Assembly: GCA_046154225.1 (NCBI GenBank) | Contig: JBJXEM010000007.1 | Location: 84,961-148,960 of the forward strand | Source of the DNA: Rickettsiales bacterium | Lineage (GTDB): Bacteria > Pseudomonadota > Alphaproteobacteria > Rickettsiales > UBA3002 | DNA length: 64,000 bases | Reading direction: 5' to 3' | In this document: in pieces, positions 1 to 64,000 of the stretch | How positions within the stretch are numbered: position 1 is the first letter of the stretch | Layout of the letters: every line of letters starts with the position of its first letter | Translations under genes and position numbers: made by a program | Notes under the pieces: generated by a model | What the model was told of the DNA's origin: nothing | What the model saw: only the letters and a program-made list of their open reading frames with translations | Databases searched by the model: none

Positions 1-246
1 GATATGGCATTCAAAAGCCCACTGAAAATGCTGAAGCTGGCCATTCGCGGCATTCGCACCTGGGGGCCGATGGCGCCGGAAATTCCGCTCGACAATCAGC
101 GCCCAGCAGTCGACGTGCACACCACGCACGTGGCCAAAGCGCTGGCTGAAATCGAGGCGGAAATCGAGACGGCGAAAATGCTAAAGGCCCAGGCGGCGAT
201 CCAGACCAAAGCGCCCAACACGCAGCAACCCGCAGCCATGCAATAA
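1..246 (+). CDS. hpnH: Adenosyl-hopene transferase HpnH, C-terminal fragment (5' truncated by window edge)
   Basis: Open frame from base 1; GPMAPEIPLDNQRPA resembles the HpnH C-terminal region; converges on hpnG-shc. Confidence 0.75.
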   Translation, partial: DMAFKSPLKMLKLAIRGIRTWGPMAPEIPLDNQRPAVDVHTTHVAKALAEIEAEIETAKMLKAQAAIQTKAPNTQQPAAMQ

Positions 247-867
247 GCTGCGTTTGGCGGCCGCGTGATGCCGCCCAAGCGTCATCATGGCCGGTAGCTG
301 TTTGGGGTTTTTCGCAAGCGCTGCCAGCAACTTTGCGTAACTGATTGTGCCGTCCTCGCGCGTCGCGGCGAGCGCCGCGTCGGGCACAGCGCAATTGGCG
401 GGGTCGAGCACCACACGCAGCACCGCACACGGCAAGCCAAACCGTTGCGCCACGCGTGCCACATGGTGCGATTCCATATCGGCCGCGGCCGCACCATAAT
501 CTGCAAACAGTTGCGCTTTATCAACGACGCCCGCAATCGGCACATTCACTCCCACCATGTCGGCGAACACCGCGTGCGGCAGCGCACTTACCCATGGCGC
601 AATCCACGGTTCGTCGCTGGTGTACACCATGTCGCCACTCACCACGCGGCGTGCAATCACGAGGGTGCCGGGCACGAGCGCAGGGTCAAGCCCTGCCGCC
701 GTGCCGAAGCTCATGAACCCCTGCGCACCGCGGTGAATCGCCTGAATCATGTCGTCTTCGAGCTTACGCGGGTTCAACCCGTGCAGCGTTTGAACCCCGG
801 GGCCAGCCGCAATCGCCGACTCGAACGCCATGCCGCTGACAATCACAAGCGGTGCGCTGATTTCCAC
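181..867 (-). CDS. hpnG: Hopanoid-associated phosphorylase/nucleosidase HpnG
   Basis: SFGTAAGLDPALVPGTLV and DMESHHVARVA nucleoside-phosphorylase motifs; directly downstream of shc; GTG start. Confidence 0.85.
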   Translation of the reverse strand: MEISAPLVIVSGMAFESAIAAGPGVQTLHGLNPRKLEDDMIQAIHRGAQGFMSFGTAAGLDPALVPGTLVIARRVVSGDMVYTSDEPWIAPWVSALPHAVFADMVGVNVPIAGVVDKAQLFADYGAAAADMESHHVARVAQRFGLPCAVLRVVLDPANCAVPDAALAATREDGTISYAKLLAALAKNPKQLPAMMTLGRHHAAAKRSLLHGCGLLRVGRFGLDRRLGL

Positions 868-868
868 G

Positions 869-2860
869 CTACATCCCGCAATTCAAAACGGGGTTGCGCT
901 GTTCCTGTTGGTTGCGATAACGGCTAAGTGCCCACAGCGAAAAATACTGCGCGTAGCCGTAATAATGCAGGTAAAAAATGCGCGGGAAGCCGGGCGCGTT
1001 GTGGTACACATTGTCCCACCCGCCATCCGGCTTTTGCGTCGTTTGCAAATACTCCACGCCGCGTTTCACCGCCGGTTCATCGCCACGCCCCACCGCCATC
1101 AACGCCAGCAACGCCCACGCGGTTTGCGACGGGGTGGAAGGTGCAGGCTCGTAATTCACGTAATCGAGCTTGTAGCTGTCGCCGGATTCACCCCAGCCAC
1201 CGTCGGGGTTTTGAATACGCAGCAACCAATCGCCCGCACGTTTCAGCGCCGGGTGGTCATGACCCAACCCCGCCGCATTCAGCGCACAGCAGGCCGACCA
1301 CGTACCGTAAATATAATTCATGCCCCAGCGACCAAACCAGCTGCCCTCCGCGATTTGTTCGCGCAGCAGGAAATCGACACCACGCTTCAGCGCCGCGCTT
1401 GTCTCCATCCGCTCACCCAGTTGCGCCAGCATGGAAACACAACGCGCCGTCACGTCCGACGTCGGTGGATCAAGCAGCGCGCCATGATCCGAGAACGGAA
1501 TATTGTTGAGGTACTCATGCACATTGTCGGCATCAAACGAAGCCCAGCCGCCGTTTTTGCTCTGCAGCCCCACAATCCACTCGCGCGCGCGGGCGATGGC
1601 TTCGGCGTATTTGGCAGCCAGCGCCGCATCCATGCGGCCAATGCGGTCCATGGCCATCACCACCACCGCCGTATCGTCGAGGTCGGGGTAATGCGGGTTG
1701 GCGTATTGGAACGCCCAGCCGCCGGGGCGCACATTGGGTCGCGCCATGGCCCAATCGCCCACGACGTTTAATTCCTGCAACGGCAGCAACCAATCCAGTG
1801 CGCGAATGGTGGCTGCATGCGTCATATCCGCCCCTTCTTCCAGCAGTGCGTGCGCCGCGAGCGCCGTGTCCCACACCGGCGACACGCAGGGCTGACAGTA
1901 GGCTTCGTGGTCTTTCACGATGAGCAGTTTTTCAACCGACTTGCGTGCTGCCACATATTCCGGTGCGTCGCGCGACACGCCGATGGCGTCGAGCATCATC
2001 ACCGCATTGGCCATGGCGGGGTAAATCGCGCCAAGCCCGTCTTCGCCGTTCAGCCGCTCGCGCACGAACTGCACCGCCTTAGCAATGGCGCGCTGGCGCG
2101 GCCCACGCGGAAAAAACGGCTCCACAAAGCGCAACACATGATCGACGCAAGCGAAGAAATAAAACCATGATTTTTTCTGGTGCTCGGCGCGGGCGCGTGG
2201 GCCCACTTTGGCGGGCGGCGTGATAAATAATTCGTCGATGCCCACTCCGCGCGGATTTTGCGCCCGCACTTTTAGCGCCTGCAGCACCAGCAGCGGCGTC
2301 ATCACCGTGCGCGCCCAGTAGGAAATTTTGCTTAAATGAAACGGAAACCATTTTGGCAGAAACATAATTTCCACCGGCATCACCGGCACCGCTTTCCAGC
2401 CCAGCACGCCATACATGGCGAGGGTGAAGCGGGTAAACACGTTGCTCATTTCCGCACCGCCACGCGCCAAAATTAATTCGCGGGCGCGTTGCATGTGTGG
2501 GGCGTCCGGCGCATCGCCGATCATTTTCAGCGCAAAATAGGTTTTCACGCTGGCGCTCATGTCGAAGCTACCTTCGTGAAACAACGGCCAGCCGCCCGCG
2601 TCCTGCTGAATGCGCCGCAGGTAGTTGCCGATTTTCGCCTCAAGCGGAAGGTTCGGCGTTTCGCCTAAATGATGAACCAGCAGAATATATTCCGCCGGAA
2701 TCGTCGCATCGGCCTCGAACTCGTATACAAAATGCCCATCGGCGCGTTGTTCGCGCAGCAGTTCGGCGGTGCCGCGCGCGATGGTGGCATCAAGCGCCGC
2801 GTCGGAAAATCCGTTTGCGGCGTGTTCGGTTTTACGTGCATTTACTGCGGCCTGAATCAT
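869..2860 (-). CDS. shc: Squalene-hopene cyclase
   Basis: EFEADATIPAEY, catalytic YPDLDDTA (DxDDTA), QW repeats (QNPDGGWGE, QKPDGGW), PGFPRIFYLHY. Confidence 0.97.
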   Translation of the reverse strand: MIQAAVNARKTEHAANGFSDAALDATIARGTAELLREQRADGHFVYEFEADATIPAEYILLVHHLGETPNLPLEAKIGNYLRRIQQDAGGWPLFHEGSFDMSASVKTYFALKMIGDAPDAPHMQRARELILARGGAEMSNVFTRFTLAMYGVLGWKAVPVMPVEIMFLPKWFPFHLSKISYWARTVMTPLLVLQALKVRAQNPRGVGIDELFITPPAKVGPRARAEHQKKSWFYFFACVDHVLRFVEPFFPRGPRQRAIAKAVQFVRERLNGEDGLGAIYPAMANAVMMLDAIGVSRDAPEYVAARKSVEKLLIVKDHEAYCQPCVSPVWDTALAAHALLEEGADMTHAATIRALDWLLPLQELNVVGDWAMARPNVRPGGWAFQYANPHYPDLDDTAVVVMAMDRIGRMDAALAAKYAEAIARAREWIVGLQSKNGGWASFDADNVHEYLNNIPFSDHGALLDPPTSDVTARCVSMLAQLGERMETSAALKRGVDFLLREQIAEGSWFGRWGMNYIYGTWSACCALNAAGLGHDHPALKRAGDWLLRIQNPDGGWGESGDSYKLDYVNYEPAPSTPSQTAWALLALMAVGRGDEPAVKRGVEYLQTTQKPDGGWDNVYHNAPGFPRIFYLHYYGYAQYFSLWALSRYRNQQEQRNPVLNCGM

Positions 2861-4107
2861 ACCCTACCCATCACAATACGCGCCGCCACTTCGCCCGATT
2901 GCACCGCGCCTTCAATGGTGGCGGGCAGTCCGGTTTGCGTCCAGTCGCCCGCGAGCAGCACATTCGCCCATGGCGTGATGCTGGCCGGGCGTCTGGCGTC
3001 CTGTTCGGGCGTGGCGGCAAAGGTGGCGCGCTTTTCTTTGACGATTTGCCACGGCGGCAGGGCGCTTGCAAGCCCCGTGATGGCCGAAACTTCCGCCCAT
3101 AAGCGACGCGCCAGCAGCTCGCGGTCTTCGCCCATCAGCCGATCGGCGCAGCTAATGGTGAGAGAAATACGGTTGTCGAACGCGAAAATCCACTCCGTCG
3201 TGGCGTTCACCACGCCCATCAGCTTTGGGAAATCCTTCGGCGGGGTGATTGCGAAATGGACGTTTAGAATGCTGCGCCACGCGTCGGGAGCGTCGATTCC
3301 CGGGATCATTTCCTCGGCATTCGCAGGCGGTGCGGCGTAAATTATCTGATCGTTTGCACCCAGTTCCACCGGCTCGCCGGTGGTGAATTCCAACCTACGT
3401 GCGAGGCTGTTTTGATAATCAATGCGCCGCAAGCGACGTTGCAAATGCACCACCGCGCCACGTGCTGCCAGAAACGCCAACGCCGGGTCGATGAACGCTG
3501 CGCTCAGCCCATGCGCCACCAGCGGCACACACGCATTCCCGCCCTGCAGCAAACTGCCGCGCATAATCGCGCTCGCCAGTTTTGCCGATGCGATTTCCGG
3601 CTCGGTATTCAGTGCCGACAGCAGAAACGAATGCCACAAGCGGCGATAGAGCCGCGTGTTCAGCTGCATGCGCTGTGCAATCGTGTCGCTCGGTTTCGCG
3701 CCGAGTAATTTCATAATGGATAAATAATCACGCGCCCGCGTGCCTGGCACGCGTCGCGCCGCAAATAGCAACCACCACGGTAAGCGGCCCGGGTTCATAC
3801 GCAGCGTCCAGCGTTCGCCGTTAGCGGCATCGACATAATCGAAACGCGGCACACCCACTTGCGCAAACGTGCCGTGGCTACCGATGCGCGCGAGGAATTG
3901 TTTCGCCGCGTGATTGCCCGAGAGCAATAAGTGGTTGCCGTTATCAATCGTGAGGCCCAGCGTCGCATCGTGATACGAGCGGCAACGTCCGCCAGCCTGT
4001 GCGCTTGCTTCATAGACCACCACAGCACGGCCCGCTTCAGCCAATCGCGTGGCCGCCGACAGTCCCGCAAGCCCCGCGCCGATGATGTGAATGGTGCCGG
4101 GTTGCAT
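2857..4107 (-). CDS. hpnE: Hydroxysqualene dehydroxylase HpnE
   Basis: IIGAGLAGL FAD motif, GGRCRSY, IDNGNHLLLSGN, LAGDWTQTGLPATIEGAV; between hpnD and shc. Confidence 0.93.
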   Translation of the reverse strand: MQPGTIHIIGAGLAGLSAATRLAEAGRAVVVYEASAQAGGRCRSYHDATLGLTIDNGNHLLLSGNHAAKQFLARIGSHGTFAQVGVPRFDYVDAANGERWTLRMNPGRLPWWLLFAARRVPGTRARDYLSIMKLLGAKPSDTIAQRMQLNTRLYRRLWHSFLLSALNTEPEIASAKLASAIMRGSLLQGGNACVPLVAHGLSAAFIDPALAFLAARGAVVHLQRRLRRIDYQNSLARRLEFTTGEPVELGANDQIIYAAPPANAEEMIPGIDAPDAWRSILNVHFAITPPKDFPKLMGVVNATTEWIFAFDNRISLTISCADRLMGEDRELLARRLWAEVSAITGLASALPPWQIVKEKRATFAATPEQDARRPASITPWANVLLAGDWTQTGLPATIEGAVQSGEVAARIVMGRV

Positions 4108-4113
4108 GAGCGG

Positions 4114-4953
4114 CTAAAACAGCAAATGGCGAATGACGATGAGGCCGAGCTTCGCCTTATTCAGCTTCACACGCGGTCGGGGTGCCGCAAACCCGCGCGC
4201 CATCAGGCCCGCGTAAATCGCGTGATATGCCTCGGCCATGACGCGTGGCGTGCGGATTTGTGCGCGGGTGCCGCGGCGCATAATAGCATCGGCCGTGTTA
4301 AAATGCGTTTGTGCCACGACGGCCAGTTCGTTGCACACCGCGCCCACCCGCGCATCTGCCACCACGGTTTGGGGCGAGGAGCTTTCGATGCCATGTTTCA
4401 CCAGCAATTCACGCGGCAGGTACAGCCGGTCGATGCCCGCATCCTCGTCGATATCGCGCAAAATATTGGTGAGCTGCAACGCGTTGCCGAGATGATGCGC
4501 GAGCGCCAACCCGTCGGCCTCATTCATGCCAAACACGCGCACGCTGAGGCGGCCCACGGCACAGGCCACGCGGTCGCAATAGAGTTCGAGCGTCGCCATG
4601 TCCGGTGCCTGAATCGGCCCGCGCACATCCATTTCCATGCCGTCGATCACGGCGAGAAAATCTTCATGCCGCAACCCGAAATCACGAACCGCCACGGCAA
4701 GGCCCGCATGCGCCAAGGTTGGGTTGCCCGCATACAGCGCCGCCAAATCGTCGCGCCATTGCTGAAGCTGCGTGAGGCGCACAGCGGCTTCGCCCGCTTC
4801 GTCGGCAATGTCGTCGACGGCGCGGCAGAAATGATAAATCTCGTACATCGCCTGCCGCTGGTGTGCGGGCATGATGCGCATTGCGGTAAAAAACGAGCTG
4901 CCGCGCGCGCTGGTGGCGGCGCTTTCGTTTTGTGTTAAGGCGTTCGCTTGCAT
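4114..4953 (-). CDS. hpnD: Presqualene diphosphate synthase HpnD
   Basis: SSFFTAMRIMP, RAVDDIAD, YCDRVA, LQLTNILRDIDED; start placed at ATG 4953 because the longer ORF only reads through a palindromic repeat. Confidence 0.92.
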   Translation of the reverse strand: MQANALTQNESAATSARGSSFFTAMRIMPAHQRQAMYEIYHFCRAVDDIADEAGEAAVRLTQLQQWRDDLAALYAGNPTLAHAGLAVAVRDFGLRHEDFLAVIDGMEMDVRGPIQAPDMATLELYCDRVACAVGRLSVRVFGMNEADGLALAHHLGNALQLTNILRDIDEDAGIDRLYLPRELLVKHGIESSSPQTVVADARVGAVCNELAVVAQTHFNTADAIMRRGTRAQIRTPRVMAEAYHAIYAGLMARGFAAPRPRVKLNKAKLGLIVIRHLLF

Positions 4954-4977
4954 TCCATGCACCAAAAATTGTTTGTG

Positions 4978-5048
4978 TGTCATCCCGGGCTTGTCCCGGG
5001 ATCCAGTGTTGCGGACCGACTGGATGCCGGGACAAGCCCGGCATGACA
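4978..5048. repeat. Palindromic element family A (TGTCATCCCGG...CCGGCATGACA)
   Basis: Near-perfect 71-bp inverted repeat between hpnC and hpnD. Confidence 0.9.
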
Positions 5049-5052
5049 ATAG

Positions 5053-5907
5053 TTATTTATCTACACTTACTATACGCCGCACCACCACCGCAAGCGCCGC
5101 GCGCAGGGTGATGGCCAGCATGTTCCCTTTGCTTAAATGCACGCGCTCGCTCAGCGGGTCGCGCGCGGCAAGCAGCGCCAGTAACGCATGCGCCAGCCGC
5201 TCGATGGTTTCGATTTCAATCGCAAGGCGTAAATCGCGAATGGTGCCGCTCAGTTTCGCGCCATCCATCATCGTTTTCGTGCGCGCAGTCAGTTCGGCCA
5301 AACAGGCGCGTAGTTGCGGCGTGGCTTTTTCAGCGACGAGCATTGCTTCGCTTACGCCATGTTTTTCCATCGCATCGCGCGGCAGGTAAATGCGGTTGAA
5401 GCGTTGATAATCCGCCCGGCAATCCTGCAGGTGATTGATGATTTGCAGGGCCGAGCAGATGTCATCCGACGCCTTCCATGTGTCGCTTAACTCGCCATGC
5501 ACTTCGAGCACAAACCGGCCAACGGGCGCTGCCGAAAACATGCAGTAATGCACTAGCTCGTCCCAGTTCTCGTAGCGTAATTTGGTTGCGTCCTGACGAA
5601 AGGCAATCAGCAAATCCTGCCCGTGGCGGGGCGTTATTGCATACTTCGTGCACGCCTCGCGTAACGGCATGGCTTCGGTTTCGGCGTCGCTTTGGCCCAG
5701 CAAGGTGGCCTCGAACTGGTCGAGCTGGCGGATTTTTTCTTCCGGTGCCAACTGCGGATTATCCGCGATGTCATCCGTTGCGCGGGCAAAGCGATAGAAC
5801 GCCATGACCGCCGCGCGGAATGGTTTGGCGATGAGAAACGAGGCGACCGGAAAATTCTCGTCGCGGTGGGTTTTTTCGCCGGGGGCGTAGGTGGTGGCGG
5901 TGCTCAT
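5053..5907 (-). CDS. hpnC: Squalene synthase HpnC (hydroxysqualene synthase)
   Basis: ENFPVASFLI, ARATDDIAD, YCMFSAAPVGR, LQIINHLQD; ATG 5907 overlaps hpnB stop (ATGA). Confidence 0.92.
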   Translation of the reverse strand: MSTATTYAPGEKTHRDENFPVASFLIAKPFRAAVMAFYRFARATDDIADNPQLAPEEKIRQLDQFEATLLGQSDAETEAMPLREACTKYAITPRHGQDLLIAFRQDATKLRYENWDELVHYCMFSAAPVGRFVLEVHGELSDTWKASDDICSALQIINHLQDCRADYQRFNRIYLPRDAMEKHGVSEAMLVAEKATPQLRACLAELTARTKTMMDGAKLSGTIRDLRLAIEIETIERLAHALLALLAARDPLSERVHLSKGNMLAITLRAALAVVVRRIVSVDK

Positions 5908-7064
5908 GCCGCTAAACTGCCCGCTTGCGCGCGGCCCTTCCACATGCCGCCACGGCCGCGATAATACTGGATGGCCGAATCGAACGTGAAGCCCATGTAG
6001 CACGCCGCGACCAATGGTAGTTCAAGGCACCGCGTGCCCGACTGGCGATAAAAACGCAGCATGGGCACGAACGAAACGCTCATCGCCGCCCATGTCACCA
6101 CGCCGCATAGTTGCGCCAAGCCCTGCCCACAGAGCGCCAGCCACAGAGGTGCAATAGACATCAACGCCATACCGAGCATAGAGCCAGCAAGCTGCCACGG
6201 CGAATAGCCTAATTGGTCATACGCCGTGCGCGACACCATGGCACGAATGTCGGCCACTACCGGATAGGGCCGCAGGCTGCGAATTTGGCGCGTGAGGCCA
6301 AGCCAAATGGGCCCATGCGTTTTCATCAAGCGCCCAAGCGCACAATCGTCGATCAACGCCGCACGAATCGCCGCCAGCCCACCCGCCCGCGCGAGTGTTT
6401 TATATTGCACCAGCATGCAGCCACCCGCCGCTGCCGCCAGCTTATGATGGGGGTTGTTCACCCACGCGAACGGATACAGCATGCGAAAAAAATGCACGAA
6501 GGCCGGAATCAAAAACCGCTCCGCCGTGCTTTCGCAACGCAGTTTCACCATGCGCGAATTCAGCACCAGTTTGGCGGCCATCGACTGCGCGACGAGCGGC
6601 GCTATGCTGCCCGAGTCGTAGGCAATGTCAGCGTCGGTGAACAGCACATATTCGGGTTGGCGCTCCTGCGCGGCCACGTGCTCGAACCCATACTGCATGG
6701 CGGCCACCTTGCCTTTCCAGCCCGCGGCGAGTGGCGGCGCGCTGATGACTTCAAGCCGCGCCGTGGCACCACATTCCACTGCAATGGCTCGCGCCATTTC
6801 TGCTGTGCCATCCTCACTACGATCGTCGACCAGCACCACGCGCAATGTGCCGGGATAGTGGTTTGTGAGTAAGGTGGGCAAACACGCGCCCATCATATCG
6901 GCCTCGTTGCGGGCGGGAATCACGACGGCAATATCGGGCCAGATGAGCGGCGTTTCAACACTGAGTGCATCGGCGTTTTCAGCATGCCAGTAGTTACCAC
7001 GGAATGCCAGCAAGTAGCCCCACATGCCAACCACCACCAGCCCAAGCGCAAGCGTGAGTTCCAC
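5904..7064 (-). CDS. hpnB: Hopene-associated glycosyltransferase HpnB (GT2)
   Basis: VVIPARNEA, VDDRSEDGT, GWKGK, FTDADI, IDDCALG, MVSRTAYDQL; position in hpn cluster. Confidence 0.85.
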   Translation of the reverse strand: MELTLALGLVVVGMWGYLLAFRGNYWHAENADALSVETPLIWPDIAVVIPARNEADMMGACLPTLLTNHYPGTLRVVLVDDRSEDGTAEMARAIAVECGATARLEVISAPPLAAGWKGKVAAMQYGFEHVAAQERQPEYVLFTDADIAYDSGSIAPLVAQSMAAKLVLNSRMVKLRCESTAERFLIPAFVHFFRMLYPFAWVNNPHHKLAAAAGGCMLVQYKTLARAGGLAAIRAALIDDCALGRLMKTHGPIWLGLTRQIRSLRPYPVVADIRAMVSRTAYDQLGYSPWQLAGSMLGMALMSIAPLWLALCGQGLAQLCGVVTWAAMSVSFVPMLRFYRQSGTRCLELPLVAACYMGFTFDSAIQYYRGRGGMWKGRAQAGSLAA

Positions 7065-7067
7065 CGT

Positions 7068-8456
7068 TTACGCCGTTTTTTTCGATTTCAGTGCGTGGCC
7101 CGCCAGCGTTTTGCCCAGCGACCATGCGGCGCCCGGCACTTTGTGCGCGTCGGCAATCACGGCGTCGAAACTGCGCTCGATCCAGTCGCAATCGTCGTTT
7201 GTAATCGTCAGCGGCGGAATCAGCTTCACCACGTAGCTGGCATGGCCCGCCACCTGCACCAGAATTTTATGGTCCTTGAACAGCGGAATAGTGATCATCT
7301 GGCAAAACAGGCCTTTATTCGCGGCTTCCAGCGCCATCCACGACATTTTCAGCGTGAGGGATTTGGGCGGCCCGAACTCGAGGCCAATCATCATGCCCTT
7401 GCCGCGCACGTCTTTGATCAGCTCGTAGCGGTCTTTCATGGCGTAGAAGCGCGCCATTAAATCGGCCCCGCGTGCGGCAGCGTTTTCGATCACTTGGTCT
7501 TCGTCCATCGCGGCCAACGTGGCCAAACCCGCCGCCATCGCCATATCGTTTTTCGAGAAGGTCGAGCCATGCACCACGGCGCGATCCATGCGGTTGAACA
7601 GCTTGTCGAAAATTTCCTTGCGCGTGAGCACCGCACCGACTGGCACATGCCCGCCCGACAGCGCCTTGGCGAGGAGAATCACGTCCGGCTCGATGTTCCA
7701 GTGCTCGACGGCGAAAAATTTGCCGGTGCGGCCCATGCCGCACTGAATTTCGTCGGCAATGAACAGCGTGCCGTATTTGCGGCAAAGCGCCAGCGCACCT
7801 GCGAGGTATTCCTCATCCGGCATGTACACGCCTTTGCCTTGAATCGGCTCGATGAAGAATCCCGCTACGTCGCGGTTTTTCAGCACCTCCTCGAGCGCCT
7901 TCAAATCGTTGAGCGGCACTTCGCGGCAATCGGGAATAAACGGCTCAAACCCCTTGCGATACAAGGTATCGCCCGTGATCGACAACGCGCCGAACGTGAG
8001 GCCGTGATAGGCATTGCCGCAATAAGCCAGCGCCTGCCGACCGGTGGCGGCGCGGGCGAATTTAATGCCTGCTTCCACCGCTTCGGTGCCGGAGTTGGCG
8101 AAGAATACTTTGTCCATGTACGGCGCGCGTTTCAGTAGACGTTCAGCCAACAACCCGGCCAGCACCGACACATCCATCTGCACTAAATTAGGCAAGTTGG
8201 CGTCGAGCACCTGGTGTAATGCCTCAGCAATCGCCGGGTGGTTGCGGCCCAGGGCAAACACGCCCCAGCCGCTCAGCAGATCGAGGTATTTGGCGCTGTT
8301 GCGGTCGTAGAGATACTGCCCCTGCCCGCGCACAAAACCCACATCGTAGCCGATGGTTTTCAGCACGCGCACCATTTGCTCGTTCAGGCTTTTGGTGTGC
8401 AATTCCGAGCGGGTGGCTTCGTTTTCGTTGAACAGGGCTTGAATGTTGATGGGCAC
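7068..8456 (-). CDS. hpnO: Class III aminotransferase HpnO (aminobacteriohopanetriol synthesis)
   Basis: YLDLLSGWGVFALGRNHP, NSGTEAVE, EPIQGKG, ADEIQCGMGRTG, LAKALSGG (PLP lysine); first gene of hpn operon. Confidence 0.85.
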   Translation of the reverse strand: MPINIQALFNENEATRSELHTKSLNEQMVRVLKTIGYDVGFVRGQGQYLYDRNSAKYLDLLSGWGVFALGRNHPAIAEALHQVLDANLPNLVQMDVSVLAGLLAERLLKRAPYMDKVFFANSGTEAVEAGIKFARAATGRQALAYCGNAYHGLTFGALSITGDTLYRKGFEPFIPDCREVPLNDLKALEEVLKNRDVAGFFIEPIQGKGVYMPDEEYLAGALALCRKYGTLFIADEIQCGMGRTGKFFAVEHWNIEPDVILLAKALSGGHVPVGAVLTRKEIFDKLFNRMDRAVVHGSTFSKNDMAMAAGLATLAAMDEDQVIENAAARGADLMARFYAMKDRYELIKDVRGKGMMIGLEFGPPKSLTLKMSWMALEAANKGLFCQMITIPLFKDHKILVQVAGHASYVVKLIPPLTITNDDCDWIERSFDAVIADAHKVPGAAWSLGKTLAGHALKSKKTA

Positions 8457-8601
8457 GGTGGGTTCCTTGCATAACGTGAGTGGCGGCGCAACCTAGCGAC
8501 AATTTCGATTGATTGCAACCGGCGGCATCGTTACTTTCCGCCGCTCGTTCATACGCAATGCAACAAATCAAAGCGTCATTTTGTAAAAGTATATAGTATT
8601 C

Positions 8602-8723
8602 TGTCATCCCGGGTTTATCCCGGGATCCAGCCAAGCCACGTAGCGTGACATCCTGTTACTGGGCTGGATCCCGGCACCTGCCTACGCCAAGGCTTCGGCA
8701 AGGCAGGCAAGGCCGGGATGACA
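8602..8723. repeat. Palindromic element family A with nested 31-bp insert
   Basis: TGTCATCCCGGG...CCGGGATGACA; right arm carries CCTGCCTACGCCAAGGCTTCGGCAAGGCAGG at 8677-8707. Confidence 0.9.
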
Positions 8724-8776
8724 AAATGTATTGAATTATTTTTTATCACTTACAGAATTAGCAATGGGTATTCATC

Positions 8777-9262
8777 ATGACAAATGACAAACGGTTCATT
8801 CTTGCGCTGGCCCTCACCTGCACCGCGTATTTCGCCCACGCTGCCACCCCTGCCCCCTCGCCGCTCGGCGTTTGGCGGGTCGAGGACGGCTCGGCCCATA
8901 TCCACATCATTAGCTGTGGCAAAACGCTGTGGGGAGAAATTTCGTGGGAAAAATCGCCAGGTAACGATGCATTCAACCCCGATGCGGCCAAGCAAAAATT
9001 GCCAACTCTAGGCTTACCTATTCTGCGTGACATGAAGGAAAGTAAGGATGAACCTACCCATTGGGACGGTGAGATTTACAACGCCGAAAACGGTAAAATT
9101 TATGATGGGTTTATTGAGCTCACCGCCCACGATACCCTGCATATCGAAGGCTGCCTGCTGCGCGGCATCGCCTGCGGCGGCGAGGACTGGACGCGGGTGA
9201 ACACGAAGCCGGATAAATCGCTCACTAACGCTGCCATCTGCAAACGCGCGCTCGCAAAATAA
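8777..9262 (+). CDS. DUF2147 family exported protein
   Basis: Signal peptide; GVWRVEDG, CGKTLWGEI, WDGEIYNAENGKIY, LHIEGC..CGGEDWTR pattern. Confidence 0.8.
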   Translation: MTNDKRFILALALTCTAYFAHAATPAPSPLGVWRVEDGSAHIHIISCGKTLWGEISWEKSPGNDAFNPDAAKQKLPTLGLPILRDMKESKDEPTHWDGEIYNAENGKIYDGFIELTAHDTLHIEGCLLRGIACGGEDWTRVNTKPDKSLTNAAICKRALAK

Positions 9263-9270
9263 TCCGTCAG

Positions 9271-9993
9271 TTAAAACGGCAATTTGCCAATGCTAGCGCC
9301 GCCATCGACATGCAGCGTTTGGCCGGTGATGATGCCCGCCTCGAGCGACAGCAGAAAATTGATGGCCGCTGCAATTTCAGCCGGTTTGGCGAAACGGCGC
9401 ATCGGCACCATCGACAAATAGCGCTCCTCGCCGGCACTACCGGCGGGGTTATTTTCGCGGAACAATTCGGTTTCTGTCGGCCCCGGCGCGACGGCGTTCA
9501 CGGTGATGCCTGCCTGCGCCAACTCCAACGCCCAGCTGCGGGTGAAACTCACCAGCGCCGCCTTTGCGGCGGCGTAGCTGGTGCGCTCGGCGATGCCCAG
9601 CACCACGAGGCTGGTGATGTTCACAATACGCCCGTTTTGCGCGGCTTTCATGCCGGGCAGGAAGGCTTGCGCTAGTTGTAACGCGGGGCGCAAATTCACA
9701 TCCAGCACCGCATGCAAATCGGCAAGCGCCACCTCGCCCAGTTTGGCCGGGCGCACGAGGCCCACATTATTCACCAGATGCTGCACATGGCCGTGGGTTT
9801 GCAGTATGTGCCGGGCGGCCTGCTCGGTAGCGGCGCTGTCGGCCAAATCAACTTCTACCAGTTCGCCCGGGAAATCGGGCATTTTTCCACGCGCGAGACC
9901 AATCACCCTGTCGCCCGCCTGCGCGCGGGCATGGGCGAGCGCAAGGCCGATACCCTTGGTGGCACCAGTAATAACGGTGGTGGCAGGTTGCAT
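9271..9993 (-). CDS. Short-chain dehydrogenase/reductase
   Basis: TGATKGIG, NNVG, YAAAK (YxxxK), NAVAPGPTET. Confidence 0.88.
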   Translation of the reverse strand: MQPATTVITGATKGIGLALAHARAQAGDRVIGLARGKMPDFPGELVEVDLADSAATEQAARHILQTHGHVQHLVNNVGLVRPAKLGEVALADLHAVLDVNLRPALQLAQAFLPGMKAAQNGRIVNITSLVVLGIAERTSYAAAKAALVSFTRSWALELAQAGITVNAVAPGPTETELFRENNPAGSAGEERYLSMVPMRRFAKPAEIAAAINFLLSLEAGIITGQTLHVDGGASIGKLPF

Positions 9994-10002
9994 GCGAAAC
10001 CC

Positions 10003-11088
10003 TTAAGCAGCGGCTGCGTGATGCAACGGATAATCCACATACCCCACCGGCCCCGGCGTATAGAGATGCTCGGCGTCCGGCGCGTTAAGCGTGTAGCCAT
10101 GGCGCAGCCGCGAGACTAAATCCGGGTTGGCTAAAAAGGTGATGCCGAACGATACCGCATCGGCCTCGCCCGCAGCAAGCGCGGCGTTTGCCAGAGGCGC
10201 ATCATAGCCGCCATTGGCGATGAGTGTGCGGGTGAAGGCTTTGCGCAAATGCGGCGTCACGCGCTCGCCCTCGGCATGCATGCGGTGGCCGGGCAACCCC
10301 TCCACAACGTGCAGATAGGCGATGCCCAGCGCATCAAGCCGTGCGGCGGCGCGGCTGAAAGTGGCGATGGGGTTGCTGTCATGCATGCTGTTATGCGGGC
10401 TGTTGGGCGAAAAGCGTACGCCTACTTTTTCGGGCCCCACGGCGTCGCACACGGCGGCGGCTACTTCGGCCAGCAGGCGCGTGCGGTTTTCGATGCTGCC
10501 GCCATATTCGTCGGTGCGGCGGTTGCTGCCGTCGCGCATGAATTCATCGAGCAGGTAGCCGTTTGCGGCGTGAATCTCCACCCCGTCGAAACCGGCCGCG
10601 ATGGCGCGTTTGGCGGCTTGCGCATAGGTTTGCGGCAGGGCACGAATTTCCTCGAGCGTCAGCGCCCGTGGCGTTTCAAAATCCTTCTTACCCAGCGGCG
10701 TGTGGCTTTGGCCGACCGCCGCAATGGCTGAAGGCGCCACCGGCAATGCACCGTCTTGAAAGTCCGGGTGCGAAATGCGGCCCATGTGCCAGAGCTGCAA
10801 AAACATGCGCCCGCCTGCGGCGTGCACGCTCGCGGTCACCTGCTTCCAGCCTTCCATTTGTGCGTCGTTCCAGATGCCGGGGGCACCGCGCCAGCCATAG
10901 CCCTGCGGCGAAATGGCCGTTGCCTCGCTGATAATCAGCCCGGCGGCCGCCCGTTGGGTGTAATATTCAGCCATCATGGCATTGGGCACGCCGCCCGCAT
11001 CGGCCCGTCCCCGGGTGAGCGGTGCCATGATGACGCGGTTCGCTAGCGTCATGCTGCCAATTTGTATCGGCTCGAAAATGCTGGTCAT
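10003..11088 (-). CDS. Old yellow enzyme family alkene reductase (NemA-like)
   Basis: NRVIMAPLTRGRA, QLWHMGRISH, GFDGVEIHAANGYLLDEF, NRRTDEYGGS; start MTSIFEP at 11088 after GAGGAG. Confidence 0.92.
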   Translation of the reverse strand: MTSIFEPIQIGSMTLANRVIMAPLTRGRADAGGVPNAMMAEYYTQRAAAGLIISEATAISPQGYGWRGAPGIWNDAQMEGWKQVTASVHAAGGRMFLQLWHMGRISHPDFQDGALPVAPSAIAAVGQSHTPLGKKDFETPRALTLEEIRALPQTYAQAAKRAIAAGFDGVEIHAANGYLLDEFMRDGSNRRTDEYGGSIENRTRLLAEVAAAVCDAVGPEKVGVRFSPNSPHNSMHDSNPIATFSRAAARLDALGIAYLHVVEGLPGHRMHAEGERVTPHLRKAFTRTLIANGGYDAPLANAALAAGEADAVSFGITFLANPDLVSRLRHGYTLNAPDAEHLYTPGPVGYVDYPLHHAAAA

Positions 11089-11123
11089 GGAACGCTCCTC
11101 AAACAACGATGATATATAGGTTG

Positions 11124-11786
11124 TTATGCTACCTGTTTGCGGGTTTGTAAAACCAATGCGGCCAAGGCATCCGCAGGCTCCATGCGCGTGCGGTAATCGG
11201 CGTCGACATGGTGCGCTAAAATCACGCCATTCTGCCCAATCACATACGTCGCAGGCACCGGCAACGTCCACTGCCCGTTGGCGTTCACCACGTCCATACC
11301 GTGGCCGAGGCTGCTATACAGCTTTTGCAAATAATTGGGCAGCGTAAACAGAATGCCAAAGCCACGGGCCGCGTCGGTATTCACGTCCGACAGCACAGGA
11401 TATTCCAGCGCGTTTTTCTCAGCGGTGGCAAGCGACGTATCGGGCGCTTGCGGCGAAATGGCAACAAGCTGGCCACCGGCCTTGCGAATCTCGGGCAGCA
11501 GGCGCTGATAGGCGCGCAGTTCGAGGTTACAATACGGGCACCAGCCGCCACGATAAAACACCACAATGGTTGGGCCGTTTTTCAGCACTGCGCTGAGGGA
11601 TACCAGCTTGCCAGTTGCATCCGGCAGCGTAAATTCTGGCGCTTTGTCTCCCGTTTTCAGCGCCGATTGCTCGATCTGCGTCGCAGCCAGCTCCTCATCG
11701 GCACGGGCCATAATGGCCGCTTTTTCGGCGGGGAATTTCATCAGAAATTCTGTCTTGAATTGTTCGAGTTCGGTGTTGAGCGACAT
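11124..11786 (-). CDS. AhpC/TSA peroxiredoxin-like protein
   Basis: GDKAPEFTLPDATG, FYRGGWCPYCNLEL, LVAISPQ, LPVPATYVI. Confidence 0.85.
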   Translation of the reverse strand: MSLNTELEQFKTEFLMKFPAEKAAIMARADEELAATQIEQSALKTGDKAPEFTLPDATGKLVSLSAVLKNGPTIVVFYRGGWCPYCNLELRAYQRLLPEIRKAGGQLVAISPQAPDTSLATAEKNALEYPVLSDVNTDAARGFGILFTLPNYLQKLYSSLGHGMDVVNANGQWTLPVPATYVIGQNGVILAHHVDADYRTRMEPADALAALVLQTRKQVA

Positions 11787-11858
11787 GGGAATCTCCTTAA
11801 AGTTACGCATGGTAATTTCGAGCTGCGCATAGCCACATCCAGCTAAACGCGACTAGCG

Positions 11859-12725
11859 TTATGTTTGGTAAAGGTTTTTGATGGCGACGATATTTCTATC
11901 GCCAAAACCGGCATTCTTGGTGTCCATAAAAAGTGTCGCGACCACATCAGCCACTGGTGATTTGCTTTGCAGGTCATGCGCTAATTGCGAGGCATAGGCA
12001 AAATCTTTGGTCACGAGTGATATTGGGAATAACGGGTCATCGTTGCCTGCCGCTATCAGCTTGCCGATGCCTTGTAATGCCGGGCTGGTGGTGGGTAGCG
12101 TGTTGAGGATATTCACAGCATCGCCCGTGGCGATACCTGCTTTTTCAAGCCAACTCAGCGTTTCTGCCCATGCTGCGACCTGAATGCCGAACAACGTATT
12201 CACAGCAAGTTTCATTGTCGCACCGCTACCAATTTTGCCCACATGATGCACCGCAGCGCCCATCGCCATCAATACGGGCTGCGCTTTATCAAGCGCGGAT
12301 TTCTCTGCGCCGACAAGATAAATCAACTGTCCAGCTTCAGCCTGCGGGCGCGAACCTAATACAGGCGCATCAATAAAATCGAGCACTAGGGTTGCTGCGT
12401 GCTTGGCAAGTGTGCTCACCCAATCAGGCGTAACGGTGCTGGATTCGATCACGACGGCGCCCTTTTTTGCCCCGGCAAGTGCGCCATTCTTTTCATCCAA
12501 CCAAATGCTGCGTGCGGCGCTATCATCCGTCACCATGCTGATGATGAATTCGGCGTCCTGCGCTGCTTCACGGGGGGTAGCGGCAACGCTTGCCCTTTTT
12601 TCTTTGAGTGCATTGGCTGCATTTGCCGTGCGATTATACACGGTGACGTCATGCCCTTTGGCGATCAGGTTTGCCGCCATGCGGCTTCCCATTGCGCCAA
12701 GTCCTAAAAATCCGATTTTAGCCAT
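11859..12725 (-). CDS. NAD(P)-dependent oxidoreductase, 3-hydroxyisobutyrate/6-phosphogluconate dehydrogenase family
   Basis: IGFLGLGAMG, VYNRT, DAPVLGS, MKLAVN, LVTKD. Confidence 0.88.
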   Translation of the reverse strand: MAKIGFLGLGAMGSRMAANLIAKGHDVTVYNRTANAANALKEKRASVAATPREAAQDAEFIISMVTDDSAARSIWLDEKNGALAGAKKGAVVIESSTVTPDWVSTLAKHAATLVLDFIDAPVLGSRPQAEAGQLIYLVGAEKSALDKAQPVLMAMGAAVHHVGKIGSGATMKLAVNTLFGIQVAAWAETLSWLEKAGIATGDAVNILNTLPTTSPALQGIGKLIAAGNDDPLFPISLVTKDFAYASQLAHDLQSKSPVADVVATLFMDTKNAGFGDRNIVAIKNLYQT

Positions 12726-12748
12726 GGGTTTTCCTTTTTTATAATACG

Positions 12749-13465
12749 TTAAAATGCAGCAAACGTGCGTTCAAGCTGCTTGGGGTCGTGGGCCCACAAC
12801 GCCGCCATTTGTGCCGACATCGGGTCGGGGTAGATGTCTTCCTGCCCGGCTTCGATGCCTTTCAGGATATTTTCTGCGGTGTTGGCCGCACTGTTTTTCT
12901 CAATTTCCATGGGGCGGGCCATGTCGGTGTCGATGGGGCCGGGAAAAATGCCGTGGACGCTGATGTTTTTGGCTTTCAGTTCGGTCCGGCTCGCCTGAAT
13001 GGCTGAGAACAATGCCGCTTTCGAGGCCGAGTAACCGCCCACCCCTTCCATGGGCGCGAGGCCGATGATGGAGCTGATGCTGGCAATCGCGCCGCCGCCG
13101 TTGGTGGCGATTGCGGATGCAAACGCGCGAGTCACACTAAGCGTGCCGAAATAATTCACTTCCATATCGCGCATCAGCATTTCCATGGGGCCTTCCATGA
13201 TGCTGGCGAACGCGAGCGCGCCTGCGTTGTTGATGAGCACTTGTACGTCCGTCGCCTGTTCGGCTACTTTTTTCACCTGCGCGCGATCGGTAATGTCGAG
13301 GGTGACAGGCACCACACGGGCATCGCCGAAGTTCGGCAGTTCTTCGATTTTACGTGCCGTCGCGTAAATTTTCTTCGCCCCATGTTTCAACGCCGCTTCG
13401 ACAAGCGCGCGGCCAATGCCGCGATTAGCACCAGTAATGAGTACGACTTTGTTTTGAATGTTCAT
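12749..13465 (-). CDS. Short-chain dehydrogenase/reductase
   Basis: TGANRGIG, LINNAG, YSASK, PGPIDTDM. Confidence 0.88.
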   Translation of the reverse strand: MNIQNKVVLITGANRGIGRALVEAALKHGAKKIYATARKIEELPNFGDARVVPVTLDITDRAQVKKVAEQATDVQVLINNAGALAFASIMEGPMEMLMRDMEVNYFGTLSVTRAFASAIATNGGGAIASISSIIGLAPMEGVGGYSASKAALFSAIQASRTELKAKNISVHGIFPGPIDTDMARPMEIEKNSAANTAENILKGIEAGQEDIYPDPMSAQMAALWAHDPKQLERTFAAF

Positions 13466-13523
13466 GGGAGTCTCCTGTATGAGGGTGGCGGCGACGCGAA
13501 ATGCGCCGCCGCCTTGAGTGTCG

Positions 13524-14063
13524 TTACGCTGCCAATTTTTCGGCTGCAGGGAAATCCACCGGCACTTTGGTCGTGCTGTGCAGGTAGTTGGTCACCGTTT
13601 TGTCACCGATCGTCACAATGGTGTCGACCAGGTTCTCCTTGGTCCAGCCAGCGGCGAAGAAGGCTTCCACCAGCAGCGGATTGGCTTTGCCACGGTTGCT
13701 AGCGATGCTTTTGGTCAGTTGGGCCAATGCGTCGAGCTTTTTGTCGAAGCTCGCTTTACCGCTACGCACTTCAGCAATTTGTTCAGCGCTGAAACCGACC
13801 ATGCCGCCGATGACGGTGTGGGCGGCCAGGCAATATTCGCACTCGTTCACTTGGCTTACCACCAGGTTCACCACTTCGCGTGCCTTGCCGGTGATGCTGC
13901 TTTTCGCGTTCTGCAGGGTGAGGTAGGTGCCAAGGGCATTCTCGGAATGCGCCATTGTAGCGTAAAGGTTCGGCACCATGCCGAGGCCTTTTTTCAAGTT
14001 GTCAAACAGGGCCTGATTGGCGGGGGATACTTCTTCGCGGGTGGGAACGTTAATGTTGGTCAT
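13524..14063 (-). CDS. Carboxymuconolactone decarboxylase / AhpD-like protein
   Basis: GMVPNLYATMAHS, VSQVNECEYCLAAH (CxxC..H). Confidence 0.85.
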   Translation of the reverse strand: MTNINVPTREEVSPANQALFDNLKKGLGMVPNLYATMAHSENALGTYLTLQNAKSSITGKAREVVNLVVSQVNECEYCLAAHTVIGGMVGFSAEQIAEVRSGKASFDKKLDALAQLTKSIASNRGKANPLLVEAFFAAGWTKENLVDTIVTIGDKTVTNYLHSTTKVPVDFPAAEKLAA

Positions 14064-14169
14064 GGTAGTCTCCTAAAGGTTGGTTGGGTTGAATCGTGGT
14101 TTGGTTAGTTAGGCAGTTCGTCGTCGATGGACCCGTTCTAGCATACTTCGATTGACGCAATAAATAGCA

Positions 14170-14197
14170 TTGTACGCATTACACTAATGCGTATAAT
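14170..14197 (+). promoter_or_regulatory. Probable LysR operator overlapping the lysR promoter
   Basis: Perfect 8-bp inverted repeat TACGCATT-acact-AATGCGTA (14173-14193); TTGTAC at 14170 and TATAAT at 14192-14197, 6 nt before the ATG. Confidence 0.55.
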
Positions 14198-14203
14198 GCA
14201 TGA

Positions 14204-15124
14204 ATGGATACGAATCAGCTGAGCATCTTTATCGACGTGATGCGCCGTGGCAGTTACGCGGCGGTGGCGCGTGATAGGGGCGTGGACCCCGCCACCATTT
14301 CGCGCAGCATCGCCACACTGGAAGACACATTGAAGCTGCGGCTGTTCCAGCGCACCACGCGCCGGCTCGACCCCACGGAAGCCGCCCGCGTGTATTTCGA
14401 GCGGGTTGAACCACTGGTCGAGGAATTGCGCCGTGCCGAGTTAAGCGCCGCCGACGTGGGCAATAAGCCTCAAGGCGTGCTGCGCATTGCCTGCGCACAT
14501 ACGTTTGCCGAGCATAATATCACCCCGTTATTGCCCGAATTTGCTGAGCGGTTCCCTGAACTTCGTTTCGACCTGGTGTTCTCGGAAGCGCGGGCGGATA
14601 TGCTGGCCGAACATATCGATGTGGCGATTCGTGTGGGCAACCTTGCGGATTCGACTTTCATTGCTCATAAACTGGCGACGATGCATAACTACCTCGTCGC
14701 CACGCCCGAATATCTGGCACGGCACGGCACCCCAGAAACTCCGGAAGAGTTGAGCCGTCATGCCTGCTTAATGATGGATTTGCAAACCACCATGCGCAAC
14801 CACTGGCGCGTGACCGATAAAAAAGGCAATAGCCGCGACATTGCGCTCACCCCGCGCATGGTAAGCGCGAACCCGATGGCGCTAAAGCAATGCATGCTGG
14901 GTCATATGGGCATTGGTGTGTTCGCGAGCTGGATCATTGGCCGCGAACTGCGCGAAGGCAAAGTGTTGTCTATTATGCCCGAGCTGTATTTCAGCGCGAA
15001 CACGACAGAAGTCCACGCCTGGGCGATGTATCCTTCACGCCTTTATGTGCCGCAGAAAGTAAGGGTGTTTGTGGATTACCTGAAGGAAAAATACGCCCAT
15101 GGTGCGCCGTGGGTACAGGCGTAG
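14204..15124 (+). CDS. LysR family transcriptional regulator
   Basis: N-terminal HTH (FIDVMRRGSYAAVA...LFQRTTRRL), GVLRI, IDVAIRVG, PQKVRVFVDYL; divergent from redox operon. Confidence 0.93.
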   Translation: MDTNQLSIFIDVMRRGSYAAVARDRGVDPATISRSIATLEDTLKLRLFQRTTRRLDPTEAARVYFERVEPLVEELRRAELSAADVGNKPQGVLRIACAHTFAEHNITPLLPEFAERFPELRFDLVFSEARADMLAEHIDVAIRVGNLADSTFIAHKLATMHNYLVATPEYLARHGTPETPEELSRHACLMMDLQTTMRNHWRVTDKKGNSRDIALTPRMVSANPMALKQCMLGHMGIGVFASWIIGRELREGKVLSIMPELYFSANTTEVHAWAMYPSRLYVPQKVRVFVDYLKEKYAHGAPWVQA

Positions 15125-15180
15125 TGCGCCAAATTTTACACTAGTATCCAAATTTTACACTCTTAATGACAATAAAACCC

Positions 15181-15268
15181 TGTCATCCCGGCCTTGTGCC
15201 GGGATCCAGCCCTAACTCAGGCATATGGCATGGGTGGGGCTGGATCCCGGGACGAACCCGGGATGACA
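15181..15268. repeat. Palindromic element family A
   Basis: TGTCATCCCGGCCTTGTGCCGGGATCCAG...CTGGATCCCGGGACGAACCCGGGATGACA. Confidence 0.9.
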
Positions 15269-15472
15269 CTCGGGTTTGGCCTAAGGAAACAGCTTAAACA
15301 TCACTTTCAGGGTGGACTCAGTACCCATTTATCCCCAACAACCACGCTGAAAGTGCTTGAGCGTCGCCGCCAGATCGGGTAGGTAAACGCACTTTGCAGC
15401 CCTGTGTCATTAGGCGTCACCGCCGCACAGACTGCGCAGACTGTTGTTTTTGTGTGGAAAGGTTACGTTATT

Positions 15473-17395
15473 TTGCACTCGACCCCGCTTCTTGACATGG
15501 TGAATGACCCGCGTGACACCCGGGGCTTTTCGCTTGAGCAACTCAAACAACTGGCCGCTGAACTGCGCTCGGAAACGGTGCGCGCGGTGTCGCACACCGG
15601 CGGGCATTTAGGCGCGGGCCTAGGGGTGATCGAACTCACCGTGGCCCTGCACCACGTGTTCAACACGCCCGACGACAAGCTGATCTGGGATGTGGGCCAC
15701 CAGACCTACCCGCACAAAATCCTCACCGGCCGTCGCGACCGCATCACCACCCTGCGCCAGCCGGGCGGCCTGTCGGGCTTCTGCAAACGCGACGAAAGCA
15801 TTTACGACACGTTCGACGCGGGCCACAGCTCCACTTCCATTTCCGCCGGTGTCGGCATGGCCGTCGCGCGCGATCTGGCGGGTAAAAACAACGAAGTGAT
15901 CGCCGTGATCGGCGACGGGGCGATGAGCGCCGGTATGGCCTACGAAGCTATGAATAACGCAGGTGCCCTGGGCACCCGCCTGATTGTGATTCTGAACGAT
16001 AACGACATGTCCATCGCGCCGCCGGTTGGGGCCATGAGCTCGTATTTGTCGCGCCTTATTTCGTCGCATCCTTACCGCTCGCTGCGGCATTTGGCGAAAG
16101 TGGTCGCCAGCAAATTCCCCGAGCCGCTGATGCGCATGGCCCGCTCGGCCGAAAAACACATGCGTGGCATGGCCACCGGCGGCACCTTGTTCGACGAGAT
16201 GGGCCTGTATTATGTCGGCCCCGTCGACGGCCACAACCTCGAGCACCTCGTGCCCATCCTGAAAAACATCCGCGACGAAAAGGATTCGGGCCCCGTGCTC
16301 ATCCACGTCGTGACGCAAAAAGGCCATGGCTACGCGCCCGCCGAAGCGTCGGACGATAAATACCACGGCGTGAACAAGTTCGATATCGCCACCGGCGTGC
16401 AGAAAAAATCGGTCGCCAGTGCGCCGAGCTACACCAAAGTGTTCGCGACCAGCCTGGTGGCCGAAGCGCAGGCCGACGATAAAATCGTCGCCATAAGCGC
16501 GGCCATGCCGGGCGGCACAGGGCTCGATATTTTCGGCAAAGCCTTTCCCAATCGCACGTTCGATGTGGGCATCGCCGAGCAGCACGCCGTCACCTTTGCC
16601 GCTGGCCTCGCGACGCAAGGCTACAAGCCATTCTGCGCCATTTATTCCACCTTCCTGCAACGCGCCTACGACCAGGTGGTGCACGACGTGGCGGTACAAA
16701 AACTCCCCGTCCGTTTCGGCCTCGACCGCGCCGGGCTTGTAGGTGCCGACGGCCCGACGCATGCGGGGGTATACGACCTCGCCTATTTGTGCGCATTGCC
16801 GCATTTCGTGGTCATGGCTGCCGCCGACGAACTTGAGTTGATGCACATGGTAGCCACCTCCGCCGCGATTGACGACGCGCCGAGCGCCATCCGCTACCCG
16901 CGCGGCGAAGGCATTGGCCTCGAGCTGCCCAAACGCGGCACCGTGCTTGAAATCGGCAAAGGCCGCATGGTGAAAGAAGGCGGCACACAAGTCGCGATCC
17001 TGTCGCTCGGTACACGCCTCGCCGAAAGCCTGAAAGCCGCCGAGCAGCTGGAAGCGCAAGGCATCTCCGTCAGCGTGGCCGACGCCCGTTTCGCCAAACC
17101 GCTCGACGAAGCGCTGATTACCAAATTGTTCAACGAACACGACCTCGTCATCACCGTCGAGGAAGGTGGCCATGGCGGCTTCGGCGCACATGTGCTGGCA
17201 TTCGCCGCCAGCGCCGGTTTGCTCACCAAGGCCGACGCACGCACCCTCACCTTGCCCGATACCTTCATCGAGCAAGGCATTCCGTTCGATATGTACGAAG
17301 AGGCCGGGCTGAATGCGAGCGGTATCGTGAAGGCTGCCGTGGAGGCTTTAAACATCGCCGACGCCCAGCCGCAAAAACTGCGCAAGGTGAAGTAA
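15473..17395 (+). CDS. dxs: 1-deoxy-D-xylulose-5-phosphate synthase
   Basis: [53 protein letters not shown]; start placed at TTG 15473 after GGAAAGG. Confidence 0.96.
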
Positions 17396-17458
17396 GGCTT
17401 CGTTCAAGCGATATTCTTTGACGGTTGTTGCAAAAACACCGGCGCAAACCCACTATTC

Positions 17459-17542
17459 TGTCATCCCGGTTTTGCGTTTACGCAAACACCGGGATCCCGC
17501 TTCTTTAGAGTAGCGGGACCCCGTCGTAAAGACGGGGTGACA
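17459..17542. repeat. Palindromic element family A variant
   Basis: TGTCATCCCGG...GACGGGGTGACA; near reverse complement of 50241-50323. Confidence 0.85.
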
Positions 17543-17553
17543 TCGGTTTTGAT

Positions 17554-17669
17554 TATAGTCGTTCCAATTTTAATTGGGACGACTATGAATGACTGCGAAG
17601 CAGGAATTCCGCCGCGAAGCGAGCGTGACCCCAAATAAAAATGTCTCATTTTTATTTGGAAACACTATA
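17554..17669. mobile_element. Candidate MITE with TATAGT-type terminal inverted repeats
   Basis: Left end TATAGTCGTTCCAA, right end TTGGAAACACTATA; internal hairpins; a similar solo end at about 34565-34584. Confidence 0.5.
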
Positions 17670-18287
17670 GTTTGGTAATGCTTCCGCCTGTTTTTGCGAA
17701 ATCAGTCGTGGTGCCAGCGCCTCAAACGTACGGTCCATCGCCACCGTATTATTCAGCCCGAACGCCGAGAGATGGCCATAACGCAGCGAAAGTTGGTGGC
17801 TGGCCGTCGCCGCATCTTCGTGCTTCAGCGCCGCGAGGTAAAGCGCCGCCGCCAGCCCCGAACGATCGGCCCCGCCGCGGCAGTGAATCCACAAGGGTTT
17901 AGGGGCATCGCGCATGATGGCGATAAGCTGCGCGGCCTGCGCCTCGGTCAGCTCCCGCTTCGACGACATGCGGAAATTCAGGTGTTTTATCCCGGCCTTC
18001 TCGCTCGCCGCCAGTTCGTTTTGATACCATGGCGATTTCGCGTTCTCGCCGCGCAAATTCAAAATCGTGCGGATGCCGTATTGCTGGCTGTATTGCGCAA
18101 TCGCATTGCCTTCGGGCTGCGCCGAACGGTACAATTCGCCCGGCACCACTTCGTGAAAATTATCGCTGTATTGCAACCCGCCAAGGTAAAGCCCCAGCGC
18201 CAATGGCACCAGCAGGGCACGCAGCACCCAACGCAGCACAAAACGGCGGCGGCGTTTGGGGGCTTCAGGCATCGACGTATTTTTCAT
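17652..18287 (-). CDS. Membrane-anchored tyrosine/dual-specificity (PTP-fold) phosphatase
   Basis: HCRGGADRSG (HCx5R) motif, NFHEVVPGELYRSAQP, N-terminal hydrophobic helix. Confidence 0.85.
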   Translation of the reverse strand: MKNTSMPEAPKRRRRFVLRWVLRALLVPLALGLYLGGLQYSDNFHEVVPGELYRSAQPEGNAIAQYSQQYGIRTILNLRGENAKSPWYQNELAASEKAGIKHLNFRMSSKRELTEAQAAQLIAIMRDAPKPLWIHCRGGADRSGLAAALYLAALKHEDAATASHQLSLRYGHLSAFGLNNTVAMDRTFEALAPRLISQKQAEALPNYSVSK

Positions 18288-18392
18288 AAGGCTGCATAGC
18301 AGCGACCGCCCAATAATCCAAGCAGTTCACGCCGCCCGCGCGATTACTGCTTGCTTCAACCGCGCACAGTATGTTAGCAGCCTTTACTCTGC

Positions 18393-18484
18393 GGAGGGGT
18401 GGCCGAGTGGCTGAAGGCGGCAGATTGCTAATCTGTTATACGGTTAACTCCGTATCGTGAGTTCGAATCTCATCTCCTCCGCCA
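18393..18484 (+). tRNA. tRNA-Ser(GCT)
   Basis: GGAGGGG acceptor, D-loop GAGTGG, anticodon stem GCAGA-TTGCTAA-TCTGT, long variable arm, GTTCGAATC T-loop, encoded CCA. Confidence 0.95.
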
Positions 18485-18587
18485 TTATCCCGAAAAACCA
18501 TCTTTACATCCTGAAGCCCCTGCGGCATCGAAATTTTATACGGCGCTTCGTACTGTGGGTGCATCCACACAGAACGAGGAGATACCG

Positions 18588-19127
18588 ATGTCCAACGTAG
18601 TTAAAAAAGTTGAGTACACGACACAGAACCCCGACGACCCCAATGTACGCGACCCCGAACACGCGCATGAGCTGGGCGGTGCGCTCGGCATGACTGTTGG
18701 CGGTGTGGCAGGCGGTATTGCTGCCGGCGTTGCAGCGGGTGCTGCCATGGGTTCAGTTGCTGGCCCTATCGGTGCCATTGCCGGTGCTGCTATTGGTGGC
18801 GCATTGGGCGGCGCTGCGGGCGAAAGTATAGCCGCGAATGTGAACCCCACAGTGGAAGAAAAATATTGGGAAACGACTTATGTCGATCGCCCTTACGTTC
18901 AGCAAGGTCGTAATTTCGATCATTACCGCCCGGCCTACCGTCATGGGATTGACGCTTATTCGAAATATGCAGGTAAATCGTTTGAAACCGTTGAGCCCGA
19001 ACTGCGCAGCAGTTGGGAAACGACGTATCCAGAAAAAGATGCGCTCGACTGGTCGGACGCACGCGACCCCGCACGCGATGCTTACAACCGCGTCCGCGAA
19101 AATTATTTCAAGAATAAAAAAGCTTAA
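18588..19127 (+). CDS. Glycine-zipper domain protein
   Basis: GAGGAG RBS; long GxxxG repeat (GGVAGGIAAGVAAGAA...GAAIGGALGGAAG) followed by EEKYW..YRPAYRHG domain. Confidence 0.75.
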   Translation: MSNVVKKVEYTTQNPDDPNVRDPEHAHELGGALGMTVGGVAGGIAAGVAAGAAMGSVAGPIGAIAGAAIGGALGGAAGESIAANVNPTVEEKYWETTYVDRPYVQQGRNFDHYRPAYRHGIDAYSKYAGKSFETVEPELRSSWETTYPEKDALDWSDARDPARDAYNRVRENYFKNKKA

Positions 19128-19158
19128 CGCAGGATACTCCCCCCATCTGTCTGCGTAG

Positions 19159-19190
19159 AACGGGAGTGGCCATGCCACTCCCGTTTTTTT
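19159..19190 (+). terminator. Rho-independent terminator
   Basis: ACGGGAGTGGC-cat-GCCACTCCCGT stem followed by T run. Confidence 0.85.
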
Positions 19191-19271
19191 GTCGGCATGG
19201 ATTGACGCGCGGTAAGGTTTCTTAATTCCCTTTTGCATAAAAAAACACGTATCGGGTAAGCAATTATACAC

Positions 19272-19390
19272 TGTCATCCCGGGTTTATCCCGGGATCCAG
19301 CCCCACTTACGCCTTGTGCCAGAGGTAGGGCTGGATCCCGGCACCTGCCTACGCCAAGGCTTCGGCAAGGCAGGCAAGGCCGGGATGACA
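19272..19390. repeat. Palindromic element family A with nested 31-bp insert
   Basis: Right arm identical to that of 8602-8723, insert at 19344-19374. Confidence 0.9.
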
Positions 19391-19443
19391 TGTCCGTGGT
19401 GTCTTGGTAAGGATGCAAGTGACTCTATCACTTGAGGGGCTAC

Positions 19444-20787
19444 ATGCATCCGCACAGCATAAACACGCAGCGATTAAGCGGCTGGGGCAACAGCCCGGTG
19501 GAAAGCTGTGCGGTGTGGCCGTTGCACGTGCCGGGCGATGCAGCGCGCATCATTCCCCTCGCCCCGAGTCTCATTGCCTATGGCGGTGGGCGCTCGTATG
19601 GCGACGCAGCGCTGAATCCACCCGGCACGGCCAAAACTGGCGCACTCAACAGCTTCATCGCGGTGGATGACGCGACGGGCATTACCACCGTCGAGGCCGG
19701 AGTCACTCTGCGCGATGTGCTGGACGCCATGGTGCCGCGCGGGTGGTTCCTGCCGGTGATTCCGGGCACGCAGTTCGCCACCATCGGCGGTGCATTGGCC
19801 GCCAATGTGCACGGCAAAAACCACCTGCGCATGGGCGATTTCGCGCGGCATGTGCTGTCGTTCGACCTGACACTCGCGAGCGGCGAAACCGTTTCGTGTT
19901 CGCTTGAGATCAATCCCGAATTATGGCACGCCACCATCAGCGGGCTCGGCATGACGGGCATCATCGAAAACGTGACGCTACAGCTCATGCCCATTCAATC
20001 AGCGCGCATGGAAGTGGCTTACACGGCCTGCGATTCCATTGAAGCGATGCTGGCGCAGTTTGAGGCACAGCGCGATTGCGCGGAATACCTCGTCGGCTGG
20101 GTCGACCATTTCGCGCGGGGCGCGCAGCTTGGGCGCGGCATTGTGGAAGCGGCGCGGCATGTGGCGGTGGCCGATGGCTCACTGGCCGCGCATCGGCCCA
20201 CACGCTCAGCACTCAACGTGCCGTTTTTTGCGCCAAGCTTCACCCTTAACCGCTACAGCATGGCGCTGTATAACGCGCACCGGTTCCGTCAGGCGCTTAA
20301 AACGCCCACGCGCACGGTGGGTTTTGCACATTTTTTTCACCCGCTCGATGGCATCGGCCACTGGAACCGGCTGTATGGCAAGCGCGGGCTGCTGCAATAC
20401 CAGTTCATCGTGCCGGATGGCGCATCGCTGCGGCCGATTCTTGAAGCCTTACAGCAAGCCAACCAATTCTCGTTCCTCGCGGTGTTGAAGGCGCATGGCG
20501 AGGGCAACGGCCTTATGGGTTTTTCGCGCCCCGGCTACAGCCTCGCGCTCGATTTCCCGAACACGCCTGCGGTGCATTCGTTGCTCGACAGCATCGACCA
20601 ACTAGTGCTCGCGGCTGGCGGGCGTGTTTACCTCGCAAAGGATGCGCGGCTAAAACGTGACGTTTTCAAAGCCATGTACGCCCACGCGCTGCCGCAGTGG
20701 CGCGCCACGCTGAAAGCATTTGACCCCACGGGGTATTTCATGAGCAGCATGGGCCGTCGCCTCGGTTTCAAGGAGTATGCATCATGA
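19444..20787 (+). CDS. dprE1: FAD-binding oxidoreductase, decaprenylphosphoryl-beta-D-ribose 2'-oxidase (DprE1) homologue
   Basis: GGGRSYGDAA, TIGGALAANVHGKNH, LYGKRGLLQYQF, LALDFP, GGRVYLAKD; followed by DprE2- and UbiA-like genes. Confidence 0.85.
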   Translation: MHPHSINTQRLSGWGNSPVESCAVWPLHVPGDAARIIPLAPSLIAYGGGRSYGDAALNPPGTAKTGALNSFIAVDDATGITTVEAGVTLRDVLDAMVPRGWFLPVIPGTQFATIGGALAANVHGKNHLRMGDFARHVLSFDLTLASGETVSCSLEINPELWHATISGLGMTGIIENVTLQLMPIQSARMEVAYTACDSIEAMLAQFEAQRDCAEYLVGWVDHFARGAQLGRGIVEAARHVAVADGSLAAHRPTRSALNVPFFAPSFTLNRYSMALYNAHRFRQALKTPTRTVGFAHFFHPLDGIGHWNRLYGKRGLLQYQFIVPDGASLRPILEALQQANQFSFLAVLKAHGEGNGLMGFSRPGYSLALDFPNTPAVHSLLDSIDQLVLAAGGRVYLAKDARLKRDVFKAMYAHALPQWRATLKAFDPTGYFMSSMGRRLGFKEYAS

Positions 20788-21512
20788 GTCACGCATTCAT
20801 TCTCGGGGCCACCTCCACCTTGGCACGCAGCGTGTGCCAGCAACTGGGGCCCACCACCGCGCATTTCACCCTCGTCGGCCGCGATGAGGAAAAGCTGGAG
20901 CGGTTGCAGCGCGACCTCAGCGCCCGTACCAACGCGAAAGTGTCGATTGAGGTGATTGATTTACTGGCTCCGTTTGACGCCCCCGCCCTCATCGCCCGCG
21001 CCGAAGAAGCCCATGGCCCCATCACCCACGGTTTCAGTTTCCCGGGCGCGCTCGGCAATGGCCGGGTGGACGACGCGGCGAATATCGCGGCGCTGGCGCT
21101 GGTGAATTACGTCGCACCCGCGCAATTTCTTACCGCCATCGCCGCGCGTATGCAGAAACGCCGCGCGGGGCAGCTTGTCGTCATTTCCTCGGTCGCGGGC
21201 GACCGGGGGCGCGCCAGCAATTACGCCTACGGCGCGGCTAAAGCGGCGCTGTCCACCTTCACCGGTGGGCTGCGCCAGCTGCTGCATGAGTCCGGCGTGC
21301 AGGTGCTACTCGTGAAGCCGGGATTCATCGACACGCCGATGGCCGCGGGTGTCAAAAGTAAACTCATGGCTTCGCCTGATGCAGTGGCTGCGATTATTCT
21401 CAAAGCCATGGAAAAAGGCAGCGGCAGCATTTACGCGCCGTGGTTCTGGCGGATTATTATGGGCATCATCATCCACCTGCCCGCCCCGATTTTCAACCGT
21501 TTGAAATTATGA
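20784..21512 (+). CDS. dprE2: SDR, decaprenylphosphoryl-2-keto-erythropentose reductase (DprE2) homologue
   Basis: ILGATS, SSVAGDRGRASNYAYGAAKA, VKPGFIDTPM; ATGA overlap with dprE1. Confidence 0.8.
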   Translation: MSHAFILGATSTLARSVCQQLGPTTAHFTLVGRDEEKLERLQRDLSARTNAKVSIEVIDLLAPFDAPALIARAEEAHGPITHGFSFPGALGNGRVDDAANIAALALVNYVAPAQFLTAIAARMQKRRAGQLVVISSVAGDRGRASNYAYGAAKAALSTFTGGLRQLLHESGVQVLLVKPGFIDTPMAAGVKSKLMASPDAVAAIILKAMEKGSGSIYAPWFWRIIMGIIIHLPAPIFNRLKL

Positions 21513-22369
21513 CCCCACTTCTCAAGCTCTGCCGCCCGAAACAGTGGGTGAAAAACCTGTTCGTGCTGGCGCCGCTGGTGTTCGCGCAGCAGGCGGGGCA
21601 GGAACAGCCGCTGCATATGGCACTGGTGGCATTCGTGGCGTTCACGCTCGCCTCGATCGTCGGCTATATCGTGAACGATATGCGCGACCTTGATGCCGAC
21701 CGCCTGCACCCCAAAAAACGCTTGCGGCCATTAGCGGCAGGCACCGTCAGCCTCCATCAGGCGAAACTGCTCATCGTGGCGCTGGTGGTGCCGTTGATTG
21801 CACTGGTATCGATATTGCCGATGGAGGCGACGCTCACCATTCTCGGTTATTTCCTGCTCATGCTGTGCTACTCGCAATGGCTCAAGCACATCGCCATTAT
21901 CGACGTGATGGTGATCGGCGCGGGTTTCGTACTGCGGCTGCTGGCAGGCGGCTACGCCACCGGCATTGCGCTCTCGCCATGGATTATTCAGGTGACGTTT
22001 TTGCTGTCGTTGTTTCTCGGCTTCGGCAAACGCTACGGCGAAATCACCAGCGACACGGGAAACTCTGCGCGCAAAAGCCTGCATGGCTATTCCAGCGAAT
22101 TCCTCGACCGCTTAATGGCCATCTGTTGCGGCGCGACGCTTTTGTCCTATGCCATTTACGCAGTGGATACGGCCGCACGCCTCCACCGCACGGCGTTTGT
22201 CTATTCCAGCCTGTTCGTGGCGTTCGGCATGTTCCGCTATTTGCAGCAGCTTTACCTGCACAGCCACGGCGAAGCACCGGAAGAAGCGCTCTACCATGAC
22301 CGGCTTTTCCTCGCCAACATCGTGGCATGGCTGTTGTTTTGCCTGTGGCAATTTGGCGGAGCGGCTTAA
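21509..22369 (+). CDS. UbiA-family polyprenyl-phosphate phosphoribosyltransferase (Rv3806c/NoeC-like)
   Basis: RPKQWVKN, YIVND.RD...DR.HPKKR.RPLAAG, LFLGFGKRYGE; ATGA overlap with dprE2. Confidence 0.88.
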   Translation: MTPLLKLCRPKQWVKNLFVLAPLVFAQQAGQEQPLHMALVAFVAFTLASIVGYIVNDMRDLDADRLHPKKRLRPLAAGTVSLHQAKLLIVALVVPLIALVSILPMEATLTILGYFLLMLCYSQWLKHIAIIDVMVIGAGFVLRLLAGGYATGIALSPWIIQVTFLLSLFLGFGKRYGEITSDTGNSARKSLHGYSSEFLDRLMAICCGATLLSYAIYAVDTAARLHRTAFVYSSLFVAFGMFRYLQQLYLHSHGEAPEEALYHDRLFLANIVAWLLFCLWQFGGAA

Positions 22370-22442
22370 AATCGCGCAGGCGCAAACATGGCATGCATAA
22401 GCAAGCGCTTGCCAGCAGCGAAATTTCCGCCATGCTCTGGCA

Positions 22443-23366
22443 ATGCCAACACGCACCCCATCCATCGCCGTATTGTTGCCGTGCTATAACGAGGCCATTA
22501 CCCTCGCGCAGGTGATTGGCGAATTCAGGCAAAGCCTGCCCACCGCGCGCATCGTGGTGTTCGACAACAACTCGAAGGATGACTCCGTCGCCATCGCCAA
22601 AGCGGCGGGCGTAGAAGTTTTCCATGTGAACCTGCAAGGCAAAGGCAATGTGGTGCGCCGCATGTTCGCCGATATCGACGCCGATATTTACGTGATGGCC
22701 GATGCCGATGCGACCTACGACGCCAGCCGCGCTAGCGAATTGGTGGCGCCGATTATGAGCGGCGAGGCAGATACCGTCATCGCCGTGCGCGAGGCAGATC
22801 GCAGCGCGTTCCCCTCGGGCCATTTGTTCGGCAACAAGATGTTTAACTTAGTGGTGGGTCGCCTTTTCGGGCGCGGTTTGCGCGATATTTTCTCGGGCTA
22901 CCGGGCATTTTCGTACCGCTTCGCCAAAAGTTTCCCGGCCCACAGCGAAGGCTTCGAGATAGAAACCGAAATGAGCATTTTCATCCTCGAACAACGCATT
23001 CCGGCGCTTGAAATCGGCATGAAGTACGGCGTGCGGCCTGAAGGCTCGGTCAGCAAACTGCACACCTACCGCGACGGGTTTCGTATTTTAATGACCATTC
23101 TGCGCTTGTTCAAGGAAGCAAAACCCCTGCTGTTCTTCTCGATTTTCGCGGGCCTGTTTGGGTTCGGTAGCCTCATGCTCGGCCTGCCGCTGGTGAATGA
23201 ATGGAGCGAAACCGGCATGGTTCCGCGCATGCCCACGGCCATTCTGGCCTCGGGCTTCGCGCTGCTGGCTGTGATTGTCTTCGTAGCCGGGTTGATGCTC
23301 GACAGCGTGGCGCGCACCTACCGCGAAACGCGCCATTTGCGTTACCTCAACGCCCGTCGGAATTAA
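22443..23366 (+). CDS. GT2 polyprenol-phosphate glycosyltransferase (GtrB/DPM-like)
   Basis: LLPCYNEA, DNNSKD, QGKGN, MADADATY, DIFSGYRAF, GFEIETE, two C-terminal TM helices. Confidence 0.88.
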   Translation: MPTRTPSIAVLLPCYNEAITLAQVIGEFRQSLPTARIVVFDNNSKDDSVAIAKAAGVEVFHVNLQGKGNVVRRMFADIDADIYVMADADATYDASRASELVAPIMSGEADTVIAVREADRSAFPSGHLFGNKMFNLVVGRLFGRGLRDIFSGYRAFSYRFAKSFPAHSEGFEIETEMSIFILEQRIPALEIGMKYGVRPEGSVSKLHTYRDGFRILMTILRLFKEAKPLLFFSIFAGLFGFGSLMLGLPLVNEWSETGMVPRMPTAILASGFALLAVIVFVAGLMLDSVARTYRETRHLRYLNARRN

Positions 23367-23367
23367 C

Positions 23368-23775
23368 GTGCGCCAGCGCGTCACAGAATTCCTGCGCTTT
23401 TGCATCGTGGGCCTGATGGGCTATTTCGTCGATGCGGGCACACTCGAATTACTGGTGCATGCGGGTCTGGAAAGCTGGCTCGCGCGCGTCTTTTCCATCC
23501 CGACCGCCCTACAATGCACTTACGCGCTGCACGGCCTGTTCACCTATCGCGGCCATGGCGATTTCAGTCGCCGAAAATGGGCCGGATTCATGCTGTACAA
23601 CCTGCTCGGTGCGGCCATTAACTATACGATTTTCCTGATCGTGCTGCGCATGCTACCTTTCACTTCGGAACTGGCGCAACGGCAAGGCGCGTTGTTTTGC
23701 GGTATGGCCGTCGCACTATGGTTTAACTACTGGGCGACGCGACACTTCGTGTTCCGCCGCGCGGATCGCCCATGA
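23368..23775 (+). CDS. GtrA family flippase
   Basis: 135 aa, four hydrophobic segments, FLRFCIVG start and FNYWATRHFVF end. Confidence 0.85.
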   Translation: MRQRVTEFLRFCIVGLMGYFVDAGTLELLVHAGLESWLARVFSIPTALQCTYALHGLFTYRGHGDFSRRKWAGFMLYNLLGAAINYTIFLIVLRMLPFTSELAQRQGALFCGMAVALWFNYWATRHFVFRRADRP

Positions 23776-25664
23776 GCACGCGCCTCGCCGATTACAGAAA
23801 CGGGCTGCTGGCATTGCTGGTGATGCTCGTACCACTGGTGCTGATGGTCATCCGTCACTGGCACGACATTCCGCTCGATGCGAACGGCCGCGCGTTCGGC
23901 GTGGCCGACCCCGACCCGTGGCTGCGCCTCACCCTCGTGCGCGAATGGCTGAGCGGCGGCAGTTGGTTCGATCACAGCGTCGCGCGCACGAATGCACCGT
24001 TCGGCGGTATCGTCAGCCCGTGGACGCGGCCGCTGGATGTGGTGATCGCCGCCTTCACGCAGCTGCAACCCTACAGCGTCGCGCTCGACATTCGCCTCGC
24101 GCGCACGGCGCTCATGCTGCCGGTGCTGTGGGCGGCACTCATGATGCTGGGTGTTTACCGTGCCGTGTGGGCCTTCGCGCCCATGCGCACTGTGCTATGG
24201 ATGGCCAATGCGTTGGCCCTCACCGGCCTTTCCATGTGGGCCTTTTTTGTCGCGGGCTATGCCGACCACCACGCGCCGCTTGCGGTGCTGTTGGTGTGGG
24301 TGGTGGGCGGCCTGTTGCGGGGTGATAAATTTTCGCTGGGCTTCAGTGGCGTGCTGCTCGGCCTCATGCTGTGGATGAGCCCGGAAGCGCTGATTCTCAT
24401 CGGCGCGATTTACGCGTGGCTGGGCCTCGCGTGGCTACGCGGCGCACCACTGGCGGCGAAACAATTGCTGCTGGTATCGGGTTACGCTGCCCTCACCACC
24501 ATTGCGGCGCTACTGATCGAGAGGCCCGAAGCACAATGGTTCACGCCAGTCTACGATTCCATTTCCATCGTGCATGCGTGGCTGATGGCGGGCTGTGCGT
24601 TGATTGCGTTGCTGATGGTGACGATCGAGGGCGATGCGCTACAGCCACTCACCTTCCGCTGGCGCTGGCGTATTGCGGCAGTGAGCGTGGCGTTTCTGCT
24701 CAAACTGCTCCACCATTACTACCCGCTGTTTTTCGCGGGGCCCATGGTGGGGGTCGACCCCTACATCACCAATCATTTCCTGAAAATCATCACCGAGGCG
24801 CAGCCTGTCACCAGCCATCACTGGCTGTTCATCGCCGCCATGCTGGCACAACCGCTTATGGCGCTTTGCGTCACGCTACGCGCCACGCGCGGGGGCAGCG
24901 TTATCCCCCAAAAGCAGGCGCGGCTGCTGGCGTTTCTTCTGGCGTTTACGCTGTTGCTCTACGCGGTCGAGCAGCGCTGGTATTATTATTTCTACCCGCT
25001 AGTCGTCATCACCCTTGCCCCGTGGCTGGCGGCGCTGATGAACCCGACGCACCCCCTCACCACCGGCCGCGCACCGGCGCGTTGGCTGGAAGCCCTGACG
25101 CCGAACCAGCAGGCACTGCGGCGCATGCCGGTGGTGCTTGCATTGTTAGCCGCGCAAGGCCTTTTATTGCTGGCCGCGCCCGATGAAACCACCCCGCGTT
25201 CGCGCAACATCAACACCTGCCATGCCAAAGCACGCAGCCTCATTTACAGCGGTGCGCTGAATGATTTGGGCGGTGGCAAACCCCTTACCGTTTTCACTTC
25301 CACCGACCTTGGCGGTGAAATCCTGTTCTGGACACCGCATCGCATCATCGCCTCGAACTACCACCGCGAGGGGCCGGGCATTCGCTATGTGTGGGAGGCC
25401 GATGCGATAACCGACGCACAGGCATTGCGCCGCTACTTGGCCCAGCGTCATGTCGATGCATTACTGATTTGCCCCGTCGTTCGCGCGCCGGAAGCAAGTG
25501 TGCTGCAAGGCCTGCAACAAAGTAAACCAACGCCCGCATGGCTGAAGCGCGTAGCCGTCACCATTCCGCTAAAGCCCGACACGGACGCGAAACCCACGCC
25601 GGACGACATGCCGGATAGCACCTCCAACCCCGCCGTTTTTCTGGTTGTGGGCCATAGAACTTGA
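23772..25664 (+). CDS. Multi-pass GT-C glycosyltransferase, STT3/AglB-like
   Basis: DPDPWLRL..PFGG..PW..P.D, GYADHH, about 11-13 hydrophobic segments, soluble C-terminal domain VFTSTDLGGEILFWTPHRIIASNYH; ATGA overlap with gtrA. Confidence 0.7.
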   Translation: MSTRLADYRNGLLALLVMLVPLVLMVIRHWHDIPLDANGRAFGVADPDPWLRLTLVREWLSGGSWFDHSVARTNAPFGGIVSPWTRPLDVVIAAFTQLQPYSVALDIRLARTALMLPVLWAALMMLGVYRAVWAFAPMRTVLWMANALALTGLSMWAFFVAGYADHHAPLAVLLVWVVGGLLRGDKFSLGFSGVLLGLMLWMSPEALILIGAIYAWLGLAWLRGAPLAAKQLLLVSGYAALTTIAALLIERPEAQWFTPVYDSISIVHAWLMAGCALIALLMVTIEGDALQPLTFRWRWRIAAVSVAFLLKLLHHYYPLFFAGPMVGVDPYITNHFLKIITEAQPVTSHHWLFIAAMLAQPLMALCVTLRATRGGSVIPQKQARLLAFLLAFTLLLYAVEQRWYYYFYPLVVITLAPWLAALMNPTHPLTTGRAPARWLEALTPNQQALRRMPVVLALLAAQGLLLLAAPDETTPRSRNINTCHAKARSLIYSGALNDLGGGKPLTVFTSTDLGGEILFWTPHRIIASNYHREGPGIRYVWEADAITDAQALRRYLAQRHVDALLICPVVRAPEASVLQGLQQSKPTPAWLKRVAVTIPLKPDTDAKPTPDDMPDSTSNPAVFLVVGHRT

Positions 25665-25687
25665 TTTAATAAATGGGTGTGGAAGTG

Positions 25688-25776
25688 TGTCATCCCGGCC
25701 TTGTGCCGGGATCCAGCCACGCAACGTAGTAAGTGCCTATGGCTTGGCTGGATCCCGGGATAAACCCGGGATGACA
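25688..25776. repeat. Palindromic element family A
   Basis: TGTCATCCCGGCCTTGTGCCGGGATCCAG...CTGGATCCCGGGATAAACCCGGGATGACA. Confidence 0.9.
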
Positions 25777-25872
25777 GACGAAATTGACTTCAGCTAACCC
25801 GCAAACGGCATTTGTCATTTTGCTAAAATGGTATAGTGCTGACACTTCACCATCTGAGCCCGGAGAATTGCC

Positions 25873-26067
25873 ATGCCCATCGTTCAAATCCACATGCTGG
25901 AAGGCCGCGACATCAACAAAAAGCGCGAGCTGGTGAAGCGCATGACCGAAACCGTGCAGGAAGTGCTGGGCTCGCCGCCGCATAAAATCCGCATCATTCT
26001 GTCGGACATGGCGCACCAAAACTACTCCGTCGCCGGCAAGCTGTATTGCGACGAGGACCTGACCTAA
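25873..26067 (+). CDS. 4-oxalocrotonate tautomerase family protein
   Basis: (M)PIVQIHMLEGR with catalytic Pro1; 64 aa; GGAGA RBS. Confidence 0.88.
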   Translation: MPIVQIHMLEGRDINKKRELVKRMTETVQEVLGSPPHKIRIILSDMAHQNYSVAGKLYCDEDLT

Positions 26068-26141
26068 ACTACTGGTTTTTCCCCATCCGTATGTTATAGT
26101 ATGACTTGATATGATTAAGTATGAAGAATAAGGGGTTTCCT

Positions 26142-26405
26142 ATGGCTGACCTAGAACGCATTACTATCGCTATGCCCGCCGAAATGGCGGCAATGCTACG
26201 CGCCACTGTTGAGCGTGGGGAATACGCTTCGACCAGCGAAATCATCCGCGAGGCATTGCGCGACTGGAACCGCAAGCAGGAAAATTACGAACGTGACCTC
26301 GCGGAACTACGCGAAGCCATTCGCGTTGGCGACGAAAGCGGGCCGGGTATTCCGATGGATGAAGCGTTCGCCGAGATTTACCGCCGCCTGAAACAGAATC
26401 ATTAG
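26142..26405 (+). CDS. parD: ParD-like ribbon-helix-helix antitoxin
   Basis: ITIAMP...VERGEYASTSEIIREALR...LREAIRVGDESG. Confidence 0.85.
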   Translation: MADLERITIAMPAEMAAMLRATVERGEYASTSEIIREALRDWNRKQENYERDLAELREAIRVGDESGPGIPMDEAFAEIYRRLKQNH

Positions 26406-26413
26406 GATACACC

Positions 26414-26704
26414 ATGCTTGGCATTGTGCTGCGTCCTCAAGCGCTCCATGATTTGGAAGCTATTGGCCGTTTCATCGGCGCCGACAACCCTAAGCGCGGC
26501 GAATCGTATGTGCAGGAACTACATACATTCATTGATGGGCTAGCCGACTTTCCACACATTTACCCCGCGGTGCCCGAATTAGACGATGCGCGCTTGGCAC
26601 AATACGGCAAATACCATATCTATTATCGCATAACGGCTACCCAGCTTTTTGTGGTCCGTGTCCTGCACAGTGCCCGCGACATAGCAAAGAATTTTAACAC
26701 ATGA
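26414..26704 (+). CDS. parE: ParE/RelE family toxin
   Basis: PQALHDLEAI..FI..DNP, LADFP, YHIYYR..VVRVLHSARD. Confidence 0.85.
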   Translation: MLGIVLRPQALHDLEAIGRFIGADNPKRGESYVQELHTFIDGLADFPHIYPAVPELDDARLAQYGKYHIYYRITATQLFVVRVLHSARDIAKNFNT

Positions 26705-27726
26705 CCCCCACGCTTCTCCCCTCGGGCCTGATGGATGTGCTGCCGCCACAAGCGGCGGCAGAGTTTCGGCTCATTCATTTGTTTCTTAAAACCTTCATGG
26801 GCTTTGGCTACCAGCCGGTGATTCCGCCGCTGGCCGAATATGCCGAGCCGATGCTGGCGGGGCAGGCACAGGCCACCAGCCATCATGTGTTTCGCGTGGC
26901 CGACCCCCTTAGCCCCACCATGCTGGGCTTGCGTGCCGACATGACCGGGCAGGTTGCGCGCATCGCGACCGGCGCGCTTGGCAGTCAGCCGCGCCCACTG
27001 CGTTTGTGCTATGCGGGCTACACACTGCGCACCACTGCCGAAGCCCTCAAAACCCGGCGCCAGCATACGCAAGTGGGCATCGAGCGGTTTGGCGAAGCGA
27101 ACACCCACGCCATCGCCGAAGTGCTGGCCATTGCCGCGCATGCGCTCGACAGCAGCGGCATTGCAGGCCTCACGATTGATTTGCATTACCCCTCGGTGCT
27201 CGAAGCATTGCTCACCCACTACCCCGCCGGGCAACACACTGCCCTACGCGACGCGGTGCGCCTGAAAGACCACGCGCGCCTGCACGCGCTGGGCGCCCTC
27301 GACATCGCCGAAATGATGCGCCACACGGGGGCGGCGGAAACCGTGCTGCAAAAACTGAGTAGCTCGCAACTGACGGAGGTGAAAAAAGCGGCGACCGAGC
27401 TATCGGCACTTGTCGCGGCGTTGAAACAACAAGCGGTCACGGCCACCCTCACCATCGACCTGCTCGATCTGTCGGGCTACGGCTACTACCACGGCATCGG
27501 CTATGCGCTGTACTGGAACGCTCCGGGCATCGAGGTGGGTCGCGGCGGAGTATACCGAACCGGCGACGGCGCCGAAGCCGTGGGCTTCACCCTCTACATC
27601 AACGATCTGCTCGATCACCTCCCCGTCGAGCCCGCGCCCGAGGTTAAAACCCTCGCCCCCGGCACCCCTGCCAAAGAGGCAGCAGCCCTTCAAGCGCAAG
27701 GGTTCGTCACGGTGTTTGGCGATTAG
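26701..27726 (+). CDS. hisZ: ATP phosphoribosyltransferase regulatory subunit HisZ
   Basis: LPSGLMDVLP, LRADMTGQVARI, RLCYAG, RQHTQVGIE, YYHGIGY, GRGGVY. Confidence 0.85.
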   Translation: MTPTLLPSGLMDVLPPQAAAEFRLIHLFLKTFMGFGYQPVIPPLAEYAEPMLAGQAQATSHHVFRVADPLSPTMLGLRADMTGQVARIATGALGSQPRPLRLCYAGYTLRTTAEALKTRRQHTQVGIERFGEANTHAIAEVLAIAAHALDSSGIAGLTIDLHYPSVLEALLTHYPAGQHTALRDAVRLKDHARLHALGALDIAEMMRHTGAAETVLQKLSSSQLTEVKKAATELSALVAALKQQAVTATLTIDLLDLSGYGYYHGIGYALYWNAPGIEVGRGGVYRTGDGAEAVGFTLYINDLLDHLPVEPAPEVKTLAPGTPAKEAAALQAQGFVTVFGD

Positions 27727-27731
27727 GAAAT

Positions 27732-28103
27732 TTACTTTGCGACCACTGCAAACGCAGGTACGCCGTTTTGCAGGCGGCCGTCGTCGAGGGCGTCGGTGAT
27801 GACGCGGCTGGCGGCGGCGCGTTCCTCGGGCGAAATAATGCCGTCGGCGTTGATGCCAATGAGGAAGCCTTTCAGCCGCTCCATCATCTGCGGGTCGTCG
27901 ATGGTGACGGTTTTGCCGTCGCGTACGAACATCACTACCGCGCGGTCGCTTTTGCTGTTCGACGGCACGCCGGTTGCGATTTTTTCGCGGTAAACAGTGG
28001 ATTCCTGCCCGTTATTTAACTGCCGCTCGGGCACGGCTGCATACATCAGTGCGCCGTTGCTGAGCAACGTGACAACCGCTTCGGGAACTTTCGACTCGCT
28101 CAT
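27732..28103 (-). CDS. Hypothetical protein
   Basis: Non-overlapping ORF filling the hisZ-purA gap, host-like codons, GAGG upstream; no family recognised. Confidence 0.6.
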   Translation of the reverse strand: MSESKVPEAVVTLLSNGALMYAAVPERQLNNGQESTVYREKIATGVPSNSKSDRAVVMFVRDGKTVTIDDPQMMERLKGFLIGINADGIISPEERAAASRVITDALDDGRLQNGVPAFAVVAK

Positions 28104-28148
28104 GGCAAACCTCAAAGTGCAGGATATTCGGACATTAGCACAGGGGTC

Positions 28149-28164
28149 GTTAACAAACCGTTAA
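28149..28164 (-). promoter_or_regulatory. CtrA-type binding site
   Basis: Minus strand reads TTAA-CGGTTTG-TTAAC, matching TTAA-N7-TTAAC; about 45 bp upstream of the 27732-28103 gene. Confidence 0.6.
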
Positions 28165-28227
28165 TTTGCATAAAAAGCGGTGTACAGGGGTTAACAACTA
28201 TGCCAGAAAACCGCCGCGACGAATTTC

Positions 28228-28358
28228 GTCATTCCCGCGCAGGCGGGAATCCATCTCGGCGAGTCTTCGCCGCGTACGAATAACGATTCCAGTCTGTTGT
28301 AAGCCAGCTTTTTTGCTCGTGCTTCGCACGCTGGATCCCCGCCTTCGCGGGGATGACA
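28228..28358. repeat. Palindromic element family A, long subtype
   Basis: GTCATTCCCGCGCAGGCGGGAATCC...GGATCCCCGCCTTCGCGGGGATGACA; internal motifs shared with 53526-53657. Confidence 0.9.
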
Positions 28359-28372
28359 AGGAGAGGGTTTGA

Positions 28373-47890: not shown

Positions 47891-49761
47891 CACTGCACCG
47901 TTGGCGTTTCAGGCACGCCGACAAGGTCGGTTTTTGCCGGGGCTTCGGGGCTGCTGGCCACCGTGCCTTGGGCGGGCATAAACGGCGCGAGGCCGCGATT
48001 CAGTTTGCCACGAATGACTTCGACCAGTTCCGCCTCGGGTTTGAAATTCAGCGCCCGTTCCCACTGAAACCGCGCTTCGACTTCGCGCCCAACACGCCAA
48101 TACGCATCGCCCAGATGGTCGTTCACCGTCACGTCATCCGGCATGCGGTCAACCGCTTTTTCAAGCAGTTGTGCAGCACCTTTAAAGTCACCTGCGAGGT
48201 AACGTGCCCAGCCAGCAGAATCGAGGATATGGGCATCCTCAGGCCGCGCGTTGAGAGCTAAATCAATATATTGGCGGGCTTTATCGAGGTTCTTGTTCAT
48301 CGTCAGCCAGCTATAGCCCAAATAGTTCAACACGTCGGGCTGGTTGGGGCTGAGGTTCAGGGCGCGCGTAAAATCCGCCTCGGCCATGTCCCATTTGCCG
48401 GAGCGCTCGTAACTGATGCCGCGCGCGTAAAATAGCGGCCAGTCGTTCGGCCCAAGCGGCTCGCTGCGCGTAATGGCCTGGCCGTAACTTTCCGCCGCTT
48501 CGGCATAACGCTCGGCCTCGCGCAGCATGTCGCCTCGGGTGATATAGGCCGATGCATCTTTCGGGTGCGCGCGCGCATATTCGTCGAGCACCGCGAGCGC
48601 TTTTTCCTTCTGCCCCAACGCTTCGTAATTCAGCGCTTTTCGCACTTGGCCACGGCGATAGAACACGCTTTTGGGGTCGATGCCGTCATAGGCCAAAATC
48701 GCCGCATCGTAATCGCCCACCTGTTCATACAGGTTCGCCAGCATCAGCTGCGCCGGTGGGAAATCCGGCCGCAGGCTGAGGGCGACGCGCAGGTAAACGA
48801 AGGTGTCCTGCGTCGCGTCCTGCCCGAAAATAATGCTGGCGGTGGTAAAAAATAATTCGGCCAACCCCTGTTTGGCATTGGCTACCAGCGGGGTGACGCT
48901 GGCCGGGTCAGTCGGCACGAGGGGTTCTGGAATCAGGCTCGAATCCGGGTTGGATTTGGCGTAAGCGTCGAACGCGGCCTGCGCTTCGTCCCACTTGCCC
49001 TCGCGCGCCTTGAAGTTGGCGATGGCCTGCACCACGCGGTAAGGCGTGACGGCCGGGTCGGCGGCGGCTTTGGCATATGCGGTGCGTGCGCCCGCCACGT
49101 TGCCCAGCACATCCTGCATCAGCGCTTCCTGATAGCGAATGAACGGTGCGAAAAAGCCGGATTTATCGATCACCGGCTGCAAATTCACTTCGCCTTTGGT
49201 GTCGCCGTTGGCAATCATCAGCCATTGCGTCATCAAGGGCCGCACAAGGCCGAACAGCCCCGCCGACGGCGCTTTGCCCACCAGTTCGCGCGCGCCGGGA
49301 ATGTCGCCGGCGTTCATGCGGTCGATCAGCAGCGCACATACCACCACAGGGTCGCTGGTGGCGTCGAGCGTACGCGCGATGGCGACGGCCTCGTCAATAT
49401 TACCCGCAAGCAACTGCGCGCGTAGCACTTCGTGTTTCAGCGCTTCGTTATTAGGGTCGCGCACAAGTGTTTCGCCGAGGTATTTCGCGGCTTCCTGCAA
49501 ATCCTGATGTTCGCGTGCAAAACGGCTCGACAGAAAACTACCGGCGAGGCCCGGCTGCACTTCGTGCGTGCGCGACGAGAGCGTTTCGCCACCTGCGGTA
49601 AGCTTCGCGCGCTCGGCGGCGGGCTTAGGCTTCACCCCGTCGGCATGGGCGGCAACGCTGGTTAAAACGCAGACCGCGAGGCCCAGAAAAAAACGAGGAA
49701 AACGTTGGGATTGCGCAGGTCGCACGAGGGGTTGGCCACTTTCCGGATAAAATGCTTGCAC
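47890..49761 (-). CDS. Exported tetratricopeptide-repeat protein
   Basis: Signal-like segment; many TPRs including PDVLNYLGYSW, HILDSAGW, DHLGDAYWRVGR; typical upstream neighbour of ispE; start uncertain. Confidence 0.85.
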   Translation of the reverse strand: MQAFYPESGQPLVRPAQSQRFPRFFLGLAVCVLTSVAAHADGVKPKPAAERAKLTAGGETLSSRTHEVQPGLAGSFLSSRFAREHQDLQEAAKYLGETLVRDPNNEALKHEVLRAQLLAGNIDEAVAIARTLDATSDPVVVCALLIDRMNAGDIPGARELVGKAPSAGLFGLVRPLMTQWLMIANGDTKGEVNLQPVIDKSGFFAPFIRYQEALMQDVLGNVAGARTAYAKAAADPAVTPYRVVQAIANFKAREGKWDEAQAAFDAYAKSNPDSSLIPEPLVPTDPASVTPLVANAKQGLAELFFTTASIIFGQDATQDTFVYLRVALSLRPDFPPAQLMLANLYEQVGDYDAAILAYDGIDPKSVFYRRGQVRKALNYEALGQKEKALAVLDEYARAHPKDASAYITRGDMLREAERYAEAAESYGQAITRSEPLGPNDWPLFYARGISYERSGKWDMAEADFTRALNLSPNQPDVLNYLGYSWLTMNKNLDKARQYIDLALNARPEDAHILDSAGWARYLAGDFKGAAQLLEKAVDRMPDDVTVNDHLGDAYWRVGREVEARFQWERALNFKPEAELVEVIRGKLNRGLAPFMPAQGTVASSPEAPAKTDLVGVPETPTVQ

Positions 49762-49932
49762 TAGGGCCCGGATACATTATATTCCCGCGCCTATCAAATA
49801 TAATCGTGCAAACCTCATGGTTTGTATGATTATCGAATACGTCATTTTAGATGACGGATTCGCGCCGCGAAGCGAGCGTATTTGTACCTGTTAAAAAACT
49901 TGCGCGTAAACCGTGCGGAAAATGAGGATGCC

Positions 49933-50130
49933 ATGAGCAGTAAGAACAACCCAGAGATGCGTGGTGAAGTCACCCAACTGCGTAAGTACAAGGATAAAGT
50001 AGTGAAGCCGTGCCGCATCATCAACCGCGAAGAAGGCCTCGACATTCTGGGTGCCGCTTATGAAAACGGCGAAATCGTGATCGACGCCGTCACCAAACGC
50101 GCCATTCCCTACAGCGAAATCTACGGCTAG
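49933..50130 (+). CDS. Small hypothetical protein (65 aa)
   Basis: GAGG RBS, host-like codons, fills the TPR/ETF-QO gap. Confidence 0.6.
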   Translation: MSSKNNPEMRGEVTQLRKYKDKVVKPCRIINREEGLDILGAAYENGEIVIDAVTKRAIPYSEIYG

Positions 50131-50151
50131 TTTTTTGAGTTGCTACGGACA

Positions 50152-50177
50152 TCCACCTACGCCAAGGCTTCGGTGGA
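50152..50177. repeat. Stand-alone mini-hairpin with the CTACGCCAAGGCTTCG core
   Basis: TCCAC-CTACGCCAAGGCTTCG-GTGGA; same 16-nt core as the inserts at 8677 and 19344. Confidence 0.75.
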
Positions 50178-50240
50178 CGCAGTCGGCATACTGCCTGGTC
50201 GATCTCGCTTTTTAGGGCTCATTTTTCCAACAAACAAACT

Positions 50241-50323
50241 TGTCACCCCGTCTTTACGACGGAGTCCAGCTTGCAATCGCGAAGCGGGATCCCGGTGTTT
50301 GCAAGGGCAAAACCGGGATGACA
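50241..50323. repeat. Palindromic element family A variant
   Basis: Near reverse complement of 17459-17542. Confidence 0.85.
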
Positions 50324-50369
50324 GAGTGGTGTTTCTGGCGCATGGTTCGGCAGCCCTATATTAAAAAAA

Positions 50370-51959
50370 CTACATATTCGGATAGTTTGGCCCACCGCCC
50401 CCCTCAGGCGTACGCCACTCGATATTCTGGCTGGTGTCCTTGATGTCGCAGGTTTTGCAATGCACGCAATTTTGCGCGTTGATTTGCAGGCGTTTGGCAC
50501 CCGCCTCTTCCACCACTTCATACACCCCGGCGGGGCAAAAACGCTGCTCCGGCGCGTCGTACACGGGCAGGTTTAGCTCACTGAATACTTTCGGCTCACG
50601 CAAATGCAAATGGCAGGGCTGGTCTTCCTCGTGGTTGGTGTTGGATAGATACACCGAACTCGTGCGGTCGAAACTCACCACGCCATCCGGCGCGGGATAC
50701 GCAATCGGCTTGTGGCAACGCGCTGGCTCCGTCGCCTGATGATCCGCCTCGGCGTGGCGCAATGTCCACGGCGCGCGGCCACGGAAAAGATAGGTGTCGA
50801 TGGCCGCCAGCGACAAGCCGGCCCACATGCCGAAATGAAACCCCGGGCGAATATTGCGCACACCATGCAATTCTTTACCTACCCACGACGCACGCAGTTT
50901 TTCTTCGAACGCGGCCATGTCGTCAGCCACCGCTGCTTCTGCCGCCAGCATGCCGCTTTTCATGGCGAGGTGGCTGCCTTTGATGCGCGGCACATTCAAA
51001 AATCCTGCCGCACAGCCGATGAGTGCGCCGCCGGGGAAAGTCAGTTTCGGAATACTTTGCCACCCGCCTTCATTCAGCGCGCGTGCGCCGTAAGCGAGGC
51101 GTTTGCCGTTCTGGAGCAGTGGCTGAATCGCCGGGTGGGTTTTGAAACGCTGGAATTCCTTGAACGGATCGAGATACGGGTTTTTGTAATCGAGCCCCAC
51201 CACAAAACCAATCGCTACCTGATGGTCGTCGAGGTGATAGATAAACGAGCCGCCATAGGTTGCATTGTTCATCGGCCAGCCGATGCTGTGCTCGACCAGA
51301 CCCGGCTGGTGGTTATCGGGCGACACCTGCCAGATTTCCTTGATACCGATGCCGTAGGTTTGTGGTTGGCGCCCCTCGCGCAACTTGAATTCTTTCATCA
51401 GCTTTTCACTCAAACTGCCGCGACAACCTTCGGCAAACAGCGTTAGCTTGGCACGCAATTCCATTGGCGCTTGGTAGCTCGCTTTATGCTCGCCGTTTTT
51501 GGCGACACCGAAGGCACCGGTGCGCACACCTTTTACCGCACCATCCTCGATAATCGCTTCAGCGGCTGGAAAGCCGGGGAAAATCTGCACGCCGAGTGCT
51601 TCGGCTTCGCGCCCCAGCCAGCGGCAGACATTGGCCAGCGAAATGACATAGTTGCCGTGGTTTTTCATTTGCGGCGGCGTAGGCAAACGGAATTTTTTGC
51701 GGCTGGTCAGCAAATGAAAATGGTCGCTCACCACCGGCACATTCAGCGGTGCGCCGCGCTCTTTCCAGTCGGGGAATAATTCGTTGATGGCGATCGGGTC
51801 CATCACCGCGCCGGATAAAATATGCGCGCCAATCTCCGAACCTTTTTCAAGCAGGATGACATTCAGATTCCCATCCAACTGCCGCAGCCGAATCGCCGCC
51901 GAAAGCCCCGCCGGCCCGCCGCCGACGATTAATACGTCGCATTCCATGATTTCAGTCAT
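50370..51959 (-). CDS. Electron transfer flavoprotein-ubiquinone oxidoreductase
   Basis: VGGGPAGL, EKGSEIGAHILSG, GARALNEGG, CPAGVYE, NAQNCVHCKTCDIKD. Confidence 0.96.
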   Translation of the reverse strand: MTEIMECDVLIVGGGPAGLSAAIRLRQLDGNLNVILLEKGSEIGAHILSGAVMDPIAINELFPDWKERGAPLNVPVVSDHFHLLTSRKKFRLPTPPQMKNHGNYVISLANVCRWLGREAEALGVQIFPGFPAAEAIIEDGAVKGVRTGAFGVAKNGEHKASYQAPMELRAKLTLFAEGCRGSLSEKLMKEFKLREGRQPQTYGIGIKEIWQVSPDNHQPGLVEHSIGWPMNNATYGGSFIYHLDDHQVAIGFVVGLDYKNPYLDPFKEFQRFKTHPAIQPLLQNGKRLAYGARALNEGGWQSIPKLTFPGGALIGCAAGFLNVPRIKGSHLAMKSGMLAAEAAVADDMAAFEEKLRASWVGKELHGVRNIRPGFHFGMWAGLSLAAIDTYLFRGRAPWTLRHAEADHQATEPARCHKPIAYPAPDGVVSFDRTSSVYLSNTNHEEDQPCHLHLREPKVFSELNLPVYDAPEQRFCPAGVYEVVEEAGAKRLQINAQNCVHCKTCDIKDTSQNIEWRTPEGGGGPNYPNM

Positions 51960-52163
51960 ATCCCTCCGTCATTCCCCGAATTTGTGTAACAAATTATAGG
52001 GGAATCCATGAGGCATTTCACCATGGATCGCCCTATAATTGCTAGCGCAATTCGGGCGAAGACGAAATATGGGGTGACGGTATGGGTTTTTTGCACGGCA
52101 ATGCCACACATACAGAATGTCACCCCGCACTCGTTGCGGGGTCTGTCTTCCTTGAAGGCACTA

Positions 52164-52346
52164 TTATAGTGTACGTTCCGTTCCGCCTGTTCCGGGGCCG
52201 ATGGGGCCGGCAAGCTGGTCGCCGGTGAACTGAGCATTTTTCGTCAACACTGGCAGCGTGAGGGTTTTGAATGTCAGTGCATCGAGTGCGCTGTAAAGCC
52301 CATCGCGCGCAAACGTTGCTAATTCGCTTCCGGGAACTTTAGCCAC
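52164..52346 (-). CDS. Small hypothetical protein (60 aa)
   Basis: GTG start after GGAGGTG, overlapping the end of the upstream small ORF. Confidence 0.45.
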   Translation of the reverse strand: MAKVPGSELATFARDGLYSALDALTFKTLTLPVLTKNAQFTGDQLAGPIGPGTGGTERTL

Positions 52347-52629
52347 GTGTCACCTCCTGCTCGTGGTCGAGCTGGTCAAGGAATTCAATCGCGCGGCGCT
52401 GGCATTCCAGTGTGGGCAGGCTGACGGCGGCGAGTTCTTTGGCTTGGCGGATTTTGCGCATGTTCACGCCGCAACTGGCCAAATGGCCGCGGTTGCTGCT
52501 CATGCGCGGGTCGGCCAGCAGCGCTTTGGCATATTCCATGTCGCGCTCGGCCTGCATGGCGGCGGTCAGCTCGATCACGGCCTTCGCGGCGATGTCGGGT
52601 GCATAATACTGTGGTTCGATGAGTTGCAT
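52339..52629 (-). CDS. Small hypothetical protein (96 aa)
   Basis: Host-like codons, divergent from UDG, no overlap with known genes. Confidence 0.55.
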   Translation of the reverse strand: MQLIEPQYYAPDIAAKAVIELTAAMQAERDMEYAKALLADPRMSSNRGHLASCGVNMRKIRQAKELAAVSLPTLECQRRAIEFLDQLDHEQEVTRG

Positions 52630-52694
52630 GGTTTGACGGTCCGATTCCTAGCTGTTACCCAGTATTACCTCAAATTAGTTAAAATTTCGTTGCC

Positions 52695-53519
52695 ATGACC
52701 CAACTTTCTGAAAATGCAGCCTACGACGCCCTCGCCTGGCACGCCGAGATTGGGGTGGATTGCTGTGTCGAGCCCGTGCCGCAGAAGGCGCAGGGGCGGG
52801 TTTCGGGTCTCGGGGCTCGGGTCTCGGAAGTAAAAGCTACGCCCGGCGCCGCCCCTGCCCTTACGAACCCCGAACCCCGAACCCCGAACCCCGAACCCGC
52901 CTCGCTCGCTACCGCCATCGCCGAAGCACGCGCGCTGGCCGATGCGGCTTCCGACCTTGCAGCACTCGAGGCGGCAGTGCGCGGCTTCAATGGCTGCGCG
53001 CTGAAAAAAACGGCGACCAACACCGTGTTTGCGCAAGGGGTAGCCAGCAGCCGCGTCATGTTCATCGGCGAAGCGCCGGGGGCCGACGAGGATCGCGCTG
53101 GCGTGCCATTCTGCGGGCCCAGCGGCCAGTTACTCGACAAAATGCTGGGATTCATTGGCCTGAAACGGACCGAGAATTTCTACATCACCAACACGTTGTT
53201 TTGGCGCCCGCCCGGCAACCGCCAGCCGACGGCGGAGGAACTCGATATCTGCAAACCATTTGTCGAGAAACACATCGCGCTGGTGAACCCCAAATTACTG
53301 GTGCTGGTGGGCGGCACCGCGACCAAAGCCGTGCTGAACGAAGATCGCGGCATCACCCGCCTGCGCGGGCAGAAATTCACCTATAAAAACGATTATCTGG
53401 CGCACGAAATTCCGGTGCGGGTGATCTATCACCCCAGCTACCTATTACGCCAACCGCTGGCCAAAAAACAGACCTGGTCCGATTTATTGGCGATACGGGA
53501 TGCGCTGCTAATCAAGTAG
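52695..53519 (+). CDS. Uracil-DNA glycosylase family 4
   Basis: FIGEAPGADED..G.PF.GPSG.LLD.ML, YITN...RPPGNR.P, YHPSYLLR. Confidence 0.93.
   Translation: MTQLSENAAYDALAWHAEIGVDCCVEPVPQKAQGRVSGLGARVSEVKATPGAAPALTNPEPRTPNPEPASLATAIAEARALADAASDLAALEAAVRGFNGCALKKTATNTVFAQGVASSRVMFIGEAPGADEDRAGVPFCGPSGQLLDKMLGFIGLKRTENFYITNTLFWRPPGNRQPTAEELDICKPFVEKHIALVNPKLLVLVGGTATKAVLNEDRGITRLRGQKFTYKNDYLAHEIPVRVIYHPSYLLRQPLAKKQTWSDLLAIRDALLIK
52797..52898. repeat. Inverted heptamer array in-frame inside the UDG gene
   Basis: GGGTTTC GGGTCTC GGGGCTC GGGTCTC (52798-52825) and CGAACCC x5 (52864-52898). Confidence 0.88.
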
Positions 53520-53525
53520 GATATC

Positions 53526-53657
53526 TGTCATCCCCGCGTAGGCGGGGATCCAGCGCGGCGAGTCTTCGCCGCTAGAATTACCTAGTGTGTTTTTGCTCCA
53601 TGCTAGCTTTATTGTTTGTGCTCCGCACGCTGGATTCCCGCCTGCGCGGGAATGACA
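53526..53657. repeat. Palindromic element family A, long subtype
   Basis: TGTCATCCCCGCG...CGCGGGAATGACA; shares CGGCGAGTCTTCGCCGC and CGCACGCTGGAT with 28228-28358. Confidence 0.9.
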
Positions 53658-53765
53658 AAATTATGATTTATGGACCATTTGCAACAATCTAGCATATTGA
53701 TATCTATCAATATCAAGCATTCCCACTTGCTGGCTTACCTGTTTTGCCCTATATAACCCGCCCCG

Positions 53766-55307
53766 ATGAAAAAACGACTGAACCATATGCTATCCGCCCT
53801 TCCTGCCGTGCTCACGGCCCGCCACCCCAGTGGCTGGCGCTGGGCTTATGCGTTTGCGCTTGGCATGGCGCTGTTTTTGGCGATGCCGAATCCGGCCCCA
53901 CAGGCATCCGTCGCGGTCGCCGTAAACCCCGCGCCCGCGAACGACCCCGCCCAACTCGCCGCGGCGGACACGGTACAATATCGCCTTATTTTCGCCGCCC
54001 AAGACGCAGGCGATTTCGCCGCTGCCGATGCGCATATCGCGCAGCTGACCAATCACGCGTTGCTGGGCCATGTGCTGGCCGAGCGCTACCTCGACCCGCG
54101 CTACCACGCGAGCGCGGCCCAGCTTGACCAATGGCTCGACCGTTACCGCGACCACCCGGGTGCGGCGCGCATCGCCAAACTCGCCAACGGGCGCGGCCTG
54201 CAACTGGCCCGCAGTGCGAATGCGCTGAAAGGCAGCGGCTATATCGACCATCTCGGCCGCAGCACCATGCCCGACCGCTGGTACGAAGCCCTGAGCCATT
54301 GGCGTGAAGCCGATTACGACGCCGCCGCGCCAATGTTTCTGGCCGTCGCCGACGATGCGTCGCTGTCGGATTGGCAGCGCGCAGCGGGGTATTACTGGGC
54401 CTACCGCGCGTCCGACCGTGCGGGCGAATCGCGCGCCGCGCACCGCGCGCTGGCCCATGCGGCGGAATTCCCGACCACCTTCTACGGCCTGCTCGCCAAT
54501 CGCGCTTTCGGCACGCCCGACCTGCATGCCAGCGCCCCCAAAGTGGCGGAAAATGTACGCCGCAACCCGCATGCGCAGCGCGCAGCCCTGCTGGCACGCC
54601 TGACGAAGAACGATGCCGCCGAAGCGGAATTGCGTCTGCTGTACGCACAGGTGCCCGACAAATTACGCCCCGGCATCATCACGCTGGCGAGCGAACTGAA
54701 CCTGCCGAACCTGCAGGTGCGCCTCGCCCGTTTGCCGGGCCTCTCGGCCAGTGAATCGCTGTTCGCGCAATACCCCATGCCCGGCTTCATGGTGGACGCG
54801 CAACACGCCGTTGACCCCTCGCTGCTGCTGGCCATTGCGCGCAACGAGTCGGGCTTTCGGGCCGATGTGGGTTCGAGCGCCGGTGCGCGCGGCATGATGC
54901 AAATGCTGCCCGCCACTGCGCGCGCGGTGGAGCGCAAAATCGGCCTCGCCAGCCTGCAGTTGGCCAGCAACGAAAGCTTAAGCGTGGTCGAGCGTTTGGC
55001 TGACCCTGAAACCTCGGTGCGTTATGGTGCCGAATACATCAAGCTATTGTCGGCCGAGCCGGCGATTCGCGGTAATTTAGTGCGCTTGCTCGCGGGCTAT
55101 AATGCGGGCCCCGGTGCCGTCGCGAGTTGGCAGCGCGCCGCCGCGCAGGTCGACGATCCGTTGCTGTACATCGAATCGATCCCCTACGCCGAAACCCGCA
55201 ACTACGTGATGCAGGTGATGGCGCAATACTGGATCTATCAAGTGCTGCGCGGCGAACAACCCGCCAGCCTCGCCGCCATGGCCCAGGGCAGCTGGCCGCA
55301 AGTTTAG
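53766..55307 (+). CDS. Soluble lytic transglycosylase (SLT domain)
   Basis: AIARNESGF, GARGMMQMLPATA, YNAGPG, ESIPYAETRNYV. Confidence 0.92.
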   Translation: MKKRLNHMLSALPAVLTARHPSGWRWAYAFALGMALFLAMPNPAPQASVAVAVNPAPANDPAQLAAADTVQYRLIFAAQDAGDFAAADAHIAQLTNHALLGHVLAERYLDPRYHASAAQLDQWLDRYRDHPGAARIAKLANGRGLQLARSANALKGSGYIDHLGRSTMPDRWYEALSHWREADYDAAAPMFLAVADDASLSDWQRAAGYYWAYRASDRAGESRAAHRALAHAAEFPTTFYGLLANRAFGTPDLHASAPKVAENVRRNPHAQRAALLARLTKNDAAEAELRLLYAQVPDKLRPGIITLASELNLPNLQVRLARLPGLSASESLFAQYPMPGFMVDAQHAVDPSLLLAIARNESGFRADVGSSAGARGMMQMLPATARAVERKIGLASLQLASNESLSVVERLADPETSVRYGAEYIKLLSAEPAIRGNLVRLLAGYNAGPGAVASWQRAAAQVDDPLLYIESIPYAETRNYVMQVMAQYWIYQVLRGEQPASLAAMAQGSWPQV

Positions 55308-55421
55308 GGTTTAGGGTATAGGGTTTAGGGTATAGGAAAAGAACCATGCCCTCGCGCTTCCTTTCTAAACCCTAAACCCTAAACCCTATACCCTAAACCC
55401 TATACCCTAACCCCTAACCCC
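55302..55421. repeat. Inverted heptamer array (TTTAGGG/TATAGGG)5-spacer-(CCCTAAA-type)8
   Basis: G arm 55302-55336 overlapping the slt stop codon; C arm 55365-55421. Confidence 0.92.
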
Positions 55422-55435
55422 TCCCTGCCTCCCTC

Positions 55436-56044
55436 ATGCCCCATTTCGAACTCGAAACCCACCACGCCCCCCACCCCGTCGCCGGGGTGGACGAAGCAGG
55501 CCGTGGGCCGTGGGCCGGGCCGGTGGTGGCTGCCGCGGTGATATTCGATACGGCACATATTCCCCCAGGGCTCGATGATTCCAAAAAAATCCGCCCGGCA
55601 CGGCGCGAGGAATTATTCGCGGCGATTCACAATACGGCGCGCGCGGTCGGCGTGGGCACGGCCAGTGTCGAGGAGATTGACCGCTTAAATATCTGGCAGG
55701 CGACGGCCCTCGCTATGGAGCGCGCGGTGGCGGCTTTGCCCCTGCCCCCAACCTATTTACTCATCGACGGTAACCGGCTGCCCACGCGCCTGCCCTGCCC
55801 GGCGACTGCCGTGATTGGCGGCGACGGCATTTCGCTGTCGATTGCCGCCGCCTCCATCATCGCCAAAACCACCCGCGACCGGCTGATGGTTGAACTCGCC
55901 CAGCAATTTCCGCACTACGGCTTCGAGCGCCACGCCGGTTACGGCACGGCCGCCCACGCGAGCGCCCTCGCCGCCCACGGCCCCTGCCCCGCCCACCGAA
56001 CCAGCTTCGCCCCCATCCGCGCGTTACTCAAACGGGCGGCATGA
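55436..56044 (+). CDS. rnhB: Ribonuclease HII
   Basis: [51 protein letters not shown]. Confidence 0.97.
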
Positions 56045-56070
56045 CTAAGAACGCCCCGATATTTCTTACC

Positions 56071-56219
56071 GCTCCCCCCTTGCGGGGGAGCCAAATTCGA
56101 CTGCGAATTTGGTGGGGGGTTATGCGGCGGACCGTTTATCGCTGGCATGCCCAATTCACACCTACGTCCCCCCCACCAAAAACCTTGAGCGGGTTTTGGC
56201 TCCCCCGCATGGGGGGAGC
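56071..56219. repeat. Palindromic element family C
   Basis: GCTCCCCCCTTGCGGGGGAGC...GCTCCCCCGCATGGGGGGAGC terminal hairpins with inner TTTGGTGGGGGG/CCCCCCACCAAA IR. Confidence 0.82.
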
Positions 56220-56261
56220 GAGAATGATCTGTACATCCTCGACCCTCGCCGCGAGGTATGC

Positions 56262-56756
56262 TTGAACGACACCCCCAAACCCACCTACCGCAAACGCCGC
56301 TTGTTTCCGCGCGGGTTGGGCGAAGTGGTGAAGGCCGCGACCCAACCGCTGATGGACAAACAGGGCAAGCTCTACGGTGCGCTGCTGCGCGACTGGGCAA
56401 GCATCGTGGGTCCCACGCGCGCCGCCGTCACCAAACCGCAACGCCTACAATTCTCGAGCAACGAGGCGAGCGGTGCGGTGCTGCATCTGGAAGTACGCCC
56501 CGCCGCCGCCCCGGCGCTTGCCTACGAAACCGCCGAAATGCTGGAACAATGCGCCCGCCATTTCGGCTACCGCGCGATTGAACGTATCGTGCTGCACCCC
56601 ACCCACGGCGTGTTCGCCGACGCGGCCATACCCGAAAAAACCGAAGCGCCAAAAACCCTGAACATCACCTCCATTCCGGCCAGCATGCCCACCGAAATGC
56701 GCGGCGTGCTCGAGCGGCTTGCACAGCAGGTTGCCAAATCGGATTTACCGAAGTAG
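56262..56756 (+). CDS. dciA: DUF721/DciA family protein
   Basis: LRDWASIVG....T.P.RL, LHLEV, EMLEQ...HFGYRAIERI; start uncertain (TTG 56262 chosen). Confidence 0.72.
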   Translation: MNDTPKPTYRKRRLFPRGLGEVVKAATQPLMDKQGKLYGALLRDWASIVGPTRAAVTKPQRLQFSSNEASGAVLHLEVRPAAAPALAYETAEMLEQCARHFGYRAIERIVLHPTHGVFADAAIPEKTEAPKTLNITSIPASMPTEMRGVLERLAQQVAKSDLPK

Positions 56757-56890
56757 AGAAGGCGCACCAAGAATATCCGCAGCCTTTCATCCCGTCCGCG
56801 TGGCGGGGTCCGTCTTCTTAAAAAGGTGGACGCTATTGTAAAAACGGCATGACAAATGGGGCTTTAGAAAACAAAAAAGGAATCTTCATC

Positions 56891-57568
56891 ATGGCGCAGA
56901 AACCGCTCAACAAAAAACTGATCGTAGTCATTGCCGCGTTGCTTATCGGCGGCATCGCGTTTTTCGGCTATACCAAACAAACCGGCGTGATGAGCGATGC
57001 CGATAATAAAGGCCCTGCAACCATCGACTCTTCGCTGCTGAAAGCGCGCCCGAACGATATCATTGTGGGTGACAATAACGCACTCGTGACCATCGTCGAA
57101 TATTCCTCGCTCACCTGCCCGCACTGCGCGCATTTCCATGCCGATGTGCTGCCCGCCATTAAAAAAGAATATATCGACAGCGGCAAAGTAAAACTCATCA
57201 TGCGCCATTTCCCGCTGAACGAACCGGCGGTGAAAGCGTCGCAACTGGTGGAATGTGTGGGCGCACAAGGCGGGCAGCGCACCAACTTTTTGAAAGCGCT
57301 GTTTGAAACGCAGGATAAATGGGCGTTCGCCGAGACGTATCTGGCCGACCTCAAAAAAATCGCGCTGGTTGGCGGGGTCGATAGCGCCGCGTTCGATAGC
57401 TGCATGGCGAACAAGGACCTGGAAACCAAAATCCTCAACTCGCGCCGCGAAGCCGCCGAAAAACTGGGCGTAAACGCTACCCCAAGCTTTTTCATCGACG
57501 GCGTGAAACTCGAAAAAGACTACTCCGTCGAAAGCTTCCGCACCGCCCTCGATGCGGCGGGGAAGTAA
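56891..57568 (+). CDS. DsbA family protein
   Basis: IVEYSSLTCPHCAHFH, RHFPL, GVNATPSFFIDG. Confidence 0.9.
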   Translation: MAQKPLNKKLIVVIAALLIGGIAFFGYTKQTGVMSDADNKGPATIDSSLLKARPNDIIVGDNNALVTIVEYSSLTCPHCAHFHADVLPAIKKEYIDSGKVKLIMRHFPLNEPAVKASQLVECVGAQGGQRTNFLKALFETQDKWAFAETYLADLKKIALVGGVDSAAFDSCMANKDLETKILNSRREAAEKLGVNATPSFFIDGVKLEKDYSVESFRTALDAAGK

Positions 57569-57574
57569 CGATAC

Positions 57575-57602
57575 AAAAAAAGGGGGAGCGCAAGCGCTCC
57601 CC
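57575..57602 (-). terminator. Rho-independent terminator for the 57625-58290 gene
   Basis: GGGGAGCG-caa-GCGCTCCCC hairpin preceded by A7 on the + strand (U tract on the - strand). Confidence 0.75.
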
Positions 57603-57624
57603 AGGTGTTCAATATTTTTTGTTG

Positions 57625-58290
57625 TTAAGCCGCGACTGCTGCCTTCTCGACACTCGCTTCGGAATCATATCGTTCGATATTTGACCCCTTGGCGAAAGTT
57701 TCGATGACATTCATCATCAGCGGCTTGAGGTCGCGAAACAGCAGACCGACATTTTCCTTCACGGAATAATCGGTGCCACGCGCCTCGAACAGCACGTCCG
57801 AACCGAGTTTGATCGCGTAGTGATACACGCCGCCCTCGATGCCGGATTCTTGATTGAGGTCGATCGTCATCTGCAGCAGCGTATCCAGCACCTTGATGAG
57901 TTCCGCCTGAGTGGCGAAATTGGTCATCTGCTTTTGGCTGGAAATTTTGCCGACAACGGCATCGCCGCTGATAGAAACGACTTCCCTGTCTTCCGTACCC
58001 ATCAGCTCGACAAGCCTTACGAGCGAGCCGAGCAACGGGGTGAGCAGTTTTTCCGGCGTCGACGTGACGACGAAATCCTTGCCCTGCGCAATGAAAAGCA
58101 CGCTGCTTCCCATGCGCAATTCATCGATCAAGACACCTTTCTCGATCCCCCGCTTGTGGCTGAGGGAAACGAGAACACCGCTTGCCGCGATCATCAGTGC
58201 CTGAAGCGCCCGCTTGCGATCACGCAAATGAGCATTCCATGCCGCCGAATTGACGAGCGAAGTGGCTTTAGCAATAGTTGTCTTTACCAT
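57625..58290 (-). CDS. Hypothetical protein
   Basis: About 221 aa from ATG 58290 after AAAGGA, with its own terminator; no family recognised. Confidence 0.65.
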   Translation of the reverse strand: MVKTTIAKATSLVNSAAWNAHLRDRKRALQALMIAASGVLVSLSHKRGIEKGVLIDELRMGSSVLFIAQGKDFVVTSTPEKLLTPLLGSLVRLVELMGTEDREVVSISGDAVVGKISSQKQMTNFATQAELIKVLDTLLQMTIDLNQESGIEGGVYHYAIKLGSDVLFEARGTDYSVKENVGLLFRDLKPLMMNVIETFAKGSNIERYDSEASVEKAAVAA

Positions 58291-58575
58291 AGTCACGATT
58301 CCTTTTTGTGACACACAAAGTTCAGCCTGAATCCGAATTGACCCAAACCGATTCACTAACCCCAAACCGAATTGGTTTTTTTGTGGGGCGAGGGAATACG
58401 CTGATACTACCATAAAAATGCTGCGCAAACGAGGCCATGAGCCAAATCTTCACTCAATTGTCATATTCACTTCGCCGTGGACTTATGGGCCAGTAAATAC
58501 GAAGTTTTCATCCTTTCCCCAGACGCATTAATCCTTGTTGACAGGGCGGGGGCGCATCCATAGATTGCGCGCGCC

Positions 58576-58875
58576 ATGAGCCAGAAAACAGAAAAACCCG
58601 CGCCCAGCCTCGACTCGCTCGACAAAAAATTGTCGGCGTTGAAAGGCTCGCAGCCAGACAGCTCGCCGGAAGTCGCGCAGGGCAAAATGCAGTCGTACCG
58701 CGCGGCCAGCGATTTTGGTGCAGCGGCGCTCGTCGGTTGCGGCCTTGGCTTCGGCGTCGATTACGTCGCGCACACTTCGCCCTTCGGCCTCATCATTGGG
58801 CTGCTGGTGGGCGTCGCCGCCGGTTTCCGCATGATGATGCGCACCATGAATTCCTCCACCAGCGATAAGGCATAA
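58576..58875 (+). CDS. atpI: AtpZ/AtpI family protein
   Basis: GLGFGVDY...TSPFGLIIGLLVG..AG; first gene of the F0 operon. Confidence 0.85.
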   Translation: MSQKTEKPAPSLDSLDKKLSALKGSQPDSSPEVAQGKMQSYRAASDFGAAALVGCGLGFGVDYVAHTSPFGLIIGLLVGVAAGFRMMMRTMNSSTSDKA

Positions 58876-58880
58876 CCCCG

Positions 58881-59615
58881 ATGGCCATGCATAACCCGCT
58901 CGAGCAATTTGAAGTCGTGCCGCTGTTCTCGACCAACACGATGGCCGGCCCCCTCACGCTTACCAATTCGGGCCTGTTCATGCTGGTGGCTGTGCTGGCC
59001 GTTACGCTGTTTTTCCTTGCCGCCACGCGCAAAAAAGCGCTGGTGCCCGGGCGCATGCAGTCGCTCGCCGAATCGATGTATGAGTTTATCGGCACCATGA
59101 TTGACGAAAATATCGGTACTAAAGGCCGGAAATATTTCCCGTTCGTGCTCACGCTGTTTCTGTTCATCCTGTTTATGAACCTCATCGGCATGGTGCCCTA
59201 CAGCTTCACGCCCACCAGCCATATTATCGTCACTTTCGGCATGTCGCTGGTGGTGTTTCTGGGCGTGACGCTGGTTGCGATCATCACGCAAGGGCCGGTG
59301 AAGTTTTTCAAGCATTTCATCCCCGACGGGATGCCCGTCGTGCTCATCCCCATCATCCTGCTCATCGAGCTTGTCTCGTACATGGCGCGGCCTTTTAGCT
59401 TGGCCATTCGTTTGGCCGCCAACATGATCGCGGGGCACACACTGTTAAAAGTCATCGCCGGGTTCGTGATTCCGCTGGGTATCTTCGGCATTGCGCCGCT
59501 GCTGTTTTCCACCTTCATGATCGGCTTCGAGATCTTTATCGCCATCTTGCAGGCTTACGTATTCGCGCTGTTATCCACGATCTATCTTAGTGAGGCACTC
59601 GCGGAACATCATTAA
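58881..59615 (+). CDS. atpB: ATP synthase F0 subunit a
   Basis: PLEQF, VPGRMQS, GMVPYSFT.TS, RPFSLAIRLAANM.AGH, LQAYVF. Confidence 0.97.
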   Translation: MAMHNPLEQFEVVPLFSTNTMAGPLTLTNSGLFMLVAVLAVTLFFLAATRKKALVPGRMQSLAESMYEFIGTMIDENIGTKGRKYFPFVLTLFLFILFMNLIGMVPYSFTPTSHIIVTFGMSLVVFLGVTLVAIITQGPVKFFKHFIPDGMPVVLIPIILLIELVSYMARPFSLAIRLAANMIAGHTLLKVIAGFVIPLGIFGIAPLLFSTFMIGFEIFIAILQAYVFALLSTIYLSEALAEHH

Positions 59616-59624
59616 CCTCTATTT

Positions 59625-59693
59625 TGTCATTCCCGCGAAGGCGGGAATCTCCTAAAAGCCACAAAGGAGATTCCCGCCTTCGCGGGAATGACA
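59625..59693. repeat. Palindromic element family A, short subtype, inside the atp operon
   Basis: TGTCATTCCCGCGAAGGCGGGAATCTCC...GGAGATTCCCGCCTTCGCGGGAATGACA. Confidence 0.92.
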
Positions 59694-59732
59694 AAGCTGA
59701 AACGAATAACCTACAACCAACTGGAGACGACA

Positions 59733-59960
59733 ATGGAAATGGAAGCACTAAAATTCATCGGCATGGGCCTTGTATCGCTGGGTATGCTGGGCGCCGCTAT
59801 CGGCGTGGGCATTATTTTTGGCAACGCCGCGCAAGGCATTGCCCGCAACCCCGCCGCCGAAGGTAAAGTATTCAAGGTCGCCATTCTCGGCGCCGCATTG
59901 TCGGAGTTCATGGGGCTGCTCAGCTTCGTTCTCGGCATCCTCATCATGATCAAAATCTAA
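59733..59960 (+). CDS. atpE: ATP synthase F0 subunit c
   Basis: GAAIGVG, ARNP, GAALSE (proton-carrying Glu); GGAG RBS. Confidence 0.96.
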   Translation: MEMEALKFIGMGLVSLGMLGAAIGVGIIFGNAAQGIARNPAAEGKVFKVAILGAALSEFMGLLSFVLGILIMIKI

Positions 59961-59962
59961 TC

Positions 59963-60466
59963 ATGACCATGCTACTTCGTCGCACCACTGCGCTTGCACT
60001 GCTCAGCACCCCGGCTTTCGCCGAGGGGCTGCCGCAGATGGACGCCACCTGGTTTGGAAACCAGCTGTTCTGGCTCGCCGTCAGCTTCGTCCTGCTCTAC
60101 GCAGTGGTGGTGCGGGTGATCATGCCGGGTGTGGGCGGCGTGCTCGACACGCGCGCCAAAGCCATCGCCGACGCGATCGCCGAAGCCGAGGAAGCCAAAC
60201 GTGCCGCCGCGCAAACCCGTGGCGATGTCGAGGTGGCGGGCAATTCGGCCCGGGCGCAGGCGTCGGAATTACTGGCGAAAGCGCAAGCCGAAGCCAGCCG
60301 CGAGGCGAGTGACGCCAGCCATAAACTGGCCCACGATCTGGCACGTAAAACCGAACAGGCCGAAGTACGTTTGGCCGAAGCACTGAAAAAAGCCTCGGCA
60401 CAGGTCGATCTGGCCGTGGCCGACCTCAGCGCGGCCATCACCGCACGTTTGTTAGCTAAAGGGTAG
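59963..60466 (+). CDS. ATP synthase F0 subunit b'
   Basis: GLPQMD.TWF.NQLFWL, TM helix then Ala-rich coiled coil. Confidence 0.9.
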   Translation: MTMLLRRTTALALLSTPAFAEGLPQMDATWFGNQLFWLAVSFVLLYAVVVRVIMPGVGGVLDTRAKAIADAIAEAEEAKRAAAQTRGDVEVAGNSARAQASELLAKAQAEASREASDASHKLAHDLARKTEQAEVRLAEALKKASAQVDLAVADLSAAITARLLAKG

Positions 60467-60470
60467 CACC

Positions 60471-61049
60471 ATGGAACATGCAAGCGACATCGCCGAGCCA
60501 GCGCATGAACTGTGGTATCACAGCCCCGAAGTCTGGGTCGCGGTTGCGTTTGTGCTCTTCATTGGTGTGGCACTGAAATGGGTGGTGCCGCCCATCGTAC
60601 GCGGACTCGATGCACGTGGGCAAGTCATTCGCGACCAGCTCGAGCAGGCAAGTAAACTGCGCGCTGAAGCGGCGGCACTGCTCGCCAGCTACCAGCAGCA
60701 GCAGGAAACCAAACTGCGCGAGGCCGAAGCCATTCTGGACGCCGCCCGTAAGGACGCCGTGCACCTACGCGCGCGCGCCGCCGAGGATTTGAAACAAACC
60801 CTCGCCCGCCGTATGGCACAGGCGGAGGAAAAAATCGCCCGCGCTGAGGCCACCGCACTCGCCCAATTGCGCCGCCAGATGGTGGAACAAGCCAGCACCC
60901 GCACGCATGCCGCACTGGTCGCGCAGGTCACCAGTGAAGCCACCGATCCAGCCCTCGCCCATGCGCTTGCTGCCATCGAAGCACAGCTTGGCGCCCCTGC
61001 TGAGGGTGTGGCAACCCCGGCCACCCCCCGTCGCGCTAAAACGGCGTAA
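60471..61049 (+). CDS. atpF: ATP synthase F0 subunit b
   Basis: WVAVAFVLF, LD.RG..IR.QL..A..LR.EA, AE.KI..AE. Confidence 0.9.
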   Translation: MEHASDIAEPAHELWYHSPEVWVAVAFVLFIGVALKWVVPPIVRGLDARGQVIRDQLEQASKLRAEAAALLASYQQQQETKLREAEAILDAARKDAVHLRARAAEDLKQTLARRMAQAEEKIARAEATALAQLRRQMVEQASTRTHAALVAQVTSEATDPALAHALAAIEAQLGAPAEGVATPATPRRAKTA

Positions 61050-61191
61050 GCCTTTTAGAACTGCGTTATGAACGCCTATAGGCTTGCTACAAAGTGGCCC
61101 ATAGCCACTAGCACTTCACCAATATGTTAACAAAGTCGCATAAAAATTAACTTTTGCTTGCCTTCCGTTGCGGTTGATTTAGCAATGACGC

Positions 61192-61995
61192 ATGGGGTGG
61201 CGTAGTATCATGGCGATGGGAGTGTTGGCGACGCTGTCTGTCGCGCCCGTGGCATGGGCGGGTGCGTGGCTGCAACCCAAGGGCCAGGGCCTGTTTGTCG
61301 CCCAAGCCGGGTTTTACAGCACCGACCGTTTTTACGCCGCCGACGGCCAGGAGCAGCCGCAATCGACATTCAGCAAAATCGAACTGACGCCCTATGTGGA
61401 ATACGGCCTGCTTGAAAACCTCACCATCGGCGGCACGGCCTATATTCAAGACGCATTCCAAAGCGCCGACAGCAATTTAGGCATCGCCGACCCACAAATT
61501 TTCGCCCGCAGCGAATTATGGGGCGACGACACCCAGCATCTCAGCCTGCAACCGCTCATCAAATTCACCAGCGCCTTCGAACACACCGCGCCACCCCGCG
61601 GCGGTTCGCGCTCGACGGACGTTGAACTTTCACTGCTGTATGGTCGCAGTTTCAATCTCATCAGCCCGCGCGATTACCTTGACATGCGCAGCGGCTACCG
61701 CCTGCGTGCCAACCGTCTGGGCGACCAGTTTTTGACCGATATTGCGCTAGGGCTTGGCGTCGGCGAACATTGGCTCATCGTGCCTGCCCTGCGTCAGGTC
61801 GTGTCACTCGGCACCGTCGGCGGAGCGTTCAGCGAAAGCGGCGACCTCGATTATGATTTAACTAAAGTAGAACTCACGAGCCTCTACCAGCTCGATGACG
61901 CGCACAGCGTGCAGCTTAGCCTCGCCAGCCACGTAGCGGGTGCGCAAACCGGTGCGGGCTACAGCATCACCGCAGGCTTTGGGGAGACGTTCTGA
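61192..61995 (+). CDS. Predicted outer-membrane beta-barrel protein
   Basis: Signal peptide ending AWA, GAWLQPKGQG, alternating amphipathic strands, C-terminal Phe; TGATG-coupled to the GT. Confidence 0.65.
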   Translation: MGWRSIMAMGVLATLSVAPVAWAGAWLQPKGQGLFVAQAGFYSTDRFYAADGQEQPQSTFSKIELTPYVEYGLLENLTIGGTAYIQDAFQSADSNLGIADPQIFARSELWGDDTQHLSLQPLIKFTSAFEHTAPPRGGSRSTDVELSLLYGRSFNLISPRDYLDMRSGYRLRANRLGDQFLTDIALGLGVGEHWLIVPALRQVVSLGTVGGAFSESGDLDYDLTKVELTSLYQLDDAHSVQLSLASHVAGAQTGAGYSITAGFGETF

Positions 61996-63851
61996 TGGCG
62001 ACCACATCCGCACTGCGCATTGGCGATATCCTCGTGGCACAAGGCAGCATCGAGCGCGAATTGCTCGAGGCCAATGCCGGCGCCGCACGTGGCAAACTGG
62101 GAGAATATTTGCAAGCCCACGGCATCATCGACAGCCGTGCATTGCCGCGCGCGCTGGCCACCCAGCAAGGCGTACCATTCCTCGATTTAACCACCCGCGC
62201 GCCGGATGCCGCGTTATTCCGCCCGCATGATTTATTGCGCTATCAGGCGCGGCAATTCGTCCCCTTCGCGGCTGATGCCGACGGCATGTTGGTGCTCGCC
62301 ACTTGCGATCCGTCGCCTGAATTACGCGTCTGGGCCCGGCGTTATTACAACAAGCCCGTGCGGCTGGTCGCGACCGGTAAGCGCGACCTTGAGCAGTATT
62401 TTGTAACCATCGCCGCCAACGCCAGCACGCGTCATGCACGGCTGGATTTACGCCGCCAAAGCCGCCACTTGGTGGCCGACCGTGTGCTCACCCGCCCCCA
62501 AATGCGCGGGTTTGCATTGCTGTTCGCGCTGTTCGCCGCCGGGTTTGTCGCCGCCCCCACTAACACCTGGTACCTGCTGCTGGTGACGTGCAACCTGTTC
62601 TACCTCACCACACTGGCCGTGAAATGGCAGCTTTACGCACAAGGCCGCGCGGCACAGTATAATGAAGATCGCCTAAACGAAAGCCTGCAGCTAAAAGCCC
62701 GCGCACTCGAGGCCGACGATTTACCTGTCTACAGCATTCTGGTGCCGCTCTACCACGAATCGGCGCAGGTGATGGGCAGGCTGATTACGTCGCTCAACGC
62801 GCTCGATTACCCGCGCGAAAAGCTCGACATTAAACTCATCGTCGAAGCCGACGATGTTGCCACCCACGACGCGCTGAAAGCCCTGCGCCCACCGGCGACG
62901 ATGGAAATCATCGCCGTGCCGCCCTCGCACCCGCGCACCAAGCCGAAAGCCTGCAACGTGGCGCTTCAGCGCATTCGCGGCGAGTATTTGGTGATCTACG
63001 ATGCCGAAGACGCCCCCGCGCCCGACCAGCTGAAACTAGCCGTTGCGCTGTTTGCGCAATCGTCGCCGCAAACCGCGTGCCTGCAGGCACCGCTTAACTA
63101 TTATAACCGCAACGAAAATGTGCTGACGCAGCTGTTCGCCATCGAATACAGCGCGCTGTTCCGCCTCATGCTGCCCGCTTTGTCGCGCATGAATTTGCCG
63201 GTGCCCCTCGGCGGCACTAGCAACCATTTGCGCGTCGCAATCCTGCGCGATGCGGGCGGCTGGGACGCGTTCAACGTGACGGAAGACGCCGACCTCGGCA
63301 TTCGCCTGAGTTATCTGGGCTATCGCACCCGCATCCTGCCATCGCTGACGCTCGAGGAAGCTCCCATTACCCTCGGCGTGTGGATGCGCCAGCGGTCGCG
63401 CTGGATTAAGGGCTACATACAGACATGGCTGGTGTACATGCGCGACGTGCCCGAGCTAAAACGCCGCCTGGGCGGCCCTGCCTATTATGGCTTCCAGTTT
63501 TTCGTCGGCGCACCGGCCCTCACCTTCCTGCTGGCGCCGTTATTCTGGGGTATTTTCATCCTGTCGTCGGTAGGGCTATTGCCCATGCACCTGCCGCCCG
63601 CGATGCTGGGCCTCTGCCTTGTCAGTTTTGCTGGTGGTATTCTCAGCCATTGGCTGTATGCGCGTGCAGTCACCGCCCGCGAAGGCTGGACTGACATGCG
63701 TGCAGCGCTGCTTCTATACCCACTCTATTGGCTGCTACACTCGGTGGCGGCGGCGCGGGCGCTGTGGCAGCTGGCTCGCCGCCCGCATTTCTGGGAAAAA
63801 ACCTGCCATGGCCTGAGTGGCTTGCAAAACCCAGAGAAAAATGGCGGTTGA
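61995..63851 (+). CDS. MshEN-domain processive GT2 glycosyltransferase (NfrB-like architecture)
   Basis: [10 protein letters not shown] and [13 protein letters not shown] MshEN half-motifs; LVPLYHE, TKPKACN, YDAED, GGTSNH, TEDADL, QRSRW; C-terminal TMs and WEKT.HG. Confidence 0.85.
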
Positions 63852-63907
63852 CAGGGGGGATTGCGGGCGCTATCCAGCACCTCCTTTATCGTTTTGCAAG
63901 GTCCGTC

Positions 63908-64000
63908 ATGAAAGTTCTCAGCTCGCTCAAATCCGCTAAAAAGCGTGACAAAAACTGCCGCGTCGTGCGCCGAAAGGGCCGTCTGTACGTGATTAACAAG
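63908..64000 (+). CDS. rpmJ: 50S ribosomal protein L36 (zinc-free type), 3' truncated by window edge
   Basis: [31 protein letters not shown]. Confidence 0.93.

Follow-up and report, generated by a model that had tools for sequence, protein, structure and literature searches.

A probable D-arabinofuranose donor cassette heads an operon for an STT3/AglB-like glycosyltransferase in a Rickettsiales bacterium

The DNA analyzed here (64,000 nucleotides of contig JBJXEM010000007.1 from a Rickettsiales bacterium represented solely by a metagenome assembly; hereafter the window) probably carries a functional cassette for the synthesis of a lipid-linked D-arabinofuranose (Araf) donor, which was inserted in front of a resident GT2-GtrA-GT-C operon and would feed it. 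The three cassette genes form the head of a six-gene operon and are followed by genes for a GT2 glycosyltransferase, a GtrA-family protein, and an STT3/AglB-like GT-C enzyme (Table 1). This view is based on homology, motifs, operon layout, distribution, and purifying selection; the product, phosphatase, flippase, transferase, and acceptor named below are predictions from sequence.

Table 1. Features of the six-gene operon and its flanks (positions in the window)
Feature	Position	Strand	Remarks
MITE-like palindromic repeat element	19272..19390	+	terminal inverted repeat TGTCATCCCGG / CCGGGATGACA
DprE1-like FAD-dependent polyprenyl-phospho-ribose 2'-oxidase	19444..20787	+	447 aa from ATG 19444
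DprE2-like SDR, putative polyprenyl-phospho-2-keto-pentose reductase	20784..21512	+	242 aa
UbiA-family putative polyprenyl-phosphate 5-phosphoribosyltransferase (PPPRS/DPPRS, Rv3806c type)	21509..22369	+	286 aa
Conserved motif of about 37 nt in the UbiA–GT2 spacer	22400..22436	+	near-palindrome GCGAAATTTCCGC
GtrB/AglJ-like GT2 polyprenyl-phosphate glycosyltransferase	22443..23366	+	307 aa, two C-terminal TM helices
GtrA-family small membrane protein	23368..23775	+	135 aa; PF04138, 71 bits
STT3/AglB-like GT-C membrane glycosyltransferase	23772..25664	+	630 aa; ATGA overlap with the GtrA gene
Second MITE-like copy, short form, inverted	25685..25776	-	directly 3' of the operon

The genes of the triad are connected by ATGA stop/start overlaps (20784–20787 between the DprE1 and DprE2 genes, 21509–21512 between the DprE2 and UbiA genes), and all three frames are intact with their catalytic motifs kept. 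The longest open reading frame of the DprE1-like gene on the plus strand begins with a TTG at 19432; the start is likely the ATG at 19444, with GAGGGG located four nucleotides upstream. A first, sequence-only reading had described three translationally coupled genes with DprE1, DprE2, and Rv3806c-type motifs. Its coordinates and motif claims were correct, profile and PDB matches agree with the assignment, and the family matches lie far beyond chance. For each of the three proteins, the best match among solved structures was the Mycobacterium tuberculosis enzyme, by a wide margin. Homology, motifs, and synteny also uphold the proposal of a polyprenyl-P-D-Araf donor, whose synthesis is very probably encoded by the three coupled genes.

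The DprE1-like protein contains a Pfam FAD_binding_4 domain and reached 356 bits against the NCBIfam model NF053785 (DprE1), followed by the next family at 56 bits. This is below the equivalog cut-off of 500 bits, which only Corynebacterium exceeded among 14 control genomes; the model therefore appears to be tuned to Actinobacteria. The same seems to apply to the DprE2 model. Residues 11–444 matched the DprE1 structures 4aut/4fdn (E 4e-71 to 1e-66; 3.8e-71 for 4aut), an end-to-end alignment with solved DprE1 that identifies a full-length two-domain VAO/PCMH-type flavoprotein, whereas the next non-DprE1 structure followed at E 7.8e-12. The active-site motifs HGKNH, LQYQF, and AKD are conserved in the alignment; the active-site residues of M. 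tuberculosis DprE1 are His132/Lys134, Gln334/336, and Lys418. The position of Asn385 is occupied by Ser. The protein is predicted to be soluble, with neither a transmembrane segment nor a signal peptide.

Cys387 of M. tuberculosis DprE1 reacts covalently with benzothiazinones and sets drug sensitivity, not catalysis. The HMMER alignment confirmed that Ala takes its place here (PGYSLALDFP in the window versus PGWNICVDFP in M. tuberculosis), as had been read from the sequence before. The insensitivity to benzothiazinones derived from this residue is, however, not special to the organism: the position is Ala in 50 out of 56 non-mycobacterial homologues and Thr, Ser, or Gly in two each, but never Cys. 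Since Ala is the norm outside the mycobacteria, insensitivity would be generic and uninformative, and the exchange has no practical weight. Naturally resistant species are found even among the mycobacteria, namely M. avium (Ala) and M. aurum (Ser; PMC3206020).

The DprE2-like protein belongs to the Pfam family adh_short. Its best NCBIfam model was PRK07102, an unnamed SDR (230 bits, cut-off 267), and the score for NF053786 (DprE2) was 150 bits, under the equivalog cut-off of 250. The best PDB match was M. tuberculosis DprE2 (21gq_C, E 1.2e-25), compared with 1e-13 for generic ketoreductases, and the pattern SS.AG.R.R..N..YG..KA including the Ser-Tyr-Lys triad is conserved in the alignment with 21gq_C. 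Together with the coupling to the DprE1 gene, this marks the protein as a classical SDR of the DprE2 type. The UbiA protein scored 226.8 bits against NF008978 (decaprenyl-phosphate phosphoribosyltransferase), above the curated cut-off of 207, and matched 8j8j with E 3.6e-41. The motif NDxxDxxxD...HPxKRxRPxAAG is conserved (NDMRDLDADRLHPKKRLRPLAAG aligned to NDVRDVEADREHPTKRFRPIAAG of 8j8j); its loop-II part NDxxDxxxD is needed in Citrobacter youngae ORF15 and M. tuberculosis DPPRS (PMC11127046). A crude hydropathy scan indicated at least seven transmembrane segments, and Pfam and NCBIfam profiles revealed no fused HAD phosphatase domain within the 286 amino acids.

In the second half of the operon, the GT2 protein belongs to Pfam Glycos_transf_2, with a score of 212.7 bits for TIGR04182 (AglJ), which is below the cut-off. 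Its transmembrane segments lie within residues 226–277, and it is 69–72% identical in congeners. The GtrA gene starts with a GTG one nucleotide past the GT2 stop codon. Its product is a candidate flippase or hub for polyprenyl-P-sugars; the genome encodes only two GtrA domains, this one and one fused to another GT2, and in some homologues GtrA is fused to GT-C. The operon GtrA has orthologs in triad-less congeners (40–59% identity), and a tblastn comparison with the GtrA genes 3' of UbiA in sister families gave no match. The GT-C protein had no Pfam match and a weak archaeal STT3 match among the NCBIfam profiles. A profile built from 38 homologues matched the C-terminal domains of AglB-S (3vu0/3vgp, E 0.0015/0.0078) and, less well, AglB-L (E 0.1), with TDLG aligned to the WWDYG of AglB-S. 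The protein is a candidate transferase for the lipid-linked sugars.

No terminator-like site was found in the 74-bp spacer between UbiA and GT2. The gene order UbiA-GT2-GtrA-GT-C and the spacer length (73–74 bp) are kept in two further lineages, in which the GT-C is 79% and 72% identical. The 37-nt spacer motif is conserved in the alignment of the window with the relatives L146 and L161, but no alignment was possible with the sequence 5' of GT2 in the triad-less relatives L147 and L148. It may represent an internal promoter or operator belonging to the resident GT2 operon.

The pathway had been described as mycobacterial-type, but it is not specific to mycobacteria: among 401 sampled alphaproteobacterial genomes, 59 encode a DprE1 homologue, and such homologues extend over more than ten phyla. 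The lipid-linked Araf donor pathway is already known and common outside the mycobacteria. The triad genes are linked at most of the 49 loci examined in other phyla and in every one of the seven same-order relatives examined; six of these have them side by side, and the seventh (L141) has UbiA 2.7 kb downstream. The DprE1 of the window falls into an order-restricted clade (SH-aLRT 98) of eight members. All of them are UbiA-linked, and the seven same-order relatives are free of GT2. The cassette is patchily distributed, in 6 out of 16 same-order families and, by DprE1, in 1 of 23 congeners. The STT3/AglB-like GT-C, in contrast, is present in 21 of the 23, including 20 without the triad. The closest relatives of the triad belong to other families of the same order, all without this GT-C: it occurs in none of six triad-bearing same-order genomes, and none of the 49 loci from other phyla has an STT3-like GT-C near the triad. 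These distributions indicate that an order-typical cassette was docked onto a resident glycosylation operon, as an accessory insertion limited to a sub-clade of the genus.

The docked cassette appears to be order-typical and devoid of its own phosphatase, flippase, or transferase. Neither a PAP2 nor a HAD gene for the 5-phosphate (DPPR) phosphatase is located in the operon, and a dedicated arabinosyltransferase is not encoded near the triad. A PTP-like membrane phosphatase is encoded nearby on the minus strand (17652–18287); it is also found in a triad-less congener (G002). In three out of seven same-order cassettes, UbiA is directly followed by a GtrA belonging to the cassette, which also brings its own large membrane proteins; the latter have no homologue in this genome. 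The place of the cassette at the head of a resident STT3/AglB-like GT-C operon is the sole unusual point.

In the proposed pathway, the UbiA-type enzyme would transfer ribose-5-phosphate from PRPP to polyprenyl phosphate, presumably undecaprenyl-P in a Gram-negative bacterium, and a phosphatase encoded outside the operon would remove the 5-phosphate. The DprE1-like flavoenzyme would then oxidize the ribose at C2', and the DprE2-like SDR would reduce the 2-keto intermediate to the arabino configuration, all on the cytoplasmic face of the inner membrane. After the insertion of the cassette immediately 5' of the resident GT2-GtrA-GT-C operon in the genus sub-clade, the six genes would be co-transcribed. 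The resident GtrA may carry the Araf-lipid to the periplasmic face, where Araf would be transferred to a periplasmic or surface acceptor by a GT-C, for which the co-transcribed STT3-like enzyme is the likeliest candidate; this would run alongside a hexose-type donor made by GT2.

It is possible, although rather doubtful, that the STT3/AglB-like GT-C, normally associated with a GtrB/AglJ-type polyprenyl-P-hexose, is supplied with polyprenyl-P-D-Araf as a second donor. The case for its use of the Araf donor is its membership in the operon, because the family is otherwise never located beside triads in the loci and genomes compared. Since GT2 is kept under purifying selection, the GT-C should still have its original donor. 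If true, this would be the first STT3-like enzyme transferring Araf and an example of natural donor swapping in a periplasmic glycosylation system, possibly with arabinosylated proteins in a Gram-negative bacterium. Alternatively, polyprenyl-P-Araf is made, but its genes stand before GT2-GtrA-GT-C without functional meaning, and the donor is used by an unlinked transferase, either one of two PMT_2/ArnT-like GT-Cs encoded elsewhere in the genome (C32:7238-8764, C18:8786-10285) or an unrecognized enzyme. The occurrence of the STT3-like GT-C in triad-less congeners and its absence from triad-bearing same-order genomes and from all other triad loci would fit such an arrangement, as would the P. 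aeruginosa sugar-biosynthesis cluster, from which TfpW is likewise unlinked (bioRxiv 10.1101/2020.04.19.049825). Both PMT_2 GT-Cs, however, lie in operons of their own with dedicated GT2 donor synthases, the triad–GT2 junction with the same spacer is retained by three lineages with GT-C identities as low as 72%, and the GtrA and membrane proteins of some sister families either did not come with the cassette or were lost. We consider the use of an unlinked transferase unlikely.

The presence of a GtrB-type GT2 in the same operon might also suggest that the DprE1/DprE2-like pair epimerizes C2 of a GT2-made polyprenyl-P-hexose, with a product other than Araf. This is highly improbable in view of the bona fide DPPRS-type UbiA translationally coupled to DprE2 and of the UbiA-linked DprE1 clade, whose same-order members are free of GT2. 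Moreover, GT2 adjoins GT-C in four of six congener loci examined, all without DprE genes there, and its partnership with DprE1/E2 is therefore secondary. A cassette without current function, silent or decaying after recent acquisition, would agree with the patchy spread and the MITE-like repeats on both operon flanks, but is barely conceivable given three intact frames with catalytic motifs, a UbiA dN/dS of 0.07 against the relative L146 (dS 0.77), and a UbiA–GT2 junction retained in three diverged lineages.

The mycobacterial DPA pathway comprises Rv3806c (UbiA/DPPRS), Rv3807c, DprE1 (Rv3790), DprE2 (Rv3791), and the GtrA-like Rv3789. The cassette of the window shares with it the three enzyme families (best matches 8j8j, 4fdn/4aut, and 21gq_C), the catalytic motifs, and a GtrA-family neighbor, at an identity of about 35–40% as estimated by eye from the alignments. 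Apart from the Ala at position 387, it differs in the lack of genes for the PAP2 phosphatase (Rv3807c) and Emb/Aft arabinosyltransferases and in the lipid, presumably undecaprenyl-P instead of decaprenyl-P. While the pathway is essential cell-wall machinery in mycobacteria, it is accessory here and restricted to a sub-clade of one genus.

The TfpW system of P. aeruginosa serves type IV pilin arabinosylation, whereas no link to a pilin is evident here. In Pa5196/PA7 (PsPA7_6245-6249 plus TfpW), DPPRS, DprE1, DprE2, and a GtrA-like protein likewise feed a GT-C-type transferase. That cluster has an Rv3807c-like phosphatase (6245) and includes its GtrA, and TfpW is unlinked and Emb-like, in contrast to the linked, STT3-like GT-C of the window. 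Araf glycosylation in P. aeruginosa depends on DPPRS, DprE1, and DprE2, with a contribution of the GtrA-like protein (bioRxiv 10.1101/2020.04.19.049825). Homologues of DprE1/E2 go along with Gram-negative glycans that contain Araf (PMC11127046), and three-component extracytoplasmic pentofuranose glycosylation systems were described for C. youngae O1/O2 (ORF15-ORF14-ORF12; Kelly et al. 2024, PMC11127046). Their logic is the same: PPPRS leads to undecaprenyl-P-ribofuranose, DprE1/E2 to Araf, followed by a flippase and a periplasmic GT-C. They possess, however, a fused or adjacent phosphoribose phosphatase, neither of which is present at the operon; a HAD phosphatase–UbiA fusion occurs in a congener (G008). 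The prototype flippase is a MATE protein, compared with the candidate GtrA here and GtrA/SMR-like proteins in M. tuberculosis and P. aeruginosa. Their transferase is a GT136 enzyme; the neighboring GT-C of the window is STT3/AglB-like by profile, and its operon contains an additional GtrB-type GT2.

By description, the rhizobial noeC(N)HOP genes of Azorhizobium caulinodans and Rhizobium sp. IRBG74 are an alphaproteobacterial counterpart, with homologues of DPPRS, DprE1, and DprE2 that supply D-Araf in lipid-linked form; NoeN, the candidate phosphatase of that system, can be dispensed with (PMC5080398). The noe operon contains a transferase of its own, NoeP, and acts in the decoration of Nod factors (PMC5080398), whereas neither nod genes nor NoeP were recognized in the annotated stretch (about 17.6–25.7 kb). 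The GT2 (C-terminal TM helices), GtrA, GT-C half of the operon is identical in layout to GtrA/GtrB/GtrC hexose modification and archaeal AglJ/AglB systems, AglJ being the best GT2 model and AglB providing the best structural relatives of the GT-C, in which the archaeal WWDYG is replaced by TDLG. To our knowledge, which includes literature searches aimed at other questions, no such trio coupled to a DPA cassette is on record.

If correct, the reading of a docked Araf-donor cassette extends the growing list of Gram-negatives with D-Araf on their envelope by a further uncultured alphaproteobacterial lineage, and it supports the view of the "mycobacterial" DPA pathway as a widespread bacterial module. 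A donor cassette without flippase and transferase plugged into a GtrB/GtrA/STT3-like operon would illustrate this modularity in a compact six-gene system, with a bearing on the donor promiscuity of STT3-like GT-Cs.

The MITE-like element upstream is located in the 5' intergenic region of the operon, past the orf190 terminator (19159–19192). Copies of the element were aligned; the window contains four of them, against an expectation of 0, and the genome as a whole has 44.

Three open reading frames lie on the plus strand between 19432 and 22369, and both junctions are ATGA stop/start overlaps (20784-20787 for genes 1 and 2, 21509-21512 for genes 2 and 3). As proposed in the sequence-only reading, ATG 19444, with GAGGGG four nucleotides before it, is the most likely start of the first gene. 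Its product carries a Pfam FAD_binding_4 domain and scored 356 bits on the NCBI DprE1 model (second-best family, 56 bits). Residues 11-444 matched the DprE1 structures of M. smegmatis and M. tuberculosis with E-values of 4e-71 to 1e-66, compared with 8e-12 at best for other FAD oxidases. The second protein is a classical SDR with the Ser/Tyr/Lys region kept, and among solved structures it comes closest to DprE2 of M. tuberculosis (21gq_C, E 1.2e-25; polyketide ketoreductases, 1e-13). The third passed the curated cut-off of 207 for NF008978 (decaprenyl-phosphate phosphoribosyltransferase) with 226.8 bits and matched the DPPRS structure 8j8j with an E-value of 3.6e-41. Its loop-II motif NDMRDLDADRLHPKKRLRPLAAG was aligned to NDVRDVEADREHPTKRFRPIAAG of 8j8j, and these motif residues are reported to be needed for activity (PMC11127046). 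The DprE1-like and DprE2-like proteins score under the NCBI equivalog cut-offs. These thresholds appear tuned to Actinobacteria, because in a control search only Corynebacterium exceeded that of DprE1. The gene coordinates, the coupling and the DprE1/DprE2/Rv3806c-type assignment made earlier were confirmed; among solved structures, DprE1 and DprE2 were matched far better than generic FAD oxidases or SDRs, and the pathway assignment is very probably right. The exact DprE1 protein sequence gave no record in public contigs.

In the HMMER alignment, PGYSLALDFP of the window's protein is placed on PGWNICVDFP of M. tuberculosis, and Cys387 is replaced by Ala. Among 56 aligned non-mycobacterial homologues from related loci, one of them actinobacterial (Ilumatobacteraceae, Thr), the position is occupied by Ala in 50, by Thr, Ser and Gly in two each, and by Cys in none. 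Ala is the common state outside mycobacteria. The Cys has been reported as conserved in Actinobacteria, and M. avium (Ala) and M. aurum (Ser) are naturally resistant to benzothiazinones (PMC3206020). The earlier proposal that the organism is BTZ-insensitive is sound but general, since Ala is usual, Cys is absent from the 56 homologues and the two mycobacteria are resistant. Its significance was overstated, as it holds for essentially every non-actinobacterial homologue.

The rarity ascribed to a mycobacterial-type pathway was likewise too high. Of 401 genomes sampled evenly across the class, 59 had a DprE1 homologue (E ≤ 1e-50), covering 53 of 308 genera. A scan of the genome_contigs collection returned 49 loci from Actinomycetota, Planctomycetota, Verrucomicrobiota, Bacteroidota, Cyanobacteriota, Myxococcota, Armatimonadota, Gemmatimonadota, Acidobacteriota, Margulisiibacteriota and Pseudomonadota, most of them with DprE2 and UbiA adjacent to DprE1. 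In several genomes of the class (e.g., G207, G290, G144, G415, and G350), the reading frame that holds the DprE1 homologue is 780-926 aa long, which suggests fusion to another domain, possibly DprE2. Described precedents are the noeC(N)HOP operon for Nod-factor arabinosylation in Azorhizobium and Rhizobium (PMC5080398) and the PsPA7_6245-6249 cluster that feeds TfpW in P. aeruginosa (bioRxiv 10.1101/2020.04.19.049825). In the latter species, antibody against mycobacterial lipoarabinomannan also recognises arabinosylated Pa5196 pilins, according to the same study. A general three-component model of periplasmic pentofuranose addition has been put forward, with the explicit report that Araf side chains are always accompanied by DprE1/E2 homologues (PMC11127046).

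The sequence-only reading, which is partly supported overall, missed the context of the operon: the three genes continue into GT2, GtrA and GT-C genes. A rho-independent terminator follows the upstream orf190, and no terminator-like site was found in the spacer between UbiA and GT2. A profile of 38 GT-C homologues matched the C-terminal domains of A. fulgidus AglB-S (3vu0/3vgp) with E-values of 0.0015/0.0078 and full-length AglB-L with 0.1. TDLG of the GT-C was placed on WWDYG of AglB-S, and by sequence the protein is predicted to be an STT3/AglB-like GT-C. GtrA and GT-C appear functionally tied, because several homologues are GtrA-GT-C fusions. An exact look-up of the GT-C in public contigs matched only a 2.5-kb Logan contig.

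Features of the locus and of related modules (window positions unless a contig is named)
Feature	Position	Strand	Description
MITE-like repeat	8605-8720		
MITE-like repeat	15150-15265	-	
dxs	15404-17395		~2 kb upstream of triad
DSP/PTP-like phosphatase	17652-18287	-	211 aa, membrane-anchored; ~1.1 kb upstream of operon
orf190	18555-19127	+	190 aa; glycine-zipper-like segment GGALGMTVGGVAGGIAAGVAAGAAMG
Terminator	19159-19192		strong; stem 19159-19185 and T run
MITE-like repeat	19272-19390		
DprE1-like	19444-20787	+	
DprE2-like	20784-21512	+	
UbiA family	21509-22369	+	
UbiA-GT2 spacer	22370-22442		74 bp
Spacer motif	22400-22436		37 nt; near-palindrome GCGAAATTTCCGC
GT2	22443-23366	+	307 aa; two C-terminal TM helices, GtrB/ArnC/AglJ architecture; best model AglJ, 213 bits
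GtrA family	23368-23775	+	start 1 nt past GT2 stop
GT-C	23772-25664	+	630 aa, multi-spanning; ATGA-coupled to GtrA gene
MITE-like repeat	25685-25776	-	
Second glycosylation module	C32:5461-8764		outside window
arn-like operon	C18:8786-14329		outside window
L144	G008:C25:844-4324		cassette of congener G008
L143	G033:C60:1695-6555		triad of another family, adjoined by dxs

The genome (2.18 Mb, 57% GC, 98.5%-complete assembly) has a PurA with at most 70% identity to those of diverse Alphaproteobacteria, and the related genomes are MAGs listed as Alphaproteobacteria or Rickettsiales. The GT-C was found in 21 of 23 same-genus genomes. In most of six congener loci examined it is accompanied by GT2 and GtrA, and hisZ and purA then follow in conserved order. 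The composition of this resident module varies: GtrA and GT-C occur without an adjacent GT2 in G002 (L151), GT2 and GT-C without GtrA in G008 (L154), and GT-C alone in G022 (L155). GT2 is conserved at ~70% identity, far above GT-C (~45%). Two metagenomic contigs (L146 and L161), with GT-Cs 79% and 72% identical to the window's, share the layout UbiA-GT2-GtrA-GT-C and the 73-74 bp spacer.

The cassette is distributed differently from the resident genes. Only one of the 23 congeners, G008, has a DprE1 homologue; its cassette is of another type with a HAD-phosphatase-UbiA fusion and is not on the contig that carries the GT-C of that genome. In L144, the fusion gene (472 aa) is followed by DprE1 and DprE2, and the GT2-GT-C pair on the separate contig is without GtrA. 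In the tree, the G008 DprE1 has a long branch and does not belong to the same-order clade of the window, which points to a second, independent acquisition in the genus. Outside the genus, DprE1 is present at 45-48% identity in 6 of 16 other families of the order, and a seventh genome came from the genome_contigs collection. All seven carry the three genes linked, with DprE1-DprE2-UbiA adjacent in six and UbiA 2.7 kb downstream in L141. In three of the seven cassettes, UbiA is directly followed by a GtrA of their own, and a PAP2-like gene is present in one; in three genomes the triad is accompanied by large membrane proteins, which fall into two unannotated families. These families (L138, 515/692 aa; L141, 605 aa, and L002, 835 aa) are unrelated to the window's GT-C and have no homologues in the window genome, and the GT-C is absent from all six triad-bearing same-order genomes (6/6).

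In a maximum-likelihood DprE1 tree rooted on two mycobacterial sequences, the window grouped with exactly the seven same-order sequences (SH-aLRT 98), separate from other alphaproteobacterial homologues and with all members UbiA-linked. This clade is specific to the order. The simplest reading is that the ancestor of a small sub-clade gained, directly 5' of the resident operon, a DPA cassette of the type usual in the order but lacking flippase and transferase, and that this cassette has been retained since. Two copies of a MITE-like repeat (~90-120 bp; terminal inverted repeat TGTCATCCCGG, internal hairpin CCGGGATCCAGCCC) bracket the six-gene operon in opposite orientation. Movement of the six genes as a unit was rejected as the chief explanation, since congeners keep the GT2-GtrA-GT-C-hisZ-purA synteny. 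The repeat is locally dense: 11 of its 44 genomic copies fall within ~77 kb of contig C7.

In the proposed pathway, UbiA would move ribose-5-phosphate from PRPP onto polyprenyl phosphate, and a phosphatase, which the operon itself does not encode, would take off the 5-phosphate. A housekeeping enzyme is plausible here, since loss of the candidate phosphatase NoeN (Rhizobium sp. IRBG74) or of PsPA7_6245 (P. aeruginosa Pa5196) reduced arabinosylation but did not abolish it. The DSP/PTP-like phosphatase was considered as a cassette-specific DPPR phosphatase and rejected, because the triad-less G002 has a homologue (48% identity) upstream of its GtrA-GT-C genes; the window's enzyme is possibly a generic lipid-sugar phosphatase. 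DprE1 and DprE2 would then epimerise C2', in the cytoplasm, as both proteins are without signal peptides. GtrA would help translocation; the only other GtrA domain in the genome is fused to another GT2. Finally, a GT-C would pass Araf on to an acceptor. Of the three GT-Cs recognised in this genome, two are PMT_2/ArnT-like and lie in operons of their own with their own GT2 donor synthases, one of these operons being arn-like (Ugd-epimerase-GT2-membrane protein-GT-C). The presumably co-transcribed STT3-like enzyme is therefore the most economical candidate for the Araf transferase, a proposal resting solely on gene order.

A serious alternative is that the cassette's position is incidental and the transferase is encoded elsewhere, unlinked: members of this GT-C family are otherwise never seen with a triad, and the GT-C here retains its own GT2. 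That the DprE pair is fed by the GT2 and acts on a hexose lipid is unlikely, given the translational coupling of UbiA to DprE2 and the UbiA linkage of the whole DprE1 clade. A decaying cassette is contradicted by intact motifs and purifying selection (dN/dS of 0.07, 0.08 and 0.10 for UbiA, GT2 and GtrA, window versus L146; dS ~0.75). The sole departure from published systems is that the donor cassette is docked onto a GtrB/GtrA/STT3-like operon, and this would matter only if the STT3-like enzyme were shown to use the Araf lipid.

The C32 module is a second lipid-linked glycosylation module, with a cytidylyltransferase/cupin gene, a 367-aa GT2 fused to a GtrA domain at its C terminus, and a 508-aa PMT_2/ArnT-like GT-C, after which lies a gene for a 2031-aa alpha-2-macroglobulin-like protein. 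The C18 operon encodes UDP-glucose 6-dehydrogenase, an NAD-dependent epimerase, an ArnC-like GT2, a 303-aa membrane protein and a PMT_2 GT-C (499 aa); its probable role is a uronic-acid-type modification of lipid A or LPS core. The gene dxs encodes the first enzyme of the isoprenoid precursor pathway, and its proximity to the triad may have arisen by chance or be left over from an ancestral linkage; in five congeners, the surroundings of dxs showed no synteny with the window. For orf190, no family match and no homologue among the related loci were found. The UbiA-GT2 spacer motif could not be traced to a native GT2 leader of triad-less congeners, whose sequences are too diverged for alignment. 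It is almost invariant in three lineages whose coding regions there differ at dS ~0.75, and may serve as an internal promoter or an operator.

Follow-up and report, generated by a model that had tools for sequence, protein, structure and literature searches.

The window, that is, the whole stretch of 64,000 nucleotides analyzed here, contains a run of six genes on the plus strand. The first three constitute a polyprenyl-phospho-arabinofuranose cassette (DprE1-DprE2-UbiA, positions 19444..22369), which consists of a DprE1-like oxidase (19444-20787; NCBIfam DprE1, 3e-106), a DprE2-like reductase (20784-21512; NCBIfam DprE2, 1e-43) and a UbiA-type polyprenyl-phosphate phosphoribosyltransferase (21509-22369; NCBIfam decaprenyl-phosphate phosphoribosyltransferase, 3e-67). 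After a gap of 73 nt with a weak promoter-like site follows the gene for a GT2 polyprenyl-phosphate glycosyl synthase of the GtrB/DPMS/AglJ type (22443..23366; 307 aa; Pfam Glycos_transf_2), which has two C-terminal transmembrane (TM) helices. This protein matched the NCBIfam AglJ model with 7e-63 and 212.7 bits, under the 325-bit cut-off, and its best PDB match was the dolichol-P-mannose synthase of P. furiosus (5mlz, 9e-8). A gap of 1 nt separates it from the gene for a small membrane protein of the GtrA family, a proposed polyprenyl-phosphate-sugar flippase (23368..23775; 135 aa; Pfam GtrA_DPMS_TM, 9.5e-20), which in turn overlaps by 4 nt the last gene, encoding an STT3/AglB-like GT-C glycosyltransferase (23772..25664; 630 aa, ATG start). 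A 109-aa minus-strand ORF at 25690-26019 was rejected as spurious; the real gene there encodes a 64-aa tautomerase on the plus strand. Elsewhere in the genome, we found two further and more distant GT2 synthases beside two PMT_2 GT-Cs, together with three orphan GT87 genes.

The original prediction had described the last ORF as a GT-C enzyme of the STT3/AglB fold, and both the ORF and the motif strings quoted for it were present exactly as given: DPDPWLRL at residues 46-53, APFGG at 75-79, SPWTRPLD at 82-89, GYADHH at 162-167 and VFTSTDLGGEILFWTPHRIIASNYH at 507-531. In the AF2 model (pLDDT 94.3, pTM 0.94), the protein has 13 predicted TM helices, two long external loops (EL1, residues ~30-104, and EL5, residues ~317-350) and a small C-terminal periplasmic alpha/beta domain (residues ~475-630; 25194..25661 on the plus strand). 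This layout is that of AglB (CAZy GT66; A. fulgidus AglB-S1/S2 and AglB-L), a GT-C protein that likewise has 13 TM helices, extended EL1 and EL5 loops and a small globular domain at its C-terminus, and the length is like that of AglB-S (~600 aa). We compared the model with known structures using Foldseek, and found that the best 17 matches, and 19 of the best 22, were AglB, STT3 and PglB, so that the predicted fold is GT-C/STT3-like; the other three of these 22 were the C-mannosyltransferase DPY19 (range for the best 22, E 1e-12 to 2e-6, TM 0.5-0.67). ALG9, Emb and AftA reached only E ~1e-3, with E 1e-3 to 2e-2 and TM 0.30-0.36 for EmbA/B/C and AftA.

The relationship to AglB was visible just by the family profile and the structure model. 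The single sequence yielded no Pfam match at E < 0.1 and nothing in a phmmer search of the PDB. NCBIfam archaeo_STT3 matched with E = 1e-4, the TIGR04154 score was 20.9 bits against a 450-bit cut-off, and, unlike AglB, this bacterial protein remained under the threshold of every curated STT3 model; Pfam STT3 (PF02516) matched 1 out of 38 diverse family members (E = 3.7e-6). A profile built from 48 family members matched A. fulgidus AglB-L (3waj/5gmy; E = 1e-4), with DHH aligned on D161-H162-H163, ITEAQP on T357-I-A-E360 and QQRW on Q-N-R426. In separate matches, this profile also found the C-terminal globular domains of AglB-S2 (3vu0, E = 4e-3) and AglB-S1 (3vgp, E = 1.6e-2), and the C-terminal domain superposed on 3vu0 with a TM of 0.55 normalized to the target. 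These comparisons show this domain, in which C483, R559 and C567 are invariant in the 48-member alignment (A1), to be a homologue of the minimal C-terminal domain found in the short AglB paralogues. The resemblance to the AglB motifs is thus homology rather than chance: the protein is a genuine, though strongly diverged, bacterial relative of STT3/AglB, the enzyme of N-glycosylation, and its family can be regarded as a bacterial sister family of the STT3/AglB/PglB oligosaccharyltransferases (OSTs). In this respect the original prediction of the fold was borne out by profile and structure alike.

We examined the residues that form the catalytic site in OSTs. The acidic motif D46-P-D48 (23907..23915), the first DXD-like motif, begins EL1 at the start of its first helix in the AF2 model and is followed by R52; in A1, D48 was found in 48/48, D46 in 44/48 and R52 in 48/48 sequences. 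Because this motif lies outside the HMM-aligned stretch, its probable equivalence to D47 of AglB and D56 of PglB is judged from position only. The second metal-binding motif (DxH), D165-H166-H167 (24264..24272), aligned with D161-H162-H163 of AfAglB-L and was invariant (48/48). E342 in EL5 (I-T-E-A-Q-P; 24795..24797), which corresponds to the glutamate of TIXE/SVSE, fell on E360 of AfAglB-L and was found in 48/48 sequences of A1 and at least 90% of a wider set (A2), and R402 (Q-R-W; 24975..24977), the counterpart of the lipid-phosphate-binding arginine, aligned with R426 and was invariant in both sets. The lipid-donor catalytic core that had been claimed to be kept is accordingly invariant or nearly so across the family; it is also retained in 38 diverse sequences and in the cultured sphingomonad and rhizobial members.

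The situation differs at the hallmark of STT3-type enzymes, WWDYG, whose WWD residues read the +2 Ser/Thr of the N-X-S/T sequon in OSTs. The profile placed S510-T-D-L-G514 (25299..25313) on the WWDYG of AglB-S2/S1, with both tryptophans gone and the aspartate and glycine kept; the claim that STDLG replaces WWDYG therefore holds for the Trp pair and not for the motif as a whole. In A1, position 512 was D in 32/48 and N in 12/48 sequences, and G514 was present in 42/48. The letters STDLG as such are not conserved; the family-wide form is x-x-D-(F/Y/L/M)-G-(P)-E, and DYG persists in some members. Downstream, N529-Y-H-R532 (25356..25367), a near-invariant motif specific to the family (Y530 46/48, H531 46/48, R532 47/48) and kept in cultured sphingomonad and rhizobial members, aligned with the NNF(Q) stretch of AglB-S2. 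Beyond the WWDYG position, where the alignment to AglB-S2 is weak, no conserved D..K or M..I (DK/MI motif) was found. Since both tryptophans are gone and no DK/MI motif is recognizable in this weak alignment, the enzyme is not expected to read N-X-S/T. The loss of sequon recognition, as originally claimed, is thus a reasonable inference from the sequence, in which the missing Trp pair is the observed part.

In summary of its relation to AglB, the family shares the DxD-like EL1 motif, the DxH, the EL5 glutamate, the arginine and the D and G of WWDYG, as well as an AglJ-like synthase partner, whereas it lacks both WWDYG tryptophans, shows no recognizable DK/MI motif in the weakly aligned stretch and has its own signatures: SPWTRPxD in EL1, YDSIS, NYHR and an invariant Cys pair. 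A polyprenyl mono-phosphate donor, as predicted here, is known for haloarchaeal AglB, but the donor of this family would probably carry a single sugar and not an oligosaccharide. PglB of the Campylobacter and Desulfovibrio type also has this fold (Foldseek E 3e-7 to 2e-6) and, like the protein described here, is a bacterial STT3 homologue made of one subunit. PglB, however, has WWDYG and the MI motif, reads D/E-X-N-X-S/T, uses an Und-PP-oligosaccharide and is encoded in a pgl cluster with the Wzx-type flippase PglK, and we saw none of WWDYG, MI, a pgl cluster or a PglK-type flippase at this locus. The tryptophan C-mannosyltransferase DPY19 (GT98) is a structural neighbor (Foldseek E 4e-7, TM 0.59) that transfers a monosaccharide from a polyprenyl mono-phosphate donor to a peptide. 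The sequence profiles, however, point to AglB and not to DPY19, and the metal-binding DxH and the TIXE-like glutamate are OST features.

To place the gene in its genomic context, we surveyed 79 loci from a collection scan within ±10 kb, 78 of them besides this one. The GT2 gene adjoined the STT3-like gene in at least 36 out of 72 loci, and a GtrA gene adjoined it, or was fused with it, in many; in a rhizobial clade, an SMR-like protein of 116 aa takes the place of GtrA. The adjoining GT2 copies were 60-71% identical in the genus and in a Micavibrio-like clade, and 36-55% identical in distant rhizobial and sphingomonad clades. Furthermore, among 61 related genomes, 25 of which have the STT3-like enzyme (22 of these 25 belonging to one genus), all 20 genomes with a GT2 orthologue also had the enzyme (p = 8.5e-12, with no correction for phylogeny). 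Some STT3-like loci (L016, L021, L034-L038) had another GT2 (28% identity) or lacked one within reach, so that the donor may differ between loci. The GT2 may also serve other GT-Cs, given the three orphan GT87 genes of this genome and a GT87 gene that lies 2 kb from the GT2 homologue of one relative. These results bear out the claim that the STT3-like gene ends a synthase-flippase-transferase unit. The conserved system is three genes only, and the GT2, the flippase (GtrA, fused GtrA or small SMR-like) and the STT3-like enzyme together make up a putative periplasmic glycosylation module with the three components of the Gtr type.

The upstream cassette showed a different distribution. The DprE1/DprE2/UbiA trio was found in 0 of the 78 other STT3-like loci within ±10 kb, and DprE1 was present in just 2 of the 25 STT3-like-positive genomes (odds ratio 0.36, below chance, among the 61 related genomes). 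In other genomes, the trio is accompanied by a GtrA-type gene of its own and by unrelated GT-C-like proteins, which showed no similarity to the STT3-like enzyme. Trio and module adjoin in one sublineage only, namely in this genome and two contigs whose enzymes are 79% and 72% identical, and the order UbiA-GT2-GtrA-STT3-like is kept in these contigs at ~80% nucleotide identity. Because the trio is missing from the other loci and is distributed independently, what had been proposed as one self-contained six-gene operon is two modules side by side. The survey thus supports the linkage of the GT2 and flippase genes, and not that of the trio. We regard the cassette as a second donor pathway beside the module, particular to this sublineage; to annotate its arabinofuranose genes as part of the module's system would require evidence.

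We also clustered 1,256 ORFs from the 79 loci in search of an acceptor gene, and found no conserved one among the recurrent neighbors. These were housekeeping genes or reflected clade-specific synteny (chemoreceptors, a hybrid kinase, HisZ, PurA, MreBCD/PBP2, GuaB/GuaC, MnmE, MutS, MutL, MepA, MsrA, ArgG and FolD). Accordingly, a pilin, LPS or a hopanoid, which had been suggested as acceptors, gained no support from gene neighborhoods. A role in the cell wall, hinted at weakly by MreBCD in the Micavibrio-like clade and by MepA in one Hyphomicrobiales clade, was not adopted.

The module invites comparison with Gtr-type systems (GtrA/GtrB/Gtr*; ArnC/ArnEF/ArnT; RgtE/RgtA-D; CsbB/GtcA/YfhO; GtrB/PgtC2). 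It resembles them in its three roles and tight gene order, in the combination of a conserved synthase and a small flippase with a variable GT-C, in paralogous GT-Cs that share one synthase, and in the interchangeable type of flippase (GtrA, fused GtrA or SMR-like). In Gtr systems, a conserved gtrB synthase stands against a fast-changing gtr* transferase, and the conserved GT2 and fast-evolving STT3-like transferase match this pattern: among relatives, identity was ~70% for the synthase and 39-49% for the transferase, with ~80% for PurA. The GT-C here, however, is of the STT3 lineage, whereas those of Gtr-type systems belong to the Gtr*, ArnT/PMT_2, YfhO or GT136 families.

The best explanation, which we consider probable, is that the STT3-like enzyme moves a single lipid-carried sugar to a non-cytoplasmic target within a Gtr-type module. 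[quoted passage not shown] This sugar is most likely a hexose, and the donor probably a polyprenyl-phosphate-hexose. GtrA would then flip the lipid-linked sugar, and the STT3-like enzyme, as the equivalent of Gtr*, would pass it to an acceptor on the periplasmic side; as in AglB, the modeled GT-C fold is predicted to place the catalytic loops and the C-terminal domain on the non-cytoplasmic side. Transfer would use a divalent-metal site of the OST type (D46/D48, D165/H167 and E342) and the phosphate-binding R402. As acceptor, a side chain of a periplasmic or surface protein and a glycan or lipid have roughly even odds.

The readings that compete with or subdivide this explanation concern the donor, the activity and the acceptor. 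An arabinofuranose (Araf) donor had been proposed originally, and the upstream cassette could supply polyprenyl-phospho-D-arabinofuranose (DPA) to the STT3-like enzyme, alone or beside the GT2 product, in this genome and its close relatives. The six genes are co-directional with just 73 nt between the modules, part of their order recurs in the two other contigs, and the genome lacks both a DPA-type GtrA and the GT-C-like proteins that flank the cassette elsewhere, so that the cassette has no GT-C of its own; both PMT_2 GT-Cs have their own GT2, and locus L112 has, in translational coupling on the downstream side, a gene for a small DMT_6 transporter. As in pentofuranose/DPA systems (GT136 ORF12, TfpW, Emb/Aft; PMC11127046), a phosphoribosyltransferase and DprE1/E2 lie directly upstream of a GT-C, and a GT-C with relaxed choice of pentofuranose donors (Ribf/Xylf) is documented there. 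A switch from a pyranose to a furanose donor would nevertheless exceed the Ribf/Xylf promiscuity shown (PMC11127046). Unlike in those systems, moreover, homology of the enzyme ends at the general GT-C fold, with weak structural similarity to Emb and AftA, and the linkage is limited to one sublineage, the cassette having other GT-C-like partners elsewhere. The enzyme would work genus-wide without DPA, with no cassette at the 78 other loci and fewer genomes than expected by chance that combine it with DprE1. A donor switch marked by unusual divergence was considered and rejected, the enzyme of the DPA-adjacent sublineage being no more diverged than those of other genus members. The three orphan GT87 genes are alternative consumers of DPA (AftC is a GT87 enzyme), although among the related genomes GT87 genes do not track DprE1. 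The PMT_2 enzymes may likewise be DPA consumers, as DprE1 and strong PMT_2 matches co-occurred in 6/9 (p = 0.002), but each PMT_2 has its own synthase. Overall, an Araf donor is improbable, and its use here, while possible, is unsupported. Far less probable still is that the protein is catalytically dead or a non-transferase membrane protein, such as a scaffold or transporter, that has kept the fold. No Pfam or NCBIfam family covers it, which would fit such a protein, but all four of the catalytic positions known from OSTs stay invariant in thousands of diverged sequences, the linkage to a donor synthase and flippase is constant, and the gene is intact in ~21 out of 23 other genomes of the genus.

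With respect to the acceptor, two sub-readings share the probability of a single-sugar transferase in a Gtr-type module, and either by itself is only a tentative proposal. The enzyme might be a protein glycosyltransferase, N-type with a changed or absent sequon or of the O- or C-type, that attaches single sugars to periplasmic or surface proteins. To our knowledge, all characterized members of the structural clade (STT3/AglB/PglB and DPY19) glycosylate peptides, and none has a non-peptide acceptor. The two carboxylates with which OSTs clamp the acceptor amide (D48 and E342) are retained, as largely is the D of WWD, but two of the three hydrogen-bond partners of the +2 Ser/Thr are lost, and no candidate acceptor gene is conserved beside the module in the loci examined. 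Envelope glycans also differ greatly between the lineages in which the family occurs, among them sphingomonads, which have no LPS. A precedent is provided by streptococci, in which GtrB together with a GT-C glucosylates proteins (PMC12041528). Modification of a glycan or lipid (O antigen, LPS core, lipid A, capsule or glycosphingolipid), in the manner of Gtr*, ArnT and RgtA-D, is the other tentative reading and would mean a new acceptor class for the STT3 fold. It is consistent with the classic Gtr-type gene organization, with a fast-diverging transferase beside a conserved synthase as is typical of serotype-specific gtr* genes, with tandem paralogues that resemble RgtA-D in having one common synthase, and with the loss of the sequon-reading Trp pair. 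The genome also carries a ligase or polymerase of the Wzy_C family and hence probably has an O-antigen-type pathway; as nearly all the relatives have Wzy_C, however, its presence does not tell the acceptor types apart. The lack of a characterized STT3-clade precedent argues against this reading, as do the presence of the family in sphingomonads and the finding that, in the loci examined, the module was never inside an LPS or polysaccharide gene cluster.

A single-sugar transferase in a Gtr-type module would represent the catalytic machine of an OST, without its sequon reader, wired into a monosaccharide pathway. STT3-type enzymes are known for catalyzing N-glycosylation in eukaryotes, in archaea and in a limited range of bacteria. 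It is conceivable, though still doubtful, that the family is a widespread bacterial OST branch whose members use polyprenyl mono-phosphate donors to attach single sugars directly to proteins of the periplasm or the surface, with no need for N-X-S/T and at Asn or another side chain. If so, sequon-free protein transfer would give bacteria a third general route to glycosylated proteins, and the family could be a living model of OSTs before sequon reading and oligosaccharide donors. Identification of the donor and acceptor would establish a new group at the CAZy level, would reveal whether an OST active site can act beyond N-X-S/T and would bear on oligosaccharyltransferase evolution; as sequon-independent transferases, the enzymes could also interest glycoengineers.

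The family comprises 2,683 clusters at 50% identity (E ≤ 1e-30). Neither Pfam nor NCBIfam has a model for it, none of its members has a solved structure, and our literature search found no description of it. In a search of sequence runs, the sequence was absent from RNA runs and present only in DNA metagenomes from biofilters. The Micavibrio-like clade contains tandem STT3-like paralogues, with one to three per locus, and cultured carriers of the family are found in Sphingosinicella, Novosphingobium, Sphingobium and Plastoroseomonas.

The gene at positions 23772-25664 of the plus strand encodes a protein of 630 aa, exactly as the original prediction placed it and with all of the motif strings quoted there, and its GC3 (0.76) matches that of the neighbouring genes. 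When searched as a single sequence, the protein matched no Pfam family at E < 0.1 and no PDB chain by phmmer, and the NCBIfam model archaeo_STT3 gave 21 bits (E = 1e-4), compared with a cut-off of 450. A search of 5.8 billion proteins returned ~90 full-length relatives. Those carrying names were 'hypothetical protein' throughout, except for GtrA fusions, of which one was named 'GtrA family protein' and another 'putative flippase GtrA'.

We compared a profile from an alignment of 48 family members with proteins of known structure. The profile matched AglB-L of A. fulgidus (3waj/5gmy, E = 1e-4) across the membrane part, with the invariant D165-H166-H167 on D161-H162-H163, E342 (ITEAQP) on E360 of the TIXE motif and R402 (QQRW) on R426; counting along the alignment confirmed the residue numbers. 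From the AglB and PglB structures, the AglB-L residues so aligned are known to be catalytic. The profile separately matched AglB-S2 and AglB-S1 as isolated C-terminal domains (3vu0 and 3vgp), in which p-T-D-L-G was aligned on W-W-D-Y-G and SNYH on NNF(Q). The AlphaFold model obtained from the same alignment (pLDDT 94.3, pTM 0.94) contained 13 transmembrane helices, long external loops EL1 and EL5 and, at the C-terminus, a small alpha/beta domain. When the model was compared with the PDB by Foldseek, the top 17 matches, and 19 of the first 22, were to AglB, PglB or the STT3 of yeast and human (E 1e-12 to 2e-6, TM 0.49-0.67); the remaining three were the structurally related C-mannosyltransferase DPY19 (~4e-7), and ALG9, Emb and AftA were far weaker (~1e-3 or worse). 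The predicted structure thus upholds the proposal of a GT-C/STT3-like fold. Among known proteins, archaeal AglBs come nearest, above all the short paralogues from A. fulgidus.

It had also been proposed that the sequon-reading motif WWDYG is replaced by STDLG. Column counts in the alignment show that the Trp pair is indeed gone, but that the D and the G are largely kept: position 512 is D in 32 and N in 12 of the 48 members, and position 514 is G in 42. A wider family sample shows the motif as x-x-D-(F/Y/L/M)-G-(P)-E, with DYG retained in some members. In PglB, the hydroxyl of the +2 Ser/Thr receives three hydrogen bonds, two of them from the Trp pair of WWDYG; because this pair is gone, it is reasonable to infer from the sequence that the enzyme would no longer read N-X-S/T. 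Further signatures of the family are D-x-D-x-x-x-R-L and (S/H)-W-T-R-P-x-D in EL1, W-x-S-x-E, Y-D-S-x-S and N/P-Y-H-R, together with an invariant pair of periplasmic-domain cysteines, C483 and C567, which plausibly form a disulfide. Two criteria that define GT66 members are failed by the protein, which lacks WWDYG and scores below every curated model threshold; it should not be annotated as an oligosaccharyltransferase. A full-text literature search found no description of such an STT3-like family, and its function is one that we infer here.

Searched exhaustively with the family profile, 1.84 billion cluster representatives yielded 6,102 matches at E <= 1e-3, of which 2,683 reached E <= 1e-30. 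In a Pfam scan of 38 diverse members, a model for the family was found in none; one member touched PF02516 (STT3) at 3.7e-6, and two carried a fused GtrA domain. When a single genome from each prokaryotic species was scanned, 79 loci were found, mostly in alphaproteobacterial MAGs labelled Rickettsiales, 'Azospirillum', Micavibrio, Hyphomicrobiales or Devosiaceae, and a few labelled Myxococcales, Gemmatimonadota, Dehalococcoidia or Patescibacteria. Distant members that keep the complete catalytic set occur in cultured Sphingosinicella, Sphingobium and Novosphingobium; cultured carriers include Novosphingobium malaysiense MUSC 273, Sphingobium xanthum NL9 and Sphingosinicella microcystinivorans DSM 19791. 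Within a textbook enzyme family, these proteins form a large branch that is uncharacterised and testable in cultured bacteria. The genome carrying the window, a 2.18-Mb assembly from biofilter metagenomes, is 98.5% complete. The STT3-like gene was present in 22 out of 24 genomes of its genus (counting this genome, contig-split copies and a pseudogene), in only 1 of 13 other genomes (12 genera) of its taxonomic family and in 2 of 24 other families of its order. The pseudogene (G021:C6:60003-61836) is fragmented into six pieces that differ in frame, with a stop codon, and in genome G010 the gene is split across contigs C85 and C151, the C85 piece containing a TAG.

We surveyed the gene neighbourhoods by tblastn with the six window proteins against all loci and by clustering 1,256 neighbouring ORFs. 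The conserved unit consists of a GT2 gene, a gene for a small flippase-type protein and the STT3-like gene itself, in one to three tandem copies. In the window, the GT2 protein (22443-23366) is a polyprenyl-phosphate glycosyl synthase of the GtrB/DPMS/AglJ type with two predicted C-terminal transmembrane helices; it matched NCBIfam AglJ at 7e-63, under the cut-off, and its best PDB match was the dolichol-phosphate-mannose synthase of P. furiosus. This GT2 is 60-71% identical in the genus and a Micavibrio-like clade, and 36-55% in rhizobial and sphingomonad clades. Among 61 related genomes, all 20 with a GT2 orthologue also carried the STT3-like gene (Fisher P = 8.5e-12), as did both of those outside the genus (2/2, P = 0.0045). 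The flippase-type protein is GtrA (23368-23775 in the window), a GtrA domain fused to the N-terminus of the enzyme, or a 116-aa SMR-like protein. In Micavibrio-like MAGs (L027, L029, L031-L038), a GtrA::STT3-like fusion is followed by one or two further tandem paralogues; the module there is flanked by mreB-mreC-mreD-PBP2 on one side and by GMP reductase and mnmE on the other. In rhizobial MAGs (L047, L048, L054, L057, L060, L062, L063), the 116-aa protein, SMR/EamA-like with four transmembrane segments, takes the place of GtrA, and its gene stands between divergently oriented GT2 and STT3-like genes; the flippase component is therefore interchangeable. On contig L112, whose enzyme is 72% identical, the gene for a 115-aa DMT_6 small transporter (4276-4623) overlaps the STT3-like stop by 4 nt; this transporter gene, which may encode a second flippase, is without counterpart in the genome of the window.

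Judged from sequence, the GT2, flippase and STT3-like proteins have the anatomy of a three-component periplasmic glycosylation system of the Gtr type, in which the STT3-like protein would fill the GT-C role; its new element is a GT-C derived from the STT3 lineage. In gtr clusters, a conserved synthase gene (gtrB) accompanies a fast-diverging transferase gene (gtr*). The window module follows the same pattern: identity to the window proteins was ~80% for PurA, 63-74% for HisZ and ~70% for GT2, compared with 40-53% for GtrA and 39-49% for the STT3-like enzyme.

The arabinofuranose cassette (19444-22369) encodes DprE1, DprE2 and a UbiA-type phosphoribosyltransferase (NCBIfam matches at 3e-106, 1e-43 and 3e-67), a well-supported assignment to the polyprenyl-phospho-arabinofuranose (DPA) pathway. 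The original prediction joined these genes to the module as one self-contained operon of six genes, a reading that the survey and the co-occurrence data do not support. At the 78 other loci, not one of DprE1, DprE2 and UbiA was found within 10 kb of the STT3-like gene. DprE1 was present in 9 out of 61 related genomes, only two of which had the STT3-like gene (odds ratio 0.36). The other seven carry the cassette as a compact trio, in several of them flanked by its own GtrA-type gene (~50% identical among cassettes, 20-23% to the window GtrA). In several of them it is also flanked by large polytopic GT-C-like proteins that do not resemble the STT3-like protein and lack homologues in the genome of the window. 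Adjacency of cassette and module recurs only in two Logan contigs (enzymes 79% and 72% identical, ~80% nucleotide identity over the block). Within each module of the window the genes overlap or nearly touch, and 73 nt with a weak promoter-like match separate the two. We therefore conclude that the six genes are two modules juxtaposed within one sublineage and that the trio is not a general partner of the STT3-like gene.

The scattering of the trio across many families of the order (9/61 genomes; window 19444-22369, loci L102-L109) resembles the behaviour of a mobile cassette. In genome G008, UbiA has a fused N-terminal HAD-like domain (by eye), like the Citrobacter ORF15 type. DXS, which catalyses the first step of the MEP isoprenoid pathway, is encoded ~2 kb upstream of the cassette (15404-17395), and in a genome of another family (L105:1695-3605) a 65% identical DXS directly adjoins it; this proximity may reflect a functional or ancestral link between lipid-carrier supply and the cassette. 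Also near the cassette is a gene for a membrane-anchored PTP/DSP-type phosphatase (17652-18287, minus strand). The pathway has to remove the 5'-phosphate of polyprenyl-phosphoribose-5-phosphate, and no other phosphatase for this step is evident, although to assign it to the PTP/DSP-type protein is pure speculation. Between the phosphatase gene and DprE1, a plus-strand gene (18555-19127) encodes 190 aa with a Gly/Ala-rich segment resembling a glycine zipper, and its product belongs to no Pfam family; ORF 18753-19418, which overlaps this gene on the minus strand, appears non-coding.

Use of an Araf donor by the STT3-like enzyme in this genome seems unlikely to us. The cassette is the sole donor pathway of the genome without an evident GT-C of its own, and pentofuranose GT-Cs with donor promiscuity provide a precedent (PMC11127046). 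However, the genus as a whole runs the enzyme without DPA, the enzyme of the cassette-adjacent sublineage is no more diverged than those of other genus members, and three GT87-family GT-C genes without an adjacent donor synthase (contigs C2:12681-13859, C5:31123-32367 and C6:135473-136144) are plausible alternative consumers of DPA. The Araf link in the window is probably incidental. GT87 is frequent in genomes with GT2 and the STT3-like gene, and because a GT87 gene lies 2 kb from the GT2 homologue in G041, the GT2 product may feed several GT-Cs. Two PMT_2 GT-Cs are also present in the genome, and each is accompanied by a GT2 synthase of its own. The first belongs to a second three-component module (C32:5461-14983) comprising a cytidylyltransferase/cupin protein, a GT2-GtrA fusion (367 aa) and the PMT_2 GT-C (508 aa), directly followed by a 2,031-aa ORF that may be its target. 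The other lies in a third module (C18:8786-13205) with an NAD-dependent sugar epimerase (by eye), GT2 and an LPG_synthase_TM protein, an arrangement similar to the rhizobial Rgt galacturonosyl system for LPS.

For the acceptor, we hold a protein and a glycan or lipid to be about equally probable. To our knowledge, every characterised enzyme of the STT3/AglB/PglB/DPY19 clade glycosylates peptides, which favours a protein; so do the retention of both carboxylates that hold the acceptor amide in oligosaccharyltransferases and the presence of the family in lineages with unrelated envelope glycans. In streptococci, moreover, GtrB and a YfhO-family GT-C glucosylate proteins (PMC12041528). On the other hand, the Gtr-type gene organisation, the fast evolution of the transferase, the single synthase common to tandem paralogues and the loss of the Trp pair point to a glycan or lipid. 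Among the 1,256 clustered ORFs, we identified no conserved acceptor gene near the module, and recurrent neighbours were housekeeping genes or reflected clade-specific synteny.

Downstream of the STT3-like gene, the window encodes a 64-aa 4-oxalocrotonate-tautomerase-like protein (25873-26067, plus strand), which is the true gene there; a 109-aa ORF that overlaps it on the minus strand is spurious. Contig L091, which is 81% identical, lacks the ParD/ParE toxin-antitoxin pair (26121-26704, plus strand) that in the window is inserted between the tautomerase-like gene and hisZ.

Follow-up and report, generated by a model that had tools for sequence, protein, structure and literature searches.

A two-gene XagA/XagB-type locus encoding a putatively c-di-GMP-gated synthase and an outer-membrane barrel in a Rickettsiales bacterium

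Introduction

Two adjacent open reading frames in the genome of a Rickettsiales bacterium raise the question of whether a glycosyltransferase (GT) and an outer-membrane barrel can together make up an exopolysaccharide system, and of which known kind that system would be. They lie at 61192-61995 (+) and 61995-63851 (+) of the window (the whole 64,000-nucleotide stretch of DNA analysed), and the open reading frame list places them where a sequence-only reading of this DNA had put them. That reading had described a minimal synthase-porin system gated by c-di-GMP, had compared it with NfrB/NfrA of Escherichia coli, and had named a synteny survey and a structure prediction of the partner protein as checks. 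All features given below are on the forward (+) strand of the window.

Results

A coupled gene pair between atp F0 genes and rpmJ

The barrel gene (xagA-like; 61192..61995) and the synthase gene (xagB-like; 61995..63851) overlap by one base at 61995, the stop codon of the former and the start codon of the latter being joined in a TGATG (61993..61997; context TTC-TGATG-GCG) that would couple the translation of barrel and synthase. The upstream neighbours of the pair are atpI-B-E-F'-F and the downstream neighbour is rpmJ; none of the adjacent genes encodes a TPR protein, a deacetylase or an enzyme for sugar precursors, as the sequence-only reading had observed. A gap of 142 bp read from the sequence (61050..61191) separates atpF from the barrel gene, an adjacency that recurs in relatives. 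The gap may carry a promoter of the pair's own, or the pair may be transcribed by read-through from the atp F0 operon; a consensus scan, itself uninformative, gave no promoter-like or terminator-like site there.

Of 201 genomes of the host's order surveyed for co-occurrence, 105 have the barrel and 133 the GT, with 100 having the two together. The proposed synteny check thus came out in favour of the pair, with the barrel immediately upstream of the GT and on the same strand in 85 of the 100 genomes holding both, usually between atp F0 genes and rpmJ and in most cases with a gap of 3-60 bp. The gene order is reversed in Rhizomicrobium/Micropepsales, where the two are still neighbours. The barrel was present in 81 of the 83 genomes with an MshEN-bearing GT, and 31 of the 33 genomes with a GT alone have one that gave no match to the MshEN region.

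Catalytic and membrane parts of the synthase

The xagB-like gene encodes a predicted 618-aa inner-membrane MshEN-GT2 processive synthase, assigned from its open reading frame, Pfam, NCBIfam, an AlphaFold (AF2) model (pLDDT 93.7, pTM 0.91) and Foldseek. Two N-terminal transmembrane helices at residues about 167-212 (62493..62630; hydrophobic stretches, with model helices at 167-186 and 188-237) precede a GT2 catalytic domain at residues about 243-481 (62721..63437), which was placed by Pfam (Glyco_trans_2_3, E 4e-24; Glyco_tranf_2_3, E 1e-23), alignment with BcsA and invariant columns in 98 homologues. Within it lie PRTKPKACN (62931-62957), DAED (residues 336-339; 63000-63011), TED (429-431; 63279-63287) and QRSRW (466-470; 63390-63404), the last three aligning with FDADH, TED and QRGRW of BcsA. 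The best Foldseek matches were the hyaluronan synthases Xl-HAS1 and Cv-HAS together with BcsA (E about 1e-14). From this match to channel-forming HAS and BcsA, the C-terminal transmembrane helices (residues 494-595, 63474..63779; model helices 494-525, 535-563 and 569-595) are presumed to form the polymer channel. The topology of the last synthase helices is ambiguous. Beyond them stands the motif PH(F/Y)WEKTxHG (residues 597-606; 63783..63812), which was found throughout the homologues, with P597, H598, W600, K602, T603, H605 and G606 invariant in all 98; we considered WEKTxHG as a possible equivalent of a gating loop. The D, DxD, TED and QxxRW motifs with flanking transmembrane helices place the protein in the processive membrane GT2 class of BcsA, HAS, PgaC and NodC. 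The residue positions, the BcsA alignment, the fold and a Pfam MshEN match bear out the earlier description of a membrane-embedded processive GT2 with the full set of motifs and MshEN at its N-terminus.

A divergent MshEN domain

The N-terminal domain consists, in the model, of four helices followed by an alpha/beta subdomain, and its homology to MshEN is evident in both sequence and fold. The four-helix MshEN_N region (62016..62165; model helices 9-15, 21-28, 35-41 and 49-58) holds motifs at residues 8-31 and 34-57 and is a putative c-di-GMP site of a divergent subtype. The MshEN_C subdomain (residues about 59-140; 62169..62414) was recognised by Pfam (MshEN, residues 59-136, E 3.5e-7, above the cut-off) and by an alignment with PilB, PilF and MshE that runs as far as residue 136 or so. 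A profile built on the first 150 residues matched PilF (2.8e-30), PilB (2.7e-14) and MshE (5HTL, 3.9e-12).

The earlier claim of a tandem MshEN motif held in part: both strings are present, but neither fits the relaxed pattern published by Wang et al. (2016), which among relatives is matched by motif 1 in 17 of 98 and by motif 2 in 5 of 98. The RIG and KLG cores, both glycines, L24, L50, L54 and Q57 are in place, and across 113 homologues R8, G10 and G36 are nearly invariant with L35, L50, L54 and Q57 conserved. Motif 1 ends in A31, not Gln, and has A28 in place of its second Leu, a position at which Ala or Leu is found; motif 2 begins with K34, not Arg, and carries Q40 at a core hydrophobic position (Gln or Arg there), and the spacer between the motifs has 2 residues against the canonical 5. 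The NCBIfam c-di-GMP_motif model (NF053729) scored 24.4 over residues 8-57, below its cut-off of 38.

The host genome encodes a PleD-like cyclase, a second GGEEF cyclase and an EAL protein. Within the host's order, GGDEF genes were detected in 82 of the 83 genomes with an MshEN-bearing synthase and at least two such genes in 79 of them, compared to at least two in just 8 of the 49 genomes with an MshEN-less GT, although these co-occurrence statistics ignore phylogeny and genome reduction could strip GGDEF genes, MshEN and barrel jointly. From the sequence it is plausible that MshEN binds c-di-GMP and thereby gates the synthase; given the divergence of the site, such gating is a probability and not an established fact. 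GT2 proteins with MshEN first have been catalogued before (PMC5013675; PMC8250860); this domain order is very widespread and hence no special feature of the window locus.

A 12-stranded outer-membrane barrel

The xagA-like gene encodes a 267-aa precursor that is predicted, from its open reading frame, AF2 model, Foldseek matches and homology, to form a 12-stranded outer-membrane beta-barrel with a terminal Phe. Sequence, family alignment and model agree on a Sec signal peptide at residues 1-23 (61192..61260), with predicted cleavage after A21-W22-A23 (AxA site, VAWA|GAW) and a nearly invariant mature N-terminus GAWLQ; in the family alignment each of A21, A23, G24, A25, W26 and Q28 is either fully invariant or conserved at 90% or more, and residues 3-21 are helical at low confidence in the model. 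The structure prediction proposed as a check returned a barrel of 12 strands (pLDDT 91.9) with no extra or periplasmic domain. The strands show alternating hydropathy and the terminal Phe is invariant in 44 homologues. Signal peptide, even number of amphipathic strands and C-terminal aromatic residue are those of an outer-membrane beta-barrel, in agreement with the secreted barrel ending in Phe that had been described from the sequence.

Pfam and NCBIfam returned no family for the barrel, and a scan of 24 diverse members of its family gave stray weak matches alone (DUF2490 in two, E 0.0015; OMP_b-brl in one); the family comprises 2,855 clusters at 50% identity and has no Pfam model. The best Foldseek matches were the COG4313 channel Pput2725 (PDB 4rl8, TM 0.73) and FapF (TM about 0.63), which have 12 strands and the same size as the window barrel, but show about 12% sequence identity to it, no family-level sequence match and other genomic partners. 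COG4313 channels are linked to the uptake of hydrophobic compounds. PgaA, BcsC, AlgE and NfrA were not among the best 50 fold matches. With 12 strands and no extra domain the barrel falls outside the pattern of known polysaccharide porins (16-18 strands, usually with a periplasmic TPR part). The barrel of AlgE has 18 strands. The characterised porins PgaA, BcsC and NfrA have 16, usually with a periplasmic TPR part (PMC8669472). Predicted lumen-facing positions account for 28 of the 42 strand positions conserved at 90% or more, including K62, E64, E70, D100, R106, K124, D143, E145, D164, R170, D183, K225 and E227, and the predicted external loops PRGGSxSTD and FSENGDLDYD are very highly conserved. 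From the model, the barrel may be the exit pore for the glycan.

Relation to Xag, Nfr and cellulose systems

The closest named relatives of the pair are XagA and XagB. A JGI 'protein XagA' (P0197) matched the barrel profile (A4) at E 7e-53 (28% identity pairwise, E 1e-17) and its gene overlaps a xagB gene, and the neighbour of JGI XagA, a JGI 'glycosyltransferase XagB' (P0236), has 42% identity to the window GT over 534 residues (E 3e-112), a homology that rests on JGI names of metagenome proteins and not on Xanthomonas sequences. The JGI XagB protein retains the C-terminal WEKTxHG motif and lacks the four-helix motif region altogether, with its barrel partner kept. Through these JGI-named proteins the window synthase has full-length homology to the XagB type (KEGG K20327), whose MshEN-TM-GT2 architecture it shares, and the barrel has both homology to the XagA type (KEGG K20326) and adjacency to a xagB gene. 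On sequence homology the window pair is a two-gene, reduced variant of the known XagA/XagB-type system and therefore not a new kind.

The Xanthomonas xagABC(D) operon likewise sets a small secreted XagA-type protein beside an XagB-type GT2, and the increased biofilm of an Xoc mutant in rpfG (HD-GYP, high c-di-GMP) requires both xagA and xagB (PMC3609779). Compared to xagABCD, the window pair has two genes only, is flanked by atp F0 genes and rpmJ, and comes from an alphaproteobacterial order with small genomes; no xagC or xagD accompanies it. The source genome is 98.5% complete. XagD was not found in it, and tblastn of the whole genome detected no BcsB-like homologue and no member of the cluster (c5) of multi-pass proteins that follow MshEN-GT2 genes in other phyla and are called XagC by position only. 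PF03170 (BcsB) was also absent from the host genome, and a BcsAB-type system was rejected on that ground. Because the genome lacks BcsB- and XagC-type partners and the neighbours of the pair encode no scaffold, the name 'minimal synthase-porin system' suits it fairly well. For Xag-type systems the literature open to search reports no polymer, no structure and no binding of c-di-GMP.

A related layout is found in the sfz/sfb 'stalk formation' clusters of Zeta- and Betaproteobacteria (Sfz1 BcsB-like, Sfz2 XagB-like), where Sfz2 has the architecture of the window synthase, an N-terminal IPR007831 (T2SS-E N-terminal, MshEN) joined to a GT2 with DxD, TED and QxxRW (PMC8250860). In the sfz/xag-like clusters of iron oxidisers a BcsB-like subunit is present and xagA is missing (PMC4643136), whereas the window locus has a barrel and no BcsB. 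A BcsB-like, MshEN-GT2 and multi-pass layout was also seen in Mucilaginibacter, cyanobacteria, Chloroflexota, Solirhodobacter and Croceicoccus.

The comparison with NfrB/NfrA proved right in that E. coli NfrB-NfrA-YbcH also pairs an MshEN-fused GT2 (DxD/TED/QxxRW) with an outer-membrane partner in an overlapping gene, and c-di-GMP binding to MshEN is needed for its function (PMC8669469, PMC8669472); the better named relative, however, is Xanthomonas XagB/XagA, through the JGI homologues. NfrB is ordered GT-TM-MshEN whereas the window synthase has MshEN first, NfrA combines TPRs with a barrel of 16 strands whereas the window partner has 12 strands and no TPR, and YbcH, the WecB linkage and any third gene are absent from the locus. 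The window N-terminus weakly matched the MshEN part of NfrB models (PRK11234, E 2.8e-5; PRK15489, E 3.2e-8), and the GT domain matched BcsA models (E 1e-21) better than it did the NfrB-type PRK14716 (E 1.7e-8). Domain order, barrel size and NfrB equivalog scores far under their cut-offs led to the rejection of membership in the NfrB/NfrA group. BcsA of BcsA-BcsB-BcsC and the class I hyaluronan synthases are membrane-integrated processive GT2 enzymes that share catalytic motifs and fold with the window synthase, but in BcsA the receptor for gating by c-di-GMP is a PilZ domain appended at the C-terminus and not an MshEN at the N-terminus, and the window system lacks BcsB and BcsC and has fewer transmembrane helices than BcsA (2 + 3-4, HAS-like).

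Proposed mechanism and alternative explanations

We consider it fairly probable that the pair is a two-gene XagA/XagB-type synthase-dependent exopolysaccharide system. The 618-aa synthase would be an inner-membrane protein whose MshEN and GT2 domains lie on the cytoplasmic side. It would polymerise a nucleotide-sugar processively and, in the manner of hyaluronan and cellulose synthases, pass the chain through a transmembrane channel of its own. MshEN would most likely bind c-di-GMP from the two GGEEF cyclases of the genome, releasing or boosting catalysis, a step for which PilZ of BcsA and MshEN of NfrB serve as analogies. The 267-aa protein would be exported by Sec and inserted in the outer membrane as a 12-stranded barrel, whose conserved polar lumen would take the chain across that membrane, or the barrel would hold the chain at the surface; a BcsB-like, XagC/D-like or TPR partner would have no part. 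The product would presumably be located at the cell surface, where a role as phage receptor or adhesin is conceivable.

An unlikely variant that nevertheless deserves weight keeps the same synthase and barrel but has an MshEN that no longer binds c-di-GMP, serving as a structural or docking module (like the N-domain of XpsE/GspE) or as some other sensor, so that control would be transcriptional or constitutive. Motif 1 lacks its terminal Gln, and Q32 of MshE is reported important (PMC5013675); the spacer shorter by 3 residues, K34 for Arg, the unmatched relaxed pattern, the NF053729 score under cut-off and the loss of binding in XpsE (PMC5013675) all point the same way, as does the 42%-identical JGI XagB that has kept a barrel partner without the four-helix motif region. 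The changes are, however, far milder than the eight substitutions of XpsE, both glycines and the RLG cores are nearly invariant in the 113 homologues with L35, L50, L54 and Q57 conserved, and the association with GGDEF gene number across the host's order is strong, all of which favours binding. That the two proteins owe their proximity to the incidental neighbourhood of unrelated housekeeping genes between atp and rpmJ is scarcely credible. The whole block UDG-slt-rnhB-dciA-dsbA-atp-pair-rpmJ is syntenic in relatives, so a conserved neighbourhood alone could reflect vertical inheritance; yet the pair is intact outside the block, in reversed order in Rhizomicrobium/Micropepsales and on the JGI XagB-XagA contig, its stop and start codons overlap, and loss of the barrel accompanies loss of MshEN. 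Chance adjacency was rejected on the order-wide coupling and the retention of the pair in Rhizomicrobium/Micropepsales.

It is also improbable that the GT product (a periplasmic glucan, glycolipid or short oligosaccharide) does not leave through the barrel, the latter being linked to it in another way, whether by anchoring the polymer at the surface or binding it as a lectin (Wzi-like), by acting as an enzyme in the outer membrane, or by serving as a channel for uptake. Among solved structures the closest fold is that of a COG4313 channel, no known glycan exporter, the barrel has 12 strands without a periplasmic domain, and the very conserved loops PRGGSxSTD and FSENGDLDYD would suit a binding or catalytic site. 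Against this, 12-stranded barrels do pass polymers or oligosaccharides, examples being FapF, which is among the fold matches, and NanC and KdgM; a polar conserved lumen suits a hydrophilic solute, and the GT carries the complete set of processive motifs together with a channel-forming HAS/BcsA fold. In Gram-negative iron oxidisers Kato et al. (PMC4643136) described bcsB-xagBCD clusters that have no xagA, which means that a synthase of the XagB type can do its work in the absence of XagA, but deletions of xagA and xagB share one biofilm phenotype in Xoc (PMC3609779).

Significance

The locus adds a variant of a known system and no new principle. A more specific reading, possible but less likely than not, is trans-envelope polysaccharide secretion by two proteins in a small-genome Rickettsiales-like order. 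One would be a HAS-like XagB synthase-translocase, gated via a compact form of MshEN that has a 2-residue spacer and lacks the first Gln; the other would be an XagA barrel of 12 strands, without TPR, from an unrecognised class of outer-membrane glycan exporters. If this were true, no smaller synthase-dependent system would be known from any diderm, and this one would be a near-core pair beside the ATP-synthase F0 genes. Xag-type systems are widespread, with 2,855 barrel clusters and MshEN-GT2 synthases in many phyla, and have a genetic link to Xanthomonas biofilms and a comparative-genomic link to iron-oxidiser stalks. The two-gene form without accessory subunits is the simplest possible version for reconstitution, which could tell whether polysaccharide export by a 12-stranded barrel is possible with no periplasmic scaffold, whether an N-terminal MshEN gates a GT2 in the way PilZ gates BcsA, and which polymer is made. 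In uncultured small-genome alphaproteobacteria, a surface glycan that is almost universal and controlled by a second messenger would be a candidate factor for attachment.

Genomic setting of the host

Genes for a galU-like protein, wecB and two NDP-sugar dehydrogenases are all present in the host genome, so no substrate is excluded by the precursor genes. A stand-alone receiver gene was rejected as a third partner of the pair, being 1.4 kb downstream (outside the window), beyond rpmJ and not adjacent. It sits in an apparent small island with a HigBA-like pair.

Synthase and barrel proteins

Two ORFs in the same orientation occupy 61192-63851, a barrel gene (61192-61995, +) coding for 267 residues and a synthase gene (61995-63851, +) coding for 618 residues, with one base common to the barrel stop and the synthase start (TTC TGATG GCG). 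Pfam analysis of the synthase placed an MshEN domain at residues 59-136 and three GT2 models at about 246-531. All three glycosyltransferase motifs expected from the sequence-only reading were located and aligned to catalytic motifs of BcsA: DAED (residues 336-339) to FDADH, TED (429-431) to TED and QRSRW (466-470) to QRGRW. The predicted structure (98 homologues; pLDDT 93.7, pTM 0.91) begins with a four-helix bundle and an alpha/beta subdomain, followed by two TM helices, a GT-A domain, an interface helix past QRSRW and three or four C-terminal helices. Its top fold matches were the hyaluronan synthases Xl-HAS1 and Cv-HAS together with BcsA, channel-forming processive synthases whose fold it shares. 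The stretch PH(F/Y)WEKTxHG at residues 597-606 (63783-63812), 12 residues before the synthase end, was invariant in the 98 homologues and in a JGI-named XagB, and is perhaps a gating-loop equivalent.

The barrel precursor has a Sec signal peptide (VAWA-GAWLQ) and a C-terminal Phe, and its predicted structure (44 homologues) is a 12-stranded barrel at pLDDT 91.9, bearing out the secreted beta-barrel first proposed. The closest solved folds were COG4313 Pput2725 (TM 0.73) and FapF (about 0.63), both 12-stranded outer-membrane channels; OmpG, which has 14 strands, and autotransporter barrels scored lower. With strand faces assigned from alternating hydropathy over the family, 28 of the 42 strand positions at least 90% conserved face the lumen, and many are charged. 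PRGGSxSTD and FSENGDLDYD, conserved in the family, form two long predicted external loops. The 267-residue protein matched no family in Pfam or NCBIfam, and no Pfam model was found in the family members scanned; when clustered at 50% identity, the family comprises 2,855 clusters with a threshold of E <= 1e-3, or 619 with E <= 1e-30. The fold and enzyme-class assignments of both proteins are held with very high confidence.

Linkage of the two genes

In every close relative with enough flank the barrel gene immediately preceded the synthase gene, as it did in more distant alphaproteobacterial loci (glycosyltransferase 37-46% identical), while in Rhizomicrobium/Micropepsales it was found just downstream instead. 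A synteny survey of 201 genomes of the same GTDB order detected the barrel profile in 105, the synthase profile in 133 and both in 100, with the barrel gene immediately upstream on the same strand in 85 of these 100 (gaps mostly <60 bp), confirming that the genes adjoin. The pair is near-core in this order, whose genomes are 1-2.7 Mb in size. Where the synthase was MshEN-bearing (profile match starting at residue 10 or earlier; n=83 genomes), the barrel was present in 81 genomes, at least one GGDEF gene in 82 and at least two in 79. Genomes with an MshEN-less synthase had at least two GGDEF genes in only 8 of 49 cases. In synthase-only genomes the match started after the MshEN motif region in 31 of 33, several being pseudogenes. 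These patterns of joint presence and loss fit what a functional MshEN/c-di-GMP/barrel module predicts, as raw counts across related genomes for which genome reduction is a confounder. A functional link between the two genes is highly probable.

Multiple stop codons were observed in the synthase frame of 1.1-1.3 Mb genomes of the order (G026, G100, G136, G097) and of 1.6-1.9 Mb genomes (G073, G087, G082). The barrel was absent in G026, G100, G136, G097 and G082, with a weak match only (E about 1e-7) in G073 and G087. These states of the two genes suggest that reduced lineages, which are possibly host-associated, are still losing the system.

MshEN domain and c-di-GMP

A profile of synthase residues 1-150 matched the solved MshEN domains of PilF (2.8e-30), PilB (2.7e-14) and MshE (5HTL, 3.9e-12). 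Both strings earlier read as a tandem N-terminal MshEN motif were present, the first from residue 8 and the second at 34-57; in 113 full-length homologues R8, G10 and G36 were almost invariant, and L/I9, L13, L24, L35, L39, L50, L54 and Q57 were conserved. The motifs nonetheless proved divergent. Compared to the published consensus (PMC5013675), the terminal Gln of motif 1 is usually Ala in the family, the 5-residue spacer is reduced to 2 residues (a 3-5-residue deletion in alignments to solved domains), a core hydrophobic position of motif 2 is Arg or Gln, and motif 2 of the window synthase starts with Lys. The window synthase fitted neither motif of the relaxed pattern of Wang et al., which was passed by 17 of 98 family members for motif 1 and 5 of 98 for motif 2, rising to 79 of 98 for motif 2 once position 7 was freed and positions 10, 11 and 24 were widened. 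The NCBIfam c-di-GMP_motif model scored under its cut-off. Because of these departures, c-di-GMP binding by the domain is graded as likely, not assured.

The source genome (2.18 Mb, 98.5% complete) encodes a PleD-like REC-REC-GGEEF protein, a second GGEEF protein and an EAL protein, and c-di-GMP is therefore available. In a PilB/GspE-type ATPase encoded outside the window (contig C20:137533-139545), the first MshEN motif is canonical (RIGEKLMSLGLISKDQLEIALREQ) and the spacer has 5 residues; this ATPase is likely to be a second c-di-GMP receptor, and the compact variant of the synthase can usefully be compared with it within one genome.

Relationship to Xag and reduction to two genes

The sequence-only reading had likened the pair to E. 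coli NfrB/NfrA. That interpretation was partly supported and right in substance, and the underlying observation was confirmed, but the closest relative appears to be the named Xag system rather than Nfr, a comparison made with JGI-named metagenome proteins and resting on the JGI orthology assignment. A profile of diverse barrels found a JGI 'protein XagA' at E 7e-53 (pairwise 28% identity, E 1e-17), whose gene is adjoined and overlapped by that of a JGI 'glycosyltransferase XagB' (metagenome locus L090, 6377-8798). Over an aligned length of 534 residues, which takes in the invariant WEKTxHG near the C-terminus, the latter has 42% identity to the window synthase. This XagB (547 aa) has no four-helix c-di-GMP motif region, but its MshEN_C part is retained and it is still paired with a barrel; some lineages can therefore do without the sensor module.

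The literature fits an Xag identity. In an Xoc mutant without the HD-GYP phosphodiesterase RpfG, xagABCD was up-regulated and the raised biofilm required xagA and xagB (PMC3609779), and Roelofs et al. predicted that xagABC would encode a c-di-GMP receptor (PMC4624772). MshEN-glycosyltransferase fusions were noted in the paper defining MshEN (PMC5013675), the XagB-like Sfz2 combines a T2SS-E N-terminal domain with GT2 (PMC8250860), and bcsB-xagB-xagC-xagD clusters without xagA occur in iron oxidisers (PMC4643136). Consistent with this literature, full-length synthase homologues (35-46% identical) were found in Mucilaginibacter, Actinomycetota, Chloroflexota, cyanobacteria and other alphaproteobacteria, with a BcsB-like protein alongside in Mucilaginibacter, cyanobacteria, Chloroflexota, Solirhodobacter and Croceicoccus, and a 518-aa multi-pass protein also in the first three.

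The BcsB-like partners (loci L025, L030, L035-L039, L045 and L046 in Mucilaginibacter; L020 and L059 in Chloroflexota; L032 and L033 in cyanobacteria; L019 and L022 in alphaproteobacteria) were 650-700 aa long and ended in a TM anchor (Pfam BcsB E 3e-8 to 3e-19). All these loci except L019, L022 and L033 had the 518-aa protein, which has no Pfam family, and the Mucilaginibacter loci a histidine kinase too. Rhizomicrobium/Micropepsales (L028, L041, L054, L057) has a different accessory set around the same core pair, with the synthase first, a 305-aa multi-pass protein next (L028) and the barrel last, adjoined by a TetR_N plus Sel1-repeat membrane protein that lies several genes further downstream in L041.

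No BcsB family member was found in the source genome, and tblastn of that genome gave no match to the BcsB-like partners, the multi-pass partners or the 305-aa Rhizomicrobium membrane protein, nor did it reveal a second synthase of this type. What remains is thus a two-gene system, as first proposed, and a reduced variant of a known system that is genetically defined and biochemically unexplored.

In the proposed mechanism, a HAS-like synthase-translocase would be switched on by c-di-GMP via its N-terminal MshEN domain, and the 12-stranded XagA barrel would take the chain across the outer membrane, or anchor it there, with no part played by a periplasmic scaffold. Gating by c-di-GMP is moderately probable, and the barrel as exit pore for the chain is marginally favoured. 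The genome has a galU-like gene, wecB and two genes for NDP-sugar dehydrogenases, a set that singles out no sugar for the polymer.

Genomic setting

The F0 ATP-synthase genes atpI-B-E-F'-F (58576-61049) lie 142 bp upstream of the barrel gene, and rpmJ comes after the synthase gene. Synteny of the UDG-slt-rnhB-dciA-dsbA-atp-pair-rpmJ block was kept at 52-58% synthase identity. The arrangement of the atp 3' end, the pair and rpmJ was nearly constant among homologous loci (L087, L088, L016, L018, L024, L027, L070), and this placement persisted even at 37-46% identity. No terminator-like site was found in the atpF-barrel gene interval of the window; a surface-glycan system co-transcribed with ATP synthase F0 genes would, if true, be odd. 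Beyond the window end and past rpmJ, C7:149650-151220 of the same contig carries a small ORF resembling GIY-YIG, a gene for a 123-aa stand-alone receiver-domain protein and a HigB/HigA-like pair, which may be a small integrated island.
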